A stretch of 64,000 nucleotides of DNA, taken from positions 26,213 through 90,212 of the forward strand of contig JACRIK010000027.1 in assembly GCA_016235865.1 (NCBI GenBank), read 5' to 3'. Positions 1 to 64,000 of this stretch are shown here, piece after piece. The notes under the pieces were generated by a model. The model was not told where the DNA came from and did not search any database. It saw nothing but the letters and a program-made list of their open reading frames with translations. A program made the position numbers and the translations under genes. The DNA is from Planctomycetota bacterium. Lineage in GTDB: Bacteria > Planctomycetota > MHYJ01 > JACQXL01. How positions within the stretch are numbered: position 1 is the first letter of the stretch; every line of letters begins with the position of its first letter.

Positions 1-174
1 CAGGTTACAGCGGCCCTTACCGGAGATGAGCAGTTTCCGTCCGGGCGACTCATTGCGTTCGACCAGGAGCACTTGTCGGCCCCGTTCCGCGGCGCGGATA
101 GCGGACATCATCCCGGCCGGCCCGGCGCCGATAACAATCGCGTCATAATGTTGGTCGCTGGCTGGTTTTGTCAT
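1..174 (-). CDS. N-terminal fragment (58 aa, runs off the window) of an FAD-dependent flavoprotein, HI0933/aminoacetone-oxidase-like family
   Basis: Reverse-strand translation MTKPASDQHYDAIVIGAGPAGMMSAIRAAERGRQVLLVERNESPGRKLLISGKGRCNL. It carries a GxGxxG dinucleotide-binding motif and the ISGKGRCN motif typical of the HI0933 family. Confidence 0.6.
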   Translation of the reverse strand, partial: MTKPASDQHYDAIVIGAGPAGMMSAIRAAERGRQVLLVERNESPGRKLLISGKGRCNL

Positions 175-319
175 AAGGGCATATTATCAGGAAATATTGG
201 AAAACCAAGTAAATAGAACGTAGTTTGGAGAAGTTCGTGGGACACGATTTATAATTTCTGAGCTATATTTTTCTTCAACCAATTGACTTGTATAGGGTTA
301 TTCTATTTCCGGCATAAAT

Positions 320-365
320 CAGCCCACAGGGGGGGTACCCCGGGTATACCCACCCCCACCCCCCG
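320..365. repeat. G/C-homopolymer-run palindromic tract (gggggggtacccc, two gggtataccc palindromes, cccacccccacccccc)
   Basis: Read directly from the sequence. It lies immediately upstream of the 22-bp tandem array. Confidence 0.5.
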
Positions 366-398
366 GTATACCCGGTCTGGCTTTTGGGATAATATTAT

Positions 399-665
399 GT
401 TAGTTTTGGACTAACATAATCTTAGTTTTGAGCTAACATAACCTTAGTTTTGAGCTAACATAACCTTAGCTTTGAACTAACATAATCTTAGCTTTGAACT
501 AACATAACCTTAGCTTTGAACTAACATAATCTTAGCTTTGAACTAACATAACCTTAGCTTTGAGCTGACATAACCTTAGTTTTGAGCTAACATAATATCA
601 GTTTTGAACTAACATAACCTTAGTTTTGAGCTAACATAATATCAGTTTTGAACTAACATAATATT
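399..665. repeat. Tandem array of about 12 copies of a 22-bp unit (ttagttttgagctaacataacc and variants ttagctttgaactaacataatc, atcagttttgaactaacataat)
   Basis: Exact 22-nt periodicity is visible at 421-442 and 443-464. Units sit head to tail with no spacers. Confidence 0.9.
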
Positions 666-987
666 AGGCCACTCAGGCCGGGGTTTTTACACAAAATCCA
701 ATTTTTCTTGTCCGTTTTTGACTTAATTGGGGGCTAATTGCGGGGCAGTTTCTACCCTGATATTTAGGACTTTATTTTCATCCGTATATATGATATAGGG
801 GCTGATTGATATATCAATGCAGAAACCACGAATGGACACGCCCCTACGGGCGGGCGTAAGCCCGAATGAACGCTAATGGGATGCAGATGAATAAAATCTG
901 GATTCCCGCTTTCGCGGGAATGACATCTTTATAGTCCTTTGTGAACTTTGTGGTCTCCGTGGTGAATGCTTATTTGTTTTCCTTGGG

Positions 988-1016
988 TTGACACGGCTGG
1001 GAGTTTGTGCTATCCT
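988..1016 (+). promoter_or_regulatory. Candidate sigma70-like promoter for uvrB (TTGACA, 17-nt spacer, TATCCT). It ends 9 nt before the ATG, so the mRNA may be leaderless
   Basis: Hexamers read from the sequence. No Shine-Dalgarno sequence precedes ATG 1025. Confidence 0.3.
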
Positions 1017-1024
1017 AACTTACT

Positions 1025-3136
1025 ATGGACTCCTTTAAATTAGTCAGCAGATTCAAGCCCTGCGGTGACCAGCCCCAGGCCATTAAGAAGCTCGTCGCGG
1101 GCATCAATGCGAATAAGCAGAATCAGGTTTTGTTGGGCGTGACCGGCTCAGGCAAGACATTCACTGTGGCTAATGCCATAGCCAAAGTCAATCGTCCGAC
1201 ACTGGTGATTTCACATAACAAGACCCTGGCCGCCCAGTTATACGCCGAGTTCAAGGAGTTTTTCCCGCATAACGCGGTGCATTATTTCGTGAGTTATTAC
1301 GATTATTACCAGCCCGAGGCCTATATCCCCCAGCGGGATATCTATATAGAAAAGGACGCGGCGATTAATGAGAATCTGGAGCGGCTGCGACTGGCCGCCA
1401 CCTCGGCCCTGCTGTCCCGGCGCGATGTGATTATCGTGGCCAGCGTTTCCTGCATCTACAATCTCGGCTCGCCTGAGGATTATGCCGGGATGGCGCTGCC
1501 GATTAAAAAGGGTGACCGGATGCCCAGGCGGGAGTTCCTGAAACGGCTGGTGGATATGCAATACGAGCGCTCGGAGACGGATTTCAAGCCGGGCAGTTTC
1601 CGGCTGCGGGGCGGCGAGATTATAGAGATTTTCCCGCCGTACCAGGATAATGCGCTCCGGATTATATTCGGCGATAAATTAGCCCCTCACCTATCCTCTC
1701 CCCAAGGGGGAGAGGGAAGGGTACGGGGAGATACCATAGAGCAGATTCTGATGGTGCATCCGCTGACCGGACAGACCATTTCAGCCCTGGACCAATACAT
1801 GCTTTTCCCGACCAAGCATTTTATCATTCCGGAAACCAAGGTGGCCCAAGGGGTGGAGTCCATCCGGCGCGAGCTGGAGTCGCATCTCAAGGCGCTCCAG
1901 AAGCAGGGCAAGGCGCTGGAGGCCCAGCGGCTCCAGAGCCGGACCAATTATGATTTGGAGATGATTGCGGAAATCGGGTATTGCAAGGGCATCGAGAACT
2001 ACGCCCGTCATTTCAGCGGCCGGCCGGCTGGGCAGAGGCCGACCACGCTGATTGATTATTTCCCGCCGGATTTCCTGACCCTGGTGGACGAGTCGCACGT
2101 GACTATCCCGCAGATACGGGGGATGTTCAACGGCGACCAGGCGCGCAAGAAGGTGCTGATAGAATACGGGTTCCGGTTGCCCTCGGCGCTGGATAACCGG
2201 CCGATGAAGTTTCCGGAATGGGAATCCTCGGTCAGGCAGCGGGTGTTCATCTCGGCCACGCCCGGTCCGTATGAAATGGGGCTGGCAAGCCCCATTAGAA
2301 ATGACACAACCGCTACTGATAATAATAATCGGGCGACAAAGACACCTGCCAAGGCGGGCATTTCTAACGGGGCAAGTAAGCCGGATGTGGTGGAACAGAT
2401 TATTCGCCCGACCGGATTGGTTGACCCGGCAATCATCATCAGGCCGATTACCGGGCAGATTGCCGACCTGCTCCAGCGGATTCAGCAGCGGATAAAATCC
2501 AATGAGCGGGTGCTGATTACCACACTGACCAAGCGGCTGGCTGAGGAGCTGTCATCCTATCTGCAGGAGAACCGGATAAAGGGCAAATACCTGCATTCGG
2601 ATATACATACGATTGAGCGGGTCAAGATTCTCAATGAACTGCGCCAGGGTAAGTTTGATGTCCTGGTCGGCGTGAATCTGCTCAGGGAAGGGCTGGACCT
2701 GCCTGAGGTGTCGCTGGTGGCGATTCTGGATGCGGATAAGGAGGGGTTCCTGCGTTCGGCTACATCCATTATCCAGACGGTCGGGCGGACGGCCCGGAAT
2801 GTCAATGGCGAGGTGGTGCTCTATGCGGACCATATGACTGATTCCATCAACCAGGCGATGAGCGAGACCACCCGGCGCCGGAATATTCAGCTGGCTTACA
2901 ATAAGAAGAATAATATTACGCCTAAGACCATCAAGAAGGAGATTCTTAAGGGGATTGAGATGGAAGACCGGGGCAGGGAGGTCTCGGCCCGGGCTATCGG
3001 GATGAAGTTAGAGGCGTATAAAGGGGTGGAGCTGGTTCGGGAACTGGAAAGAGAGATGTACGAGGCGGCTGAGAAGCTGGATTTTGAATACGCGGCTCAG
3101 GTCAGGGATACCATAAAGAAGATAAGGAAGAAGTAG
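1025..3136 (+). CDS. uvrB: Excinuclease ABC subunit B (UvrB), 703 aa, with two lineage-specific insertions
   Basis: N-terminus FKPCGDQPQAIKKL, Walker A GVTGSGKT, helicase motifs and a C-terminal UvrB/UvrC interaction helix (EYAAQVRDTIKKI). Length exceeds typical UvrB because of the inserts at aa 220-238 and about 422-455. Confidence 0.95.
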   Translation: MDSFKLVSRFKPCGDQPQAIKKLVAGINANKQNQVLLGVTGSGKTFTVANAIAKVNRPTLVISHNKTLAAQLYAEFKEFFPHNAVHYFVSYYDYYQPEAYIPQRDIYIEKDAAINENLERLRLAATSALLSRRDVIIVASVSCIYNLGSPEDYAGMALPIKKGDRMPRREFLKRLVDMQYERSETDFKPGSFRLRGGEIIEIFPPYQDNALRIIFGDKLAPHLSSPQGGEGRVRGDTIEQILMVHPLTGQTISALDQYMLFPTKHFIIPETKVAQGVESIRRELESHLKALQKQGKALEAQRLQSRTNYDLEMIAEIGYCKGIENYARHFSGRPAGQRPTTLIDYFPPDFLTLVDESHVTIPQIRGMFNGDQARKKVLIEYGFRLPSALDNRPMKFPEWESSVRQRVFISATPGPYEMGLASPIRNDTTATDNNNRATKTPAKAGISNGASKPDVVEQIIRPTGLVDPAIIIRPITGQIADLLQRIQQRIKSNERVLITTLTKRLAEELSSYLQENRIKGKYLHSDIHTIERVKILNELRQGKFDVLVGVNLLREGLDLPEVSLVAILDADKEGFLRSATSIIQTVGRTARNVNGEVVLYADHMTDSINQAMSETTRRRNIQLAYNKKNNITPKTIKKEILKGIEMEDRGREVSARAIGMKLEAYKGVELVRELEREMYEAAEKLDFEYAAQVRDTIKKIRKK
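1683..1731. repeat. Roughly 46-bp palindromic element inserted in frame within uvrB (cccctcacctatcctctcccc aag ggggagagggaagggtacgggg)
   Basis: Inverted repeat cctctcccc/ggggagagg. It encodes the extra peptide LAPHLSSPQGGEGRVRGD between the conserved IFGD and TIEQI segments. Its 21-mer is identical to the reverse complement of 45716-45736. Confidence 0.7.
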
Positions 3137-3347
3137 TGGTCAATTTTGCCACAGAGACACAGAGAACGCAGAGCGACTGCGGAGTAGATACGAAGCGAAC
3201 ACGGAGAAATGCAACCACGAATGGACACAAATAAACACGAAAGAGAACTCCGCAGAGACCGTGAAGCGAACACGAATGGCACGAATAGGAGCGAATTACA
3301 CGAATAATTATTAACCACAGATGAACACAGATGGGCGCGGATGATTT
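3137..3347. repeat. Intergenic spacer between convergent genes, built from reiterated octamer-like units (ccacagag, cgcagag, cacgaatg, ccacagat, acacagat): a REP-like repeat family
   Basis: Read directly. The same words and their reverse complements recur in other spacers (4020-4050, 13585-13656, 33590-33680, 34355-34425, 46480-46545, 55530-55620, 56740-56850). Confidence 0.5.
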
Positions 3348-3992
3348 CTACTTCTTTTCCTTTACACCGGTGCACGGAGGCCAGGGATTAGTTTTGCGGT
3401 ATTCTTCAGTCGGAACTTCAGCTTGTTTGGCTTCTGCGTCGACTACAAAACGATATTCTTCAGATGACCAATAGAGATATTTATTATTCTCTTCCCACCA
3501 TTTAATAAACTTATTGTCAATTTTATTTTCGCATAATGGAGTGCCGTAGTGAAATAATTGTAACATATGATTTGCTATCCAACTATTAGGATTTTCAAAC
3601 TGTGCAATCCTGAGATATTCATCAAATTCGGATAAGTCCTTAAAGGCAAAGGCCAATGTATATATAAGAGACAGTTTCTTTCTTGAATCAGTTGTTTTTC
3701 TTATCTCCTCCTTAAGTGCCTTATGAGCTGGTTCGCCAATATCCGCGAGTGCCATGGGGAGATAACAATAACCTCGTACAAAAGGGCTCTCCTCTTTTAT
3801 TTTTGTTATTATCGGAGTTATAGCTCTACGGCCACAAGCAGCTAAAGGTTTTACATAATCACCCGATACCTCACCTCTTCTATTTAAGTGCATTTGGAAA
3901 ATATAATAATGCGGCAATAGCCACCAGCCAAGAAACATTAATCCAAACAGCAATAATGTCAGGATAAACAGGTAAATCTTTTTACGATTCAT
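3348..3992 (-). CDS. Hypothetical protein, 214 aa, with an N-terminal transmembrane anchor
   Basis: ORF with hydrophobic N-terminus IYLFILTLLLFGLMFLGWWLL. No recognisable catalytic motif. Confidence 0.45.
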   Translation of the reverse strand: MNRKKIYLFILTLLLFGLMFLGWWLLPHYYIFQMHLNRRGEVSGDYVKPLAACGRRAITPIITKIKEESPFVRGYCYLPMALADIGEPAHKALKEEIRKTTDSRKKLSLIYTLAFAFKDLSEFDEYLRIAQFENPNSWIANHMLQLFHYGTPLCENKIDNKFIKWWEENNKYLYWSSEEYRFVVDAEAKQAEVPTEEYRKTNPWPPCTGVKEKK

Positions 3993-4138
3993 AGTATAAT
4001 AGGTATCACCCCAATAGGGGTATTGTCAACTACAATCTGTATAATCTGTGTAAATACCCGGTGCGCTCCGGTAGGTGCTCCCGACCATCTCTTCGCTCAG
4101 GGGAGCGTGGAGCGTATAGCGTAGAGATTTGATACAGA

Positions 4139-6271
4139 TTACGCCAGATAGCCGTCGGTTTGAATCTTGCAGAGGTTGTGATAGACGCCCTTCTTTTCCA
4201 TCAGTTCCTGATGATTACCGGTTTCTTTTATCTCGCCTTTGTGGATGACATAGATGCGGTCAACATTCTGGATGGTTGATAACCGGTGCGCGATGATGAT
4301 AGAGGTCATTTTCTTGACCATCTTCTTAATGGCTTCCTGGATGTAATACTCGGTTTCCACGTCCACTGATGAGGTAGCTTCGTCCAGTATCAGGATAGAC
4401 GGTTCAAAGGCCATGGTCCGGGCGAATGCCAGCAACTGGCGCTGGCCGCCGGAAAGGGTCATGCCGCGCTCGCCGACCCGGCTGTCGTATTTGTTGGGCA
4501 TCTTCTCAATAAAGGTGGAAGCGAAGATATCCTCGCAGACGTCTTTTACTTTAGCCGGGGTGACGGCGCTATCCCAGAGCGAGATGTTGTCGTTGACCGT
4601 GCCGGCGAAGAGGAAGACATCCTGGAGCACGATGCCCAATCTGCGGCGCAGGTCCTGCTGGCTCATATCCTTGATGTTAATGCCGTCAATCAGAATCCGG
4701 CCTGAGTCGACATCATAGAATCGGCAGAGCAGATTGATAATTGTAGATTTGCCGCTGCCGGTCACGCCGACAAAGGCAATGCTTTCGTTCTTCTTTATCT
4801 TGAACGAGATGTTCTTCAGGACCGGCTTGCCCGGCTCGTATGAGAAGGTGACATTGTCAAACTCTATTTCGTGCCCCTGCGGGTCTTCTTTCAGTTCCCG
4901 GGGCAGGGCCGGGTTCCGGACATCAACCGGCGTATCCAGTATTTGGAAGATGCGCTCGGCCGAGGCCATGGCGCCCTGGAACATCAAATACTTATCAGCC
5001 AGGTCCTGAATCGGGCCGAAGAAGTTAATACTGTATTCCATAAACGTATAGATTACGCCGATTTCAATGACGTCGTTTAAAGCCAATCCGCCGCCGAAAT
5101 ATAAAATCAGGGCAATGACCGAGCCCCGGAGTATGGAGACCAGCGGTATAAAAGTTGACTGGTAAATCAGGGCCCGGCGGGACAGGTCATAGTGCTCATA
5201 ATTGATGCCGGAGAATTTATTGAGGGTCTTGGGCTCCTGATTGAATGACTGGATGACCTTTACGCCGGACAGGCTTTCAGCCAGATAGGCGTTTAATTGA
5301 GCCAGTTTCTTGCGCATGTCCCGGTAGGTGGTTCTTAATTTCGGTTTGAATATCATGGTTATGATGAGCAGGGGGATTACGGCGGACAGCGCAATCAACG
5401 CCAGTTTATAGTTCAGCCAAAACATGACAACTGCCAATACGACAATTATAAATATATCATTCACTACGGTAACCATGGCCGTGGAAAGGAAATCACCCAG
5501 AGCATTAACATCGTTAGTCACCCGGGTAATCAGCCGGCCGACCGGCTGTTTGTCATAAAAGCCCAGGGACATCTGCTGGAGATGCCCGAATGTTTTCATC
5601 CTGATATTAAAGATAATCTTTTGGCCCAGTTTTGACATGGAGTAATTCTGCCAGATGCTCAGGAGCAGGCAAATAACCAGATTGGCCAGGATAATCAGGG
5701 CGATAACGATAAACTGGCGCCGGTCAAACTTATCGGACGTAATCTTTAGTTGAGGGGTTTCGGCCGGGTATAGCAATTCCAGCGCATTTCGGTTGAGCCG
5801 TTTTATGACTTTCTCGCCTTGGGCTCCTTTTATCCGGCCGTAAAGATTGGCCAGGTCTTTAGCTGCCTTATCTGAACTTGGTTTTCTTATTGTGATTAAT
5901 TTTGCAATCGCGTCTTTTTGGTTTAGTAAATTATTGAGTTCCTCAACCGTATCATTCTGAATAACAACCCCATCTATCCTGAGCGCGTCACAGAGATTCT
6001 TGACGGAAAATTTGCCAGTATCAGTGGGGCTGATCGCGGGCTGGTCGGTAAATTCATTGTCAGAGAAGTCGGACACAGGCACAAGTTCATTTAACGCCAA
6101 ACCCTGTAATCTCGGGCCGAGGGCCACGGATAATATAGTCAGAACAAATGTCAGGAAGATAAGCACGATTATCTGTCCGGTAAAGGGCTTAGCAAAGACC
6201 AGGAGCCGTTTGGGCAGGCTCAGGTCATACTGCTTGTCAACAATGTCGTCTTCTTGGTGATACGCTTGCAT
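4139..6271 (-). CDS. ABC transporter, fused permease/ATPase (MsbA-like exporter), 710 aa, with a roughly 130-aa extracytoplasmic insert between TM1 and TM2
   Basis: Walker A GVTGSGKST, ABC signature LSGGQRQ, Walker B ILILDEATS, and six transmembrane helices in the N-terminal half. Confidence 0.85.
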   Translation of the reverse strand: MQAYHQEDDIVDKQYDLSLPKRLLVFAKPFTGQIIVLIFLTFVLTILSVALGPRLQGLALNELVPVSDFSDNEFTDQPAISPTDTGKFSVKNLCDALRIDGVVIQNDTVEELNNLLNQKDAIAKLITIRKPSSDKAAKDLANLYGRIKGAQGEKVIKRLNRNALELLYPAETPQLKITSDKFDRRQFIVIALIILANLVICLLLSIWQNYSMSKLGQKIIFNIRMKTFGHLQQMSLGFYDKQPVGRLITRVTNDVNALGDFLSTAMVTVVNDIFIIVVLAVVMFWLNYKLALIALSAVIPLLIITMIFKPKLRTTYRDMRKKLAQLNAYLAESLSGVKVIQSFNQEPKTLNKFSGINYEHYDLSRRALIYQSTFIPLVSILRGSVIALILYFGGGLALNDVIEIGVIYTFMEYSINFFGPIQDLADKYLMFQGAMASAERIFQILDTPVDVRNPALPRELKEDPQGHEIEFDNVTFSYEPGKPVLKNISFKIKKNESIAFVGVTGSGKSTIINLLCRFYDVDSGRILIDGINIKDMSQQDLRRRLGIVLQDVFLFAGTVNDNISLWDSAVTPAKVKDVCEDIFASTFIEKMPNKYDSRVGERGMTLSGGQRQLLAFARTMAFEPSILILDEATSSVDVETEYYIQEAIKKMVKKMTSIIIAHRLSTIQNVDRIYVIHKGEIKETGNHQELMEKKGVYHNLCKIQTDGYLA

Positions 6272-6289
6272 ATATTTTTAACAACAGGA

Positions 6290-6395
6290 TTTAGCCGATT
6301 AAGCGGAAATCGGGTAATTAACCTGCGCGCACTTCGTGTGCTCGGATTCACGCTCCGCTTAGTTCCGCTTAATCCCGTTGTCGTTAATTACGGCG
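6290..6395. repeat. Copy, in reverse orientation, of a roughly 80-bp dispersed intergenic element (ggaactaagcggagcgtgaatccgagcac ... gcgcgcaggttaatta)
   Basis: The reverse complement of 6300-6390 matches 46290-46365 over most of its length. Confidence 0.6.
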
Positions 6396-6399
6396 TTTA

Positions 6400-8217
6400 T
6401 TATATTTCTTCCAGTTGTTCTTTTATATTCTGGTATTCGCAGAATCGGGCATAGGCGTTATTCTTGGCCAGCAACTCCGAATGGGTTCCCTGCTCAATAA
6501 TTTCCCCCTTGTCCATAAAGACAATCAAATCAGCCATGCTCATCACGGCCAGCCGGTGCGAGACCACCAGCACGGTCTGGCTTTGTGATTTATTGGCGAT
6601 AATATTCCTGAGGATGGTTCGCTCGGTTTCGTAATCCACGGCCGAGAAACAGTCGTCCAGGATGAGCAGGGGCGGATTTTTAATCAAGGCCCGGGCCAGC
6701 GAGACCCGTTGGCGCTGGCCGCCGGAGAGATTGATACCCCGCTCGCCCAGATAGGCTTCATATTTTTGGGGTATGGAATCTATGGCTTCGCGCATGACTA
6801 CGGATCCGGCGGTGTTGGATATGGTTTCGTCCGAGGCCGGGTCATCCAGCCCGAAGGTTATGTTATTCCTGATGGTATCCGAGAACAGGAAGACATCCTG
6901 GGGCACTACGCCCATCAGAGAGCGCAGGTTTTTGACGGAGTAATTCTTGATGTTGATGCCGTTAATCATGATTTCGCCCGAATCGCCGTCGTAGAACCGG
7001 ACCAGCAGGTTGAGCAGGGTGGTTTTGCCTGAGCCGATGGGCCCGGTAATGGCCACGATGGAATTGGCCGGAATCTTAAGGTTGATATTCTTAAGCACCT
7101 GGATGACCTTACATTTATCCTGTTGGGGCAGCCCATCTTGGGATAATTCCGGTATCTTGTGAGAGAAATTTACGTCCCGGAATTCCACTCTCACATCGCT
7201 GGTTTCGGGAACCGGGCTGGCGCCCCGGTCTTCAACCTCCGGCTGGATATTGAGTATCTGCTCTAATCTTTTCATTGAAGCCGAAGCAAACTGGTAAAAC
7301 CTAACTGACATTCCCAAGCCAACCATGGGCCAGGCAATCCGGCCCAGAAGCTGCATAAATGTTACCAAATCCCCCGGCGTAATCTGCCCGTCAATTACCT
7401 GAATCCCGCCAAAGAAAAGTATGACAAAAGCAGTGACGCCTACGTTAAAGCCCAGAAATGGATGAAAATACGAAGAAAGCTTGGCCAGCGAAAGGTTCTT
7501 TTTCAGGTAGATATCATTTGCCTCGCGGAAACGGTCTAACTGGTTGGCCTCCTGGGCAAATGATTTGACCACCCGGACGCCGGAGAAGTTCTCCTCGGCT
7601 GACTGCGAAATGCCGGACATTGATTCCTGCACCTGGGTTCCTTTAGCATGCATACGTTTACCTACAGCCCATACTAAGAATGGCAATAAGGAGCAGCTGA
7701 GGACAGTATAAAGGGTCAAGCTCGGGCTTATACCTATCATAATGAACGGCACCATTATGAAATAGAAGAAGATATCCACGATGATGATGGCGCCATCACC
7801 CAGGAACATCTTGACCCATTCCACGTCATTGGTGGCCCGGGACATGATGTCGCCGGTTCGGGCGTTGTGGAAGAAGTTCATTGATAGTTTCTGGAGATGT
7901 CCGAACAGCTTGTTTCTGATATTGTTGGCGACCAAAAGCGAGGCGCTCTGATATAAGTAACGCCACCAATAACGCAGGAAACCTTGGATGAGTATTCCGC
8001 CTATATAAGCCAGCAAAAGCAGGCCCAGTCGCCTGATGGTTTCAGTCGGATTGGTTGTGCCGATGATGCCGCCCACCGTTATGTTGACTGCCAGTCCGGT
8101 AAGTATTGGCAGGTAGACATCGATGACATCCACTACAAACAGCGCCAGGCTGGCGATGATATACTTCTTGTAGTGCCCCTTCAGCAACGGCAGAAACAAC
8201 CTTAGGTTCTTGAACAT
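6400..8217 (-). CDS. ABC transporter, fused permease/ATPase, 605 aa (probable heterodimer partner of the upstream exporter)
   Basis: Walker A GPIGSGKTT, signature LSGGQRQRVSLARAL, Walker B LLILDDCFSAVD. Confidence 0.85.
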   Translation of the reverse strand: MFKNLRLFLPLLKGHYKKYIIASLALFVVDVIDVYLPILTGLAVNITVGGIIGTTNPTETIRRLGLLLLAYIGGILIQGFLRYWWRYLYQSASLLVANNIRNKLFGHLQKLSMNFFHNARTGDIMSRATNDVEWVKMFLGDGAIIIVDIFFYFIMVPFIMIGISPSLTLYTVLSCSLLPFLVWAVGKRMHAKGTQVQESMSGISQSAEENFSGVRVVKSFAQEANQLDRFREANDIYLKKNLSLAKLSSYFHPFLGFNVGVTAFVILFFGGIQVIDGQITPGDLVTFMQLLGRIAWPMVGLGMSVRFYQFASASMKRLEQILNIQPEVEDRGASPVPETSDVRVEFRDVNFSHKIPELSQDGLPQQDKCKVIQVLKNINLKIPANSIVAITGPIGSGKTTLLNLLVRFYDGDSGEIMINGINIKNYSVKNLRSLMGVVPQDVFLFSDTIRNNITFGLDDPASDETISNTAGSVVMREAIDSIPQKYEAYLGERGINLSGGQRQRVSLARALIKNPPLLILDDCFSAVDYETERTILRNIIANKSQSQTVLVVSHRLAVMSMADLIVFMDKGEIIEQGTHSELLAKNNAYARFCEYQNIKEQLEEI

Positions 8218-8289
8218 AATTAGAGTTCGGTCTTATATCATTCTGGGGAAAAATCAAGTAAAATGAGCAGATGACTTACGGCGGACCGT

Positions 8290-11200
8290 TTAATGAACCG
8301 GGGTATTCATTGATTCCTGTGCCTGCCGGACAAAGGCCTCCAGGCGCATCTCCTCGCCCGGATTCTTGATGCCGTCCACGGTCATGGTCAGTACCGGAAT
8401 GTTGTATTCGTCCTTGAAGCGCTTGAGCAGGGCGGTGACGATATTGCCGGGCATGCAGCCGAAGGGAATAATATTGAGGATGCCGTTGAATCCGGCGTGG
8501 GCGTATTCCTCGGCCCGGCCCAGGCTCAGGACCGCCTCGCCTCTCAGGGCCGGTTCAATATAGGCCGAGCCGTGTTTGACCACCACCGAGGTCGGCGATT
8601 CATAGTGGAAATGCCGGATTTTTCCCTTGAAATGCTTCTTGATTTTATTCGCCTCGCGTTCCTGGAAGACCAGGGTGACTTTCTGCTTGATGAAACTCAA
8701 ATAGTCATTCTTGAGCAGGAAATCCTCTTCCCGGAGATAATCGATGTAATCCAGCCACTCCTCAAAAGGCGGCAGGGCCACCTCGGCGCCCAGCTCTTCC
8801 ATTTTAGCCACCGCGTGGTTGTTGGTGAAGGGATTGCTGCGCACGTAGATTTCGCCGATGACGCCGATCTTCGGCTTGGGCTTGGAATAATCGGTCTTGA
8901 TTTTGTCAAACCGCTTGATGGCGTCTTTGGTAAAGCCCTCGATATCGCCGTTCTCTTTGGGCGCGGACTCAATGAATTTCTGGAGACTCTGGAATGTCTC
9001 CGCATAAACCCGGTTGGTCTCGCCCTTGGTCGTTTCATAAGGCCGGGTTTCCCGGGCTAATTTCTGGAGCAGGTCCAGCAGCACCAGCCCGCGCCAGACG
9101 TTTTTCTTGAATTTGGCCGAACCGAGCACCGCCATATCCTTATGGAAATTGGCGGTTTGGTCAAAGGTCACTATGGGCACGTCATTTAAGCCCACCTCGT
9201 CCAGCACCATCCGGTGCAGTTTGTTATACTGGCCGAACCGGCAGGGTCCTTTGGCCGAAGGCATGAAAAAGGCGCTGCGGGCCGGCTTAAAATCCGGAAG
9301 CCGGCTCTGCTTGATAATATCGCCGGTGGTGATGATGCTCGGGAAGCACTCACGACCTGAGGTGTATTTCCGGCCGATAATCAGGCTCTCGTCATCGGAC
9401 GGCGGCAAGGCCTGTGAATCTATGCCGGCCGACCTGAATGCGGCCGCTATGACAAATCCGTGGTCATCCATATAAGGGATATAGATAGTCCGGGAATCGC
9501 GCGGCAGGGCCGCCAGCGATACAGTGGCCGACGGATGGCTGCTGGTGGTGGCCAGGTTCCGGGCGTGCTTTATCGTATCGATGAACGCCTCGCACCGGGT
9601 CTGCATTCCCACGTCCGCGCTGTGCTCGTCTATTTCCAGAGACAGGTAGGGCTTGCCGTGCATCTCCTTCTCGAAGAACTTGGTGATGTAGGAATCCGGC
9701 CCGCAGTTGAAGTTAGTCAGGTAGACCGCAAACAGGTTTTTAGTCCGTCCGATATAGCGGGCCGCGGCCAGGATTTTCTGGCCGGACCGCCAGTACATAT
9801 ACGGATAATCCCGGCCGATTTCCTCGCCCATGGCTTTCATCGGCAGGAAGTCAATCGGGATGACCGTCATGCCCAGCTTGCGCAGTTTCTCAGCCAGATT
9901 GAGATTCAGGCCGGTGTCATAACTGTTGTAGGAACGGGTCAGCAGCACCAGGGCCGGCGCGTTCCCGGCCAGGACCTCCTGGCCGCGTTCAACCTGCCAG
10001 CGGTCGAACCGCTCCTGGGCATCAAAGGCCCGCTCCATGCAGCGCTCGACATTATTCGTGTGGTGCTCGATGGACTTGGCTATCTTCTTTAAGGTTTTTT
10101 CTATTTCCTTCCGGCCCCGGTCCATATAAAATACCGGCCGGATGATTTTAGTATTGTATTTCTTATAATCAATGGCGCTCCGGGTGGTATCCGGCAATGC
10201 CTGGATATAAGGGCAGTTGTACGAACGGTCAAAGTGTTTGCTCAGGGGCGGCATATTCACCTGGAACGGGATAAACAGATAGTCAATGCCCTTTTCCAGG
10301 ACGTTAATGATATGGCCGTGCGCGGTCTTTATCGGGAAGCACGGCTCAGCCACCACGTTCTCCACGCCCTTCTTGATGACCGCCCGGTTGGTGTCGTCGG
10401 ATAAGACTATCTCCAGCCCCAGCTCCGAGAAGAAGGTATGCCAGAGCGGATACAGGTCGTAGAAGACCGAGATGCGCGGAATGCCGATTCTGGGTTTGGC
10501 GGCCTGTCCCTCCTTGTGGACGGGTAAAGTGTCCGCCTGCAGCAGCATCTTCTGGCGTTCCCTGAAGAAGTTGGGCGACTTGGCCCTCAAGTGCTGGGCC
10601 GATTGCTTGTCTTCGGTATCGTCGTATTTCCCGCAGCGCGAGCCGTAGTGCAGGGTTTTGGCCTTGGACTGCTCCCCGCTGAACTTGACCCGGTGTATCT
10701 CGCAGTTGTTCGGGCAATCCGTGCACTCAAACGATGATGATTCATATTGGATATGTTTCAGGTCGAAACCCTTGAATTTGGTTTTATAATCGCTGGTCTC
10801 TCTTTCCTCTTTAGCCATGATGGCCGCGCCGACCGCGCCCAGGATATCGTGATGGGGCGGGACAATCACCTTTTTTCCGGTCACCTGCTCAAAGGCGTTC
10901 TTGACCGCCCGGTTAAAGGCCACGCCGCCTTGGAAAAATATATGCTCGCCGACCTTGCGCTTTTCCACCACCTTGTTGAGATAATTCTCCACAATGGAAT
11001 AAGCCAGGCCGGAAATCAGGTCGTCCTTGGCCACGCCCAGCTGTTTGTAATAATTCAACTGCGATTCCACAAAGACCGTGCAGCGCTCGCCCAGCGAGCA
11101 CGGGCCGCCCGAGCAGAATGCCCGCTCGGCGAATTCCTGGTTAATCTTGATAGCCAGTTTTTCGGCCTGCTCTTCCAGGAACGAGCCGGTGCCGGCCGCG

Positions 11201-12540
11201 CAGACCTTGTTCATGGTGAAATCCACCACCACGCCGTCTTTGAGCGAGATGTATTTGGAATCCTGGCCGCCGATTTCAAAGATGGTATCCACCCGCGGGT
11301 CAGCCGCCACGGCCGCCCGGGCGTGGCTGGTAATCTCGTTCTTGATGACGTCCGCGCCGAAGAATTCGCCGGTCAGATGACGGCCTGAGCCGGTCGAGCC
11401 GGCGCCTTTGATGATGACCTTATCAGCAATCTCGGTCCCGACCTCAAGCAGACCCTGGCGCACCGCCTCGATGGGCTTGCCGGCCGTCATCAGGTAGCGC
11501 CGGGACAGAACGTTGTTGTTATTATCAATCACCACTACGTTGGTGGAAATGGAACCCACGTCCACCCCGACATAGGCCTCAATCTTGGCGCCCGGCTTAG
11601 TCGGATACGGTTCGACCCGGATGGTGTAGTCGTCGTTCTTGAGCGGCGCCAGTTTCTGGATGTCTAACTTGCGCTCGGACAGGTAGCGTTCCAAATCGCT
11701 GATAATCCGGGCCGGGCCGATGGGCATGCCCTTGATGCGCCGGGGCCGGTAAGAATGGGCCAGGGATAGGACCGAGCCGATGGCGCCCATAAAGGCAAAA
11801 TGCTCCGGTACGATGATGTCCTTTTCATCTATCTGGAGGATTTCCCGGAAGGCCCGAATCATGCCCTGATTGGCGGCCACGCCGCCCTGGAAGGCGATGG
11901 GCTTTTCTATATTAATCCCCTTGGCAATGCTGCTCTTAAAATTACGGGCCATGGCAAAGCACAGGCCGGCCAGGATATCGCCGATGGATGTGCCGACCTG
12001 CTGGAGATGAATCATATCGCTCTTGGCAAAGACGCTGCACCGGGCCGCCACGGTGGACGGATGTTTGGAATTCAGGGCCTCCCGACCCACGTCTTCTATC
12101 TTGATACCCATGCGCGAGGCCTGCTGGTCCAGGAACGAGCCGGTGCCGGCCGCGCAGGCCGAATTGGTGGCGAAATCAGTCACCCGGACTGCCTTTCCGT
12201 AATAAGAATCTACCTTGATGACCTTGGCATCCTCGCCGCCGATTTCAATGATGGTCTTGACTTTGGGGTAGAGCGTGCTGGTGCCGGTGGCCTGAGCGGT
12301 AATTTCATTGACAAAGGCCGCGTTGGTGAAGGTGGCCAGGTTCTTGCCGCCCGTGCCGGTGGTGGCGATGAACTCGATGTATTCCGGATTATGCCGGGTA
12401 AAGACATCCTTGAGAACGGCCAGCGTGGTCTCAAAGGGCTGGCCGTGCGAGCGGACGTATTGGGTCTCTTTGATCTTCAGGTCGCCATCCAGCACCACCA
12501 CCTTGACGGCCACAGAACCGATGTCAATGCCTAAATACAT
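8290..12540 (-). CDS. 1416-aa fusion of two BadF/BadG/BcrA/BcrD-type ATPase (CoA-substrate-specific enzyme activase, HgdC-like) domains to a C-terminal 2-hydroxyacyl-CoA dehydratase D-component-like (HgdB/DUF2229-like) domain
   Basis: Two ASKHA-fold starts (MYLGIDIGSVAVKVVVLDG and EAYVGVDVGSISTNVVVID), conserved Cys pairs (CAAGTGSFL twice) and a C-terminal segment RIGIPRISVFYDLYPLWHTFF typical of the dehydratase family. Confidence 0.8.
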   Translation of the reverse strand: MYLGIDIGSVAVKVVVLDGDLKIKETQYVRSHGQPFETTLAVLKDVFTRHNPEYIEFIATTGTGGKNLATFTNAAFVNEITAQATGTSTLYPKVKTIIEIGGEDAKVIKVDSYYGKAVRVTDFATNSACAAGTGSFLDQQASRMGIKIEDVGREALNSKHPSTVAARCSVFAKSDMIHLQQVGTSIGDILAGLCFAMARNFKSSIAKGINIEKPIAFQGGVAANQGMIRAFREILQIDEKDIIVPEHFAFMGAIGSVLSLAHSYRPRRIKGMPIGPARIISDLERYLSERKLDIQKLAPLKNDDYTIRVEPYPTKPGAKIEAYVGVDVGSISTNVVVIDNNNNVLSRRYLMTAGKPIEAVRQGLLEVGTEIADKVIIKGAGSTGSGRHLTGEFFGADVIKNEITSHARAAVAADPRVDTIFEIGGQDSKYISLKDGVVVDFTMNKVCAAGTGSFLEEQAEKLAIKINQEFAERAFCSGGPCSLGERCTVFVESQLNYYKQLGVAKDDLISGLAYSIVENYLNKVVEKRKVGEHIFFQGGVAFNRAVKNAFEQVTGKKVIVPPHHDILGAVGAAIMAKEERETSDYKTKFKGFDLKHIQYESSSFECTDCPNNCEIHRVKFSGEQSKAKTLHYGSRCGKYDDTEDKQSAQHLRAKSPNFFRERQKMLLQADTLPVHKEGQAAKPRIGIPRISVFYDLYPLWHTFFSELGLEIVLSDDTNRAVIKKGVENVVAEPCFPIKTAHGHIINVLEKGIDYLFIPFQVNMPPLSKHFDRSYNCPYIQALPDTTRSAIDYKKYNTKIIRPVFYMDRGRKEIEKTLKKIAKSIEHHTNNVERCMERAFDAQERFDRWQVERGQEVLAGNAPALVLLTRSYNSYDTGLNLNLAEKLRKLGMTVIPIDFLPMKAMGEEIGRDYPYMYWRSGQKILAAARYIGRTKNLFAVYLTNFNCGPDSYITKFFEKEMHGKPYLSLEIDEHSADVGMQTRCEAFIDTIKHARNLATTSSHPSATVSLAALPRDSRTIYIPYMDDHGFVIAAAFRSAGIDSQALPPSDDESLIIGRKYTSGRECFPSIITTGDIIKQSRLPDFKPARSAFFMPSAKGPCRFGQYNKLHRMVLDEVGLNDVPIVTFDQTANFHKDMAVLGSAKFKKNVWRGLVLLDLLQKLARETRPYETTKGETNRVYAETFQSLQKFIESAPKENGDIEGFTKDAIKRFDKIKTDYSKPKPKIGVIGEIYVRSNPFTNNHAVAKMEELGAEVALPPFEEWLDYIDYLREEDFLLKNDYLSFIKQKVTLVFQEREANKIKKHFKGKIRHFHYESPTSVVVKHGSAYIEPALRGEAVLSLGRAEEYAHAGFNGILNIIPFGCMPGNIVTALLKRFKDEYNIPVLTMTVDGIKNPGEEMRLEAFVRQAQESMNTPVH

Positions 12541-12764
12541 AGTTCAATCAAGTAAAGAGTTCACTGTTCTCTATGATAAAGGAATGGTGATATTAGCAGG
12601 TTAGCGGAGAAATGTCAAGAAGTTTGTAAAGAAGATAACACGAATCTCAGAGCTTTTGCCTTTAATAGGGATATGGCTATACATATTGTCGACAGGGTAT
12701 TACCCCCTCCGAACTACGTTCTATATTACTTGTGGTTTCCCATATTTCTTGATAAGATGTTCGT

Positions 12765-13580
12765 ATGGTAAGAACATCCTGCGAGCGGTATTACGACCGG
12801 GTGGCCGGGAGATACGATGATTCCTACCAGACCCCATACTGGGAGTTCTATAACGCCGTGACCTGGCATAATCTCAAACGCTTCCTGCCCCGGCTGACCG
12901 GACGCCAGGTGCTGGATATCGGCGGCGGTACCGGACTCTGGGCCCTGAAACTGGCTAAGTCCGGCTATGAAGTTACCTGTGCGGACATCTCCCAGAAAAT
13001 GCTGGATAAGGCCAAAGATAAGGCCGAACAAGCCGGATTCAGCTCAAAGATTACCTTCGTCAAGGCCGACATCTGCGACTTAACTCAATTTCAACCAGAT
13101 TCCTTTGATTTAGTAATAGCCCAGGGCGACCCGCTGTCCTGTTGCGCTGATGCCCGTCAGGCCGTTAAAGAGGTCTGGCGTGTGCTTAAGCCCAAGGGAT
13201 TATTCATCGCCTCGGTGGACAACAAGTTCGGCGGCATGCGGGTCTTCGTTAACCAGGGCGCTATTGATGAGCTGGAACAGTTCGTCAAAACCGGACAGAC
13301 CAACTGGTTCACCAAGAATGAGGCCGAACAATACCCAATTACCTATTTTACGCCGGATGGGTTGCGGAAGTTATTTGCCCAGAACGGGTTTGAGATGCAG
13401 TCTTTAATCGGCAAGGTGGTTCTGCCTCTGAATTCCACCAGTGAGATTTTCAAGGACAGGAACATGTTTGACCGGTTGCTGAAACTGGAACTGAAACTCC
13501 ACGCCGAAGAGGTTCTGCTGGGCTCAGCCGGGCATCTGGAAATCACGGGAAGAAAAGCAACCGCAGATAAACACGGATAA
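12765..13580 (+). CDS. Class I SAM-dependent methyltransferase, 271 aa
   Basis: Motif I VLDIGGGTGLWALKLA, followed by an acidic residue (CADIS). Confidence 0.75.
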   Translation: MVRTSCERYYDRVAGRYDDSYQTPYWEFYNAVTWHNLKRFLPRLTGRQVLDIGGGTGLWALKLAKSGYEVTCADISQKMLDKAKDKAEQAGFSSKITFVKADICDLTQFQPDSFDLVIAQGDPLSCCADARQAVKEVWRVLKPKGLFIASVDNKFGGMRVFVNQGAIDELEQFVKTGQTNWFTKNEAEQYPITYFTPDGLRKLFAQNGFEMQSLIGKVVLPLNSTSEIFKDRNMFDRLLKLELKLHAEEVLLGSAGHLEITGRKATADKHG

Positions 13581-13584
13581 ACCA

Positions 13585-13656
13585 CTGAGAAATGTAACCA
13601 CAGATTACGCTGATTACACAGATTTTAATCAGAGGAATCTGTGGTTAAAAGTATTT
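13585..13656. terminator. Hairpin between convergent genes (aaccacagat ... atctgtggtt stem), a candidate bidirectional terminator built from the octamer repeat family
   Basis: Perfect 10-bp inverted repeat around a loop of about 45 nt that itself contains cacagatt units. Confidence 0.4.
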
Positions 13657-13658
13657 CA

Positions 13659-14174
13659 TTACCTATCAAAATAGATATTTTTCCCGGTGGCCGAGAGCGG
13701 GATGCCGATAACCACATCCGCGTCAATGAGTTTCATCTGCCGGGCCAGGACGCCGACCCGGTACATTATCCGATTATCCGCATTGAGCAGTCCGGCGGTC
13801 TTGACCGCGCTACCCAGGGCAATGCCCAAATCCATCAGCCGGTAGGCGCAGTGCGGGCCTTTGAATTCCGGACCGGCTTTTGCCTTGGGTAATTTAGCGC
13901 ATTGGTCATAACCGCAGGCGCCGCAATTCAGCCCGATGCTTTTGGAGTCCTTAATGCCAATCAGGACCAGGGCCTCGGATTTCCGGATGCCGGCGCTGTC
14001 CCGGTCGAAGTTCTTCTTGCCGGTCTTAGCGCCGTAGGCCAGCATAGCGCCAGCCAGCTTGGTCAAGGTAGCGCCTTCGACTATTTCTATCCTGATGAAA
14101 TCCTGTCCAAGACCCTTGGGCGCGGTCCGGGCCGCTACGGCCATCAGTTCGGCTATGGTTTTTAGGTAATTCAT
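13659..14174 (-). CDS. Small Cys-motif protein, 171 aa, DUF2148-like (ferredoxin-like CGACGYDQC ... C)
   Basis: CxxCxxxxC plus a distal Cys (HCAYRL). The family assignment rests on memory of the DUF2148 architecture and is uncertain. Confidence 0.45.
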   Translation of the reverse strand: MNYLKTIAELMAVAARTAPKGLGQDFIRIEIVEGATLTKLAGAMLAYGAKTGKKNFDRDSAGIRKSEALVLIGIKDSKSIGLNCGACGYDQCAKLPKAKAGPEFKGPHCAYRLMDLGIALGSAVKTAGLLNADNRIMYRVGVLARQMKLIDADVVIGIPLSATGKNIYFDR

Positions 14175-14180
14175 AATGCT

Positions 14181-15515
14181 TTATTCATCGGATATTTTAG
14201 CGAAGACGACCTCGTGTCCGGCCCGGAGCAGTTTCTTGGCGTCTTCGTCGCATCTCAAGACCTTTTTGTAGAGCACGTCGCCCAAGATCTCGGCTTTGGC
14301 TTCCCGGTCTTCCTTGCTCAGGAAATAAGAGCCGACGGTGTCGTCCGAACAGCAGGAGCCGTCGCTTTCGTATTTCAGGGTCATGTCATAGCCCTGGTCC
14401 AGGACTTTTTGGGCGTTGGGGAACCAGTCATAGTCCTTGGCGCCCAGGTCGGCGTTGATGGCGATATGCGCGGTCAGGGACAGGTTCTTAATTTTCATTG
14501 TTTTGACCATATCTTTACAGGCCATAAATTTCTCGGCGTTAATCGCATTGCCCAGATTGATTTCCCGGACCGGCGTGGAGCCGTCCCGGCGCTTGAATTC
14601 CTTGAGGATGCCCAGCAAGACCCGGAATTGGATGAGGTTGTGCAGTCCCATAAAGCAGGAGATTTTAAATGACAGGTTGGGGATGTCATATCCGTAATAA
14701 CAGCCGGCGGCAATGGTGGACCAGCTGGGATTGAGGAAGAAGTTGTTGCCGGTTTCCAGGGCGGTTCGGGTGATGCTGTCCAGATAGACCAGATGGTTGT
14801 CGTTGCCGACCTCGATGCCGCATAAGTTTCCGAAGACGGTGCCCATATTGTTCATCCGGAGTTGTTTCATGTTGCTGCCCAGGTCGAGCGTATCCAGAGC
14901 CGCGCCGGTAATCTTTTTGATGCGGTCGAACCGGTGGGCCGGCAGGGGCACGCCCAGCAGCGAGGTAGAGCAGAATTTTCCGCCCATGATGTTTTCACAC
15001 ATTATCAGGGTGGCCAGCAAATCGCCGCCATAGACGTATTCCTCGGTCAGGGGCATGACCGAAATCATCTCGTTGGGCAGGAAGACTGAGCCGTTGTCGG
15101 CCAGCCGCTTCATACAGTTATGGGTGACCTTGTAACCCTGCCAGGCCGAGACCTGGGTGGTGGCAATGCCTTTCCGGAGCACCCGGATATTATTTTTCTT
15201 GTTGAAGGTGCCCGCCTTGGGGAATGATTTGGCGAACTCCTCGGCTTCCTGGATGAATTTACCGAATCCCTTTTTATCGGCGGTCTTCCGGCGCGAGGCA
15301 TAGTCCCGTTTGACCTCAATGGTCTTGACGATTTTCTTGGCTCCGCCGTAGGATGATTTGAGTTTATCAATGGCCTTCATTTCCGGGTTGCTCAAGTACG
15401 ATGTTTTCATAAGATGCATCCTTTTCTTACGGACTGTTAAATCTTTGGTTGTTATGACCTTAGGAGTCCCGCAGGGACAGTCCGTTAAACCCCGCATAAT
15501 TGCGGGGTCATCCAT
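14181..15515 (-). CDS. Hypothetical Cys-rich protein, 444 aa, family not recognised
   Basis: Long ORF with a 7-nt gap to the previous gene. Cys motifs CPCGTP (N-terminal), CGIEVGNDNH and GSCCSDD (C-terminal). Confidence 0.5.
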   Translation of the reverse strand: MDDPAIMRGLTDCPCGTPKVITTKDLTVRKKRMHLMKTSYLSNPEMKAIDKLKSSYGGAKKIVKTIEVKRDYASRRKTADKKGFGKFIQEAEEFAKSFPKAGTFNKKNNIRVLRKGIATTQVSAWQGYKVTHNCMKRLADNGSVFLPNEMISVMPLTEEYVYGGDLLATLIMCENIMGGKFCSTSLLGVPLPAHRFDRIKKITGAALDTLDLGSNMKQLRMNNMGTVFGNLCGIEVGNDNHLVYLDSITRTALETGNNFFLNPSWSTIAAGCYYGYDIPNLSFKISCFMGLHNLIQFRVLLGILKEFKRRDGSTPVREINLGNAINAEKFMACKDMVKTMKIKNLSLTAHIAINADLGAKDYDWFPNAQKVLDQGYDMTLKYESDGSCCSDDTVGSYFLSKEDREAKAEILGDVLYKKVLRCDEDAKKLLRAGHEVVFAKISDE

Positions 15516-15524
15516 TTCTATACA

Positions 15525-16508
15525 TTAATCCGCCACTTTCCACTGGGCGCCTCCGGGACCGATTATCGAAATAGGATTAGGGCCGGGCCATTGGAGGACT
15601 GTTTTACTTTGGTTGCTGCCCGGGTCGACTTCATAAATTGTGCCGCTTTCATCTACAATAAATGTTTTTGTGCCGGTTTTTCCGTACGTTTCCGGATAGG
15701 CGACAAAGGCGAACCTGGTCTGGTTGGCGGCCGGGATACCGGCCACCATTTCCTGGTTATAGGATTCCCCGGCCTCATCCTCGGACATGGCCTCGAACAA
15801 ATAGCCATATTTGGGCTGAACCTTGGCGCTGAGCCGTTGGGCTAATTTGCTATTCTCGAATATGCTGACATCGGCCGGAGAGGCATCGGCATTGGCCAGG
15901 TCAACGGAAATAAACTCGCATTTGGTCCGCCCGTCAGCTCGGAGCATCCGATACAGGCCGGAGACGTCATAGGTCCAATAATCCCGTATGCCATTGCCGT
16001 CCGCGTCCTGCTGGCGCCATAAGGCTTCGGCCGCAACTATTGCCCTGAGCGAGGCAACCGCGGATATCTCGTTGGCGGATATCCGGCTGCCCAGCAGGTC
16101 GGGCGCTAGCGCTTCCGACGAGAAAAGATTGTCCATTTCACCGGCTGATTTATCGATGCCCAGCTTTTGGGACTCCAATTCCTTTAGCACGCCGGTATGA
16201 TATGTTTCCCTGGCGGCTTGACGGCCGGTCATCAGATTGGGAATGGCAATAGCGGCGATGAGGACGATGGGCATCAGCACAAAGGCCAATCCGCCCAGGA
16301 CAATACCGGCAATGGCCTTGCCTTTGCCGGTCAGCAATCCCTTGGCGGCGTTAATCTTTACCAGGGCAATGATGCCGAAGATGATGGCCAGTAAAGAGGG
16401 AATGACTATCACGCACAGGATCAGGCCCGTGATGCCCAGGACCAAACTCCAGGTGGCGAATCCGCAGGATTGTGGTTTCGCGGCGGTATCGGTCTTTATC
16501 TCTTCCAT
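15525..16508 (-). CDS. Membrane protein, 327 aa: DUF4190-like N-terminal anchor followed by a type IV pilin/pseudopilin-like helix (AIAIPNLM) and a globular domain
   Basis: N-terminus AAKPQSCGFATWSLVLGITG ... KGKGKAIAGI, then ...LIAAIAIPNLMTGRQAARE resembling the mature pilin N-terminus but lacking a prepilin cleavage site. Confidence 0.6.
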   Translation of the reverse strand: MEEIKTDTAAKPQSCGFATWSLVLGITGLILCVIVIPSLLAIIFGIIALVKINAAKGLLTGKGKAIAGIVLGGLAFVLMPIVLIAAIAIPNLMTGRQAARETYHTGVLKELESQKLGIDKSAGEMDNLFSSEALAPDLLGSRISANEISAVASLRAIVAAEALWRQQDADGNGIRDYWTYDVSGLYRMLRADGRTKCEFISVDLANADASPADVSIFENSKLAQRLSAKVQPKYGYLFEAMSEDEAGESYNQEMVAGIPAANQTRFAFVAYPETYGKTGTKTFIVDESGTIYEVDPGSNQSKTVLQWPGPNPISIIGPGGAQWKVAD

Positions 16509-16545
16509 AATAGAAATCTTCTCCTTTAAGCAAGAGTTCTGTTAA

Positions 16546-17406
16546 TCAGTAACTCTCCCTAACCCTCCATTGCCTACCTCCGGGACCATATTCCTCACAT
16601 GGGTTTATGCCGGGCCATTGGAGGACTGTTTTCTGGCTATCACTTCCGCAATCAGTGCAATAGATAGTGCCTTCCTGATTAACAATATAAGTGTTTACGC
16701 CGGTTGTCCCATATGTTGCCGGATAGGCGACAAAGGCGAACTTGGTCTGGTTGGCGGCGGGGATGCCGTCCACCATTTCCTGGCCATAGGGCTGCCCGTT
16801 TGACTCTAATTCCATCGCTCTGAATAAATAGCCGTTCTTAGGCATTGAGCTTAGTTCCGGTAAGTCTGTAATCCGGAAATATGTATTGCCGAAGACGTCT
16901 GACCGGGCCGGATTAATATCTGCTCTGGCCAAATCAATGGGTATGAAAGCAACCTCGGTGGCATTATCTGGGCGTAGCGCCCGGTAAAAGCAGGAGACAT
17001 CATAGGTCCAATAATCCATTGCGCCATTGCCATCCGCGTCCTGCTGGCGCCATAAGGCTTCGGCAGAAGTCATCAATTTTAACGAGGCAGCAGCAGATGC
17101 CTCGTTGGCGGATATCCGGCCGCTCAGCAGATTGGGAATGGCAATAGCGGCCACGATGGCAATAAAGGGTATCATTACTACCCAAAGCCCGCCCAGGATG
17201 ATACCGGCAATGGCCTTGCCTTTGCCGACCAGCAGACCCTTGCTGTTGCCGATTTTGACCAGGGCCACGATGCCGAAGATTACGGCTAGTATAGAGGGAA
17301 TGATTAGCACGCACAGGACCAGGCCCGTGATGCCCAGGACCAAACTCCAGGTAGCCAGCCCGCAGGATTGTGGTTTCGCGGCGGTGTCGGTTGTTATCTC
17401 TCTCAT
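16546..17406 (-). CDS. Tandem paralog (286 aa) of the preceding DUF4190/pilin-like membrane protein
   Basis: The N-terminal 100 aa are nearly identical to 15525..16508 at protein and DNA level. It shares the WRQQDADGNG ... DYWTYDVS motif. Confidence 0.6.
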   Translation of the reverse strand: MREITTDTAAKPQSCGLATWSLVLGITGLVLCVLIIPSILAVIFGIVALVKIGNSKGLLVGKGKAIAGIILGGLWVVMIPFIAIVAAIAIPNLLSGRISANEASAAASLKLMTSAEALWRQQDADGNGAMDYWTYDVSCFYRALRPDNATEVAFIPIDLARADINPARSDVFGNTYFRITDLPELSSMPKNGYLFRAMELESNGQPYGQEMVDGIPAANQTKFAFVAYPATYGTTGVNTYIVNQEGTIYCTDCGSDSQKTVLQWPGINPCEEYGPGGRQWRVRESY

Positions 17407-17420
17407 AGATACCTCCTTCT

Positions 17421-18470
17421 TTAAATGGTGATTACCGGAATCGGCTTGGTAATACAGCCGAATTCATCCCCGAATCCCTCCAGGAAGACCAGAGAATAGG
17501 TTCTGAAGAAAACGGTTACCGGCAGGTAAAACACCTGAGATAAATAGTTAAATAAGATAATCAAGACAATAATGCCGACGGCGAAGAGCGCCCAGAAGGC
17601 GGGCCATTTTATAGCCAGGGCGGCAACCCCAATCAGGATTGCGCCCGGCATGGCCACGATACAGCAGAGCCCAAACATTGGGATGCACATGAGCATAAAC
17701 GCTCCCAAGGTCAATCCTATTTTAAGAAGCAGATAAAGCAGGAACTGTATTTTATTAGCGCGGAGTATCCGGAGGAATATCTTCCAGGCCTCTATGATTC
17801 TTATCCGGCGCAGATACATTATCGGAACGACAAAATCAACAGCCAAGACGCCAATTATCGCCAGAATGATAATAAGGCTGATAAAAGCTATCCCCAGCGC
17901 TACAAACCCCAGTATAATCCACAGGGAAAAACCCTTAGCCAGTCCGGCAAATATCAGGAGAGTCACCGGGATACCGATGATTAACAGGATGCCCAGAAAC
18001 GCGGATGGAGCAAATATTATCCGCCAGAGAAATAACGACCAGCCCGGAGCCCCGTTTTCTTTGTAGGCCTGCTTTATCATAACCTCCTTTTTTATCGTCC
18101 CATCGAGAAAGACAAAGGTGAACCTGGAGCCGAAATAGAGAAAGACCAGCCAGACAATAATAATAAGCAGGGCAATTAAGGCCCCGATAATAATAACCAG
18201 CGTCAGATTAGCCAGCACCCACTGGGACGCCTGGTTAAAGACGGGGTTTGATTCGGTGATTATCGCCCTGTCTCCTCTGTCGCCGGGCATATTGAAATTG
18301 AAGTTCGAGCCTTGGCCCGTTCCCAGCGCCATCAAAAAGGCCACCAGGCCGAACTTGAGCCATTTAACCAGTTTGAATGGCCTAAAGAGGACGGCAATCA
18401 TATGCTTGAATGCCGGGGTAATCGCATCAATCACGGAGATGGTCGGCTGCCTGGTTGAGAAATCTGTCAT
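17421..18470 (-). CDS. Polytopic membrane protein, 349 aa, unknown function
   Basis: At least 7 predicted hydrophobic helices. No catalytic motif recognised. Confidence 0.5.
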   Translation of the reverse strand: MTDFSTRQPTISVIDAITPAFKHMIAVLFRPFKLVKWLKFGLVAFLMALGTGQGSNFNFNMPGDRGDRAIITESNPVFNQASQWVLANLTLVIIIGALIALLIIIVWLVFLYFGSRFTFVFLDGTIKKEVMIKQAYKENGAPGWSLFLWRIIFAPSAFLGILLIIGIPVTLLIFAGLAKGFSLWIILGFVALGIAFISLIIILAIIGVLAVDFVVPIMYLRRIRIIEAWKIFLRILRANKIQFLLYLLLKIGLTLGAFMLMCIPMFGLCCIVAMPGAILIGVAALAIKWPAFWALFAVGIIVLIILFNYLSQVFYLPVTVFFRTYSLVFLEGFGDEFGCITKPIPVITI

Positions 18471-18478
18471 ATTTTGAT

Positions 18479-19054
18479 TCAGGCGCTGAATTTCTTCCCG
18501 GCCTCAAAGGCATCCTTGAGCGCGGTCGGGTGTTCTCTTATGGCGCCCTTGATATCGACCTTATTATATACCAATTCGCCCGAATAGTCTACATTAATTG
18601 CCTTAAAGAAATATTTGATGGTCAGGATGGTGCCGGTAAAGAGATGCTCGCCCTTGGTGCCGCCGGTGGAGATGAAGAAGCCCTTTCTTGTGATTTGAGA
18701 TTTGGGATTCGTGATTTTAAGTATGTATTTGCGGGCCCAGAGGGCCTGGCAGCGGTCGATGATTATCTTTACCTGGGCCGGGACGTTGTAGAAGAATATT
18801 GGCGCGGCCAGGATTACCGCATCAGCTTTCAGTAATTGTTCGTAAAGGGTATTCATCTCATCCTGAATGGCGCAGTTACCGGTCTTGAGGCAGGTATTGT
18901 ATTCCTGGCAGGGGGTAATCTTGAGGTCGCGGATGAATATCTTTTGTATCTGAATTTTCGGGGCGGCAGACAGGGCGCCCTTGAGGAATTCGTCCAGCAG
19001 GATATCAGTGTTACCACCCTGGCGCGGACTTCCATAAAGGGCTAAGAGGAGCAT
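18479..19054 (-). CDS. Flavodoxin-like fold NAD(P)H-dependent FMN reductase/iron-sulfur flavoprotein-like protein (about 191 aa from the internal start MLLLALYGSPR; the ORF itself extends to 19111)
   Basis: YGSPRQGGNT and DAVILAAPIFFYNVP motifs of the NADPH-dependent FMN reductase family. Confidence 0.65.
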   Translation of the reverse strand: MLLLALYGSPRQGGNTDILLDEFLKGALSAAPKIQIQKIFIRDLKITPCQEYNTCLKTGNCAIQDEMNTLYEQLLKADAVILAAPIFFYNVPAQVKIIIDRCQALWARKYILKITNPKSQITRKGFFISTGGTKGEHLFTGTILTIKYFFKAINVDYSGELVYNKVDIKGAIREHPTALKDAFEAGKKFSA

Positions 19055-19127
19055 AAATGTTAGGCGTTGAGCGTTTTGCGTAGAGCGTGAAGCGCAGGAC
19101 GCATAACGCATGGCTTATAGACGCAGA

Positions 19128-21533
19128 TTATCCGCATTCGGAATAGGCGCAGGCGTGGCAGACCACGCAGCCCTCTTCGTAAGACAGTGTGCCGCCGCAG
19201 TCCGGACAGGCGCCTTTGTGCATCACCGTGGTCGAGCGGGCTTTTTTACCTGAGTTCTCAGCCGTAGCCGCGGTTTTTGGGACAGCGGTTTTGGTCTCGG
19301 CCTCCGGCATCATGGCTGGCGGCGCGATAGTTGCCGAACCCTCCAGGCAATATTCCAGGGCCTTGCTGATGGCGTCGGCACAGGAGAGAATCTTGCCGTT
19401 CTTGCCCCAGGCGACCGAATGGCAGGAAATACCTTTTAGCTGCTTGGTTATTTCTTTTACATCGGCGCCGCTGCGCAGAGAGAATGAAATCAGGCGCGAG
19501 ATGGCCTCGGATTGCGAGGCCGCGCAGCCGCCGGCCTTGCCCATGGTGCTGAATAATTCAAAGGGCTTGTTGTCCTGGCCGTAGTTGACGGTGACATATA
19601 AACTGCCGCAGCCGGTCTTTATCTTGCGGGTGAATCCGTAGGTCATTTCCGGCCGGGGACGCGGGGCGATGCTGAACGGGGTTTCCGCCTCTTCAATCGG
19701 CTTGTCTTTGGCCGGCGCCTTCTTTTCCGTGGTCAGGACCTGTTCGCTCCGGCAGCCGTCGCGGTAAACCGTGACGCCCTTGCAGTTGGTCCGGTAGGCC
19801 GTGAAATACGCCTCGGTGATATCCTCGCGGGTAGCCGTATGTGGGAAATTAACGGTTTTGGAAACGGCGTTGTCGGTATATTTCTGGAATGCGGCCTGCA
19901 TCTTAATATGCCATTCGGGCGAAACGTCGTGGGCCGTGACAAAGGCCTTACGGATATTTTCCGGGATGTCGGTCATGGACTGGATGCTGTTATGAGCCGC
20001 GATATTCTTTATCAGTTCCTCGGAATACCAGCCGTCGCGCTTGGCGATTTTCTCGAATATTGGATGGACCTCGACCAGTTTGGCGCCGTCCATGACGTTG
20101 CGGGTGAAACAAACGGCAAAAAGCGGTTCGATGCCGCTGGAGGCGCCGGCAATGATACTGATGGTGCCGGTCGGGGCAATGGTGGTGGTGGTGGCGTTTC
20201 TCAAGAGCGGCCCGCCCGGACGGTCATAGACGCTTTTCTTAAAATTGGGGAAGGCGCCGCGCTCCTCGGCAATCTTCTGCGAGGCGCGCTTTGATTCCAG
20301 CGAGATGAATTTCATTACCTCTTCGGCGGTTTCCAGGCCCGGTTCGGAATTATAGGGGATGCCCAGTTGGATGAGCAGGTCGGCGAAACCCATGATGCCC
20401 AGCCCGATTTTGCGGTTGCCCTTGGTCATCTTTTCTATTTCCGGCAACAGATAACAATTGGCTTCAATGACATTATCCAGGAAACGGACCGATAGGTGCA
20501 CGGTCCTCCTTAATTTTTCCCAGTCGATGGCCGGCTTGGTGACGCTCTGGGTCATCATTTTGCCGAGATTAATCGAGCCGAGGTTGCAGGATTCGTAGGG
20601 CAGCAACGGCTGCTCGCCGCAAGGATTGGTGCTTTCAATGGCGCCGATGTGCGGCGTGGGATTCCCTTTGTTCAGGCGGTCGATAAAGACGATGCCCGGC
20701 TCGCCCGATGCCCAGGAGGTGCTGACAATCAGGTCGAAGACCTTGCGGGCCTTGAGTCGTCCGGCCGGTTTCTTACTCCGGGGATTTATCAGGTCGTAGT
20801 CCTCGTTGCGTTCGGCCCGGCGCATGAACTCCTCGGTGATGCCGACCGAGATATTGAAATTAGTCAGCGCCTTTTCGTTGGTCTTGCAGGTGATGAATTC
20901 AATGATATCCGGGTGATCGTGGTTCAGGATGGCCATATTGGCCCCGCGCCTGAACCCGCCCTGGTTGATGGCTTCGGTGGCCTCGTTGAATACCTTCATA
21001 AACGATATCGGACCGCTAGACAGTCCGTGCGAGGTGGAGACCCGGTCGTTTCGGGGTCTGATATTGGTGAAAGAAAATCCGGTGCCACCGCCGCTCTTGT
21101 GAATCCGGGCCGCATTCTTGACGGTTTCGAAGATACTGTCGATGGAATCGCCCACCGGCATGACAAAACAGGCGGAAAGCTGCTGGAGTTCCCGTCCGGC
21201 GTTCATCAGGGTGGGTGAATTGGGCATAAATTCCAGGTGGGCCATCATTTCGTAGAAGGACTTTTCCCATTTGCGCACATCCGCCTTCTCGGAGAACGAT
21301 TTTTCTATGGAGGCGATGTTCAGCGCCACCCGTTCGAGCATCCCCTTGGGCGTTTCCACGCTCTTGCCATTGGCATCTTTCCTGAGATAGCGCTTTTCCA
21401 GGATGAGCAGGGCGTTAGACGTGAACTCCGGCTCAATCAGGTTCTCTAACGGCTTGGTTTCAGGGGTTTTGAGGTCGCTGAGATTGAATATTTCGGTTTC
21501 GTGCCCGATGCTGGATTGTTTGGTCTTTGCCAT
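19128..21533 (-). CDS. nrdJ: Class II adenosylcobalamin-dependent ribonucleotide reductase, 801 aa, with a C-terminal CxxC...CxxC zinc ribbon
   Basis: Active-site motif TNPCGEQPL, monomeric class II length, C-terminal CPDCGG...CVVCHAC, and no adjacent nrdB. Confidence 0.85.
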   Translation of the reverse strand: MAKTKQSSIGHETEIFNLSDLKTPETKPLENLIEPEFTSNALLILEKRYLRKDANGKSVETPKGMLERVALNIASIEKSFSEKADVRKWEKSFYEMMAHLEFMPNSPTLMNAGRELQQLSACFVMPVGDSIDSIFETVKNAARIHKSGGGTGFSFTNIRPRNDRVSTSHGLSSGPISFMKVFNEATEAINQGGFRRGANMAILNHDHPDIIEFITCKTNEKALTNFNISVGITEEFMRRAERNEDYDLINPRSKKPAGRLKARKVFDLIVSTSWASGEPGIVFIDRLNKGNPTPHIGAIESTNPCGEQPLLPYESCNLGSINLGKMMTQSVTKPAIDWEKLRRTVHLSVRFLDNVIEANCYLLPEIEKMTKGNRKIGLGIMGFADLLIQLGIPYNSEPGLETAEEVMKFISLESKRASQKIAEERGAFPNFKKSVYDRPGGPLLRNATTTTIAPTGTISIIAGASSGIEPLFAVCFTRNVMDGAKLVEVHPIFEKIAKRDGWYSEELIKNIAAHNSIQSMTDIPENIRKAFVTAHDVSPEWHIKMQAAFQKYTDNAVSKTVNFPHTATREDITEAYFTAYRTNCKGVTVYRDGCRSEQVLTTEKKAPAKDKPIEEAETPFSIAPRPRPEMTYGFTRKIKTGCGSLYVTVNYGQDNKPFELFSTMGKAGGCAASQSEAISRLISFSLRSGADVKEITKQLKGISCHSVAWGKNGKILSCADAISKALEYCLEGSATIAPPAMMPEAETKTAVPKTAATAENSGKKARSTTVMHKGACPDCGGTLSYEEGCVVCHACAYSECG

Positions 21534-21747
21534 AAACCCACCCGTTACCCTTCTGCAAACGGATTAACAGATTCCACTGAAGACAGCACGATGCAAAAAA
21601 CTGTTTTGACGACAGTTGAATCGGTTAAAGCCGTTTACTGAACAAATTACTAATTATTGATTAAGGTTTATATACAACTTATTGTATCGAGGCGTATTCT
21701 AATACTATAAATTGTAATGTCAAGAGAAATTTTAGATTTTATGAAAA

Positions 21748-22899
21748 TTATTTTGGCGGAATGCCGGTAGGCGAGAAATTTTCTTTCCGGACGGGTTCTT
21801 TTAAGGATTGCTCAGCGCTATTTTTAGTGCAATCGCAGGCGTTTGGCCCGGAATTTTCACCGGTTTCAGGCGGCGAGACCGTTTCTATCTTCGGAGAAAT
21901 AAATTTTACCAGATTATAGTGAAGCGCCAGATAAAGTCCGCCGCCGGTTAGTACCACATCGACAAACCGGTAGACCAGCAAGTACGACGCTGCATCTGCC
22001 GCATTAATTCCCACGATGGCAAAGATGCCCATCTGTCCGCCTTCAAACACCCCGATGCAGGCCGGGGTGATGTGGAACACCAGGAGTATCTGGGAAAAGG
22101 TGAATATCACGGCTATTTCGGTCAGCGAGAAGATATTTTGGTGATAAAGAAAGTAGAAAAATATCACCGGCCTGAGGATGGCCGCGATAATGGACGAAAA
22201 GTTGAACAGAAAAGCAATCAGGCTCGCCTTCCAGTCATGTTTGAAGGCCATGAAGATAAGTTCCTCGGTATTGATTATCTTTGGGATGATTTTTTCTATC
22301 TTTTTAGTTAGGATTCCTCTTCTGGCAATCCAGGCGGCGATGTGGGAGAAGATTGGGCTGTTCCGGATAATGCTTCTCAGCGCCATCAGGACGATGATTC
22401 CCAGAAAGATATCCACGGCCAAGAGCATGGTCCACATCCATTTGGCCAGCTGTAGTTCTTTCGCCTCCAGGATCATCACCAGCGTGCCGGCGTAGATGAA
22501 CAGAATCAAACTGGCTAATTCCTGGAACTTGGAAAATATCGCCGTAGAAAAAACCTTAGTTTTGGAGATGTCGTAAGCGGTTCCGATATAATGGGCCTTA
22601 ACCGGCTCGCCGCCCAGATACATGGAAGGCGTGATAAAGCCGATGGCATTGCCGATTAGCTGCCCGATGGTTGCATGCAGGAATTTTATTTTTATATTAT
22701 GTGAGCGCAGAATCAAATACCAGCCGATGACGGTAACCACCAAGCCGGCGATTGACACGCCCATAAACAAGGAGACCCCGACGAATCCTATTTTCCGGAA
22801 ATTATCAACCACCTTGTCAAAATCTACCAGGGAAAAGATTATGATAATGGCGGCAATCGCCAGGATAATCAGTAGCGTGTATAATAAACCATGTTTCAT
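21748..22899 (-). CDS. Flippase-like (lysylphosphatidylglycerol-synthase transmembrane region/UPF0104) membrane protein, 383 aa
   Basis: Eight or more transmembrane helices in the UPF0104-like arrangement. Moderate recall. Confidence 0.5.
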   Translation of the reverse strand: MKHGLLYTLLIILAIAAIIIIFSLVDFDKVVDNFRKIGFVGVSLFMGVSIAGLVVTVIGWYLILRSHNIKIKFLHATIGQLIGNAIGFITPSMYLGGEPVKAHYIGTAYDISKTKVFSTAIFSKFQELASLILFIYAGTLVMILEAKELQLAKWMWTMLLAVDIFLGIIVLMALRSIIRNSPIFSHIAAWIARRGILTKKIEKIIPKIINTEELIFMAFKHDWKASLIAFLFNFSSIIAAILRPVIFFYFLYHQNIFSLTEIAVIFTFSQILLVFHITPACIGVFEGGQMGIFAIVGINAADAASYLLVYRFVDVVLTGGGLYLALHYNLVKFISPKIETVSPPETGENSGPNACDCTKNSAEQSLKEPVRKENFSPTGIPPK

Positions 22900-23621
22900 T
22901 CTGTTTCTTTACTTCTGTGGAAAAGTATAGAGACAATAGAGAAAACAACAATGACAGTAACAATAATAATTTCCTGATAATCAATCAGGCCCGGAACGAT
23001 ATCAGAAGGCAACCTGATATACCCTGATTTTTTGGCCAGGAATGAAAATATGCCGTTCGGAAATCTTCGGAGCAGGAAATACAGGACCAACGGATAAATC
23101 AGGAGGCGCAGGACGCGGGTAATTTCATTGCCTGATGAGACAAGCACGGCCCAGGAAAATCTCTTGCCAACCGAAGGGTAGCGCTTGAAGATGAGCGGTA
23201 TAAACCTCGGCACCTTCTGGATATATACCGGATAATCGTTGGGGAAGAGTTCTGTTAGGTGCGTCTCCTCTTTTTTCATCCGGCGGTAATAAATGAAATA
23301 AGCGAGGACAATGTAGGCGGCAAATATTATCGGGTTGGCGCCGACCGAGCAGATACCCATGTCTATCAGGAGGTTAGCCAGATAAAACGGATGGCGGATA
23401 AAGCGGTAAGGGCCCCAGACGGTCAGCTGGCTATTGCGGACCAGGCAGCCGATTGCCCAGATGTGGAGCAGCATTCCTATAAAGATAAAACTGAAGCCGA
23501 TAAGAAGAGAAGTAAAATTAGCCGTTCCGAATAAGAGAACCAGGAGTATGGTGAACCTTCTTAACCAAGCGCGTCCTTTTAGCTTCATATAGGAAAGCAT
23601 TATATATTTCCACGGGGCCAA
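22896..23621 (-). CDS. Membrane methyltransferase of the isoprenylcysteine carboxyl methyltransferase/phospholipid methyltransferase family, 241 aa
   Basis: Motif GPYRFIRHPFYLANLL. It overlaps the preceding gene by 4 bp, which suggests an operon. Confidence 0.6.
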   Translation of the reverse strand: MAPWKYIMLSYMKLKGRAWLRRFTILLVLLFGTANFTSLLIGFSFIFIGMLLHIWAIGCLVRNSQLTVWGPYRFIRHPFYLANLLIDMGICSVGANPIIFAAYIVLAYFIYYRRMKKEETHLTELFPNDYPVYIQKVPRFIPLIFKRYPSVGKRFSWAVLVSSGNEITRVLRLLIYPLVLYFLLRRFPNGIFSFLAKKSGYIRLPSDIVPGLIDYQEIIIVTVIVVFSIVSILFHRSKETE

Positions 23622-23648
23622 GCCAAGAAAACGGCGATAAATATTTTG

Positions 23649-24263
23649 TTACCGGGCATTGAATATGTTTAGGATATCCTCGGGCTGGGTATTCTTGGTT
23701 ACGGAAACCCCGATTATTTTTGCTCCCGCGGAATGATAATATTCAAGGAGTCCCACAGTCCGCTGATTGAACAAGGCGATTTTATTTTGGACCGAGGTTG
23801 CATTGTCATCAGTTCGTCCTGTTCGGTCTCCTCCGCTGTTGCTTCTGATTCTTGCCCGGACCACTTCGGGTGTGCAGATTAGATGAATTACCGTCTTAAT
23901 ATCCAGAATTGAAGCAATGTCTCTGGCTTGGTCGAGGTGTCTGGGCAGGCCGTTAAGGATAATCAATTCGTCGGCGCCGATATGATTGCGTTCGATAAAT
24001 CGGTCAAGTATTTTCCACGCCAGGTAGAAATGCTCGTTTCCCAGAAGAGCGCCGCTGGCCAGAACTTTATTAATGAAATCAATTTCTTCCGCTGTAAATT
24101 TATTATCAGCGTTCTTAGTTTTGGAGATTGCCCGGAGATTCTTGCCGAAGTCAAAATGATAACATTTCCGACCACCGACCCCTTTCTTTTCCAAAAGAGC
24201 ACCCAGGGGTGTTTTACCTGAGCCGGTTGGGCCAAGAATGAGAATGGCTTTATTTAAAATCAT
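23649..24263 (-). CDS. P-loop nucleoside-monophosphate kinase, adenylate-kinase-like, 204 aa
   Basis: Walker A ILGPTGSGKT and LID-like segment RIRSNSGGDRTGRTDDN ... LLEYY. Confidence 0.55.
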   Translation of the reverse strand: MILNKAILILGPTGSGKTPLGALLEKKGVGGRKCYHFDFGKNLRAISKTKNADNKFTAEEIDFINKVLASGALLGNEHFYLAWKILDRFIERNHIGADELIILNGLPRHLDQARDIASILDIKTVIHLICTPEVVRARIRSNSGGDRTGRTDDNATSVQNKIALFNQRTVGLLEYYHSAGAKIIGVSVTKNTQPEDILNIFNAR

Positions 24264-25440
24264 AACTCAATCGCTTGATAATAATAGTGGCATAGGCGCC
24301 GCGGGGCAGTTGTAATTCCATAGTTACTTTTAATCGCTTGCCTTTGGCGAGTTCATCATTTTCTACGCCTTTTATGGATAGTGTTTCAGGGAAAATAATT
24401 GCCTTGCGTTCTCCCCTTCTGAAATAGGTTTTTTCCATTCCGCGGGTCCGGAAATCGTTCTGGGCGATGCCTTCTTCTTTGAGAATCTCGGAGAAAACAG
24501 CGGATATTGTTTCGTCAGGGAATATGGTTTTATGGGTCATAAACGGGATGGATAATTCCTTCAATATTTTGAGGGTATCATCGTTCAGTGATTGGTAAAA
24601 TATGAATTCGCCCAGTAGATAGGGCATTTTAACGATGTCTCTGTTCTTTTTCTGTGACGCTTCGAGATGTTTTAAAAGCAACCGGTTTAACCCCTTATTC
24701 CAGATGAAACTCTGGTAAGAATGCAGGAAAAGCAAAACCAAGTTAGGATTCATCAATTCAAATGCCTGTCTGAAATTGAATGGATGCATGACCAGGTAGT
24801 TAATAATGCTTCGTTCTGATGAGCGGTCCAGCGATTCAAAGCATTTTTTCCAATCGCCCCAGTTCTCGGCGATAGCTTGGCGGGTTTTCCGGACGAGGCT
24901 GCGGTCTTCTTTTGAGGTGGCGGTCAGCGCGGTTTTCAGGGCGCCTTCATAATCGCGCTTAATTAACTGCTTGGCCGGGAATTCATTGCCGCCCCTGACC
25001 GACCCGAATCTTTGTTCGTCAAAATAGTTTGATACGCCATATTGGTTTATTTCCTTAATGCGTTCCTGAATCTTTTCGGTGTCGCTTTTGGATAAATCTC
25101 TCAGGACAATGGTAAAATGATTAGCGGAAAGCGAATCCGGCCTGATGGGCTGATCGGATTGCCCCAGGTATTTCAGGCCGATGGAGTGATGCTGTAAGTC
25201 CTTCATCGGCCCGCGGCAGATGGATATCAGTTGTTCGGTCTGGGCGTGACGGTCCTTGAGGGCGCCGGTGGATAACAGGGGGCGTCTGATATTCCATAGC
25301 TGGAGGATCAGGTTAATTGCCTCCAGGGTGCCGACCGACGTCTTGCTCAGCCGGTAAACTGAATGCAGGCCATCTTTAACCGGTGTATAATCGCTGACCT
25401 CGCGGACGATAAAATCGTTGGGCGTCTGTTTTACTTTCAT
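24250..25440 (-). CDS. truD: tRNA pseudouridine(13) synthase TruD, 396 aa
   Basis: KQTPNDFIVREV, GALKDRHAQTEQ and YFDEQRFGS align with E. coli TruD motifs. Confidence 0.8.
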   Translation of the reverse strand: MKVKQTPNDFIVREVSDYTPVKDGLHSVYRLSKTSVGTLEAINLILQLWNIRRPLLSTGALKDRHAQTEQLISICRGPMKDLQHHSIGLKYLGQSDQPIRPDSLSANHFTIVLRDLSKSDTEKIQERIKEINQYGVSNYFDEQRFGSVRGGNEFPAKQLIKRDYEGALKTALTATSKEDRSLVRKTRQAIAENWGDWKKCFESLDRSSERSIINYLVMHPFNFRQAFELMNPNLVLLFLHSYQSFIWNKGLNRLLLKHLEASQKKNRDIVKMPYLLGEFIFYQSLNDDTLKILKELSIPFMTHKTIFPDETISAVFSEILKEEGIAQNDFRTRGMEKTYFRRGERKAIIFPETLSIKGVENDELAKGKRLKVTMELQLPRGAYATIIIKRLSYDFK

Positions 25441-25479
25441 TTTTTTAGTCAGCGTTATGAACGAATAAATAACTTGCGG

Positions 25480-25995
25480 CTACTTATCGGCAGGGATAAA
25501 TAACTCGAACCGTTCTTTTTTTACCTTGCAGATAGGGCAGGTTTCGGGCGGTTCTTCCCGGGCGCAGAGATACCCGCAGACCTTACAGCGCCAGACCGGT
25601 AAGGGCAGGCTGGAAACGGTATTATCCATAGGCTTCAGTTCCTTCTTCGCTTTTTGCTCCGGCACCGGGCGCCGCTCGGGTATGGAGGTTGCCTTCTTCT
25701 CACCCCGGGCTACCCGGCCCGAAACATAAAGGCAGCAATAACAGGCGTCATAGTCATTCAAGTCCGCATCGCGGTAATCGCAGGGGCAGATGATATCTAG
25801 GTCTTGGTCCTTCTTGCCCGAAGCCAGCCGGCAAGGACAAGCCCAGTAGCCGTAACGGTTCTCGTTTACCAGCAATCCTTTAATTAAGCTTTTGGTAAAC
25901 TCCAAATCGGGGTTGAGATTGTAACCGCTTTGTTTTGCCTCGCGATTTAACTTTTCATATACCCGCTGGATTTCCTCATCGGTGATGTTAATCAT
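25480..25995 (-). CDS. Ferredoxin-thioredoxin reductase catalytic-subunit-like domain fused to a C-terminal rubredoxin-like zinc ribbon, 171 aa
   Basis: CPCR ... CPC ... CYCC spacing like the FTR beta CPC/CPC/CHC motifs. C-terminus CKVCGY ... CPICK. Confidence 0.6.
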
Positions 25996-26273
25996 TTTCC
26001 TAATTCAGTTTTTATTTCATCCTCGGCAAACCCCACGATGCATTTCTTTTCATTGATGACCATGGTTGGAAAAGAGCAGGATGGATTCCATTTTTTTATG
26101 GTATCGACCGTCTTGGATTTCTCAGACTCTCCCAGCAGGTCAACATCCACATAGGAATACTCTACGCCGAGCTGGCCGAGCAAATCCTTGACCTTCCGGC
26201 ACCAGATACAGGTGCTTAAGGTATACAACATTACTTTGCCTTTATTTTTCCCATCAATATGTTTTATTTCCAT
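25992..26273 (-). CDS. Glutaredoxin-like/NrdH-like thioredoxin-fold protein, 93 aa
   Basis: Active-site CIWC in a [13 protein letters not shown] context. Overlaps the preceding gene by 4 bp. Confidence 0.65.
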
Positions 26274-26340
26274 AAAACCTCCAAGTTTAAATATTAGAGT
26301 ATTAATCTAACAAAGACATATCGATTAGTCAATTCTTTTA

Positions 26341-27321
26341 TCAACCAGGCGCGATTAAATCCATCCGGGTTAATTCATCCATAATATTTGTTACCTCTTC
26401 CTTGGTCTTGGCCCGGAATGTCTTTTCTCTTAACGGCCTGATGCCGGGGATTCTTTTGGTGTACCAGTAAAAGAACTTGCGGAAAACAACCACGCCAATC
26501 CGCTCGCCGTGGAAGTCGCATAATAGTTCGAAATGTTTATGCATTGTTTTAATCAAGTCATCAAGTGAATGCTGCGGCGCAGTTGCGCCATCCTTGAAAA
26601 ACTGAGCGACCTGCGGAAATATCCAGGGGTTACCCAAGGCGCCCCGGGCAATGGCCACCGCGTCACAGCCGGTTTCGTCGAACATCTTTTTGACCAGTTC
26701 CGGCGAAAATGCATCTCCGCTGCCTACTACCGGTATCTGCACCGACTCTTTAACCTTACGGATGATATTGTAATCCACCTTGCCCCGATAGCTTTGAGCC
26801 CTGGTCCGGCCGTGGATAAAAATGGTTTTTACGCCGGCGTCTTCAGCCAGCCGGGCGATATCCACGGCATTGACTGAATTCTCATCCCAGCCCGAGCGTA
26901 TCTTGACCGAGGCCGCCAATCTTGATTCCTTGACAATAATCTGGAGCAGCGCATGGAGTTTTTTGGGGTCCTTGAGCAGCGCCGCGCCTTCGCCCCGGTT
27001 GACGGCTTTTCTGACCGGACAGGCCGCATTAAAATCCAATGCCGCAAAATCAGATTGGTTTATTATTTCTATTGCCTGCCGGATAAAGACCGGGTCAGCC
27101 CCGAGCAGCTGCACGCCGAGCGGCTTATCCTCCGGGACTGAGGCAATCAGCTTGAGGGTCTTTTTGCTTTTGTAGGCCAGGGCCCGGGCGCTGACCATCT
27201 CGGCAAAAGCGAACTCGCAGCCGAACGAGCGGGTAATCAGCCGGAAGGGCAGGTCGCTTACCCCGGCCATCGGCGCCAGGAGAATCGGCGGAGAAAGGGT
27301 TACTTTTCCGAGTTTGAACAT
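26341..27321 (-). CDS. tRNA-dihydrouridine synthase, 326 aa
   Basis: LAPMAGVSDLPFR N-terminal motif and catalytic Cys ACP in a TIM-barrel FMN enzyme. Confidence 0.85.
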   Translation of the reverse strand: MFKLGKVTLSPPILLAPMAGVSDLPFRLITRSFGCEFAFAEMVSARALAYKSKKTLKLIASVPEDKPLGVQLLGADPVFIRQAIEIINQSDFAALDFNAACPVRKAVNRGEGAALLKDPKKLHALLQIIVKESRLAASVKIRSGWDENSVNAVDIARLAEDAGVKTIFIHGRTRAQSYRGKVDYNIIRKVKESVQIPVVGSGDAFSPELVKKMFDETGCDAVAIARGALGNPWIFPQVAQFFKDGATAPQHSLDDLIKTMHKHFELLCDFHGERIGVVVFRKFFYWYTKRIPGIRPLREKTFRAKTKEEVTNIMDELTRMDLIAPG

Positions 27322-28712
27322 ACGTAATTATTTCTTACCTTGCCCCGCGCCAGCGAGGCAAAGACGCCGACAAAACAGATTATCGCAAAGACCAGGAAGG
27401 CGGTTTTCATGCAGGACAGGAACATCGGATAATATTCAGGCGTGATTTCGACCCGCCCTAAATATAAGGCAAAAAGCAGGGTGACCACGCCTAAGCTGAA
27501 CATCTGGCCTAGCAGCCGCATCGTGCCTAACATAGCCGAGGCAATGCCGTAGGTTTTTCGGTCCACCGAACTCATTACCGCATTTGTATTAGGCGATGAG
27601 AACAAGGCAAAACCTGAGCCCAGGATAACCAGGCAGGCGACGATGAATATCAGGTTGCTGGCGCCATTGAGGAAAGACAGCAGGAACAGTCCGGCCACGG
27701 TAAGCGCCATGCCGATTGACGAGACCATCCGCGGTTCAATCCGGTCCGAGAGCATCCCGGCAAACGGCGAGAACGCTGTCATGATAATGGGTTGGGCTAT
27801 CAGGACCATTCCGGCCGATGCGGGACTGAAACCCCGGATGTATTGGAGATATAAACTCAGGAGAAAACCCACGCCAAAGGTGGCGCTGTAGTTTATCAGG
27901 GCGGCCAGATTGGAGAAGATAAAGACGGTATTATTTCGGAATATGGCGATGTTAAGAATCGGATGCTGGATTCTTATCTCGCGCCTGACGAATAATACGG
28001 ATAATAATACGCTGGAGGCAATAAACGCCGCTCCGGCGATTCCGGGCAGGAGCGAGAATCCGTACATCAACGATATAAGCATCAAACCATAGACGACAGA
28101 TCCGATAAAATCAAAACGCTCGCCTTTTGCGTCCGTCCATTCGCCCGATATTTTCCAGAGCGCCAAGACCAGGATTATCAGGCAGAGCGGTATGTTAATC
28201 AGGAATATGGCGCGCCAGTCGAGATGCTGGGTGATAAGCCCGCCCAGGGGCGGGCCTAACGAAAGCCCAAGATAAACCGCCGCCACGCTGATGCCCAGGA
28301 CCTTTCCTCTTTGCTCTTTGGGAAATACCGAGGTCAGGATGGCCAGGGCAGTGGCCGAAAACATGGCGCTGCCGATGCCCTGCAGGGCGCGCGAAGCAAT
28401 GAGCATCGCGGCGGATACGGAAAATCCGGCCAGGGTCGAGCCGAGCGTATAAATGATTATCCCGAGTATGAATATCCGCTTGCGGCCGTGGATGTCGGCG
28501 ATTCGGCCGAATGGAATGAGACATACGGCCACCGAGAGGATAAAGGCCGTGGCTACCCAACTGAGCAGGATAGCATCGAGATTGAATTCCTTTCCGATAG
28601 AAGGCAGGGCAATATTGATGGACGAGCCCATAAAAGGCATCAGGAATGCCGCTAAAAGGGTGATCAGCAGGATAGACCATCTGTTGGCCGAAATTTCATT
28701 TTCCATAAGCAT
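27300..28712 (-). CDS. MFS transporter (DHA2-like, 14 TM), 470 aa
   Basis: 14 hydrophobic segments and MFS signature GRIADIHGRKR. Confidence 0.8.
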   Translation of the reverse strand: MLMENEISANRWSILLITLLAAFLMPFMGSSINIALPSIGKEFNLDAILLSWVATAFILSVAVCLIPFGRIADIHGRKRIFILGIIIYTLGSTLAGFSVSAAMLIASRALQGIGSAMFSATALAILTSVFPKEQRGKVLGISVAAVYLGLSLGPPLGGLITQHLDWRAIFLINIPLCLIILVLALWKISGEWTDAKGERFDFIGSVVYGLMLISLMYGFSLLPGIAGAAFIASSVLLSVLFVRREIRIQHPILNIAIFRNNTVFIFSNLAALINYSATFGVGFLLSLYLQYIRGFSPASAGMVLIAQPIIMTAFSPFAGMLSDRIEPRMVSSIGMALTVAGLFLLSFLNGASNLIFIVACLVILGSGFALFSSPNTNAVMSSVDRKTYGIASAMLGTMRLLGQMFSLGVVTLLFALYLGRVEITPEYYPMFLSCMKTAFLVFAIICFVGVFASLARGKVRNNYVCSNSEK

Positions 28713-28762
28713 TAAATAAATAGGGTATTTGTCCTTGGGTGTGAGTAATCAGCCATTGTGTC

Positions 28763-30175
28763 TCACAGGGATTTTACAATTTTCTTAAATAGTGCGCCGC
28801 GTTCGGCGAAGTTACGAAACATATCAAAGCTGGCGCAGGCCGGTGACAGCAAAACCGTATCCCCGGTCTTGGCGATTCGTTTGGCTAAGAGCACCGTTTC
28901 CAGAAGATAGCCTGCTTTTAATATAACTGTATTATCCTGAAGACAGCCAGAGCCGTATTTTAATAAGGCACTTTCAATCTTATCCGCCGTGGCGCCTATC
29001 AGGATAACGCTTTTGACGCGCCGGTGACTGCGAATGATTGTCTTGGCTAATTCGTCAAAAGGCAGAAGCTTGTCATAACCGCCCAGGATGAGATGAAGAT
29101 TGCCGGATACCGCGTTGATGGCGCCGATGGTCGAGACCGGATTGGTGGCAATCGAATCGTTATAATATCTCACGTTGTTTACCTCAGCCACGAATTCCAG
29201 CCGGTGTTCCACGCCCGGGAACGTCCTGATGACCTGGGCCAGATGAGCCGTCGGTATATTAAAGATTCCGGCCGCAGCCAGGGCGGCTGAGATATTTTCA
29301 CGATTAAAATTGCCCAGCAATCTGGTATCGGAGGTGTCGCAGATAGCGCGCCTGGAGCCATTGGCCGAGATATAGAATTTGTTATTATGGATAAATACTC
29401 CGCCGTAAGAATGTTTGCGGCGGCTGAAATATAATATCTTGCCGTCTGATTCTTTTACCCATTGCCGGACTTCCCAGTCATCGAGATTCAGGACGGCGTA
29501 ATCGGATTTGGCCTGATGGCGCAGGATGGATTTCTTGGCATTAATATAATTGCGCATTGTTTTGTGCCGGTCAAGGTGATTAATCGATATATTGGTAACC
29601 ACGCTGATATGGGGTGACTTTCGGATGCGACTGAGGTCTTCCAGCTGGAAACTGGAGAGTTCTAGGACAACGATATTGTTTCTGCCAATCCGGTCGGTCT
29701 TTTCCAGCAGTGAATCCTTGCCGACATTGCCGCCCAGCCAGATTTTCCGCTTTGTGCCCTTGAGCATCTCGGCAATCAGATACGCCGTAGTGGTCTTGCC
29801 GTTACTGCCGGTCACGCCGATAATCGGCGCCAGGCAGAGCTGGAAAAAGAGATTGCTTTCCGTCTCCAGCCGGACGCGGTTCTTCTTGGCCAGCGCCAGA
29901 TAAGGCGAATCAGGCGGCACAGCCGGATTGACCACGACCAAATCCGCCTTGGTGAAATCCTTGGTCCGATGCCCGCCCAGATGATAGCTGATGCCTTTTA
30001 GGTCTGCCAGCGCCTGAAGCGATTCTTGTAGTTCGGATGGTTTTCTGATATCTGTAACAGTTATTTTGGCGCCGGATTTATGGAGCCAGCGGGTGACGCC
30101 CACGCCTCCGCCGAAGAGCCCCAGGCCCATTACGGTAACGCGCTTGCCTTTGAATATATTTGCAGTTAAATTCAT
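28763..30175 (-). CDS. murD: UDP-N-acetylmuramoylalanine--D-glutamate ligase, 470 aa
   Basis: VMGLGLFGGGVGV N-terminal Rossmann fold, GSNGKTTT P-loop and LELSSFQLE. Confidence 0.85.
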   Translation of the reverse strand: MNLTANIFKGKRVTVMGLGLFGGGVGVTRWLHKSGAKITVTDIRKPSELQESLQALADLKGISYHLGGHRTKDFTKADLVVVNPAVPPDSPYLALAKKNRVRLETESNLFFQLCLAPIIGVTGSNGKTTTAYLIAEMLKGTKRKIWLGGNVGKDSLLEKTDRIGRNNIVVLELSSFQLEDLSRIRKSPHISVVTNISINHLDRHKTMRNYINAKKSILRHQAKSDYAVLNLDDWEVRQWVKESDGKILYFSRRKHSYGGVFIHNNKFYISANGSRRAICDTSDTRLLGNFNRENISAALAAAGIFNIPTAHLAQVIRTFPGVEHRLEFVAEVNNVRYYNDSIATNPVSTIGAINAVSGNLHLILGGYDKLLPFDELAKTIIRSHRRVKSVILIGATADKIESALLKYGSGCLQDNTVILKAGYLLETVLLAKRIAKTGDTVLLSPACASFDMFRNFAERGALFKKIVKSL

Positions 30176-30529
30176 TTAGCCCTTCTTCAGATGATGGCCT
30201 ACGGTATCTATAATTGCCTGGCGATACTTTTCATCTATGGCCAGGAATTCAATCCTGGTGTTATAAACCGCCAGCTTGCCCATCGGCGATGATTCGATCA
30301 CTCGTCCGATAATCTCCACCGGTTCGCGCGCCGAGGGCACCCGGACCTTTAGGATAAGTCTGGCATCGGTCTGGAATTGAATACTGGTGGTTATGGCCAT
30401 TCCGCCGATACTTAAGTTCTTGGTCTGGGATATATCCAGTGCGTCCTGGCGTTCCAGCGGGCAATACGATACCACAAAGTGCGTATTGACGCGGGGGAAC
30501 TTCCTTTTTTCGGCCGATGAACTGCCCAT
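30176..30529 (-). CDS. PilZ domain protein, 117 aa
   Basis: RKFPR ... and DISQTKNLSIGG (RxxxR / DxSxxG c-di-GMP binding motifs). Confidence 0.65.
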   Translation of the reverse strand: MGSSSAEKRKFPRVNTHFVVSYCPLERQDALDISQTKNLSIGGMAITTSIQFQTDARLILKVRVPSAREPVEIIGRVIESSPMGKLAVYNTRIEFLAIDEKYRQAIIDTVGHHLKKG

Positions 30530-30949
30530 TTATTTCTTGTCCTGCTTCGCCCCGTCTTCTTTCAGCTTTTCCTCTAAGTGGTCTTTAAGGCGTTCCATTC
30601 TTTCTAATGATTTTTTGATATCGGTCTTGCCCTGTTTTTCCAGGATGAAATAGAACGAGTGGTTGTCCACAAAAGGATAAGGGATAAGGAGCATCATAAT
30701 ATCAAGCGGAAAAATCTGGAATATCGGGGCGCTGACTGGGATGATGGATTTATAGGTCTGGTAGCCGTCTTTTTCCAGCAGCACTTCGCGCTTGCCGTAG
30801 AAGGTGAAAGGCACCGAAAGCGGCGTAATGCCTTTATCCTGTCCGTCCAGCGTGACCTTTGCGCCGGCCGGTTCTGAGGTAATCAGAATCCGGTGCTCGG
30901 CGCAACTCACCAGCAGGATTGATAGAATAATTAAACCAATTAATCGCAT
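30530..30949 (-). CDS. PEGA-domain lipoprotein, 139 aa
   Basis: Lipobox LLVSC, then ILITSEPAGAKVTLDGQDKGITP (PEGA motif). Confidence 0.55.
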   Translation of the reverse strand: MRLIGLIILSILLVSCAEHRILITSEPAGAKVTLDGQDKGITPLSVPFTFYGKREVLLEKDGYQTYKSIIPVSAPIFQIFPLDIMMLLIPYPFVDNHSFYFILEKQGKTDIKKSLERMERLKDHLEEKLKEDGAKQDKK

Positions 30950-33390
30950 TTTCTCATTAACTCCCCGATTTTCTTATAGTCAGGATAAAACTCCTCCGCT
31001 TTAATAAGGAGTTCCTTGGCCCGGGATTTATTGCTCAATTCTAAATAAATCTCCGCCTGAGAGCAATAAAAATCAGCCAATACCTTGTTGCGTTCGCCGG
31101 AGGTCGTCCTCATGGTCAGCCGGATGGCCATATCGTATTCCCGCAATGCGGCGTCAGGTTGTTTCTGGGCGCGGTATCCTTTGGCTAGGTAATTATGTAG
31201 CTGGATGCTCTCCGGTTCCAGATAGACCGCGTCTTGCAGGAGCGCTACCAGTTTATCGTACTGCTTCAGCGAAACGTAGTGTTTGGCCAGCTTCATCCGG
31301 TTGGTGAAATCCAAGTGATTAATCTTGATTAACTCCTCTATCTCGGCATACATCTGGTCTGTCTGTTTTTGTTCTTCATAAATGGAAATCAGGTAGTGGT
31401 AGGGGCTGAAACCCGCTTTGGCATAATGCGGAAAGTATTGCTTGGCCTTTATGAATTCGGCAATCGCCTCATTAGTCTTGTTGCGCTTGTATAACTCCCG
31501 GGCATTGTTGAACGTCTTCTCGAACTCCTTGAAATTGATGCCCTTGAGAAACTCATTGTTAAAATAGTCGAAGAACTCCTTATCAAATCCTTCCACGTTT
31601 TTATCCAGGCATTCCTTGAAAATCGTTTCGGTATCCTTACCCGCGCCCCAGCCTTTAAGCATCTTGATAATCGTTTCCATCCCGTATTTATGGTGGAGGT
31701 ATTCTATGATGACCGAACTCAGGTAATAAGAATGGGTTACGTCGGCGTCCCGGCGGTCCACGAAATCAGTCAGGTGTTTGAGCTTGTTCTCCGAGATGGC
31801 CTTGACTAGGTCGTCCTCAATCTCCTCGCCCCAGGCCGGGTTATAGAGTTTCTCGGCATAGACCGAGCAGCCCTCGGTGAACCAGCGCGGCACGCGGAAC
31901 CGGCTCATTTGCAGGGTGATGATGTGCATAAATTCGTGCACCGTAATAGAGCCCCAGTGGAAACGCTCGGCCATCTGTTCCTGGGCCTTGGGCGATAAAA
32001 CCAGGAAGGTTTGGGCAAAGCACACCCCGCGCGCCGCGATAAATCCCGGAAAGCCCATCAGCCGGACCGAGAAATCATTGTGGTTCGGAAAGGCCTCAAC
32101 CAGCAACGGCGTTATCGGCTTGTATTGATAGAGCGTGGTGAACTTATCATAGGCGTCCTCCAGCAACTCCGGCATATACGGCTCCAACAGGAAGCGCTCG
32201 TCCTTGTGCATCTTAATCTCAAAATCCCCGGTCTTGACTATCTCAAACTCATCCCGGAGCGCATCCAGGACCTTGAGCATATTGTGGACCTTGACGTTGA
32301 ACGGGTCGCGGGCAAAGGCCTCGCCCAATAATTTTCGGCCTTGCATTTCATAGTCTGGACCGAGGTGCATATAATTGAATCCGGTGGCAGTCCGGGCGTC
32401 CCAGAGATGCCCGTCCAGGGTCAGCGCCTTTTCATAGAATCCGGTTGCCTCCATATAAAACAGTCGCCGGTCTAAATTATCTCCGATAATCAGATAGAAC
32501 AACGCCGGATTCCTGTTCACCTCCAGGATTGCCCGGCATTCCTTGTCAAACTCCGGCATCTTGTTGGTGAGATAATAAATGCTGGCCCTGGTAGCCCGGT
32601 ATGAGACCGAATTAGGGTTAATGGACAGGGATTTATTAACGGTATCAAGCGCGTTGGAAAACTGCTCGTTCATCAATTGGACCGTAGCCAGGAGATTATA
32701 GGCTTCAGCCTGGACTGAAAGAAGGGGTAATACGGTTGATACGGTAGAGGATGTGGCTCCTGTTTTGTCGTCAGGCGGGGATGATAAACTCAGAGCCATA
32801 TTGATATTATAAAGATTCTTTTCCCGGTCCCAGATGGCAAAATAGGTCTTGGCCAGGCCGAGATATGCCTCGGCCGAAGACGGATTTGTCTTCGAAGTGT
32901 CGGTGAAGCACCCGGCCGCGGCCGGCAGGTCGCCCTTCTCCAGATAGCAATTGCCCCAGAACGTATAGAGCGCCGAGCGTAATGATGGTTCTGTTGCCGA
33001 TTTCTCTATCTGAGGCAGTAAATCACGTACCACCTTCTGGAAAATATCCTTATCGCCCTGGCGCGTGGCATACAGCCAGGTGCCCTGGGCCAGCCAGAGC
33101 AGTTCCTGGGGTTTGAGTTTAGATGATGCTGATTCGGTTATGGCCGGAAAATACTCCAGCAGTGTTTCTGCCTTCTGGTATTCTCCGGTCTCCAGATAGA
33201 GATGGCTCAGGACCAGGCGGGTGAAGAGGTTGTCAGGCAATCTGGTCAGGACTTTTTGAGCATCACTGATGGCTTTTCGGTATTCGCCCTTGATGGCTGA
33301 GGCAATGAAATCGTCAGTATCTTCTGCGTGAGAAAAGAGAGGATTCACCACAAAGGCACAAAGGACACAAAGAGGAAATAAGTATTTCAT
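30940..33390 (-). CDS. Secreted TPR-repeat protein with an HExxH (HEFMH) metallopeptidase-like motif, about 816 aa from the start MKYLFPL
   Basis: Signal-peptide-like N-terminus and multiple TPR-like helical repeats. The longer ORF to 33489 would run into the tRNA-Ser gene, so the internal start was chosen. Confidence 0.6.
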   Translation of the reverse strand: MKYLFPLCVLCAFVVNPLFSHAEDTDDFIASAIKGEYRKAISDAQKVLTRLPDNLFTRLVLSHLYLETGEYQKAETLLEYFPAITESASSKLKPQELLWLAQGTWLYATRQGDKDIFQKVVRDLLPQIEKSATEPSLRSALYTFWGNCYLEKGDLPAAAGCFTDTSKTNPSSAEAYLGLAKTYFAIWDREKNLYNINMALSLSSPPDDKTGATSSTVSTVLPLLSVQAEAYNLLATVQLMNEQFSNALDTVNKSLSINPNSVSYRATRASIYYLTNKMPEFDKECRAILEVNRNPALFYLIIGDNLDRRLFYMEATGFYEKALTLDGHLWDARTATGFNYMHLGPDYEMQGRKLLGEAFARDPFNVKVHNMLKVLDALRDEFEIVKTGDFEIKMHKDERFLLEPYMPELLEDAYDKFTTLYQYKPITPLLVEAFPNHNDFSVRLMGFPGFIAARGVCFAQTFLVLSPKAQEQMAERFHWGSITVHEFMHIITLQMSRFRVPRWFTEGCSVYAEKLYNPAWGEEIEDDLVKAISENKLKHLTDFVDRRDADVTHSYYLSSVIIEYLHHKYGMETIIKMLKGWGAGKDTETIFKECLDKNVEGFDKEFFDYFNNEFLKGINFKEFEKTFNNARELYKRNKTNEAIAEFIKAKQYFPHYAKAGFSPYHYLISIYEEQKQTDQMYAEIEELIKINHLDFTNRMKLAKHYVSLKQYDKLVALLQDAVYLEPESIQLHNYLAKGYRAQKQPDAALREYDMAIRLTMRTTSGERNKVLADFYCSQAEIYLELSNKSRAKELLIKAEEFYPDYKKIGELMRKCD

Positions 33391-33406
33391 TTGTCTGAAA
33401 ATAGAA

Positions 33407-33495
33407 CGGAGGGAGTGAGATTTGAACTCACGGTCCACCATAAGGCAGACACCCGCTTTCGAGGCGGGCCCTTTCAACCACTCAGGCATCCCTCC
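33407..33495 (-). tRNA. tRNA-Ser (anticodon CGA), 89 nt with a long variable arm
   Basis: Reverse complement GGAGGGATGCCTGAGTGGTTGAAAGGGCCCGCCTCGAAAGCGGG ... GTGAGTTCAAATCTCACTCCCTCCG. Acceptor GGAGGGA/TCCCTCC and anticodon loop CUCGAAA. Close to E. coli serU in layout. Confidence 0.85.
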
Positions 33496-33680
33496 GTGTT
33501 TAAGGCCGCCGCTTTTTAGAGCCAGTTAGACCTATGGTCGTTACTGGCTCTTATCCCGATTACTCATCGGGGCAACCACTCAGCAACCTCTCCGTAAGAA
33601 AATTAGCCACAGAGTCGCAGAGTTCACAGAGAGTAATTAACTCCGTGTTCTCCGTGCCTCTGTGGCTATTTATTAGTATA

Positions 33681-33754
33681 TACGCCCGACAGGAGTCGAA
33701 CCTGTAACCTTTTGATCCGTAATCAAAAGCTCTATCCAGTTGAGCTACGGGCGC
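33681..33754 (-). tRNA. tRNA-Arg (anticodon ACG), 74 nt
   Basis: Reverse complement GCGCCCGTAGCTCAACTGGATAGAGCTTTTGATTACGGATCAAAAGGTTACAGGTTCGACTCCTGTCGGGCGT. Anticodon loop UUACGGA and T-loop GGTTCGACTCC. Confidence 0.85.
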
Positions 33755-33826
33755 TTTACTCGCTGTTACCCAGCCCGTAGGGGTGGGGTTACAGCGAGTT
33801 ATCCCGGCAGTTTTTGCCGGGAATTA

Positions 33827-34306
33827 TTAGCATTGTTTATCTGCGGCCTTCCTCTTCTTCTTAAAGAATTCCTTCATCAGCCACTGGCAGTCCCGGGCCA
33901 TCACGCCTGAGACCACCTCAATGCGGTGATTCAGCCGTTTGTCATTGACCACGTTGACAATCGAACCGCAGCCGCCGGCCTTGGAGTCATCGGCTCCATA
34001 GACCAGATGCTTGACCCGGGCATTGACCAAAGCCCCGGCGCACATGATGCACGGCTCTATGGTTACATACAGCGTCACATCGTTCAGCCGCCAGTCCTCC
34101 AGATAGGCCGCGGCCTGGGTTAGGGCAATCATCTCCGCGTGGGCCGTCGGGTCCTTCAACCGCTCGCGCTGGTTATAGGCCCGGGCGATAATCCGGTTCT
34201 TGTGCACGATAATGGCGCCGATGGGCACCTCGTCGTCATCCAGGGCCTTGACGGCCTCCTTAATCGCCTCCTTCATATAGACCGGGTGTATCTCAGATTC
34301 AAGCAT
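33827..34306 (-). CDS. tadA: tRNA-specific adenosine-34 deaminase, 159 aa
   Basis: HAEMIAL and PCIMCAGAL zinc-binding motifs of the CDA-fold TadA. Confidence 0.85.
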   Translation of the reverse strand: MLESEIHPVYMKEAIKEAVKALDDDEVPIGAIIVHKNRIIARAYNQRERLKDPTAHAEMIALTQAAAYLEDWRLNDVTLYVTIEPCIMCAGALVNARVKHLVYGADDSKAGGCGSIVNVVNDKRLNHRIEVVSGVMARDCQWLMKEFFKKKRKAADKQC

Positions 34307-34461
34307 ACGGCATATTCTCTACCAGAATCAGCCGAAGAAGGCAAGAAAAACCACAGATTACACAGATGGGCACAGATTTTCCAAAATATAATCCGTGTAA
34401 TCTGCGAAATCTGTGGTTGCTTTTCCTTGCATTTATTCCGGTTCTGTGGTATAATTATTCT

Positions 34462-36054
34462 ATGCCAACAAAGACCATCGGTGAATTCGAATTATACGAA
34501 GACCGGTTAATCGGCAAAGGCGCCTGGGGCGAGGTCTATCACGGGAGACAGAAATCCCTGGACCGGCCGGTGGCTATTAAAATCCTGAAATCCGACCTGA
34601 CCCAGGACGCGGAATTCGTCAGCCGGTTCAAGCGCGAGGCGGAAATCCTGGCCAAAATCACCGACGACCACATCATCCACGTCTATTCAGCCGGCCAGCA
34701 CGAAGGCGCGTATTATTTCATAATGGAATATGTGGAGGGCAAACCCCTGAGCAGTTTCGTTGACAGCGGCTATAAATTCTCGACCGACGAAATAATCTAC
34801 GTGGCCCAGTCCGTGGCCCAGGCGCTCAATGCGGCCTGGGAATCAGCCGCTAAAATCATCCACCGCGACATCAAACCGTCCAATATCATGGTGGCTCATT
34901 CTGCCTCCGTGGTTAAATCCGCCGGAGACGGCGCTATCAGTATCCTGGCCGGCAAAATTAAGGTTATGGACTTCGGGCTGGCCAAGTTATCAGCCGGCGG
35001 CAAAGACGCCACCATTGCCGGCACCATCATCGGTACGCCCAAATACATCTCGCCTGAACAGGGCATGGGCAAGACCGCGGACATCCGTTCGGACATATAT
35101 TCACTCGGCATCGTGCTGTATGAAATGGCCACGGGCCGGATTCCGTTCGAGGGCGAAACAGCCGTTAGCATGATTCGCCACCATATCTATGACACGGTGG
35201 CGGTTCCGTCCCAGTTTAATAAGGATATTCCCAAGGAGCTGGAAGACATCATAATGAAGTGCGTGCACAAGGACCCGGACAGCCGCTATGCCACTCCGGC
35301 CCAGATGCTGGAGGACCTGAACGGCTTCAAGCAGAAGAGCGGGCTGATTCACGCCAAGAATGCCACCCTGGATGCGACCATTGTTTCAGGCGCCGTGCGC
35401 CGGAAACAGACCGCGCGCAATCTGGCTTATGCCACGATTGCCCTGGTCCTTTTCCTGGCCGGCGGATTTATCTTCTATAAGAATCAGACGTCTGCTGGCC
35501 CAATCGCCAAAAACGACCAAACTGAGTTAACTGGCAAAATCGGCGCACCGGGAGGCACTGGCGTAATAGTAGATAGTCCAACAGACCAGACAGTCCCGGC
35601 AGTTGACGAGAAATTCGCCATCAAGGTCTGGGTGAATGACGGCAAGGCCGCGACCTACAAGCAAGGCGACGACCTGAAATTCCATTTCCGGGCCAACAAG
35701 GACTGCTCTATCTATCTCTATCATCGCGATGGTGCGGGAACCGTCAAGATGCTCTTCCCCAATCCTTACAGCAGTGACAACAAAATCAAAGGAGGTCAGG
35801 TCTACACCATACCGGACAGCAAGATGAACTTTGGGATTACGGTCACGCCGCCCTTTGGCACGGAGACGGTCTGGGCCGTGGCCAGTTTACAGCCCATGAC
35901 CGAGATGGACATCCAGGCCGGCGAAAAGGATTTCCGGGACCTGGGCAAATTAGCCAGTTTAGGCGAAAGCGAACTGGTCACCCGGTCGCTGGAACTGGTG
36001 CCCAAACAAGCCCGGGCCGAGGACACCTGCACCATCAGCACGACGGAGAAATAA
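34462..36054 (+). CDS. Hanks-type Ser/Thr protein kinase with one TM helix and an extracytoplasmic C-terminal beta-rich (DUF4384-like) domain, about 530 aa from the start MPTKTIGEF
   Basis: GKGAWGEVY, VAIK, HRDIKPSN, DFGLAK and GTPKYISPE kinase subdomains. TM helix LAYATIALVLFLAGGFIFY. The C-terminal domain assignment is from memory. Confidence 0.85.
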   Translation: MPTKTIGEFELYEDRLIGKGAWGEVYHGRQKSLDRPVAIKILKSDLTQDAEFVSRFKREAEILAKITDDHIIHVYSAGQHEGAYYFIMEYVEGKPLSSFVDSGYKFSTDEIIYVAQSVAQALNAAWESAAKIIHRDIKPSNIMVAHSASVVKSAGDGAISILAGKIKVMDFGLAKLSAGGKDATIAGTIIGTPKYISPEQGMGKTADIRSDIYSLGIVLYEMATGRIPFEGETAVSMIRHHIYDTVAVPSQFNKDIPKELEDIIMKCVHKDPDSRYATPAQMLEDLNGFKQKSGLIHAKNATLDATIVSGAVRRKQTARNLAYATIALVLFLAGGFIFYKNQTSAGPIAKNDQTELTGKIGAPGGTGVIVDSPTDQTVPAVDEKFAIKVWVNDGKAATYKQGDDLKFHFRANKDCSIYLYHRDGAGTVKMLFPNPYSSDNKIKGGQVYTIPDSKMNFGITVTPPFGTETVWAVASLQPMTEMDIQAGEKDFRDLGKLASLGESELVTRSLELVPKQARAEDTCTISTTEK

Positions 36055-36151
36055 AATTATCGCCTACACCTCAACTATCTATGGCTATCTGATGGGTAGT
36101 GATGCATTATAACATTTTTTGACGCTCCCCCGTCTTATATGAACAGGTAGC

Positions 36152-36410
36152 GCTTATCATACCAAGAAACGGCGCCTACGATACCAAGCAGTATGGTATA
36201 TAACTATCAGAACTGGGGTTTAGTTTACCAAGAAATAGGGCTTACCATACCAAGAAGAGGCGCTTTATTTACCAAAAAGATGGGCTTATCATACCAAGAA
36301 CAGGGGCTTTAGCTATCAAGCAGTATGGTATATAACTATCAGAACCGGGGCTTAAGTTACTAAGAAATATGGCTTATTATACCAAGAGTTAGGGCCTATA
36401 ATATCAATAA
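36152..36410. repeat. Tandem repeat array with 22-bp base period (units like ataccaagaaNNgggcNtta) organised as two roughly 132-bp higher-order copies. A G/C-run tract lies at 36411-36450
   Basis: gcttatcataccaagaa recurs at 36152 and 36284 (132 = 6 x 22). The array is followed by gggcggggggttagtctaatgggggtggggcacctcccccc. Confidence 0.8.
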
Positions 36411-36539
36411 GGGCGGGGGGTTAGTCTAATGGGGGTGGGGCACCTCCCCCCTGCCAAAGTAAGTGGTTGATTTATATGGGGATGGGGAAACGGAAATAGC
36501 CGAAAATAGATATTTTGAATGGTTTCTTAAGAGGAAAAG

Positions 36540-36578
36540 GGCGCCCCGATGTTGCATCGGGACGCCCCGCTAAAGGTG
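36540..36578 (-). terminator. Rho-independent terminator candidate for the aminotransferase gene (hairpin ggggcgtcccgatgcaacatcggggcgccc, then a U-rich tract on the minus strand)
   Basis: GC-rich inverted repeat immediately 3' of stop 36582, followed by ttttcctctt on the coding strand. Confidence 0.5.
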
Positions 36579-36581
36579 TTT

Positions 36582-37652
36582 CTACATGGTTTTGAGTATC
36601 TTGTCCATGGCATCGAGCAGGCCCTTGAGTTCCTCGGCGTTGCAGTCGCCCATATGGGCAATCCTGAATGTGCTGTCCTTGAGCTTGCCGTAGCCGGCTG
36701 ATATCATATAGCCGACCTTGCCTAATTCCTCATTGAGTTTCTTGATGTCTATCTTTTTGGTGTTGTCCGCCGTGGTCATGGTGATTGATTCATAGCCCGG
36801 CTCGGTGAAGAGCTTGAATCCGTTGTCGGTCACCCACTTGCGGCACATCTTGGCCAGTTCTTTCAGGCGCTCGAACCTTTTTTCCAGTCCCTCTTTGAGC
36901 ATCTGGTCCAGCTGGTAATTGAGCGCGAAGATGTGCGAGACCGAGGGCGTGGTCGGGGTCTGGTTCTTGGCGTCAAAGGCGTCGAATTCCACAAAGTCAA
37001 AGTAATAGCCGCGGTTCGGGACGGTCTTGGCGCGCTCCAAAGCCCGTCCGCTGACCGAACAGATGGCAAAGCCCGGCGGCAGGGCAAAGCCCTTTTGGGT
37101 GCTGGCCAGGCACACGTCAATGCCCCAGGCATCCACTTCTATCTTGGCGCCGGCCATTGAACTGACTGCATCCACCATAAACAGCACGTTTGGATACTTC
37201 TTGACTACGTCCGAGATTTCCTTCAAGGGGTTCATCACGCCGACCGAGGTTTCGTTGTGGGTGACAAAGACCGTGTCATACTTGCCGGTGGCTAATTCCT
37301 TATCAACCATGGCCGGTTTTATGGACTGGCCCAGCGGGACCTCAAACTTGTCGGCCGGTTTGCCGTTGGCGACCGATATGCCGAACCATCTCTCGCCGAA
37401 TTCACCGCAGACGAAGTGAGCGGCGCGTTTGCTGATGCAGTTGCGCACGCAGGCCTCCATCAGTCCGGTGCCGGACGAGGTGCTCAGGTATATCTTGTTC
37501 TTGGTGTAGAGCAGTTGCTGGAGTTTTCCCTTTACCGCGCCGTGCAGGTCGGTATAGTCCTTGGTCCGATGTCCGATCATCGGCGTGGCCATGGCGTTTA
37601 ACACGCCCGGATAGACCTCGACCGGGCCCGGGATAAACAGTTTCTTGTGCAT
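36582..37652 (-). CDS. Class V PLP-dependent aminotransferase (serine-pyruvate/alanine-glyoxylate/phosphoserine aminotransferase-like), about 356 aa from the start MHKKLFIPGP
   Basis: N-terminal IPGPVEV motif. Conserved neighbourhood with a serA-like gene and a DUF1015 gene. Confidence 0.8.
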   Translation of the reverse strand: MHKKLFIPGPVEVYPGVLNAMATPMIGHRTKDYTDLHGAVKGKLQQLLYTKNKIYLSTSSGTGLMEACVRNCISKRAAHFVCGEFGERWFGISVANGKPADKFEVPLGQSIKPAMVDKELATGKYDTVFVTHNETSVGVMNPLKEISDVVKKYPNVLFMVDAVSSMAGAKIEVDAWGIDVCLASTQKGFALPPGFAICSVSGRALERAKTVPNRGYYFDFVEFDAFDAKNQTPTTPSVSHIFALNYQLDQMLKEGLEKRFERLKELAKMCRKWVTDNGFKLFTEPGYESITMTTADNTKKIDIKKLNEELGKVGYMISAGYGKLKDSTFRIAHMGDCNAEELKGLLDAMDKILKTM

Positions 37653-37666
37653 AGCACTCTCTCTTT

Positions 37667-39175
37667 CTATCTGAATGAAGCCGAGCAAATGGCGCAACCC
37701 TTACGGGCCTTCTTGCCCTTTGCGCTGCCCTTGGTTTCGTTTTCGTGCAGGTAGTTTATCTTACTGATGACGATACCGCTCAGGAGTTTGGGATAGAAAT
37801 CAGTTGATTTCTGGGGCATCCGTTCGCCCTTGAGCGAGACGTTCTTGACCTCGGCAATCCTGGTCGGATTGAGGATGAAGGCCATCTGGTACTTGCCTTT
37901 TGTTACGCTGTCAATGGCCTCGTCTTCGGAGCGGATGTAGTTGACGTTTTCCTCGTTGGCCACCTGTTCCTTGTTGATGCCCAGCATTTTCTCAAGTATC
38001 AGGGAGTGGAGAATGGTCACGTCCAGCCGTTTCCAGGTGGACGACTGTTTTTCGGTGATGACCTTATCCATTATCTTGTCGTTCTTCAGGGTGAGCACGA
38101 AGTATTTCTTGACGCCCTTGACAATCAGTCCGAAGGCATGGGCCCGCTCCCCGGTCATCCTGAGGTCCTCGGAGAATTCCTGGCGGCTGGCCTTTTCCTC
38201 TTTGGAGGTGTGGGTTGGATACTCGTTAATCCAGAAATACTGCTTGAGCTTGGCCAGCAGGTTATTGAAGGAGAAGTCCTTCCCCGATTTGGTCGGGACT
38301 CCGCTGTCGCTGCGAAGCCCGAAGATGAGCCGGTGGGTGGGCAGGATGGTCAGGCCTTTGTCGTCCATATTGACAAAGGTCATCATCCGGTTCTCGAATG
38401 ACTCGTTGCCGATGCATTTCAGGCCCAGGGCGCGCATCTCGTTGCGGTAATTAAGCGCGGTTTCGTAGCGGTGATGGCCGTCCGCGATGAAGACGGCCTT
38501 CTTTTTCATGGTGTTCTGGACAACCTTGATTATCCTGGGATCGGTGACCTTCCAGAGCTTGTGAATCACGCCGTCGTCGTCTTTGAGCTTGATATCAGCC
38601 GGCCGGTAGTTGGTAACCCGGGCCAGGGCCTGATTGATGACCAGTTTCGGGTCCGAGTAGAGCATGAAGATTTGTCCGGTCGAGCCGCCCACCGCGCGCA
38701 TGGTGCTTAAGCGGTCCTGCTTGGGCTTGAGGAGCGTGCGTTCGTGCGGATGGACGCCGCCCTGGCCGAATTCCACCAGCCGCATCAGTCCGATAAAGCC
38801 CTTGCGGATTTCCGGCGCGTGAGCGCCATAAGGGCGCCATGGCGCTTCGGCGCCACAGGCGGACTTGTTCTTGATGGGTGAATGGAATTCTTCGTGATAG
38901 GCATAGATGGCCCGCTTGTTGTCTTGGACCAGGATATTCTTCTTCAGCCAGGCATTGAGATAATCAGCCGCCCGGGTGTATTTGTTGTTGCTGTCGTTGT
39001 CGCCCTTGAGGTCCTTGCCCTTGGTGATGCGCACCAGGTTGTAGGGGTTCCGTTTGTAATACATGGCCTGCATCTCGGGCGTGATTTTGTCATACGGCTG
39101 GGTCAGGACCAGCCCGTAATCCTTGATTTTGGACTTGTTATAGGTGATGCCGTAAAAAGGCAGGATATCGGTCAT
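37667..39175 (-). CDS. DUF1015-like conserved hypothetical protein, 502 aa, with a Lys/Cys-rich C-terminal tail
   Basis: N-terminal LPFYGITY-type start and the known serA-serC-DUF1015 gene neighbourhood. The family call is from memory. Confidence 0.55.
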   Translation of the reverse strand: MTDILPFYGITYNKSKIKDYGLVLTQPYDKITPEMQAMYYKRNPYNLVRITKGKDLKGDNDSNNKYTRAADYLNAWLKKNILVQDNKRAIYAYHEEFHSPIKNKSACGAEAPWRPYGAHAPEIRKGFIGLMRLVEFGQGGVHPHERTLLKPKQDRLSTMRAVGGSTGQIFMLYSDPKLVINQALARVTNYRPADIKLKDDDGVIHKLWKVTDPRIIKVVQNTMKKKAVFIADGHHRYETALNYRNEMRALGLKCIGNESFENRMMTFVNMDDKGLTILPTHRLIFGLRSDSGVPTKSGKDFSFNNLLAKLKQYFWINEYPTHTSKEEKASRQEFSEDLRMTGERAHAFGLIVKGVKKYFVLTLKNDKIMDKVITEKQSSTWKRLDVTILHSLILEKMLGINKEQVANEENVNYIRSEDEAIDSVTKGKYQMAFILNPTRIAEVKNVSLKGERMPQKSTDFYPKLLSGIVISKINYLHENETKGSAKGKKARKGCAICSASFR

Positions 39176-39209
39176 TTGTTTGGTCCTCTCTTTAGAGTCC
39201 GTTGGAGTA

Positions 39210-39245
39210 GGGCGGCTTATGGACTCTTATGTCCCCCGATGTTAT
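39210..39245 (-). terminator. Hairpin cccccgatataacatcggggg downstream of the STAS gene, related in sequence to the hairpin at 36540-36578
   Basis: Shared core ccccgatgtt(r)(y)atcgggg in both hairpins. There is no clear U-tract, so terminator function is uncertain. Confidence 0.35.
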
Positions 39246-39262
39246 ATCGGGGGGCTGTCATA

Positions 39263-39622
39263 TTAATGGGACAATTCACTCAGTTCTTTAATGGCATCCT
39301 GCAGGTTATTGGTAATGCTGTAGAAGGTGGACAGCTTGAATAGTTTGAATACCTCCATGACATTGGCCTGGGGGCTGATAAAGACAATCGTGCCCTTGTG
39401 CTTTTCCAGTTCATCCAGCAGAGAGATAAACAGCCCGATGCCCGGGCTGCCCATATAGCTCACTCCGGATAAGTCTACTACGAGCTTCCATATCTTACGG
39501 TTAAACAGGGACTGGATTGCCTCGAAAAGCGTTTCCGAGGTCTCGTTATTCAATACGCCGTCCAGCGTTATCAGGCAGGACTTGCCTTCCAGTATTTTAA
39601 CGTCAATAGCCAGTTCTTGCAT
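39263..39622 (-). CDS. STAS-domain anti-sigma-factor antagonist (SpoIIAA-like), 119 aa
   Basis: VVDLSGVSYMGSPGIGLFI motif of anti-anti-sigma factors. Confidence 0.7.
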   Translation of the reverse strand: MQELAIDVKILEGKSCLITLDGVLNNETSETLFEAIQSLFNRKIWKLVVDLSGVSYMGSPGIGLFISLLDELEKHKGTIVFISPQANVMEVFKLFKLSTFYSITNNLQDAIKELSELSH

Positions 39623-39625
39623 AGG

Positions 39626-40552
39626 TTATTTCTTTGCGAAAGCGATAAGTTTATCGGCCACCGCGTCGCCCACCCGGTTCTGGCCTTCGACCGAAGAGGC
39701 GCCCAGATGGGGCGTCAGGATTATTTTCTCGCCCACCGCAATCAGCGGATTGTCCGGCGTAACCGGTTCTTTTTCATAGACATCAATAGCCGCGCCGGCA
39801 ATGGTGCCGGCCTTGAGCGCTTCGGCCAGGTCCTTTTCCACGATGATGCCGCCCCGGGCGCAGTTGAGGATATAGGCGGTCTTCTTCATCTTCTGGAATG
39901 CCTCGGCGTTAATCATGCCGGCGGTTTCCTTGGTCTTGGGCATATGGAGCGAGATATAATCGCTTTGACTGTAAACCTCATCCAGGGTTTTGACCATTTT
40001 GATGCCGGCTTTGGTGATATGTTCCGGCACCGGATTGAGATAGGGGTCGTAGCCGATGACGGACATACCCAGGGCGATGGCCCGCTTGGCCGCTTCAAAT
40101 CCGATTCGGCCCACGCCGACTAAGCCGAGCGTCTTCTGGTAAAGCTCGGTGCCTTCCAGGCGCTTCTTTTCCCATTTGCTGGTCTTCATGGTGCTGTCGG
40201 CAATGGTGATTTTCCGAGCTAAGGCGAACATCAGTCCGATGGTCAGTTCGGCCACCGAGATAGACGATGCCTCGGGTGTGTTTTCCACCTTGACATTGGC
40301 TTTCTTGGCCGCCTCGGCGTCGATATTGTCCATGCCCACCCCGCCCCGGACGATGAGTTTCAGGTTCTTGCCTTTTTCGATGACCTCTTTGGTGGCCTTG
40401 GTGGCGCTGCGGACGACCATAATGTCGTAGTCACCCACCACGTTAAGCAGATCCTGGGCCGTGATGCCGCCCTTGTCGTCCACGGTCAGTCCGCCCTGGC
40501 GCATCTTTTCCACGGCGGAACTTTCCACCTTGTCGCAGATTAAGACCTTCAT
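39626..40552 (-). CDS. serA: D-3-phosphoglycerate dehydrogenase-like D-isomer-specific 2-hydroxyacid dehydrogenase (short form without an ACT domain), 308 aa
   Basis: NAD-binding GLVGVGRIG, and catalytic RGG ... E ... H triad context (LNCARGGIIVEKDL, HLGASS). Lies in a serine-pathway neighbourhood. Confidence 0.7.
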   Translation of the reverse strand: MKVLICDKVESSAVEKMRQGGLTVDDKGGITAQDLLNVVGDYDIMVVRSATKATKEVIEKGKNLKLIVRGGVGMDNIDAEAAKKANVKVENTPEASSISVAELTIGLMFALARKITIADSTMKTSKWEKKRLEGTELYQKTLGLVGVGRIGFEAAKRAIALGMSVIGYDPYLNPVPEHITKAGIKMVKTLDEVYSQSDYISLHMPKTKETAGMINAEAFQKMKKTAYILNCARGGIIVEKDLAEALKAGTIAGAAIDVYEKEPVTPDNPLIAVGEKIILTPHLGASSVEGQNRVGDAVADKLIAFAKK

Positions 40553-40623
40553 GTGTTCTCCTCTCTAATTTCCCCCGCTACTGTCCTCCTATAATACCTG
40601 TTTTACCCGATAATATCAAGAAA

Positions 40624-43600
40624 TTACGGTATCAATTCATTAAACCGCTTATCCCGGCGCAGGTTTTCCAGGTCCGGGTCTTTTTTGGCCCAGTCCAGGC
40701 CGGTCATCCCGAATTCGATGGCCTTTTTCAGGGCCATAAATGCCTCGTCAATGTTGTTATTGCGGGACAGGGCGCAGGCGTAATTATACCACAGCCCGGA
40801 GATGTTCGGGAAACAGGCCACCGCCTTCTGGTAATACTCAACCGCCTGGGCATAGTTACCGCCTTCCAGGGCTTCCAGGCCTTTCTGGATGTATTCCAGC
40901 CCGGCTAAATCAGTCTCTTGGAATTTTACCTGGCTTTGGAGCGACTCTAGGGTAGTGATATCTGACTTTCCGCCCAGCAGGGCAGTGAAACTATCCGCTA
41001 AAATACTGTTGATGGCCAGGTTATAACCCTCTTTCCAGAGAATAACCGCGCCGGCCTTGTTTATCAGGAGCACCGAGGGCATAAGCTCCTTTTTCTTGGT
41101 GGCCACATCCGGGATAAACTGTTTGGCCGCGGCCATATCCTTATCCAGCAACATCGGTAGTGACACGCCGTTTAAACGCTCGTCATTTTCGCCCTTTTCG
41201 TCAACCAGCACGGTCCAGATTTCCACGCCGGCTGATTTGGCCTGGTTAATCGTGGACTGAATCAGCGGCAGCATCCTCAGGGACGGCTCGGATTCCAGGG
41301 TGAAGAATACCAGGAGTATATTATTATTCTTGAGCGCTGATTGTAAGTTATGCGTTTGCCCGGCCTTATCCGTCAGGGTGAAATCCGGCCGGGTCTTGAG
41401 TTCCCGTACCACCCGTTCACCGCTGCTGAGCATATCCATCGGCAAATCCAGCGGTACAGTTACCTCAATGCCTTTTTCCGAGGCGATGGTAATCGGCCGG
41501 GCGTAGATAAGCACATCGCCGTTGGCGTTGCGGTTGGCGGCGGTTAGGAGATATTCGCCCGGCGCCGCGGTCAGCCAGCCGTTGCTGACGTTGAGCTCCT
41601 CTTCCAGGAAATCCCAGCCGCCGTCGCTGAACCTGGAAATGCCGCAATTCATCTCGCTGGTCTGGTATTCAAATCCGTTCTTGGTGGTGATGATTCTTAC
41701 CCCGCCTTTCTTGACGTATTGCTTTTTGGTATCCTCGTTCAATTCCGTCTTGCCCAGATTCTTGCTGTCCATGGGATAAAGCGGCAGCCAGTTGGCGCCG
41801 TCGTAAAACTCCACCCAGTCGGACTTGATATTAGCCGGGATGCCCACAGACCGCAATGCGGCGATGGTGGACATAACCGGCCCGCCCTTGAGCGCGCGCC
41901 GGCTCTTAAAGACATCGGCCGGATTGGGCGAACAGAAAAACCGGCCGCTGGCTGAGTCCGCTATCTTGATGTTCTGTTCAATCCACTGGTTGATTCTTAA
42001 GGCCGCCTCGGTAATGGTCAGAGGTTTTTTACCTTGGTAAACCACGGGCATGAGCAGGTCATAAAGATCTTTGCGCCATTGATAAATATGCATGTAGGGC
42101 ATCCGGGGCGACAGGACATAGGAATGATAAATATCGTCGGTTACCTTTACCGGCATCTGGCTCCGGGCTAATTGGGCGTACTTGACGTGCTCCAGCAGGA
42201 TGGTCTTGTTGGTTTCGATGCTGTCCACCAGGTTCATCTGGGCCACCAGCCAGAACAGGTCTTCTTTCTGTTCCTTGGAGGCTTCATTCATAGCCGCAAC
42301 GATTTCCGTCCAGTTGCCGCCCGAGCGCTTCAGCACGCTGATGATATTGCCGGACAGCGGGCTGGACATGATTAGTTCGTTGACATCTGGGTGTTCCTCT
42401 ATTTTGAACTCCGCGCAATAATAGGCCTCCGGCGGCGCTATCGGGCAATGGTCGGAATTAATTTTCTTATATTTGGCCGGGACTTCCGGGTCAGGCCCGG
42501 CATTGGCCGCGGCCGGATTAAACGCCACATACGCCGCATGGGTGTCCGGGAAGCGCAGGGTATAATAACCGGACGGGCCACTCTTGTTTGATAACGTCAT
42601 GGTGACGGGCAGGGTGCCTGAAATAGTGGAGATAATCTGCCAGTCCAGCTGTCCGGTATTCCCGGCGCTGAGCATATACTGTCCGACGCCGGTGGTAATC
42701 GAGGCCTTGCCCTGGGCATCGGTCTTCTGCAGGGCGACCTTACGGAATACCGCCCAGTTTACCACGGACAGTGTCACCGGCGTGCCGGAAGCCGGCTGGC
42801 CGTCGGCCGCCAGAACGGTGACATCCAATTTGCAGGTCAGCGAATAATTGGACAGGACGTTCAGAATGGAGTCCTTTTTACTGGCCCGGTAGATTGTGGA
42901 CTTGTCCTCGGGCTGTCCGAACCGGGCGCAGTAAATCGCCGCGCCGGTAGCTGAGAATTCCGTGAACCAGGCCCGGCCGGCTGTGGCGGCCATGGCTGAT
43001 TGGATGGATGGTTCGCAGCTGCCCATGGAAAACCATTTATCGCCGGCCCAGATCTCGGTCCAGGCGTGGTTGTTGTCGCATTTGGGCCAGTAAGGCGTAT
43101 AGACGCTCCGAGACGGGATGCCGACCGCTCGGGTAGCGGCCATAAAGATAATCATCATCTCCTCGCAGCGTCCCTGGCTGGATAGAAGCGTGGCAAAGGG
43201 CGATTTGTCCCTGGCCTCGCTCGGCTCAAAATGGACCCGTTGCTTGGCGTATCCGGCCTGGGTGTCTTTGCGCTCGCCGCCCAGCCAGAGATTGACCTGA
43301 TAAGCCGCCTCTAACATCGTCTCGCAGTCCTTAACCAGCGGGTCTAACTGGTCGTAGAAATATTTGCGATGCGCGGTAATCGGTTCTTCAGCCATCCGGT
43401 AGGGCAGGACATAGGCCAAAAAAGTGTCCTCGGGCATATCCTTCATCCAATGGTATTTGTGTTTTATCAGATATGCGTAATGGATGTGCTCCAGCAGATA
43501 ATCGGCCTTGATGGAAATCAGGTCCGGGAAGGGCATGGTGCTGATGAGGAACGCCGCGCCTTCCAACTCCTCGCCTTTGAGCGTGGTCAAAACCTTGAGC

Positions 43601-43776
43601 AGTTCCGGGGCGTTCTCGCCGGCTTCATTCAATGCCGATTGGACATTGGCAACGTATTTGGCAGGCGCATATTTGGAGATGTCCGCGTATGGTTTTGAAC
43701 CGGATGACTTGCAGGAGGATAACATGAAAACAACCAGAAGCGCGCCTAAAACCAGTTTGGTGTGTCTGATAACCAT
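40624..43776 (-). CDS. Large lipoprotein (1050 aa) with a transglutaminase-like cysteine-protease core domain, a redoxin-like fold without CxxC, and C-terminal TPR repeats
   Basis: Lipobox LSSCKS, transglutaminase-core-like GRCEEMMIIFMAATRAVGIPSR, and C-terminal TPR (AVEYYQKAVACFPN). Confidence 0.65.
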   Translation of the reverse strand: MVIRHTKLVLGALLVVFMLSSCKSSGSKPYADISKYAPAKYVANVQSALNEAGENAPELLKVLTTLKGEELEGAAFLISTMPFPDLISIKADYLLEHIHYAYLIKHKYHWMKDMPEDTFLAYVLPYRMAEEPITAHRKYFYDQLDPLVKDCETMLEAAYQVNLWLGGERKDTQAGYAKQRVHFEPSEARDKSPFATLLSSQGRCEEMMIIFMAATRAVGIPSRSVYTPYWPKCDNNHAWTEIWAGDKWFSMGSCEPSIQSAMAATAGRAWFTEFSATGAAIYCARFGQPEDKSTIYRASKKDSILNVLSNYSLTCKLDVTVLAADGQPASGTPVTLSVVNWAVFRKVALQKTDAQGKASITTGVGQYMLSAGNTGQLDWQIISTISGTLPVTMTLSNKSGPSGYYTLRFPDTHAAYVAFNPAAANAGPDPEVPAKYKKINSDHCPIAPPEAYYCAEFKIEEHPDVNELIMSSPLSGNIISVLKRSGGNWTEIVAAMNEASKEQKEDLFWLVAQMNLVDSIETNKTILLEHVKYAQLARSQMPVKVTDDIYHSYVLSPRMPYMHIYQWRKDLYDLLMPVVYQGKKPLTITEAALRINQWIEQNIKIADSASGRFFCSPNPADVFKSRRALKGGPVMSTIAALRSVGIPANIKSDWVEFYDGANWLPLYPMDSKNLGKTELNEDTKKQYVKKGGVRIITTKNGFEYQTSEMNCGISRFSDGGWDFLEEELNVSNGWLTAAPGEYLLTAANRNANGDVLIYARPITIASEKGIEVTVPLDLPMDMLSSGERVVRELKTRPDFTLTDKAGQTHNLQSALKNNNILLVFFTLESEPSLRMLPLIQSTINQAKSAGVEIWTVLVDEKGENDERLNGVSLPMLLDKDMAAAKQFIPDVATKKKELMPSVLLINKAGAVILWKEGYNLAINSILADSFTALLGGKSDITTLESLQSQVKFQETDLAGLEYIQKGLEALEGGNYAQAVEYYQKAVACFPNISGLWYNYACALSRNNNIDEAFMALKKAIEFGMTGLDWAKKDPDLENLRRDKRFNELIP

Positions 43777-43870
43777 AGTCGAATCCCTTCTTAGTTACGG
43801 TTATGATGGAAATTCGGATTATTATATAGCAAACGGTCATGATGTTCAATATTTCCAACGATAAATCCAT

Positions 43871-44026
43871 TGACCCCGCACATAAACTATGTTAACAATA
43901 CTGCAATAAAGTTCGTTAAACGGTAGCATATAAGTGTTTAATTAAATCGTTATACTTATGTGCGGGGTTGACCCCGTTAAGTGGGGGACTTACGATAGTG
44001 CTCCCCTCTATTAAGAGGGGTCGGGG
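43871..44026. promoter_or_regulatory. Highly structured divergent-promoter spacer: long inverted repeat tgaccccgcacataa / ttatgtgcggggt plus cggggttgaccccg and cccctctattaagagggg mini-hairpins, upstream of lpxK
   Basis: Inverted repeats read directly from the sequence. Function unknown. Confidence 0.3.
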
Positions 44027-45085
44027 GTGTGTCAGATAATTACCATTATGAAGTTTATCAGACAGATTTGGTTTAGGGCCGTGCACCAGAATCCCAAGGG
44101 GTTTTTCTGGTGGCAGGTTCGGGGGGTGCTCCGTCTGATGTCATTTTTCTATTATATCGGCATCAAACTGCGCCTGTTCCTTTATTGGATTGGCATCTTC
44201 AGGTCGCGTAAATTGGTTGCCCGGGTCATCAGCGTGGGCAATCTGACCGTGGGCGGGACCGGCAAAACCCCTTTTGTGCTTTATCTGGCAGAGAAACTGT
44301 CTAAAGGAAGCAAGGTCGGGATTCTGACTAGAGGATATGGAGCCGGGTCTAAGTCCACAGAAGATGACGAGAATATGGCCCTGCCGGCTAATGTGATTCG
44401 GGCTACTAATCCCGACCGGGTCAGTAGTGGCGAGAAACTGATAAAAGAACAGGGTGTTCAGACCATTATCCTTGATGACGGGTTCCAGCATCTTTCATTA
44501 AAGCGTGATGTGGATATTGTGCTTATAGACGCCACTAATCCGTTTGGTAAGGGACGGCTGATGCCGGCCGGGATTCTACGCGAGCCGCTGGCCGCCCTTA
44601 AACGGGCTGATATCTTTGTCATTACCCACGCTGATTTGGTGACACCGGAGCAACTCAATGTGCTGGAGCAGAAACTTAAAAGGTATAATAAGAAGATGGT
44701 CAAGGCGATTCATAAGCCGCAATATCTGGTGGACATGGCCCAGCCGGATAAAACCATTGACCTGGCCGAAATCAAAGGCCAGAATATCTGGGAATTCTGC
44801 GGTATCGGCAATCCATTCCAGTTCCACAAGACCCTCAATGCGCTCTGCATGGTCAAGGGCCTTTCGATATTTCCGGACCATTATTACTATTCCCAGCCGG
44901 ACCTTCAGGCCATGTTCCTGAAAGCGAAGATGGAAAAGGCCGAGGCCTTTGTGACCACGGAAAAGGACGCCCTGCGGCTGAAAGGCGTAACAATCCCACA
45001 GGATATTCCCTGCTATTATCTGAAGATAAAGATAGAAATAATCCAAGGAGAAGATGTGATAGGAAGCTTAGAGCAAAGAGCATAG
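44027..45085 (+). CDS. lpxK: Tetraacyldisaccharide 4'-kinase, 352 aa
   Basis: P-loop VISVGNLTVGGTGKTP and ILTRGYG motifs. Confidence 0.85.
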   Translation: MCQIITIMKFIRQIWFRAVHQNPKGFFWWQVRGVLRLMSFFYYIGIKLRLFLYWIGIFRSRKLVARVISVGNLTVGGTGKTPFVLYLAEKLSKGSKVGILTRGYGAGSKSTEDDENMALPANVIRATNPDRVSSGEKLIKEQGVQTIILDDGFQHLSLKRDVDIVLIDATNPFGKGRLMPAGILREPLAALKRADIFVITHADLVTPEQLNVLEQKLKRYNKKMVKAIHKPQYLVDMAQPDKTIDLAEIKGQNIWEFCGIGNPFQFHKTLNALCMVKGLSIFPDHYYYSQPDLQAMFLKAKMEKAEAFVTTEKDALRLKGVTIPQDIPCYYLKIKIEIIQGEDVIGSLEQRA

Positions 45086-45136
45086 AGACAAGATTATCTC
45101 TACGCTATACGCTATACGCTCTACGCTATACGCTCT

Positions 45137-46273
45137 ATGCTGTATTTCCGTATCATTGACGTCAATGCCAATCGGGCGCGGGAGGCAACCCGGGTTATAG
45201 AGGATTACGCCCGCTTTATCCTGGAGGATGCGGTCTTGAGCGCCAAGGCCCGGAGCATTAGGCATCAATTAGTAAATATCCTCAAGCCCTGCGCTCGGCA
45301 GATGCTGGCCAGCCGGGATATTCAGGCCGATATCGGCAAGGAAACCGCGACATCAGCCAAGACAACCGCTGAGATTGTCATCAGTAATCTCCGCCGGTTA
45401 AGCGAGTCATTACGCAGTATTTCAGAGTATTCTAAAACTATTATTAAAGATAATCTGTGTAAATCTGCTTGCACTGAGCAAAGCGAATGTGTGTCATCTG
45501 TGGTTAGGGATGTTGAACGCCTGCGCTTTGAGGCATACCAATTAGAACAGGAATTCTCATTTATCCTCTATCCTAACAAGGCATTTGATAAGGTGCGTCT
45601 TTATGTGTTGGTGCCGGGCATCCGGAACGATAAGATTATCAGGGATTTGATTAAGGGAGGAGCAGGTGCTATTCAATTAAGAGTAAATACCCCCTCACCC
45701 TTCCCTCTCCCCTGTGGGGAGAGGATAGGTGAGGGGAGCGGTACCGAATCATTAACCGACAAGAAATTATTGGAGCTGGCTGTAAAGTTTCGGAAGATTA
45801 CCAGAGCGCATCAGGCCTTGTTTATTATCAATAACCGGATTGATATTGCTTTGTTGAGCAATGCAGACGGCGTGCATCTGGGCGCCACTGATTGTTCTGT
45901 CCGTGACGCTCGCAAAATATTAGGGCCGGATAAGATTATCGGCGCCACCAGCCATTCCATTGCCGAGGCGCTGGACGCCCAGCGGAACGGGGCTGATTAC
46001 GTCTCGGTCGGTCCGATGTTCTCGTCGCCCACCAAGCCGCATCTGGCGCTGGTTGGGTTCAGTTATCTCAAGGAGGTGGCCAGGAAGATACATATTCCCT
46101 ATGTGGCTATCGGCGGCATCACCGCAAGAAATCTGCCGGTTCTGTTGAAGGCGCATAAGAGGTTATTTAAAGAACCGCTCAAGATTGCGGTTTCATCGGG
46201 GATTCTCAACAGCAAGAATGTATCAGAAGCAACAAGGCGGATAAATAAAATACTTAACCACAAGGGACATTAA
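45137..46273 (+). CDS. thiE: Thiamine-phosphate synthase (ThiE) domain with an unrecognised roughly 160-aa N-terminal domain, 378 aa. The ThiE domain is interrupted in frame by a palindromic element
   Basis: ThiE motifs AIQLR ... FIINNRIDIAL ... ADGVHLG ... IGATSHS ... GADYVSVGPMF. The insert VNTPSPFPLPCGERIGEGSGTES sits directly after QLR. Confidence 0.75.
   Translation: MLYFRIIDVNANRAREATRVIEDYARFILEDAVLSAKARSIRHQLVNILKPCARQMLASRDIQADIGKETATSAKTTAEIVISNLRRLSESLRSISEYSKTIIKDNLCKSACTEQSECVSSVVRDVERLRFEAYQLEQEFSFILYPNKAFDKVRLYVLVPGIRNDKIIRDLIKGGAGAIQLRVNTPSPFPLPCGERIGEGSGTESLTDKKLLELAVKFRKITRAHQALFIINNRIDIALLSNADGVHLGATDCSVRDARKILGPDKIIGATSHSIAEALDAQRNGADYVSVGPMFSSPTKPHLALVGFSYLKEVARKIHIPYVAIGGITARNLPVLLKAHKRLFKEPLKIAVSSGILNSKNVSEATRRINKILNHKGH
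45691..45736. repeat. 46-bp palindromic element inserted in frame within thiE (cccctcacccttccctctcccc tgt ggggagaggataggtgagggg). It is the inverse-orientation copy of the uvrB element
   Basis: The 22/21-nt arms are reverse complements of each other. Positions 45716-45736 are the exact reverse complement of uvrB 1683-1703. Confidence 0.75.
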
Positions 46274-46282
46274 TAAATTAGA

Positions 46283-46365
46283 CAACAGGATTTAACGGAA
46301 CTAAGCGGAGCGTGAATCCGAGCACCCCGACCCGTACGGGCGGGGCGCGCAGGTTAATTATCAGA
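46283..46365. repeat. Second copy of the roughly 80-bp dispersed intergenic element (matches the reverse complement of 6300-6390), with an internal ccccgacccgtacgggcgggg palindrome
   Basis: Shared ggaactaagcggagcgtgaatccgagcac and gcgcgcaggttaatta segments. Confidence 0.6.
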
Positions 46366-46579
46366 TTAGAATTACTTGTAGTGAGTGACCCACAGGGTCC
46401 CAGTGGGAAACGAATCTATCTGTTTAATCAGTGTAATCCAGTTGTTATCATTTAATTTCTGGGGCAGTATATTTATTATTCATTCGTGTTTATTTGTGTC
46501 TATTCGTGGTTGCTGTTTTCCTTGTTTATCTGTGGTTTCAAAATCTTGACTTGTGTGGCTGGAAAGGTTAATTAGTGTT

Positions 46580-47344
46580 ATGATTACGATAGGCATAAAC
46601 GGCGCGTCAGGCAAGATGGGTCTTTCGCTGGTGCGTCTGATAACTGAATCCAAGGACCTTCGGCTGGTTATGGCTATTGACCGTTCGGATAATCCCAACA
46701 TCGGCAAGGACATCGGCCTGATGGCCGGTCTGGGCAAGGCCTTGGGCGTTCGCCTGTCTGCTGGGATGACCCAGAGAGCAAGTGTAATGATTGACTTCTC
46801 CCATCCGGCGGGCACAATGAAGATTCTCAAGGAATGCCTCAAATACAAAACCGCATTATTAATCGGCACGACCGGATTAAGTACGGCCCAGAAAAACCAG
46901 ATTCGTTTAGCCGGCAAGAAGATTGCCTGTCTGATTAGTCCGAATATGAGTATCGGGGCCAATCTGCTCTTCAAGGTCGCTCCCCAGATTGCGGCGATAT
47001 TAGGCCAGGAATACGATATAGAGATAGTAGAGACACATCACCGGTTCAAGAAAGACGCGCCCAGCGGCACGGCCATCCGACTGGCTGACGCCATTACCGC
47101 TACTACCGGTAAAAAGATACCGACCCACTCATTACGCATAGGCGATGTGGTGGGCGACCACACGGCAATTTACAGCACCTTAGGCGAGCGCATAGAATTG
47201 ACCCACCGGGTCCACACCAGAGACATCTTCAGCCGTGGCGCATTAAAGGTCGCCCGTTTCCTGGCCAAAGTCCGGCCCGGATTTTATACCATGGCTACCG
47301 CCATTGGCGAGCCTCGCCCTGCGGGGCGGGATGCGATAAAGTAG
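46580..47344 (+). CDS. dapB: 4-hydroxy-tetrahydrodipicolinate reductase, about 254 aa from the start MITIGINGASGKMG
   Basis: GxxGxxG NAD(P) motif, EIVETHHRFKKDAPSGTA and GERIELTH DapB motifs. The ORF opens at GTG 46553; ATG 46580 is preferred because a ggaaagg purine-rich tract precedes it. Confidence 0.85.
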   Translation: MITIGINGASGKMGLSLVRLITESKDLRLVMAIDRSDNPNIGKDIGLMAGLGKALGVRLSAGMTQRASVMIDFSHPAGTMKILKECLKYKTALLIGTTGLSTAQKNQIRLAGKKIACLISPNMSIGANLLFKVAPQIAAILGQEYDIEIVETHHRFKKDAPSGTAIRLADAITATTGKKIPTHSLRIGDVVGDHTAIYSTLGERIELTHRVHTRDIFSRGALKVARFLAKVRPGFYTMATAIGEPRPAGRDAIK

Positions 47345-47478
47345 AGTGGCTTCTTTCCTCCCGTTAACGCAAAACCTTGCCAAGGCGAAGCTAAATGATA
47401 GGCTTGTCATAGAGGCACATTCGCTTGGCTCAGTGTAAACTTAGCGAAGGAATAGGATTAAGCATAGGAGATTAAATT

Positions 47479-47715
47479 ATGAATAAAGAAAGAGCGCTGG
47501 CGGTTTTTGAAGATTATAAAATCCGCCGGATATATGATGAGGCGTCAGCCACCTGGTTCTTTTCATTGGTGTATATCATCGGGGCGCTGATTCAGCAGAC
47601 GGATTATAAATCGGACAGAAACTATTGGAAGGTCTTAAAGAATCGACTAAATAAAGAAGGCAGTGAGTCGGTTACAAAATGTAACCAACTGAAACTAGCC
47701 GACGCGATAAAGTAA
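47479..47715 (+). CDS. Small protein (78 aa) resembling the N-terminal Bro-N/KilA-N-like domain of DNA-damage-inducible protein D (DinD), apparently truncated
   Basis: FEDYKIRRIYDEASATWFF ... DYKSDRNYWKVLKNR is similar to E. coli DinD FEEIRHYGTEGQEFWSARELAPLLDYRDWRNFQKVLARA (from memory). Good Shine-Dalgarno sequence aggag. Confidence 0.4.
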   Translation: MNKERALAVFEDYKIRRIYDEASATWFFSLVYIIGALIQQTDYKSDRNYWKVLKNRLNKEGSESVTKCNQLKLADAIK

Positions 47716-47815
47716 AGTGTCATCGGAATTAACCTATCCCCTGCAACCTATTTTGGTCTGTTTTTGACGCTACCCTTTGATTTATCTGCACTTATCCCAA
47801 TTTCCGTTAAAAAAA

Positions 47816-47842
47816 GGTGGGGGAGGGGGTATGGTGGGGGGT
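47816..47842. repeat. G-run tract ggtgggggagggggtatggtgggggg (potential G-quadruplex-forming) directly upstream of the third 22-bp array
   Basis: Four G runs of 5-6 nt, read directly. Confidence 0.5.
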
Positions 47843-47851
47843 AGTACCCTT

Positions 47852-48137
47852 GGCGCTACGGAGGTACGTTATCGGCGCTATGGAGGCACGTCACCGGCCC
47901 TACAGAGGTGCATTCCAGGCGCTACAGAGGTGCATTCCAGGCACTACAAAGGTATATTCCAAGCATTACGAAGGTATATTCCAAGCGCTACAAAGGTATT
48001 CTCCAGGCATTACGAAGGTATGCTTCCGGCGCTACGAAGGTATGCTTCTGGCGTTACAGAGGTATGCTCCAGGCGCTACAGAGGTATGCTTCCGGCGCTA
48101 CGGAGGCACGTCACCGGCGCTATCATCGGTGTATGCT
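47852..48137. repeat. Tandem array of about 13 copies of a 22-bp unit (ggcgctacagaggtatgcttcc and variants) immediately upstream of the Type III mod gene
   Basis: Exact 22-nt period across 47852-48137. The three overlapping ORF-track entries 47777..48151, 47817..48218 and 47908..48186 are reading-frame artefacts of the repeat. Confidence 0.9.
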
Positions 48138-48223
48138 CACCATACGGATAGGAGGGCAAAAAACAAAGTATTTATTGCTTTTTTAATGAAGGCGGGTATG
48201 ATTATTACAAAGGAGTAATATTT

Positions 48224-49810
48224 ATGCCATCACTAAATTTTAAGGGTAAGAATGCAGTTTGGAATCATCATTTGTCCGTTCCATACCAGATACTGGAAAA
48301 GGATAAGAAGCTGTCACTCAAAGGCAAGAATGAGGATGAGAACCTGATTATAGAGGCGGATAATCTGGTCGCGCTAAAAAGCTTGTTACCGAAATATCAG
48401 GGCCGGATAAAGTGTATTTACATAGACCCGCCATATAATACCGGCAATGAAAATTGGGTTTATAGCGATAATGTCAGCAGTCCGTTAATAAAAGAATGGC
48501 TAAAAAAAGGGCCTGTTGGTTCTGAGGATTTAACCCGTCACGACAAATGGCTTTGTATGATGACGCCTCGCCTTAAACTTCTTCGTGAATTGATGAGTGA
48601 GGATGGTGTCATATTTGTTAGTATTAACGACATTGAGAGTTCTCATGTGCGTATGCTAATGGATGATATATTTAATGGTAATTTTATTGGTATGTTAATA
48701 TGGAGGAAAAAAGAGGGTGGAGGACAGACTGACGATTACTTTGTAACGGAACATGAGTATGTTCTTGCGTATGCTAAATCGCCAGATTTTAAATGGGTTG
48801 ATGAAACAATTCCGATAGATGAGGCAAAATTCAAGAAAGAAGATAATGACGGAAGATTTACTGCGGTTAAACTTGCTAAATGGGGTTCTGGAGCACGGAA
48901 AGAAGATCGGCCAACGATGCATTTTGCAATAAAATCTCCCGACGGTAAAAATGTGTATCCAAAAGCACCAGATGGGAGTGCTGGAAGGTGGCGCGTTGGG
49001 AAATTAACAATGGATAATCTTCTGGAAAATGGATTAGTCTACTGGGAGGAAAAAAATGGCGATTGGGTGGCCTACGAGAAAATCTATTATGACGAAGAAG
49101 ACGTTAAGACAATTAAAGAACGGAGCATACTATACGAATTAGCTTCTACTGGTGATGCCACGAAGGCGCTAACTGAGTTATTTGGGAAAAAGGATATATT
49201 TGAAAATCCTAAGCCAGTTGAACTTACTAAATTCTTAATGCGATATACCACTGATAAATCTTCAATTATTCTTGATTCCTTTGCTGGTTCGGGAACAACA
49301 GCCCAGGCGGTTTTAGAGTTAAATAAAGAAGATGGTAAGGAGGGGAATAGGAAAGTCATTTTAATTCAACTGCCAGAAGAAATTAGGAAAGATAAGCCAG
49401 CATATAAGGCTGGGTATAGATATGTTCACGAGATTACAAGAGAGCGCGTTAAACGAGTGATTGAAAGAGATAAATTGGGTGTTGGCTTTTCATACATGAA
49501 TCTTGGATCACAGATTGATGCGGATTCTATCTTATCAGGCAAGTTGCCAACCTATAAAGAGTTTGCCAAGTATGTTTATTATCTGGCAACCGGAAAGACA
49601 GGCAACGAGTCAATTTACCTTATATATGAAAAGGACAAGGACAAACTAAAGAAGCTGGCAATTACGCTTGAATGGGCAGAGCAGACAAACAAGAAAGACA
49701 AGGGCAAGAAGATTATCTATGCCCCGGCCTGTTTCATAGATGAAGAATACCTGGAGAAGTTTAATATCCATTTTGTGAGTATTCCTTATAATCTCTTTGA
49801 AAAGAAATAG
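48224..49810 (+). CDS. mod: Type III restriction-modification system methyltransferase (Mod), N6-adenine, beta-class, 528 aa
   Basis: Motif IV DPPYNTGN N-terminal to motif I DSFAGSGTT. Strong Shine-Dalgarno sequence aaggag. Followed 3 nt later by the res gene. Confidence 0.85.
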   Translation: MPSLNFKGKNAVWNHHLSVPYQILEKDKKLSLKGKNEDENLIIEADNLVALKSLLPKYQGRIKCIYIDPPYNTGNENWVYSDNVSSPLIKEWLKKGPVGSEDLTRHDKWLCMMTPRLKLLRELMSEDGVIFVSINDIESSHVRMLMDDIFNGNFIGMLIWRKKEGGGQTDDYFVTEHEYVLAYAKSPDFKWVDETIPIDEAKFKKEDNDGRFTAVKLAKWGSGARKEDRPTMHFAIKSPDGKNVYPKAPDGSAGRWRVGKLTMDNLLENGLVYWEEKNGDWVAYEKIYYDEEDVKTIKERSILYELASTGDATKALTELFGKKDIFENPKPVELTKFLMRYTTDKSSIILDSFAGSGTTAQAVLELNKEDGKEGNRKVILIQLPEEIRKDKPAYKAGYRYVHEITRERVKRVIERDKLGVGFSYMNLGSQIDADSILSGKLPTYKEFAKYVYYLATGKTGNESIYLIYEKDKDKLKKLAITLEWAEQTNKKDKGKKIIYAPACFIDEEYLEKFNIHFVSIPYNLFEKK

Positions 49811-49812
49811 AT

Positions 49813-52299
49813 ATGATTCTAAAGGATTATCAGATAGAGGTCATCGATAAACTAAAAGAGTTCTATACCGAGGCGGAAAAACAAAAGAGCGAGGTAGAGA
49901 AGTCAAATGATAAGGTTTTAAGAGAATCTGTTTCTTATGTTGATACTGTTTATACTAAGCTTGACCTGCATTTTGCCGACCGGCCTAAGAACGGCTTAGG
50001 ACAATCATATACCCGTTTTTGCCTGAAGATTCCGACCGGCGGGGGCAAGACCCTATTGGCAATTGAGGCCATCCGGGAATACCAAAACCTATTCGCCAAG
50101 AAAAGAACCGGGTTAGTGGTTTGGATAGCGCACCGCGAGACCATCTACCGCCAGACCATAGAGAAACTCAGGGATAAAAATCATATCTACCGCCAGTGGC
50201 TGGACCAATGCAGCGGCAACCGGACCATTATTCTGGAAAAAGGACAGCCGTTACGGATGCAGGACACGGACAGCAATCTGGTGATTCTGATGCTGATGAT
50301 TCAGTCGGCCGGAAAGAAAACCAAGGAAAATATGAAGGTCTTTCAGGACAGCGGCAAATATATTGACTTCTTCCCGCCGGATAACCAATACGAGGAGCAT
50401 GAAAAACTATTAAGGAGGGTCCCTAATCTTGATCCTACCCCTGGTGATGTATTCGGCAAGAGAATAATAAAGACCAGTTTAGGCAACATAATCAGGATGG
50501 AGAATCCGCTTATGATTGTGGATGAATTCCATACGATGTTTTCGGATATTGCCAAAAGCACGTTGGACGGCTTAAACCCATCAATGATAATCGGACTGTC
50601 GGCTACGCCCAAAAAACGGGAGGGCATGAATATTTTTATAGAAATTACGGGCAAGGCGCTTAAGGACGAGGAGATGATTAAATTAGATATGCACCTGCAT
50701 TCGCCGACTACCAGCGGAGATTGGCATGAAATGATTAACAGCGTCAGAAAGAAAAGGGAGACGTTGGAAAAGACAGCGACTGACTTTAACCGTAATAAGG
50801 GGATATATATCAGGCCGATAGCATTGATACAGGTAGAGCGAACGGGTAAAGACCAGAGGGGAAAAGAATTTGTGCACAGCGAGGATGTGCGCGAATATCT
50901 GGTTGCGCAAGGAGTTCCGGCTCATCAAATCGCGGTAAAATCAAGCGAAATGGATGAGATTAAAGAGGAAAAACTCTTATCGCAGACAAGCGAAATCAGA
51001 TACATCATTACCAAAGAGGCGTTAAAAGAGGGCTGGGATTGTTCATTTGCCTATGTTTTAGGGGTGATACCCAATGCCAGGTCTGAATCCTCAATGACCC
51101 AGTTGGTCGGCCGGATATTACGCCAGCCGTATGCCAAGAAGACCGGGGTGGCGGAATTGGATGAAAGTTATGTCTATTTTAACCAGGGCGATACGGAAGA
51201 TGTCCTGCATAACATCCAGCGCGGATTTGTAGAGGAGGGTTTGGGCGATTTGGTCCAGAATATCAGCCGGGAATCAGGCCCGACCGGCTCGGACAAGATA
51301 AAAACAAAGATTAAGAAAGATATTCTCAATAAATATCCTGAGTCGTTATATCTGCCGGTCTGGCTGGTTAAGGAAGATAACAAATACCGGCGGTTCTCTT
51401 ATGATATTGATATCAGGCCCAGGATTAACTGGCAAAACGGGCATTACGATAAATGGCTGGAAAAAGAAATCCTGCCTTTGCTTAGCGCGAAATCATCCGC
51501 TTATGAATATATAGTTGATTTGGACAATCGGCATGAAAGGCGGGATTTGGATGAGATGGATGAGGGCGTTTTTGATATTTCATACCTAACCCGCCGGATA
51601 TCCGATGTGGTTGATAATGCCTTTATTGCCTTTGACCTGGCTCAGGAATTTATCTCGGCCGGCGATAAATACAAAGACAGGCAAAAACTGCTAATCAACA
51701 GTGGATTCATTATCAAGGAAATCGTCAAGAAGTTGTCAGATGAAAAAATCCAGCAAGAGCAATTAATATTTGATTCATTACTGAAAGGCAAGGAATTAAT
51801 GCTGGCGGTCAGCGATGACGAGCAGGTCGGGTATTCGTTGCCGAAAAATAATGAGGTCTATCCGGAATATGCCGAGACATATAAACTGAATCTTTTTGAG
51901 AAGTCGGATATAAAATCAATGAATTCGCTGGAGCGGAGAATTGCCGGTTCTATTGATAATAAGAAAAATGTAATCTGGTGGGCGCGGAATATAGCCAGCA
52001 GCAGGAAATGGTATGCCATAAGAGGTTGGAAGAGAGGCAAAATCAGGCCTGATTTTATCGTGGCCAGGAAGAATAAAAGCGATGCGTTGGAACTCGTTTA
52101 TATCATTGAGAGCAAGGGCGAACATTTAATTGGCAATCCGGATACGATTTATAAAAAGAGCGTATTTGATAAGATGAATCAGGAAACCATTGAACAGGTA
52201 ACCCTGAAACTAATCAAGTTTAAGCTGAATAAGGACTTTAGGTTTGAACTGGTTGAGCAGGGACAGGAAGATATTGAGATAAACAGATTCTTTAATTAA
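49813..52299 (+). CDS. res: Type III restriction enzyme Res subunit (SF2 helicase domain plus C-terminal PD-(D/E)xK nuclease), 828 aa
   Basis: Motif I KIPTGGGKT, motif II MIVDEFH, helicase C-domain, and C-terminal RPDF ... ELVYIIESKGEH endonuclease motif. Confidence 0.85.
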   Translation: MILKDYQIEVIDKLKEFYTEAEKQKSEVEKSNDKVLRESVSYVDTVYTKLDLHFADRPKNGLGQSYTRFCLKIPTGGGKTLLAIEAIREYQNLFAKKRTGLVVWIAHRETIYRQTIEKLRDKNHIYRQWLDQCSGNRTIILEKGQPLRMQDTDSNLVILMLMIQSAGKKTKENMKVFQDSGKYIDFFPPDNQYEEHEKLLRRVPNLDPTPGDVFGKRIIKTSLGNIIRMENPLMIVDEFHTMFSDIAKSTLDGLNPSMIIGLSATPKKREGMNIFIEITGKALKDEEMIKLDMHLHSPTTSGDWHEMINSVRKKRETLEKTATDFNRNKGIYIRPIALIQVERTGKDQRGKEFVHSEDVREYLVAQGVPAHQIAVKSSEMDEIKEEKLLSQTSEIRYIITKEALKEGWDCSFAYVLGVIPNARSESSMTQLVGRILRQPYAKKTGVAELDESYVYFNQGDTEDVLHNIQRGFVEEGLGDLVQNISRESGPTGSDKIKTKIKKDILNKYPESLYLPVWLVKEDNKYRRFSYDIDIRPRINWQNGHYDKWLEKEILPLLSAKSSAYEYIVDLDNRHERRDLDEMDEGVFDISYLTRRISDVVDNAFIAFDLAQEFISAGDKYKDRQKLLINSGFIIKEIVKKLSDEKIQQEQLIFDSLLKGKELMLAVSDDEQVGYSLPKNNEVYPEYAETYKLNLFEKSDIKSMNSLERRIAGSIDNKKNVIWWARNIASSRKWYAIRGWKRGKIRPDFIVARKNKSDALELVYIIESKGEHLIGNPDTIYKKSVFDKMNQETIEQVTLKLIKFKLNKDFRFELVEQGQEDIEINRFFN

Positions 52300-52335
52300 T
52301 AGGGGGAATACCCCTCCTTTCTCTAATGTAAAACT

Positions 52336-54183
52336 ATGTATTTCACAAAGCCCGTTTTAGCGGTAATCAAAAGAGTTATAAAAGACCTGAAAACCCGGAC
52401 AGAACTTGATAACTTATTTGAATCGTATGGCTTTGATCCTAAAAAAGATTGTGATGTTGGCAATAAATTAAATCTGGCTGGTTCATATTTAGACCATCAA
52501 GATTGGAGTGATGGAACAACGGCACATAATTTATTGGAGCTTTTGACCGAAGTTCTTCTGGGCGAGAAAGAGTCAGATACCTATCGCTGGCCCCAGGTGG
52601 AATTAATGCTTAACGCGCTAATTAAAGACAGCTATTACTGGATTAATAAGAATAAGAAATTTATCAGACAAGGTGAGCCATTTCCGCAACCCGCATTAAA
52701 TAAACCTGTTGAGCAAAAGCCTTCTGCGGAGAAGACGCCAGCTATTTTACCAGAAAATACCGGGGAGATAGCAGGAAAATACGTTAAAGAGATTCTTGAT
52801 AGGGAAAGAAATAATTTATTGTTTATAAGCAAATTCCTGGTTGATATAAAGCCCTTCTGGAATGACTGGCAATCATTTAAAGTAAAACTTCTTACAGTAC
52901 TTAACAATGAGAAAAAACGGATTATTATTAACGGGCAGGTTATCTTAGAGGTAAGTCCGATTGACTCTAAGGAAAAGCCCATTCTCCTTGAAATAGATAA
53001 TTTTTTCCAGGGCATTACTTTCCGCTATCCTTTTGCTGAATTAGAAGGATTCCTTAAAAACCTTATGACCGGCAAGGTGGTTGCTCAGGGAGAAGAATAT
53101 CATTTTGTGAACACCTCTCTTGGGCCATACGGTCCGGTTTGGGTGAACTACGCATATGATTACCCCGCACCAGTGAGCATGATAGAATCATTGAGCGGTA
53201 AAACAGCGTTTGCCATAGATTACAACGGAGATAAACTCTCAAACATTCTTGATAATACCAAAATTAAATGGCAGGACTTTTACCGGACTTGTCGGGGAAA
53301 AGGTTATAATGACCCATCTTACTTATTTAGATTATTCTTCGGATTAAGGGATGCTTATGTTACCAACGATTACCAGACCCAAATATGGATATATGCACCA
53401 ATTGATGTTTATATCAAGGAGTTTAAACCGCTTAAAAATAAATTGTCGGCCGTTATCTGGGCTGGCCCGTTAATAAAGCCGGATAATGTTGCATTGCGAT
53501 TTGTTCCCAGTAGGGAATCCCTTCCAGAACAAAGACCGGAATTTAAGCTGTCTGATTTTTCGCCACAAGGCAATTGTTTGTACCAGAAAGATATCCCAGC
53601 TGATTTTGATCAAACAGCTTTTATTGATTTAACCTATAAGGAAAAATTATTTTCAAAGGAACTTGAAATGCCGACATCTTCCGAAGATAAGCCCATTACT
53701 TTATCTATGGCAAAGAAATCAAAGATAGGCGCTAAAAATACTACAATTATTCATATGCCTAAAGGAACTAAGCCCAATGATATTACTTTTAGATTTAAAG
53801 ACCGCCGAACGATGGATGTTTTACTAAAAGATAATACCTTTAAGAGTAATGTATCATTTGATGAACTTGGATTTCAAAAGCAAAGCACCGGCAAAAAGAA
53901 GAAATCAGAACCAAGTATGCTATGGGAATTATTGGTAACGATGAGTGTAAATTATTCTAACCCGGGTTGGTCTTTTAAGGACAAGTCCACTAAAGGAAGG
54001 CAGCAGATAAGTTTACTTAGGGACAAACTTAAAACATTGCTAAATATAGAAGACGACCCCATTCCACTTAATTCTGAATTAAGAGGTTATCGCCCGGAAA
54101 TTCGTCTTGAGCCGCCACCAGATGAGCGACATCATTCCTATATAAATCCTGACGAAAAAGAGTCTGATTTGGAAGACGAGTAA
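52336..54183 (+). CDS. Hypothetical protein, 615 aa, no recognisable domain. Co-oriented immediately downstream of res within the AT-rich island
   Basis: Long ORF with AT-rich codon usage like mod and res. No Walker, nuclease or transmembrane motifs recognised by eye. Acidic, Lys-rich C-terminus. Confidence 0.6.
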   Translation: MYFTKPVLAVIKRVIKDLKTRTELDNLFESYGFDPKKDCDVGNKLNLAGSYLDHQDWSDGTTAHNLLELLTEVLLGEKESDTYRWPQVELMLNALIKDSYYWINKNKKFIRQGEPFPQPALNKPVEQKPSAEKTPAILPENTGEIAGKYVKEILDRERNNLLFISKFLVDIKPFWNDWQSFKVKLLTVLNNEKKRIIINGQVILEVSPIDSKEKPILLEIDNFFQGITFRYPFAELEGFLKNLMTGKVVAQGEEYHFVNTSLGPYGPVWVNYAYDYPAPVSMIESLSGKTAFAIDYNGDKLSNILDNTKIKWQDFYRTCRGKGYNDPSYLFRLFFGLRDAYVTNDYQTQIWIYAPIDVYIKEFKPLKNKLSAVIWAGPLIKPDNVALRFVPSRESLPEQRPEFKLSDFSPQGNCLYQKDIPADFDQTAFIDLTYKEKLFSKELEMPTSSEDKPITLSMAKKSKIGAKNTTIIHMPKGTKPNDITFRFKDRRTMDVLLKDNTFKSNVSFDELGFQKQSTGKKKKSEPSMLWELLVTMSVNYSNPGWSFKDKSTKGRQQISLLRDKLKTLLNIEDDPIPLNSELRGYRPEIRLEPPPDERHHSYINPDEKESDLEDE

Positions 54184-54487
54184 GACTGGTTGTGAAATCA
54201 ACCCTCTGGATTTCACATAATTCACAACAATTCCAATAATTCTTGAAAAATCTCGCTATCTAACATCTTTAAACTATTGAAGTTGTAGCAAGTAGTTTAA
54301 CCGCTAAAAGATTACCCCTTGTTTTTTGCCTATTTCACGGCCTAATTATAGAGGCACACGTTCGGGACGTCACCGGAAGCGGATGCGTGATGTCATCCAA
54401 TCCCGTCCGGACTTGTCTTCTATGAGTATCTGCTTGATGCCTGTTTGGCAGTTAGTCATATAAATAACAAAATAGGTGGGAACGACT

Positions 54488-54571
54488 ATGAAAAAGAGTT
54501 TTTGGAGGCGCATCATCAGGACGGTTATTGAAATCGTGCTTACGGTGATTCGTGACAAGATGAAGAAGTAA
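54488..54571 (+). CDS. Candidate small membrane-active peptide ORF (27 aa: MKKSFWRRIIRTVIEIVLTVIRDKMKK), type I toxin-like
   Basis: Shine-Dalgarno-like aggtggg 7 nt upstream of the ATG. Hydrophobic helix core flanked by basic residues. A 62-aa antisense ORF (54370..54558) overlaps it. Below the ORF-track length cutoff. Confidence 0.3.
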   Translation: MKKSFWRRIIRTVIEIVLTVIRDKMKK

Positions 54572-54677
54572 CTTCGCTTGTTTCCCGGTTTGGCGGGTTA
54601 TCCGGAAACGGATAGCCCCCGGCCGGGCTCCAAAAAGAAGGTGGCGCCAAAGGCGTCATTTAAGAAAGGATTAAATT

Positions 54678-55472
54678 ATGGGTACTATCAGTGAAGTGAA
54701 ACTGGCGGTTCTGCTGGGTATAGCAGAGGCCGGAGAGGTCCAGGTGGAGCGCTGGAAACGGGGCACCAAGAATAACGCTGACCTGACCTACCAGCAAATG
54801 CAACAGGCAATCGGCAACGAGTCCGATTATAAGTCCAAACTGGCTCTGCCGGCGGCCACGGCCTACGCGCCGGCGATGAATCCGGCTTTCGTGTCTCGCT
54901 CAGGTCTGGACCGGAACCGGATTGTCCGCAAGCAGGCGGATAACATCAACCAGGGCTACAATAATTACGCCGCTTCTCTGGCCCAGGCGTTTGAGACCGT
55001 GGATGGCGAACCGGCCAAGCGCTATAAGGAGGCGATTGACGCCTCAGCCGAGAATTACAGCCAGAAGGCGGCCCGGAACGTTCTGCCCTTTACCGGGTCG
55101 CGCGAACTGGGACTGGGCATCGCGCCCATCGCTTCAAGGTGGCTGACCGGCGATATTACGACTGAACGGCTGCTCAGGGGCGATGACCAAATCGGCCTGG
55201 GCGGGCCAATCAACGTGGCCCGGGTGACGCCGGATATGCGGACGGCCCTGAAGGCGGCCATCACCAACCGGATAGTCCAGTCAGGCAAGGTGCTGATTAG
55301 CGCGGATTGGGACCCGGCCGTAATGGTCCAGGAGAACGACCATATCAATAACCTGATTGCCTCTTTGCAGGACGCGGCTTATGTGGCTTTTGCCACGGCC
55401 GGGGTCTCGCATTGCGATTGGATTGTGATAGACGGCCGGAAATACCTGGAGATAAAGGTGGCAACAGTGTAG
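54678..55472 (+). CDS. Hypothetical protein, 264 aa, GC-rich, possibly phage-structural-like
   Basis: ORF whose GC content is visibly higher than the adjacent RM island. No motif recognised. Confidence 0.5.
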   Translation: MGTISEVKLAVLLGIAEAGEVQVERWKRGTKNNADLTYQQMQQAIGNESDYKSKLALPAATAYAPAMNPAFVSRSGLDRNRIVRKQADNINQGYNNYAASLAQAFETVDGEPAKRYKEAIDASAENYSQKAARNVLPFTGSRELGLGIAPIASRWLTGDITTERLLRGDDQIGLGGPINVARVTPDMRTALKAAITNRIVQSGKVLISADWDPAVMVQENDHINNLIASLQDAAYVAFATAGVSHCDWIVIDGRKYLEIKVATV

Positions 55473-55633
55473 GAAATGCGGAATGCGGGGTGCGGAATTA
55501 ACCGTGCCCCGCTTCCCTTTAATTAAAACAAAATACGAACACGAATGGGACGAATAGGAACGAATGGTACGAATGAATATTATTCGTGTGATTTATCTTA
55601 ATTCGTGTGATTCGTGTTAAAAGGAGTTGATTT

Positions 55634-56728
55634 ATGTCATTAAAACCAAATGAGGTAAAAACCAGTAACATCGCGACCTATGCGGTCACGACATCAAAGA
55701 TTGCCAAGAGCGCGATAACCACCGATAAGATAGCCGACGGCGCTATTACCAGCGCTAAGTTGCAGGAGGATTGCGTCACTACTAATAAGATAAGTGATAT
55801 GGCAATCACCAATGATAAGATTGCGGATAGGACGATTACCCAGGATAAACTGGTACTGCCGATAATTCCGCCATCGCCGATTACCAGGCCGATTTCGCCG
55901 CAGGTGGAGAGCGCTGAAATCAAGGACGGGGCGATTGTCCGGGCCAAGATTGCCGTCAATGCGGTGGAGAGCGATAATATCAAGGACCTGAATGTCACCA
56001 GCGGGAAACTGGCGTCCAGCGCGGTGACCAACGCCAAGATTGCGGATAACGCAATAACCGCATCTAAGATTGCATCTAATGCTGTGGGTTCGAGCGAGAT
56101 TGCGGCTAACGCAGTTGGGACGAGTGAGATTGCTAACGGCGCCGTGACGCCTGAGAAACTGTCGTTTGTGCCGGGCGGAGCGGTGAGACCGTTAACACCG
56201 CCGGTTACTACAGCAGAAATCGGTGATGGACAAGTGACCGGGCCGAAGATTGCATCTTCGGCAGTAGGCAGTAGTCAGTTGGCAGTAGACAGTGTAATAA
56301 CTGAGAAAATCCTGAATGGCGCGGTTACTGCTGAGAAGTTAGCGCCCGGCGTGGGCGGAGGCGATACCCTGACCATGTTCCCAACGCCACAGACCGCGCT
56401 GGACCAGGGCGGCATCACGGCCACGACCGTACCGGCCACGGTTGACCTTTCCGCAATTATCCCGGTCGGCACCAAGGGCGTGATTGTCTCAATCGCCTGT
56501 ATCACCCAGAGTTATACGGATGGCGGGATGATGGCGTACGTCTTCAGGCAACTGGGCGCGGAATATGCCCTGCAGGTCGGAGCTCCGCCGGTTAATGCGC
56601 CGGGGATTAGTAACGGTGGCTCAGTCCTGATGCCGGTGGCGGCTGATAGGACGTTGCTTTGGCAAGCCTATGTATCAGGAAACAACTCAACCGAGCTGGT
56701 AATCTACATTTTAGGTTATGTTGTATAG
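55634..56728 (+). CDS. Repeat protein, 364 aa: about 20 tandem 11-residue repeats (consensus x-K-I-A-x-x-A-V/I-T-x-x) followed by a Gly/Ala-rich globular C-terminal domain. Phage tail-fiber-like architecture
   Basis: Repeats read directly (KIAKSAITTD, KIADGAITSA, KIADNAITAS, KIASNAVGSS ...). No signal peptide. Confidence 0.6.
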   Translation: MSLKPNEVKTSNIATYAVTTSKIAKSAITTDKIADGAITSAKLQEDCVTTNKISDMAITNDKIADRTITQDKLVLPIIPPSPITRPISPQVESAEIKDGAIVRAKIAVNAVESDNIKDLNVTSGKLASSAVTNAKIADNAITASKIASNAVGSSEIAANAVGTSEIANGAVTPEKLSFVPGGAVRPLTPPVTTAEIGDGQVTGPKIASSAVGSSQLAVDSVITEKILNGAVTAEKLAPGVGGGDTLTMFPTPQTALDQGGITATTVPATVDLSAIIPVGTKGVIVSIACITQSYTDGGMMAYVFRQLGAEYALQVGAPPVNAPGISNGGSVLMPVAADRTLLWQAYVSGNNSTELVIYILGYVV

Positions 56729-56854
56729 GGGTTAGAGGTTAAGAATTGGGACGCAGATTTCGCTGATTTACGCAGATAAATCCTGATAATCTGTAAAATC
56801 TGCGTTTATCTGCGTTCTATTTCTCGGTCTCTGCGGAGTTTATCTGTGGTTACC
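56729..56854. terminator. Convergent-gene spacer composed of cgcagat/atctgcg and atctgtgg octamer units forming nested hairpins (acgcagataaatcctgataatctgtaaaatctgcgt). Candidate bidirectional terminator
   Basis: Inverted repeats read directly. Same unit family as 3137-3347. Confidence 0.4.
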
Positions 56855-58549
56855 TTACACCTCCATCTTCCGGATAGTTCTCAAGCCCAGCCAGACCGAG
56901 AATCCGGTAGTGACGATGGCAATGGCCGAGATGACTATGATACTGATGGTCTGCAGTTTTCTGAAGGTGTCTTCATTGATACGGCTGGTCATATAATAAA
57001 TATGCGAAGGCAGACTGCCGATGACGATAATTGACAGGACATAGAGCAGGGACAGGACCAGGGTCAGGGTGCCGCCGAATCCAGAGACAATCTTGGACGG
57101 GTTATCCTCGCGCATATTGGGATACAAGACGCCTAAGGTCACGGCGATGGATGACAGTCCCAGGCATATCAGCAGGGTCAGGTAGAGATGGTGCAGGAGC
57201 ATAAACGAAGGGACCTCCAGCTGGTATGAGGAGATAAACACCAGCGGTTCGCTGATAAGGATTGAACCGGCTAAAGCAAAGACCAGCTTGCTGTAGAAGA
57301 TATCCTCGCGCTTTAAGGGCATCATGCCAATTATCCAGAACCGTTTGCCTTCCAAACTGATTTGCGGATAGACGAATCGGGTAGTAAAGGTGGCGAGAGT
57401 CAGGGTGGTGGCAATCAAATTGAGCGATGAGACCAGGTACTGCCACATATGTTCCTGCAGGTTGATATAGGGGATATTCTTGATATTGATGAAATAAACG
57501 CCCAGCAGGCCGAAGAAGATGAGAAGTTGGGTCCATTGGGCCGGGTCGCGCAGCAGGGTCTTGATGTCCTTGATGATGACCAGACGCAAAGGCCGGGCCA
57601 GGAATCCGAATGACAGATTGGCCAGCCGGTCCAGGAGCGAGACCGGGTTATATTTCTTGTCACGCCTGGATGAACGCACCAGGGAGTATCCGGTAAAGTA
57701 AAATGCTGAGGCCAGCCAGTACACTACCAGGCTTAGGAATAATACCTGGGCCAAAAGGAGCAGGAAGAAAAACACGGTGTCCGGCAGTCCGGCCAGGTCT
57801 ACGGAGCTGAACAGACCTTGGGTAACCCAATAACTGGGCAGGAGCGGGTTCTGGGCGAATGAGAGATTGCTCATGAATTTCTGCATCCAGCCGGCTGAGA
57901 ACGCAAAACTGGTGCCCCGCAGGCCGGACATCTGGGTGATGATGAAAATCACCGCAATCGCCATTAGGCCGATAAGTCCTATCAGGAGCGCCCGGCGATG
58001 GCGCGGCAGGAACCGGCCGATGACGATGCTGAACAGGCTCCCGATCAGCGCCGGCAGGATGATGAATACGGCTGAAAACAGGAAGGTCCAAACGTAGAAT
58101 AGCCAGTTGGCCTGGCGGTCTATGCCAAAGGCAATCAGGAGCGGCGAGCCCAGGAACAAGAACGCCCAGGAGGAAAAAGCAATGGATTCGGTCAGTTTAT
58201 AGAAGAATATCCGGCCCGGCGAAACCGGCAGTGACATCAGGTAATCCGCCTCGGCGGAATGGAAGAGCGAGGAATAATTGATAATGATATTGCTGATGAC
58301 CAGCATCAGCCCCAGGGCAAAGAAGAACAGGGCCAGAAAGTAGAGCCGGACCACGTCCACAATTTCCTCGACAAACCGGTGGAGGAATCCGAATGATTCG
58401 CGGAAGAATACAAAAATGCTCACCCAGAGGACCAGGGCTGATACCGAGACGATGATGAATTTAAGTTTGTTGTCGTCCAGTTGCTGGGCGGCCTGGTTGG
58501 CCAGGGCCCGGGACCGGAATTTATAAAGCGTGGCAAGTGTTGTCATCAT
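56855..58549 (-). CDS. Polytopic ABC-2-type exporter permease-like membrane protein, 564 aa
   Basis: At least 12 hydrophobic helices. Translationally coupled (29-nt overlap) to the upstream ABC ATPase. Confidence 0.65.
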   Translation of the reverse strand: MMTTLATLYKFRSRALANQAAQQLDDNKLKFIIVSVSALVLWVSIFVFFRESFGFLHRFVEEIVDVVRLYFLALFFFALGLMLVISNIIINYSSLFHSAEADYLMSLPVSPGRIFFYKLTESIAFSSWAFLFLGSPLLIAFGIDRQANWLFYVWTFLFSAVFIILPALIGSLFSIVIGRFLPRHRRALLIGLIGLMAIAVIFIITQMSGLRGTSFAFSAGWMQKFMSNLSFAQNPLLPSYWVTQGLFSSVDLAGLPDTVFFFLLLLAQVLFLSLVVYWLASAFYFTGYSLVRSSRRDKKYNPVSLLDRLANLSFGFLARPLRLVIIKDIKTLLRDPAQWTQLLIFFGLLGVYFINIKNIPYINLQEHMWQYLVSSLNLIATTLTLATFTTRFVYPQISLEGKRFWIIGMMPLKREDIFYSKLVFALAGSILISEPLVFISSYQLEVPSFMLLHHLYLTLLICLGLSSIAVTLGVLYPNMREDNPSKIVSGFGGTLTLVLSLLYVLSIIVIGSLPSHIYYMTSRINEDTFRKLQTISIIVISAIAIVTTGFSVWLGLRTIRKMEV

Positions 58550-59300
58550 TGCATAACAGGAGGAATATATCCTCCAGATTCACCCCGCCCCTGCTCGCAG
58601 GGGCTGGGTTCATCTGTCCGTTGTTGTTTATCTGTTTGTTTTTTAGTTCCTCAAAGGTGCCTTGGGCAATGAGTTTGCCCTGGTGAATCACGCCGATAAC
58701 GTCGGCAATCTCCTGGGCAATGGCCAGAATATGGGTGGACATAAAAATGGTCGTTCCATTCCTGACCAGTTGCTTGAATAATTCCTTAACCACCTTGACA
58801 TTGGCCGGGTCCAGCCCGACCAGCGGCTCATCCACCACAATAAGCCGGGGCTTGTGGAGCACGCCGGCCGTGATGACCACTTTCTGCTTCATGCCCAGCG
58901 AGTAACTCTCGATGAGCTGGTCGATATAGTCCTTCATCTGGAACAGTTCCAGGTAGCGGTCTATTTCTGTATTTAGTTCGTCTTTGGGAATCCCATAGAT
59001 ATGCCCGATGAAATTGAGGAATTCCCGGCCGGATAGTTTTTCGTACAGGAACGGCTGGTCCGGGATATAGGCGATGATGCCTTTTAAGCCCAGCGAATCG
59101 GTGGACATATTTTTGTTGTCTATGAGAATCTCACCCGAGGTGGGCTTTAGCAGTCCGGTAATCATCTTGACCGTGGTGGTCTTGCCCGCGCCGTTCGGAC
59201 CGATAAAGGCGAATAATTTGCCTTCGGGTATCTTAAGGTTCAGTCCGTCCACCGCCTTCTTATTGCCGTAGAGTTTGGTGACACTTTTCAGCTCTATCAT
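58521..59300 (-). CDS. ABC transporter ATP-binding protein (ABC-2 subfamily), 259 aa
   Basis: Walker A GPNGAGKTT, signature YSLGMKQK, Walker B LIVVDEP. Confidence 0.85.
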   Translation of the reverse strand: MIELKSVTKLYGNKKAVDGLNLKIPEGKLFAFIGPNGAGKTTTVKMITGLLKPTSGEILIDNKNMSTDSLGLKGIIAYIPDQPFLYEKLSGREFLNFIGHIYGIPKDELNTEIDRYLELFQMKDYIDQLIESYSLGMKQKVVITAGVLHKPRLIVVDEPLVGLDPANVKVVKELFKQLVRNGTTIFMSTHILAIAQEIADVIGVIHQGKLIAQGTFEELKNKQINNNGQMNPAPASRGGVNLEDIFLLLCNDDNTCHAL

Positions 59301-59302
59301 GG

Positions 59303-60142
59303 TTACTCCCTCATCAAATACAATCCCGGTAAAAGTATTTCCTGTTTGAGTATCTGGCCGTCCGGCGTTATATAGGCCGTATAATTCAGGGGCGATTTGG
59401 CCATCCCCAGGTCGCTGATGACTACTTCGTAGACATCAACCATCCGGTTCTGCCATTCTATCTGGGTGCGGCTTTCCACCCGGGCTTTCAGGGTCTGCAT
59501 GGACGCCCCGAAAGGATTGATACAATTAATAGACCATTCCTTGCCGACCGTCAGGTGCGGCATGGAGACAAAAGGCGACAGGCCGTCCGATACGGTGGAG
59601 TCATCTTTATACGGCAGGTAGCTGGTGGAACTCTTCAGCCCGTCGTAGAGGGTGAATCCCAGCAGCCCGCCTTTTACCTCGCCTGAGATATTATAATTCA
59701 GGAAAGGCCCTTTGGCTGAGAACGAGAATGATTTCAGCTTGTATTTTTCGTCAATCAGGGAATACCCGGAGAATGTCATTTTTGATACGTTGGCTTCAGG
59801 GATGTTCCCGGGTTTGCCAGCTTCTTTCTTTTTATTGCGGCGTTTGGTGTCAAACAAGGCGCTCATCATTCCGGGCAGGTTGATGTCGGTGGAATTGGTG
59901 ATTTTGGTCTGGTTGTTTTCTATGGGCTGGATATCGGTCTGGGACGAGCCGATGCGTGCGCCTCCGAAATAGATGCCCATTTTGACGGTTTTATTCTCGC
60001 CCAGGGATTTGAGGTAGGCCTCGTAGGACGGTTGGGATAAGGCCGGCAGGGCCGGCAGTATTTCCCGACGGATGAATAGGCCGGTCATGATCAGCCAGAA
60101 GACGATGATGCCGGCGGAAATCAGATATCCTTTAGAGAGCAT
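59303..60142 (-). CDS. Membrane-anchored hypothetical protein, 279 aa (single N-terminal TM, extracytoplasmic beta-rich domain), probably an accessory component of the ABC-2 exporter
   Basis: N-terminal ISAGIIVFWLIMTGLFI. A 2-nt gap to the ATPase gene. Confidence 0.5.
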   Translation of the reverse strand: MLSKGYLISAGIIVFWLIMTGLFIRREILPALPALSQPSYEAYLKSLGENKTVKMGIYFGGARIGSSQTDIQPIENNQTKITNSTDINLPGMMSALFDTKRRNKKKEAGKPGNIPEANVSKMTFSGYSLIDEKYKLKSFSFSAKGPFLNYNISGEVKGGLLGFTLYDGLKSSTSYLPYKDDSTVSDGLSPFVSMPHLTVGKEWSINCINPFGASMQTLKARVESRTQIEWQNRMVDVYEVVISDLGMAKSPLNYTAYITPDGQILKQEILLPGLYLMRE

Positions 60143-60161
60143 ATGGTTTAAGGAAGCGCTG

Positions 60162-60521
60162 CTACTTCTTATTTAGTTTCACATAGAGGAGCTGCAGGCC
60201 GGAAATCAGGTTCTGGAAATTAGTTTCTTCTTCCTTGGACAGATTGCCCATGGTCTTTTCCTTGAGCATGATGAGGATGTCGATGATATAGCGGCCCTGG
60301 ATCAGGTCGATTTCCTTTTTCTTGGTCATCGGGTTTTCTATCTGACCGAGTGAAATCAGGGCCTGGGCCGATAACGAAGCTAGGTAGGTATTGAAATCAG
60401 GCGGCGGGAGCTCATGGGGTTCTTTGTCTGCGGCCTGGGCCAGATGCTCTTTTTCTTCAGTGGCCTTCTGTTTCCAATCCTCATCCACCTTTTTCTCGAA
60501 TTTAGTTTTGTCTTCTGTCAT
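60162..60521 (-). CDS. DUF1844-like small protein, 119 aa
   Basis: PPPDFNTYLASLSAQALISLGQ ... IDILIMLKEKT pattern recalled for DUF1844. Immediately upstream of pyrG. Confidence 0.5.
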   Translation of the reverse strand: MTEDKTKFEKKVDEDWKQKATEEKEHLAQAADKEPHELPPPDFNTYLASLSAQALISLGQIENPMTKKKEIDLIQGRYIIDILIMLKEKTMGNLSKEEETNFQNLISGLQLLYVKLNKK

Positions 60522-60522
60522 A

Positions 60523-62139
60523 TTATCTTTTTAACGCCGCCTTTATAAAATCCCTGAATAGCGGGTGGGGCTTAACCGGTTTGGATTTGAATTCCGGATG
60601 GAATTGCACGCCGACAAACCAGGGATGGTCTTTTAATTCTATGATTTCAGCCAGTTCGGTTATCGGCTGGCCCTGCGAATCGTTGATGGTGCAGGATCCG
60701 GCTATGTTAAAGCCCTGGCAGGTGAACTGGTCTTTATAGGTGTTGTTGAATTCATAACGGTGTCGATGTCGTTCCTGGACGAGTTCCGCCTGATACGCTT
60801 TTGAGGCCAGCGAATTGGGCTTAAGTTTGCAGGGATAGGCGCCCAGGCGCATGGTGCCGCCCAGATTCTTTATCTGGCGTTGTTCCCGCATCAGGTCAAT
60901 CACCGGGTGAGGGCTGTTCGGAACGAATTCTGAGCTATGTGCTTCTTTTAGTCCCAGGACATGGCGGGCGAATTCTATGGTGGCGCATTGCATCCCCAGG
61001 CAGATGCCGAAGAACGGAATCTTGTTTTCCCGGGCGTATTTGATAGCCGCGATTTTGCCTTCGATGCCCCGGTGGCCGAAACCGCCCGGCACCAGGATGC
61101 CCCGGACGCCCTGGAGCAGTTTTTCCGCACCTTGTTTTTCCACTTCCTCGCTGTTGACCCGTTTTATCTTAAGCCGGACATTATTGGCAATGCCGCCGTG
61201 CGTCAAAGCTTCGTAGATGGATTTATAGGCGTCCTGCAGTTCCAGGTATTTGCCGACCACGGCGATTTCCAGGGTTTCGTCGGCCTTCTTAAACCGCTCG
61301 ACCATGTCGCGCCATTCCTTGATATTATTATCGCCGCATTTCAGGCAGAGCAGGTTTATGATGGTCTGGTCCAGTTTCTGGTTGGCAAATGTCACCGGCA
61401 CTTCATAGATGCTGAAATCAACGTCTTTTTCCTCGACCACGTGTTCGGGTTTGACATTGCAGAACATGGCCAGCTTGTCCCTCATTTCCTCGGTGATGGG
61501 TTTCTCGGTCCGGCAGACGAGGATATCCGGCTGGATGCCGATTTCCCGGAGTTTGCCCACGCTCTGCTGGCTGGGCTTGGTCTTCAATTCCTGGCTGGCC
61601 CTTAAATACGGTATCAGGGTTAGGTGGATATAAAGCACGTTTTCACGGCCGACCTCAAATCCAATCTGGCGGATGGCCTCCAGAAACGGCAGCGATTCGA
61701 TATCGCCGACTGTGCCGCCCATTTCGGCAATGGTCACGTCCACCGGCTCCTTGGACGGATTCTTCATGGCTATCTTTATTTCGTTGGTCACGTGCGGGAT
61801 GACCTGGACGGTTTTGCCCAGGTATTCGCCGGCCCGTTCCTTGGCAATAACGCTGCCGTAGATCCGGCCGGTGGTGAAATTGGAGAGTTTACTGATTTTG
61901 GCGTTGGTGAAACGCTCGTAATGTCCCAGGTCCAGGTCGGTCTCGGCCCCGTCTTCGGTCACATAGACCTCACCGTGCTGGAACGGGCTCATGGTGCCGG
62001 CGTCAACATTGATGTAGGGATCGAATTTCTGAATGGCGACTTTTAATCCGCGGCTTTCCAGGAGCAGACCGATGGATGCGGTGGTCAGTCCTTTGCCCAA
62101 AGAGGAAACCACGCCGCCCGTTATGAAAATGTGTTTCAT
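60523..62139 (-). CDS. pyrG: CTP synthase, 538 aa
   Basis: [18 protein letters not shown]-terminus and C-terminal glutamine amidotransferase domain (GICLGMQ, HPEF). Confidence 0.95.
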
Positions 62140-62286
62140 ATACGGAGTCTAATATTAGATTGTTTTCATGTAAAAGTCAAGTATTTATTGCAATAAATAA
62201 CCCGGACCTGACGCAGGGTTTGTCAGCAAAATCAACCGAATCCGCCGGTTACTATAATATTATAATATAAATAATAATATTTGCAC

Positions 62287-62314
62287 TTGACAAAAAGATG
62301 GCACATGCTATAAT
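62287..62314 (+). promoter_or_regulatory. Sigma70-type promoter for the PHP-domain gene: TTGACA, 16-nt spacer, TATAAT, with an AT-rich UP-like tract upstream
   Basis: Consensus hexamers read directly. ATG lies at 62335. Confidence 0.5.
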
Positions 62315-62334
62315 GTGCTATTTCAAGAGCTAAG

Positions 62335-63138
62335 ATGAAGATAGACCTGCATTTGCATACGACCTGCTCGGATGGTATTTATTCGCCTGAAGCAGTGGTT
62401 AAATTGGCGCATGATAACGGGTTAGATGCGATTTCGCTGACCGACCATGACACCATCGGGGCGTATCAGGACATTGACGGAATAGAAACCAACGGTCTGA
62501 AGATAATCCGCGGGGCGGAAATCACGGCCAACCACGCGGGAAACGAGATGCACATTCTGGGCTATTTTAAGGACGGCCTGAGCGATGATTTGCGGGATTT
62601 TTTGAACAATACCCAGTTCGAGCGGATTAATCGGATAAAGGAGGGATTGAGAAACCTGCGCAAGCATAACATCAACCTGTCCTACGACGAGTTGAATGAA
62701 TTTAACAAGGGAGAAAGTGTCGGGCGCAATCACCTGGCCAACCTGCTGGTGGCCCGGGGTTATACGGCTTCGGTCAAGGAATCGTTTTTGTTATACCTCA
62801 AAGATGAATTGAATATTATACCGCAGTTACTGACGCCGGTAAAAGAGGTGATAGAGATTATCCACAAAAACAAGGGCGTAGCTGTTTGGGCGCATCCGCC
62901 CCATAAGTCCTTCGAGGGCTTTCTGCCGGCCTTTATGGAATGGGGGCTGGACGGCATTGAGGCGTTTAATTACCGCAAGACCACGGCCTTTGCCCATTAT
63001 TACGCCGATACGGCCGCGAAGCATAATCTCTTGATTAGCGCCGGCTCGGACTGGCACGGGTTTGAAGGTGAGATATTCCCGGACAAGGTGTTTTATCAGG
63101 AGGAGATAACCGACAAGTTTGTTAATCTTTTTAGCTAA
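62335..63138 (+). CDS. PHP-domain (polymerase/histidinol-phosphatase family) metal-dependent phosphoesterase, 267 aa
   Basis: MKIDLHLHTTCSDG N-terminal His motif, ISLTDHDT and WAHP. Confidence 0.8.
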   Translation: MKIDLHLHTTCSDGIYSPEAVVKLAHDNGLDAISLTDHDTIGAYQDIDGIETNGLKIIRGAEITANHAGNEMHILGYFKDGLSDDLRDFLNNTQFERINRIKEGLRNLRKHNINLSYDELNEFNKGESVGRNHLANLLVARGYTASVKESFLLYLKDELNIIPQLLTPVKEVIEIIHKNKGVAVWAHPPHKSFEGFLPAFMEWGLDGIEAFNYRKTTAFAHYYADTAAKHNLLISAGSDWHGFEGEIFPDKVFYQEEITDKFVNLFS

Positions 63139-63187
63139 AGGAGTTCATAGCCCAGAGCCGATAGTTACGTAATAGAAAGATAAAGAT

Positions 63188-64000
63188 ATGCTAGACCCTA
63201 AAATCATACTCAAATCGTCATTGGAAGGCCGGGAAATCAGCCCGATTGAAGCGGTTATCCTGATGCAGAGTTATCCGTCCTTTGCCCAGGAAATCCACGA
63301 AACAGCCAACCTGATTAACAAGCGGATTCACCGGGACGTGGTCAGCTTCACCCACAGCAAGAATATCGGCTACACTAATATCTGCCGGTACAGCTGCCGG
63401 TATTGTTCGTTCTACCGCAAGAAGAAGGAGCAGGGCAGTTTTACCCTGGGGATAGACGATATCCTGAAGAAGGTGTCGGAAACGCCCGGCATCAACGAGG
63501 TCTGTATCTACGGCGGGGTTAACACTTCTTTACCGTTTAATTATTATACGGATATGCTGGCCAAGATTGCCAAGAATTTTCCCTCGCTGAGTATCAAGGC
63601 GTTTTCGCCCCTGGAGATATTCTTCATCGGTAAGAAATCTAGGCAGACCGTGGCCGAGGTCCTGAAGAAATTCAAAGAGAACGGGTTAACCAGTCTGCAC
63701 GGCGCTGATGCCGATATCCTCAACGACAAGCTCCGCAAGAAAATCTGCCCGGATAAGATTAAGACGGCCGAATGGATTGATATCATCAAGACCACCCATA
63801 ACCTGGGTATCAAGACCTCGGCCATGATGTTATTCGGGCATCTGGAAAACGAGATTCATATCGCCGAGCATATGGAAATCCTTAGGGACATCCAGAAAAA
63901 GACCCAGGGTTTTACGGAATTTACCCCGATGCCCTTCGGCGAGCACGAGAAGAAGTTGTCTATTCTTGAGAAACTTCTGAAAAGGGGCCGGCGCGAGGAT
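63188..64000 (+). CDS. Radical SAM enzyme of the MqnC/MqnE/CofH family (futalosine-pathway-like), N-terminal 271 aa; continues beyond the window
   Basis: CRYSCRYC (CxxxCxxC) cluster motif about 65 aa from the start, then a TIM-barrel-like segment VCIYGG. No stop before the window end. Confidence 0.7.
   Translation, partial: MLDPKIILKSSLEGREISPIEAVILMQSYPSFAQEIHETANLINKRIHRDVVSFTHSKNIGYTNICRYSCRYCSFYRKKKEQGSFTLGIDDILKKVSETPGINEVCIYGGVNTSLPFNYYTDMLAKIAKNFPSLSIKAFSPLEIFFIGKKSRQTVAEVLKKFKENGLTSLHGADADILNDKLRKKICPDKIKTAEWIDIIKTTHNLGIKTSAMMLFGHLENEIHIAEHMEILRDIQKKTQGFTEFTPMPFGEHEKKLSILEKLLKRGRRED

Follow-up and report, generated by a model that had tools for sequence, protein, structure and literature searches.

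ORF3, the third gene of a low-GC islet in the window (the whole 64,000-nucleotide stretch of Planctomycetota DNA analysed here), is unlikely to be a partner of the restriction system that it adjoins; it is probably a defence or mobile-element gene in its own right. The explanation put forward here, tentatively, is that ORF3 encodes a modular conflict-system protein related in kind to abortive infection, a single polypeptide that works on its own and does not depend on mod-res. That the islet with mod-res and ORF3 was horizontally acquired is part of the same explanation and is offered with equal caution. The three genes are the following.

48224 to 49810, + strand: Type III Mod methyltransferase, 528 aa, beta-class (motifs, Pfam, PADLOC)
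49813 to 52299, + strand: Type III Res, 828 aa, SF2 helicase with a C-terminal PD...ExK (746-768) (motifs, Pfam, PADLOC)
52336 to 54183, + strand: ORF3, 615 aa, 36 nt 3' of res

The islet extends over approximately 47.35-54.6 kb, with dapB on one side and GC-rich host genes on the other. An earlier sequence-only reading had placed a third co-directional gene 36 nt after a canonical mod (DPPY, beta-class) and res (SF2 helicase, PD-ExK), and the coordinates, motifs and Pfam and PADLOC matches agree: all three genes lie on the + strand, with a gap of 2 nt between mod and res and of 36 nt (52300-52335) between res and ORF3. Judged by sequence, mod-res is a canonical Type III restriction-modification pair. 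In Mod, DPPY (residue 68) precedes FAGSG (353), as in the motif order of the beta class, and the protein matches Pfam N6_N4_Mtase (1e-33) and, over its full length, PADLOC MTase_III (9e-117). Res carries GGGKT at 76, DEFH at 237, SATP at 263 and a C-terminal PD(746)...ESK(766), and matches ResIII (4e-17) and PADLOC REase_III (9e-141). In sequence criteria and gene order the pair thus fits the canonical EcoP15I-like Mod2Res systems. However, these consist of two genes, whereas ORF3 is an extra one that is missing from the nearest relatives of the pair. The lower GC content said to be common to all three genes was borne out by the computed values (mod 0.390, res 0.436, ORF3 0.379; flanking genes 0.49-0.59) with the exception of GC3 in res. 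The composition of the islet is not uniform, since the GC3 of res (0.53) is near that of the host genes and those of mod (0.37) and ORF3 (0.36) are far lower.

The same reading proposed that ORF3 travels with the restriction-modification system, and this did not hold. The closest relatives of mod-res are found in bacteria of the candidate phyla radiation (CPR), where Res is 67-69% identical at two loci (L003 and L005). Both have a 489-aa large serine recombinase 3' of res, in the position of ORF3, and therefore ORF3 is not a conserved restriction partner. A third locus, L004, contains no ORF3-like sequence, and tblastn of ORF3 against L003-L005 gave chance matches alone. A gene that adjoins a restriction enzyme is not automatically its partner; here, the nearest cassettes carry a recombinase in that place.

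ORF3 itself was described as uncharacterised, with no recognisable motif, and the searches agree. No match was found in Pfam, PADLOC or NCBIfam at E<=1, or in PHROGs or PDB sequences at E<=10, and the three pieces of the protein gave none in Pfam, NCBIfam, PADLOC or PHROGs. PDB searches with ORF3 and with a profile of each module returned nothing meaningful. Likewise, tblastn against phage and plasmid collections and megablast against E. coli genomes found no match, and a search of genome, viral and metagenome contigs with the ORF3 alignment found no locus. A confident match to a housekeeping family, which would have spoken against a defence role, was thus not among the results. Transmembrane segments are absent, the highest Kyte-Doolittle average over 19 residues being 0.92. 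GKT at residue 288 was considered as a P-loop and rejected: the Gx4 context is missing, and the triplet is not kept in the homologue P0023. A full-length AlphaFold model from a 3-sequence alignment was unusable (pLDDT 34.8).

Exhaustive phmmer with ORF3 gave 100 matches, which fall into three non-overlapping groups covering residues 1-~130, 140-465 and ~465-600. The protein is read as modular because these groups are separate and because the core is joined to varied N and C modules. The modules and the tail are placed as follows.

52336 to 52752, + strand: N module, residues 1-139 (homology ~1-135), helical (phmmer, domains of relatives)
52753 to 53730, + strand: core, residues 140-465 (homologues, dN/dS)
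53731 to 54135, + strand: C module, residues 466-600, basic, pI 9.7 (model, homologues)
54136 to 54183, + strand: acidic tail at the C-terminus, …NPDEKESDLEDE, then the stop codon; similar tails in many C-module relatives

Such a mosaic, in which each module has its own set of relatives, could also be a decaying or chimeric leftover, that is, fused fragments with no present function. The extreme rarity of the family and the lack of a clear ribosome-binding site ahead of the ATG would fit this. However, the 615-codon frame is intact, each of the three modules aligns end to end with its relatives, and the N and C modules are 49% (over ~130 residues) and 61% identical to the proteins P0005 and P0004, respectively. 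The core is under purifying selection, with dN/dS of 0.17-0.24 against two homologues, from which it follows that ORF3 is a real gene. A functionless leftover is very improbable.

The N module matches the TIR protein P0005 with a phmmer E of 3e-31 and other relatives with E of 1e-12 to 1e-4. A domain scan of 19 proteins (the 18 N-module matches and P0023) found Abi_C (HEPN) in 10, TIR in two and a protein kinase in one, and PADLOC labels the N-module relatives AbiJ, via the HEPN half alone, or ThsB-like TIR. The Pfam and PADLOC domains on these relatives are all of toxin type, never regulator domains. This matches the published pattern in which AbiJ NTD1-5 precede the HEPN domain of AbiJ and other toxin domains, such as TIR, kinase and deoxyribosyltransferase; AbiJ-NTDs are fused to interchangeable toxin domains and have been proposed as sensors and antitoxins (Anantharaman et al. 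2013, PMC3710099). The N module fits the AbiJ-NTD architecture, but neither the Pfam AbiJ_NTD3-5 models nor the N-terminal part of the PADLOC AbiJ model matched it. Like the AbiJ-type and TIR proteins, which are single genes of patchy distribution, ORF3 has a sensor-type N-terminal domain, homologous to theirs over residues 1-~135, followed by a variable C-terminal part. It differs from them in the effector position, where the 325-residue core and a DNA-binding-like domain stand in place of HEPN, TIR or any further known toxin domain. AbiJ itself ends in an Abi_C/HEPN domain with the Rx4-6H motif, whereas ORF3 gave no Abi_C match in Pfam and no AbiJ match in PADLOC. Three N-module relatives lie on long contigs; each stands alone among housekeeping genes with no restriction system in the vicinity, and docking of the N module on restriction enzymes was rejected on this ground. 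A search for loci with the N-module alignment found a single locus of 1.4 kb.

The core is known from four proteins among 5.8 billion clusters (ORF3, P0002, P0003 and P0023), and searching with a profile built from the core alignment added none. In P0002 the N module is absent and in P0003 it is a different one; the core occurs with two different C modules, and P0023, which is 27% identical over the entire core, has yet another C-terminal domain. This domain was suspected by eye to be HEPN (motif REFRNFVH), which was rejected (hhalign against the AbiJ HEPN profile 0.5%; no match in Pfam). In the core, no motif of an enzyme or a toxin can be recognised. With four members, the statistics of genomic context are thin. 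A restriction subunit lies directly upstream in two of the four: the Type III res here, and at locus L002 a Type I hsdR (REase_I 6.5e-131), which the core-family gene follows after 18 nt on the same strand. Another core-family gene follows an ImmA/IrrE-like peptidase, and P0023 lies among housekeeping genes. The family GC is ~0.37-0.39 in all three settings.

These two neighbourhoods bring in a reading by analogy to PrrC and RloC, the anticodon nucleases at Type I loci, for which PrrC is the precedent: ORF3 would be a restriction-coupled second line of defence, docked silent on Res/HsdR and freed once a phage anti-restriction protein puts the enzyme out of action. The likeness is a defence-type gene that adjoins the subunit of an ATP-dependent restriction enzyme, here of two types, at 18 and 36 nt downstream of a translocase/nuclease subunit and on the same strand. 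HEPN Abi genes are also reported to sit inside restriction operons (PMC3710099). Against this, ORF3 is not conserved with the restriction family, as its absence beside the nearest mod-res relatives shows, and it has neither an ABC-ATPase with Walker A nor a HEPN nuclease. P0023 and P0003 have no adjoining restriction genes in the available sequence, the N-module relatives are solitary, and the composition of the ORF3 family differs from that of the neighbouring R genes (0.37 vs 0.48 for hsdR at L002; 0.379 vs 0.436 for res here). We regard this restriction-coupled reading as unlikely.

Clustered at 50% identity, the unannotated family that includes the C module comprises ~75 clusters. The model of the module, consisting of a beta-sheet, two helices and a hairpin, weakly matches the fold of OmpR/PhoB/CadC-like winged helices, and on this model the module looks like a DNA-binding winged helix. 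The OmpR/PhoB fold has a sheet at the N-terminus, a three-helix winged HTH and a hairpin at the C-terminus. Foldseek found nothing significant for the model in PDB or BFVD, Pfam (Trans_reg_C included) gave no match at E<=10, the PDB profile search gave nothing relevant, and hhalign against six E. coli OmpR/PhoB-type domains gave a probability of 6.5% (P 0.0057). Thus, no kinship to these domains is seen at the sequence level, and ORF3 differs from such proteins in having no receiver domain and an acidic tail after the module. The acidity of the tail, noted earlier, was confirmed (residues 590-615, pI 4.4). C-module relatives occupy regulator positions of mobile elements, not defence systems: each opens a compact integrative element of one of two types. 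Elements of one type encode a ParB-methyltransferase and a serine recombinase along with small and large terminase-like genes. Those of the other type encode a tyrosine integrase together with a primase-helicase, Terminase_4, a Dam methyltransferase and an excisionase-like HTH.

This context would also fit a different reading, in which ORF3 is a DNA-binding regulator of mobile-element origin, either a transcription factor or an iteron/operator-binding protein, belonging to the element that brought in the restriction cassette. Such a regulator may control mod-res via a repeat array upstream of mod, with the core and N module as input domains. OmpR-type domains bind direct repeats, seven arrays of 11-12-bp direct repeats lie upstream of the C-module protein P0006, and a serine recombinase adjoins the relatives of the restriction cassette. 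The array in the islet is preceded by G-runs at 47805-47850.

47852 to 48122, no strand assigned: 22-bp tandem array, 12.3 copies, 79% matches, directly upstream of mod

The 22-bp repeat gave 11 matches where 0.18 were expected. However, arrays of the same kind are also present at 400-667 and 36160-36400, making three in the window, and the other two adjoin uvrB and a kinase gene. The array is thus not specific to the islet, and its use as a private binding site of ORF3 is unsupported, though ORF3 may still bind it. Further points against a regulator are that the islet in the window holds no recombinase or other mobile-element gene, that the N-module relatives carry toxin-type domains throughout, that no such gene accompanies the closest relatives of mod-res, and that 615 aa is large for a controller protein. 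A mobile-element regulator is, on balance, a doubtful reading. The arrays were also considered as structured RNA, which was rejected (one of four folds better than shuffled controls; no match in Rfam).

Since ORF3 does not travel with mod-res, has its own GC, and has solitary N-module and mobile-element C-module relatives, a partnership with the Type III system is unlikely, and its role as a candidate defence component is plausible but unproven. What stands of the earlier suggestion of such a role is an N module common only to Abi-type proteins and the two core genes that follow restriction subunits; a PADLOC match is lacking, as ORF3, P0004, P0006 and P0023 have no family in PADLOC-DB 2.0 at E<=1. 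In the autonomous abortive-infection-like protein preferred here, the AbiJ-NTD-like N module is probably the sensor and autoinhibitor, and the rare core probably the effector or signal-transducing part. The winged-helix-like C module, followed by the acidic tail, probably holds the protein on DNA, most likely at direct-repeat sites. On sensing a phage component, the N module would let go of the core and winged helix, which would then act on DNA, and ORF3 would confer phage resistance; the chemistry of the core is likewise conjectural. Counting against an abortive-infection-like reading are the absence of a motif in the core, the mobile-element regulator positions of the C-module relatives, P0023 among housekeeping genes, a family of four members and the missing PADLOC match.

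If ORF3 protects against phage, a new effector domain is added to the partners of AbiJ-type sensors, and such proteins can be tethered to DNA via an OmpR-like domain. A bolder version is that the core is a new effector domain which, with a swappable N sensor and a likewise swappable DNA-binding C module, makes an undescribed single-gene anti-phage system acting on DNA, the C module being a new and fairly widespread repeat-binding winged-helix family of satellite-like elements. This is a speculative proposal and rather improbable as a whole. Two domain families lie outside current libraries: the AbiJ-NTD-like module, whose partners are HEPN, TIR and kinase domains, and the C module, with its weak winged-helix-like fold match and ~75 clusters, typically carried by the first gene of satellite-like integrative elements.

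Two smaller features lie towards the ends of the islet.

47479 to 47715, + strand: 78-aa ORF at the left edge, GC 0.41
54192 to 54219, + strand: inverted repeat GTGAAATC-N-GATTTCAC, directly 3' of ORF3, read from the letters alone

The inverted repeat was not called by the terminator scan; it may be the transcription stop of the mod-res-ORF3 run. The 24 nt that end the 78-aa ORF (47701-47724) repeat the 3' end of dapB (47330-47353) at 83% identity, which looks like an insertion scar.

Windowed GC falls to 0.35-0.46 at about 48.0-54.5 kb of the window, compared with 0.49-0.60 on either side. The low-GC islet follows lpxK, a thiamine-phosphate synthase gene and dapB, and is succeeded by two GC-rich genes without a family match and an ABC-type gene. 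The three co-directional ORFs that a sequence-only reading had described here were recovered at exactly the same positions:

Upstream of the islet, dapB; GC 0.534, GC3 0.63
47479-47715, 78-aa ORF at the left islet edge; low GC
48224-49810, plus strand, mod, 528 aa; GC 0.390, GC3 0.37
49813-52299, plus strand, res, 828 aa; GC 0.436, GC3 0.53
52336-54183, plus strand, ORF3, 615 aa; GC 0.379, GC3 0.36
54678-55472, gene downstream of the islet; GC 0.590, GC3 0.73

The low GC content noticed in that reading is real as a drop against both sides, but the composition is uneven between the genes. Despite the contiguity of all three, the GC3 of res is far above that of mod and ORF3, and the islet may combine parts of different history, or parts that have drifted to a different extent towards host composition. 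Neither a tRNA nor a recombinase was found flanking the islet. The 3' end of dapB (GATGCGATAAAGTAGAGTGGCTTC, 47330-47353) recurs 371 nt downstream at 47701-47724 with 83% identity, where it forms the last 24 nt of the 78-aa ORF. This looks like a target duplication or scar from insertion at the dapB end.

The mod-res pair is canonical Type III, as proposed, and without unusual features. In Mod, DPPY at residue 68 precedes FAGSG at residue 353, and the protein matches N6_N4_Mtase in Pfam (1e-33) and the full-length Type III methyltransferase model of PADLOC (9e-117). Res carries GGGKT, DEFH, SATP and a C-terminal PD...ESK, and matches ResIII (Pfam, 4e-17) and REase_III (PADLOC, 9e-141). Among species-representative genomes, the nearest relatives of the pair are from CPR bacteria (Res 67-73% identical). 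In one of them (L004, Res 73% identical), the res frame appears broken; two others are from Paceibacterota and Nomurabacteria MAGs, with Res 67-69% identical and a cassette GC of about 30%:

L003, 4298-9943, mod-res cassette
L005, 4358-9958, mod-res cassette

In both, a 489-aa large serine recombinase gene starts 4 nt after res. The degree of Res identity and the position of the recombinase suggest a mobile restriction cassette that was exchanged between CPR bacteria and the present Planctomycete. None of these nearest CPR relatives has an ORF3-like gene, and the idea that ORF3 travels with the Type III system was therefore not upheld. The present restriction system does not have ORF3 as a conserved third subunit.

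ORF3 is indeed uncharacterized, with no match in Pfam, NCBIfam, PADLOC, PHROGs or PDB sequences. In 5.8 billion clusters searched by word index, the only matches were ORF3 itself (the NCBI entry of a Planctomycetes MAG, locus tag HZA49_08560), P0002 (462 aa) and P0003 (705 aa). When 1.84 billion representatives were searched exhaustively with phmmer, 100 matches were obtained, which fell into three separate groups:

Residues 1 to about 75-130, N module; about 18 representatives
Residues 140-465, core; P0002 and P0023 (E 1.4e-6)
Residues about 465-600, C module; about 75 representatives

ORF3 is a mosaic in which a sensor-type module associated with toxins, a core that is very rare and a DNA-binding-like module of the kind seen in mobile elements are joined, and it has a composition of its own: the family GC is about 0.37-0.39 in all three settings, while the neighbouring hsdR of P0002 has 0.48 and res here 0.44.

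P0002 and P0003 align to ORF3 only at the core, with 77-82% identity, and P0023 aligns over the whole core with 27% identity. A profile built from these four sequences found no further members. The dN/dS of ORF3 against P0002 and P0003 over the core is 0.17-0.24, which indicates a real gene under purifying selection. This contradicts the view that ORF3 is a non-functional mosaic, as does its intact reading frame, and we consider that view, ranked last, highly improbable. A Type I hsdR (REase_I, 6.5e-131) that follows a RhuM fragment lies 18 nt upstream of the P0002 gene, and ORF3 starts 36 nt after res. With two of the four core-family genes directly after hsdR or res, ORF3 could be a PrrC-like guard of ATP-dependent restriction enzymes; however, the nearest relatives of the cassette lack such a gene, and this reading, ranked third, is doubtful. 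The P0003 gene is preceded by a gene for an ImmA/IrrE-like peptidase, and that of P0023 has an acetyltransferase gene on one side and small genes of unknown function on the other, with purF and uvrA in the vicinity. On the P0023 contig, a 57-aa open frame (L006 722-892, minus strand) matches the final third of the C-module profile (E 5e-9) and is probably a decayed C-module gene.

The N-module proteins have 100-540 aa, with the module at or near the N-terminus. A domain scan of 19 proteins (18 N-module matches and P0023) found Abi_C (AbiJ-type HEPN) in 10, TIR in two, a protein kinase in one and a weak nucleoside deoxyribosyltransferase match in one; PADLOC called N-module proteins AbiJ (HEPN half only) or ThsB-like TIR. 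The same fusion pattern, with HEPN, TIR and kinase partners, is known from AbiJ-NTD1-5, which occur at the N-terminus in fusions with exchangeable toxin domains and were proposed to sense viral components and restrain the toxin (Anantharaman et al., PMC3710099). The Pfam AbiJ NTD models did not match the N module. On the long contigs of three relatives, the gene stands alone amid housekeeping genes and no restriction system is close by; the N module is therefore not an adaptor for docking to restriction enzymes. The resemblance in architecture to AbiJ-NTD proteins, together with neighbourhoods of the defence type, best supports ORF3 as an autonomous Abi-like sensor-effector that would work on or at DNA, which we tentatively rank first.

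The C module (consensus PxGTxWxDITIxFxD...V.I...EMGF.D.R...PN..W.LL..LA...G...W...K.KKQK..L...LK..FGI..DPF..Y.....YR.KF.L.P.) is basic (pI 9.7). Its family members often end in an acidic tail, and the acidic tail noted earlier in ORF3 was confirmed (pI 4.4). No Pfam domain was found in 45 members, and the 23 obtained by indexed search all lack a name or are listed as 'hypothetical'. The structural model, with a beta-sheet, two helices and a hairpin, weakly suggests an OmpR/CadC-like winged helix at the fold level. Three further comparisons did not bear this out at the level of sequence: Foldseek gave nothing significant, a viral structure library gave no match, and hhalign with six E. coli OmpR-family domains reached only 6.5% probability, although the expected helices were aligned. 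The module does not belong to Trans_reg_C. Compact integrative elements that look like phage satellites have the C-module gene always in first position, and its protein is without annotation in every library:

Type 1 (L008-L010; L008 8001-13568, L010 8001-13501), C-module gene, ParB-N6/N4 methyltransferase, small and large terminase-like genes, large serine recombinase
Type 2 (L011-L013, Brocadia; L011 1724-9668), C-module gene, primase-helicase, Terminase_4, HTH_17, Dam methyltransferase, tyrosine integrase

These settings favour ORF3 as a DNA-binding regulator derived from a mobile element, but the N module is associated exclusively with toxin domains and the islet holds no mobile-element gene, so that this second-ranked reading seems unlikely. 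Three things are new here: the core, a domain known from four members; a family that carries no annotation, has a winged-helix-like fold and typifies satellite-like elements; and the fusion of both in one protein. Unknown genes are common beside restriction systems, and the principle of an AbiJ-NTD with a variable effector was already described in 2013.

The closest C-module relative, P0004 (61% identity), is preceded by a MazE-PIN pair, seen in the overlapping contig L015, and by genes for 215-aa and 753-aa proteins without a Pfam or PADLOC match (L014 2082-5009), possibly an undescribed defence operon. The N-terminal ELITNSDDSY stretch of the 753-aa protein, read by eye, is a putative GHKL-ATPase N-box. 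The gene of P0006, another close C-module relative, lies among consecutive small genes of unknown function, with seven separate arrays of 11-12-bp direct repeats (3-6 copies each) within 1.5 kb upstream (L032 1090-2710). Several have CATAC or CATAT cores, and the arrays may be operators to which the winged-helix-like module binds.

Tandem arrays of another kind, with a strict 22-bp period, are intergenic and dispersed, with 4-12 copies and a different unit sequence in each:

400-667, window; 12.2 copies
36160-36400, window
47852-48122, window, directly upstream of mod, after the 78-aa ORF
L006 12093-12341, P0023 locus; at least 11 copies
L014 152-247, P0004 locus; 4.4 copies

On one flank of each array, G and C runs extend over 40-60 nt (e.g., 330-385 and 36405-36450). 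In the window they neighbour uvrB, a Ser/Thr kinase gene and mod; since two of the three adjoin uvrB and the kinase gene, the arrays are not tied to the restriction islet. No Rfam match and, in a full-text literature search, no description of such arrays were found. RNA folding exceeded shuffled controls in one of four arrays tested (400-667, with a palindromic unit). They could be iteron-like protein-binding arrays. CATAC also occurs on one strand of the 22-bp units beside ORF3, P0023 and P0004, possibly by chance.

Follow-up and report, generated by a model that had tools for sequence, protein, structure and literature searches.

The fibre of adenovirus, P5 of PRD1 and BclA of the Bacillus exosporium each use a short N-terminal tail to dock on a base protein. 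The tail leads into a repetitive shaft, made of 15-residue beta-spiral or collagen GXX repeats, and the shaft into a jelly-roll or TNF-like knob; the base proteins are the penton base, P31 and ExsFA/BxpB, respectively. Fibres with knobbed tips are also carried as chromosomal genes by Bdellovibrio bacteriovorus, whose MAT (mosaic adhesive trimer) fibres include Bd2133 (PDB 8OK3/8OND, Caulton et al. 2024, PMC10769870). MAT fibres are typically ~1000 aa long and have a conserved predicted N-terminal domain, their solved tips carry beta-helix domains, and full-length Bd2133 was expressed from residue 21, suggesting a cleaved leader (PMC10769870). The authors of that work propose "tip swapping", together with a conserved N-terminal part that would bind an unidentified element of the cell surface (PMC10769870). 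Phage fibres provide a further point of comparison, and those of Legionella phage LME-1 are trimeric (PMC12407071).

Here we describe a cassette from a 64,000-nucleotide stretch of Planctomycetota DNA (the window) in which the gene for a fibre (ORF2) follows that for a partner protein (ORF1). The two co-directional genes lie where the first-pass annotation had placed them (Table 1), and sequence conservation points to a third, previously unnoticed cassette gene upstream, for a peptide of 27 aa. The cassette is one copy of a multi-copy chromosomal family specific to a clade of uncultivated Planctomycetota; the metagenome-assembled genomes (MAGs) that bear it are labelled Planctomycetota or Candidatus Brocadiia, and some come from groundwater. 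We propose, with somewhat less than even confidence, that it encodes a cellular or domesticated adhesin system made of an adaptor and a fibre. Of the two ideas first offered for this locus, a phage or tailocin remnant and a novel surface structure, the second is the closer to this reading.

Table 1. Positions of the cassette features and of the neighbouring restriction-modification genes in the window
Feature	Position	Strand	Description
Type III R-M Mod	48224-49810		AT-rich island
Type III R-M Res	49813-52299		AT-rich island
Conserved 5' non-coding stretch	54410..54487	+	Probable promoter/leader; ends in AGGTGG Shine-Dalgarno for small peptide gene
Sigma-70-like site	54445-54473		TTGGCA-17-CAAAAT; consensus match only
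Small ORF (candidate third gene)	54488..54571	+	27 aa, MKKSFWRRIIRTVIEIVLTVIRDKMKK; predicted basic amphipathic helix
ORF1	54678-55472	+	264 aa; putative partner protein of the fibre
GC-rich hairpin	55485..55512	+	11 pairs, 9 G-C; then T-rich tail; right after ORF1 stop; terminator- or attenuator-like in sequence
Repeat arrays	55536..55620	.	ACGAAT units, then inverted ATTCGT units
ORF2	55634-56728	+	364 aa; predicted knobbed fibre
Shaft	55658..56362	+	Residues 9-243; 19 full and 2 half decapeptide units
Apparent recombination breakpoint in fibre gene	56160..56165	.	Near residue 176; nucleotide homology to L002 ends
Tip (predicted knob) domain	56363..56725	+	Residues 244-364; all-beta sandwich
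3' intergenic spacer	56729..56854	.	ACGCAGAT / ATCTGCGT inverted short repeats; right cassette boundary

Directly upstream of the module lies the AT-rich island recognised earlier (GC 0.38-0.44), which holds a Type III restriction-modification (R-M) system and a 615-aa gene of no assigned function. The window neighbours of the cassette are this R-M system, LpxK, ThiE, DapB, an ABC transporter and CTP synthase. Against the foreign island the module does contrast as "visibly GC-rich", but its GC lies inside the host's own range: ORF1 has a GC of 0.59 and a GC3 of 0.725 and ORF2 has 0.54 and 0.605, compared with 0.49-0.56 and 0.56-0.76 for core genes, and the top 800-bp segment outside the module reaches a GC of 0.588. 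The cassette is compositionally native in GC, GC3 and codon composition. Its flanks, first described as octamer-repeat spacers, do contain short repeats, but with periods of 7-10 bp plus inverted copies, and these are not specific to the module, similar short-period arrays being present in many intergenic regions of the window. The arrays between ORF1 and ORF2 are a generic intergenic repeat element of the host genome, and a similar element lies at window 3246-3313. Beyond the 3' spacer is a convergent gene for an ABC-transporter permease.

The fibre-like architecture ascribed to ORF2 proved correct, in that its PHROG matches, phage records and knob tip are those of a phage-type fibre. An 8-residue N-terminal tail is followed by a decapeptide shaft in three blocks (residues 9-73, 93-177 and 194-243) and by a beta-sandwich tip. 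The consensus unit of the shaft is T-x-x-K-I-A-x-x-A-V, and the blocks are joined by the Pro-rich linkers VLPIIPPSPITRPISPQVE (74-92) and FVPGGAVRPLTPPVTT (178-193). The initial count of about 20 tandem repeats of K-I-A..A-V-T type stands, with the correction that their period is 10 residues and not 11: lag-10 identity is 0.298 versus 0.081 +/- 0.017 in 2000 shuffles (z = 12.5), and lag-11 identity is 0.047, under the shuffle mean as measured for lag 10. The shaft matches phrog_892, annotated "tail fiber protein", at E 1.5e-43; ORF2 matches a further 17 PHROGs, nine of them in the tail category. A tblastn search with ORF2 yielded 97 phage records below 60% identity; identity is 35-41% in the best-listed ones, and most of the 97 carry the annotation tail fibre or host-specificity protein J. 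Among the matches listed, the alignments end no further than about residue 283, save for one two-piece match reaching 316, and the tip is therefore essentially uncovered by them. Among PDB sequences the shaft matches 9eg4_H (E 0.005); 9EG4 is the capsid model of LME-1, and we infer that chain H is the head decoration protein of that phage.

Searches of ORF2, whose repeats begin at residue 9, returned no Pfam or NCBIfam domain and no N-terminal domain for attachment to a virion tail, baseplate or adaptor. PF03906, which we take to be the N-terminal domain of the T7 tail fibre, is present in other proteins found by the same search and absent from ORF2. The fibre family as a whole is 280-430 aa in length, with 8-20 residues before the shaft. 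Inspection by eye revealed no signal peptide in ORF1 or ORF2 and no hydrophobic N-terminus in ORF2.

The C-terminal domain of ORF2, correctly called Gly-rich at the outset, is a globular unit of ~120 aa with 11% Gly that ends in the family-wide ...LGYVV C-terminus. The best structural match to its model is the Bd2133 fibre tip, followed by XepA and TNF-like folds, with ExsFA, PRD1 P5, BclA and C1q lower in the list. The tip is thus predicted to be a beta-sandwich knob, a type found at the end of trimeric fibres. A single-sequence scan of IMG/VR, sensitive to close relatives only, returned no tip and matched the shaft alone.

At least six tip sequence classes occur in the fibre family, and comparison among cassettes indicates that knobs have been swapped by recombination inside the fibre gene. 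ORF1 identity correlates with identity over the first 45 residues of the fibre (Spearman 0.74, with a nominal p of 1.6e-12 for pairs that share loci and are not independent) and not with tip identity (Spearman -0.13). The tip in the window is 88% identical to that of locus L009, the two ORF1s being 29% identical; in L002, the closest full cassette, ORF1 is 87% identical and the tip 28%. Nucleotide identity to L002 (blastn, 82.9%) is confined to 54407-56160, ending within the shaft. The fibre is accordingly a mosaic by its nearest relatives, which are P0060/P0063 for residues 1-185, P0046/P0047 for residues 186-244 and P0051/P0053 for residues 245-364. A diversity-generating retroelement (DGR) had also been suggested to target the tip; the window holds no template-like repeat or second copy of the tip, and no reverse transcriptase was seen among its annotated ORFs at the PHROG and Pfam level.

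ORF1 indeed lacks a recognised motif, having no match in Pfam, NCBIfam, PHROGs or PADLOC. No relatives were found in PDB, BFVD, Pfam, PHROGs, IMG/VR or INPHARED, and a profile search of PDB with the ORF1 alignment gave nothing below E 0.17. The confident structural model is alpha-rich, has a strand at the N-terminus and a beta-hairpin at the C-terminus, and predicts a novel fold that matched nothing searched. The fold search ruled out an HK97-fold capsid or encapsulin shell protein, and found no fold in common with penton base, P31 or ExsFA. A catalytic Ser-His-Asp in the conserved "SHxD" motif of ORF1 is unlikely because His245 is replaced by Lys in two members.

The association of ORF1 with a fibre depends on how widely its family is drawn. 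Within the clade of the window, ORF1 is followed by the fibre gene at 9 of the 10 loci that are informative; across the wider family a fibre is detectable at 10 of 43 such loci, and ORF1 therefore has a role independent of the fibre. Trypsin_2 proteases with N-terminal hydrophobic signals occupy position -1 or -2 at 16 of 45 distant ORF1 loci, two protease-ORF1 fusions occur among the distant relatives, and genes for ECF sigma factors and zf-HC2 anti-sigma factors lie near them. These signal-anchored proteases and sigma/anti-sigma neighbours suggest that the cell envelope may be where the ORF1 platform works.

The case for the small peptide gene comes from its conservation and its placement. 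The L002 copy of the peptide is 92.6% identical, with mostly synonymous nucleotide changes, and tblastn searches with just the peptide detect relatives on the same strand, upstream of ORF1-family genes, at L010, L078, L017, L018, L024/L023 and L081. Every match to a peptide HMM lies 110-314 nt upstream of an ORF1-family gene, with none elsewhere in 21,514 six-frame segments; the L081 match overlaps the called start of the ORF1-family gene. The non-coding stretch before the peptide gene, probably a promoter or leader, is roughly at least 95% identical to L002 as judged by eye, versus 83% across the homologous region as a whole. A sigma-54 promoter upstream of ORF1 was considered and rejected, its -24/-12 spacing being a misfit by eye. 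At L007, a sigma-54 activator gene adjoins the cassette. Hairpins analogous to the one after ORF1 in the window, likewise GC-rich, follow ORF1 in L007, L011, L017, L094 and L095 (by eye).

Related cassettes are numerous. At L001, L002, L006, L007, L009, L011, L012, L013, L017, L018 and L019, an ORF1-like gene has an ORF2-like gene downstream. When four paralogous fibres were looked up independently, three (P0062, P0081 and P0050) had an ORF1-family gene immediately upstream and one, the distant paralogous fibre P0083 at L093, did not. One MAG contains six ORF1 loci, fibre paralogs reach 9, 4 and 3 in single MAGs, and divergent ORF1 types (~30% mutual identity) coexist in one genome. The cassette is kept across relatives down to ~30% ORF1 identity, with intact frames in dozens of loci, and ORF1, the fibre N-terminal part and shaft, and the tip are all under purifying selection (dN/dS 0.13-0.21). 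One copy, L016, is truly decayed: its ORF1 stands alone, and the C-terminus of a tip follows it out of frame. The first-pass annotation had regarded conservation of the pair in relatives as speaking against its proposal; such conservation is found, at the level of the cassette and not of the same chromosomal position.

Compared with MAT fibres, the present family is likewise chromosomal and multi-copy, with interchangeable C-terminal tips and a tip fold in common with the solved tip of Bd2133. It differs in the shorter length of its members, in having only a few residues and no signal peptide ahead of the shaft where MAT fibres have a conserved domain, and in a shaft of decapeptide repeats in place of beta-helix domains (PMC10769870). 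It differs further in its dedicated ORF1, in the frequent 27-aa peptide gene and in host phylum. With phage fibres (phrog_892, T7-like cyanophage fibre-like proteins and, as inferred, the head decoration protein of LME-1) it shares a homologous shaft repeat and the general layout. Unlike them, it lacks an attachment domain such as the N-terminal domain of T7 gp17 and a surrounding phage genome, and its partner ORF1 is absent from phage collections. The likeness to adenovirus, PRD1 and BclA fibres is one of analogy only, and extends from the short tail, repetitive shaft and knob to the separate base protein, for which the genetically linked ORF1 is the putative counterpart; the decapeptide repeat sets the shaft apart.

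If the cassette is an adhesin system, its fibre would be a trimer whose short N-terminal tail docks on the cognate ORF1 as base or adaptor, much as in the pairs of adenovirus fibre with penton base, P5 with P31 and BclA with the basal layer of the exosporium. Binding between ORF1 and fibre is suggested by gene adjacency and co-variation; the co-variation could also arise if adjacent DNA is inherited together and recombination is limited to the 3' half of the fibre gene. The hairpin after ORF1 would lead to more ORF1 than fibre. Swappable knobs would supply a cell or a released particle with a repertoire of binding specificities, possibly for glycans or for the surfaces of other cells or particles, and this repertoire may be a functional analogue of that of the Bdellovibrio MAT fibres. 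With no secretion signal seen by eye, a surface location would need an unrecognised export route or cell lysis. Assembly in the cytoplasm is what phage-like particles do, which weighs against a surface adhesin, as does the position of cassettes beside defence genes in several genomes, which fits other readings.

The first of these readings takes the cassettes for accessory modules that provide fibres to a domesticated phage-like particle (a tailocin, gene transfer agent (GTA), eCIS or unrecognised type), the main structural genes of which would be located elsewhere in the genome. The role of ORF1 would then be to link every fibre type to one shared baseplate, vertex or capsid, and the repertoire would set the target range. 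The shaft repeats are common to real virion fibres, namely, in many phages, tail fibres and protein J, and apparently occur in the capsid-projecting head decoration protein of LME-1, which by accession order is encoded beside the major capsid protein. Absence of a signal peptide from both proteins is what cytoplasmic assembly predicts, and the terminator-like hairpin fits a ratio of major to minor structural subunits. The head spikes and tail fibres of RcGTA are encoded at loci apart from its main cluster, which also counts in favour. However, no sheath, tube, baseplate, portal, capsid or terminase gene was found in the 64-kb window, in the flanking DNA covered at related loci or among the recurrent neighbours of ~90 such loci, those neighbours including no phage structural genes. 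The earlier report of no capsid, terminase or integrase holds, and in PHROG scans the other window ORFs of at least 150 aa are also devoid of tail or lysis matches. Phage collections yielded neither a sequence nor a fold relative for ORF1, coexistence of divergent ORF1 types in one genome is unexpected if all dock to one common particle, and what recurs beside ORF1 across its wider family is a secreted or anchored protease and an ECF sigma factor instead of virion genes. We regard a particle module as unlikely, if still a serious contender.

A bolder and distinctly unlikely proposal is that ORF1, the 27-aa peptide and the fibre form an undescribed extracellular or envelope-associated apparatus that captures cells, particles or polymers, with a base of new fold and exchangeable phage-derived knobbed fibres and without classical secretion signals; or that ORF1 is a non-HK97 shell or filament, released and decorated with fibres.

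That the cassette is an anti-phage or competition device of defence islands is less probable again. The fibre would work by masking or mimicking a receptor, or by binding incoming phage or competing cells, and ORF1 and the small peptide would serve as effector or helper. There is a precedent in StfE2, a cryptic-prophage fibre protein that blocks T2 adsorption (bioRxiv 10.1101/2025.03.28.646004), and an arms race would select tip swapping. Cassettes lie directly beside Type III R-M systems in the window, L002 and L095, and these three systems are not orthologous (orthology was rejected at 32% identity for Mod and 26% for Res); toxin-antitoxin, HEPN/MNT and restriction-endonuclease genes neighbour the cassettes of L006 and L007. 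The adjacency to R-M may reflect no more than a shared location in variable regions, and many cassettes, such as L001, L009 and L094, lie away from defence genes. ORF1 has no PADLOC match, and that of ORF2 is a weak one to PD-Lambda-5_A (E 9.5e-8 over 80 residues). PD-Lambda-5 is a compact R-M+Abi system (PMC9519451), and we rejected the link to ORF2 as an artefact at the level of the repeats. A masking role, moreover, requires export, for which no signal was seen.

That the cassette is an inert leftover from a decayed prophage or tailocin, the other idea first offered, is highly improbable: the fibre-like architecture, the lack of other phage genes nearby and the adjacent foreign island would suit it, but purifying selection on ORF1, shaft and tip, frames intact in dozens of loci, native codon composition, retention of a recurrent pair in several copies per genome down to distant relatives, and the look of true decay in L016 all stand against it. 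A conserved multi-copy pair with exchanged tips is therefore not a dead prophage remnant, and by these sequence criteria the cassette appears to be working and conserved. For annotation, the caution follows that a "tail fiber" match beside an AT-rich island should not be taken as evidence for a prophage.

Should the adhesin reading be true, bacteria beyond Bdellovibrio would maintain, among their ordinary chromosomal genes, large repertoires of phage-derived knobbed fibres that recombine, and here each fibre would be accompanied by a dedicated partner of unmatched fold and by a very small peptide. Such fibres would thereby gain a candidate docking partner; in Bdellovibrio, the surface element that holds them is still unidentified (PMC10769870). 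The compact, modular arrangement of tail, shaft, knob and cognate base would be open to biochemical testing, and it may hint at how little-known Planctomycetota, some of them from groundwater, attach to cells or particles.

Both ORFs called in the first-pass annotation, ORF1 and the fibre gene ORF2, were present exactly where they had been placed (table), but the phage or tailocin remnant proposed there does not hold. The two genes form a conserved cassette that exists in multiple copies, not a remnant: it recurs in many loci and in several copies per genome, and dN/dS is 0.15-0.21 for ORF1, 0.14 for the N-part of the fibre and 0.15 for its tip. Of the loci retrieved with ORF1 homologues, those named in the table have an ORF2-like gene on the same strand, 60-1600 bp downstream of ORF1; at L006 and L013 it sits behind a second ORF1 paralog. 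A fibre is carried by 9 of the 10 informative loci in the window's own clade, defined by ORF1 identity of at least 45%. An ORF1-family gene was also found immediately upstream of three of four independently looked-up paralogous fibres (P0062, P0081 and P0050; hhalign E 5e-38, hmmsearch 3e-99 and 1e-78), with none immediately upstream of the distant fibre P0083. Six ORF1 loci occur in the single MAG JACQXL01 (groundwater, 0.1-um size fraction), and single MAGs hold 9, 4 and 3 fibre paralogs. In one clade the second ORF1 paralog, 22-28% identical as measured for the L006 and L013 copies, is directly upstream of the fibre, giving tandem ORF1 genes.

Features of the window, of the fibre protein and of related loci
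Feature	Position	Strand	Remarks
ORF1	54678-55472	+	264 aa; good Shine-Dalgarno (SD)
ORF2 (fibre)	55634-56728	+	364 aa; good SD
27-codon ORF (MKKSFWRRIIRTVIEIVLTVIRDKMKK)	54488-54571	+	own SD; precedes ORF1
Strong hairpin	55485-55512		after ORF1
Mod, Type III restriction-modification (R-M)	48224-49810		PADLOC MTase_III, E 9e-117
Res, Type III R-M	49813-52299		PADLOC REase_III, E 9e-141
Uncharacterised 615-aa gene	52336-54183		inside AT-rich stretch
Short-period direct and inverted repeat arrays	3246-3313, 55536-55620; also 4103, 13599, 45101, 46482		intergenic
Long tandem arrays, 22-bp period	400-667, 36160-36387, 47852-48122		intergenic; about 12 copies
tRNA-Ser (cga)	33406-33496		
tRNA-Arg	33681-33754		after tRNA-Ser (cga)
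ORF2 shaft blocks	residues 9-73, 93-177, 194-243		joined by Pro-rich linkers VLPIIPPSPITRPISPQVE and FVPGGAVRPLTPPVTT
ORF2 globular domain			120 residues, directly after shaft
ORF2-like gene downstream of ORF1	L001, L002, L007, L009, L011, L012, L017, L018, L019, L026, L029, L078, L079, L083		
Second ORF1 paralog	L006 11437-12456, L013 11304-12329, L029 2759-3685		longer (308-341 aa)
Trypsin_2 proteases	L021 623-2455, L022 4053-5678, L009 6065-6832, 13 other loci		upstream of or fused to ORF1-family domain

The surroundings of the cassettes are cellular genes that differ between loci. In the window, the AT-rich stretch upstream (GC 0.38-0.44) carries a complete Type III R-M system and the 615-aa gene (48224-54183). 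Residues 459-592 of the 615-aa protein, in its C-terminal part, weakly match a protein family (L048; E 3e-9) whose genes recur at other loci, two or three positions upstream of ORF1. The chromosomal genes LpxK, ThiE and DapB lie to the left of this island, and an ABC transporter, CTP synthase and a PHP-domain protein to the right of the cassette; other window genes encode ribonucleotide reductase, dCMP deaminase, a Ser/Thr kinase and further ABC transporters. PHROG scans of the other window ORFs of at least 150 aa gave no match to phage head, tail, connector, terminase, integrase or lysis families, in agreement with the earlier remark that no capsid, terminase or integrase accompanies the pair. 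The GC-rich appearance ascribed to the module reflects mainly its contrast with the R-M island: GC3 is 0.725 for ORF1 and 0.605 for ORF2, within the core-gene range of 0.56-0.76, and windows of equal GC occur elsewhere. It is the island that is foreign; the module has a native composition. The flanks do contain repeat arrays, as described, but rather than octamer spacers these are units of 7-10 bp with inverted copies that recur in many intergenic regions of the window, and they seem to be a REP-like feature of the whole genome and not something peculiar to the cassette. The 22-bp arrays show 44/66-bp super-periods and units that differ from site to site, the third lying just upstream of the Type III mod gene. 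The tRNA-Ser overlaps the 5' end of a mechanically called minus-strand ORF (30940-33489), whose start was probably called too far upstream.

The repeat period of ORF2 is 10 residues and not 11 as first read. Identity at lag 10 is 0.298, against 0.081 +/- 0.017 for shuffles (z = 12.5), with 0.26 at lag 20, 0.27 at lag 30 and 0.047 at lag 11. The unit is T-x-x-K-I-A-x-x-A-V, and the count of 19 full and 2 half units bears out the earlier estimate of about 20. The shaft matches 18 PHROG families, half of them (9/18) in the tail category (phrog_892, E 1.5e-43), and 97 phage genomes, all at less than 60% identity and at 35-41% in the best-listed records. These phages include T7-like cyanophages, Gordonia phages, Lactobacillus LP65 and Marinitoga phages, and the matching proteins mostly bear the annotation tail fibre or host specificity protein J. 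In a PDB search, the sole solved chain carrying the decapeptide repeat was chain H of 9EG4, a capsid model of the Legionella podophage LME-1. We infer that this chain is that phage's head decoration protein, a capsid-projecting trimer, whose gene, judged by accession order, appears to adjoin that of the major capsid protein. By analogy, ORF2 probably trimerises.

With one exception, the listed phage matches extend no further than about residue 283, and the tip is essentially left uncovered. A model of the tip (residues 225-364, from an alignment of 28 tips) is all-beta, with pLDDT 87.4 and pTM 0.79. Its fold list is headed by the tip of the Bdellovibrio fibre Bd2133, followed by PBSX XepA (8.0), TNF-family 4-1BBL (7.7), Ena spore appendages and satellite-virus jelly rolls, with ExsFA (7.2) and BclA, C1q and PRD1 P5 (about 6) lower. 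Bd2133 belongs to the mosaic adhesive trimer (MAT) fibres, several of which were shown on the predator's surface and for which tip swapping was proposed (PMC10769870). The shaft matches, to tail-fibre PHROGs and phage fibres, and the predicted beta knob together identify ORF2 as a knobbed fibre with a phage-type shaft, as its first description as fibre-like had anticipated. Among listed fibre hits, 70 of 120 end in G-[YW]-[IVF]-x and fall into at least six tip sequence classes within a single superfamily; some cassette fibres, such as P0068 and P0071, end outside this pattern.

The fibre is modular in the manner of receptor-binding proteins. Across 12 cassettes, the more alike two ORF1 proteins are, the more alike are residues 1-45 of their fibres (Spearman 0.74, with a nominal p of 1.6e-12 from pairs that are not independent); tip identity shows no such correlation with ORF1 identity (Spearman -0.13). 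The fibre N-terminal types (MSLKPNEVKT..., MSLKPLEVKT...ATKAVT..., MARILYDRLNEIKT... and MTYRRTYF...) each pair with their own ORF1 subfamily where the partner is known, and ORF1 behaves like a cognate partner for the very short tail at the fibre's N-terminus. Tips, in turn, move freely between cassettes. The window and L009 have tips 88% identical and ORF1 only 29% identical (83% and 29% for L011 and L017). L002, the closest full cassette to that of the window, has a tip of another class (28% identity), although its ORF1 is 87% and its fibre N-terminus 89% identical. DNA homology to L002 spans 54407 to 56160, ending within the fibre gene near residue 176, and the nearest relatives change along the fibre (P0060/P0063 for residues 1-185, P0046/P0047 for 186-244, P0051/P0053 for 245-364). 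Crossover could plausibly occur at the shaft-tip junction ...EKLAPGVGGGD..., which several tip classes share.

As the first reading had it, ORF1 lacks a recognised motif: Pfam, NCBIfam, PHROGs, PADLOC and a profile search of the PDB gave no match. Its AlphaFold model, from 31 homologues, is confident (pLDDT 90.7, pTM 0.74), with an N-terminal strand, about 13 helices and a C-terminal beta-hairpin; an HK97 capsid protein was rejected by fold search. The family is small: it forms 41 clusters at 90% identity, in which all members with a taxonomic name come from Planctomycetota MAGs. When 1.84 billion proteins were searched with a profile, 267 representatives at 50% identity emerged. ORF1 was not found in IMG/VR or among 50,697 phage genomes. 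The 27-aa peptide encoded ahead of ORF1 is basic and amphipathic. At least 8 loci have it upstream of an ORF1-family gene, conserved at the protein level and spanning several subfamilies (L010, L017, L018, L023/L024, L078, L081), and the L002 copy differs mostly by synonymous changes. Every match of a peptide HMM lay 110-314 nt upstream of an ORF1-family gene (at L081 overlapping the called start), with no other among 21,514 six-frame segments. By eye, the 5' leader (54410-54487) differs less between the window and L002 than ORF1 does, and hairpins equivalent to the window's own follow ORF1 in other cassettes; the hairpin suggests that ORF1 is produced in excess over the fibre. These observations establish peptide, ORF1 and fibre as a functional three-gene cassette.

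On the simplest mechanism, ORF1 would be the base or adaptor on which the trimeric fibre docks, and the knob would supply variable binding specificity. Such a layout would be analogous to adenovirus fibre on penton base, PRD1 P5 on P31 and BclA on the exosporium basal layer, and in population logic the set of cassettes resembles the Bdellovibrio MAT repertoire. Our leading reading, held tentatively at somewhat under an even chance, is a cellular or domesticated adaptor-fibre adhesin. Less probably, the cassette is an accessory to a phage-like particle whose genes are located elsewhere. No signal peptides were seen by eye, which favours cytoplasmic assembly and hence a released particle. In the wider ORF1 family, a secreted protease, neighbouring ECF sigma genes and protease fusions speak for an envelope location. 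The recurrent neighbours differ in distant subfamilies, where 16 of 45 informative loci have a Trypsin_2 protease that carries an N-terminal signal or anchor. A small Cys-rich, zinc-ribbon-like protein often comes before the protease, and a divergent ECF sigma factor with a zf-HC2/DUF2582 anti-sigma is often nearby. Anchor, protease and ORF1 domain are fused in P0175 and P0183; protease, ORF1 and fibre co-occur in four loci (L009, L019, L078, L083), and the window's own subfamily has the protease in 0 of 8 loci. Many ORF1 loci in the wider family carry no fibre. A defence or competition device seems improbable. Cassettes often adjoin defence genes, namely toxin-antitoxin, HEPN/MNT or restriction-endonuclease-domain genes and, for three cassettes (window, L002, L095), Type III R-M systems that are non-orthologous. 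L006 has a small tyrosine recombinase (208 aa, Phage_integrase) upstream, and L012 a related 240-aa ORF. An inert remnant is scarcely credible. One copy, at L016 (5776-6671), is indeed decayed and illustrates how decay appears in this family: a lone intact ORF1-like gene is followed by an out-of-frame tip end, '...VIGYIEYD'. The remaining probability falls to something outside these readings.

Full-text literature searches, not aimed at ORF1 itself, found no description of the cassette. The fibre alone is of known kinds, a phage-type shaft with a Bd2133/TNF-like knob. What sets the cassette apart is a dedicated partner of unmatched fold with a conserved micro-peptide, and the combination of several orthogonal partner/N-terminus types per genome with free tip exchange.
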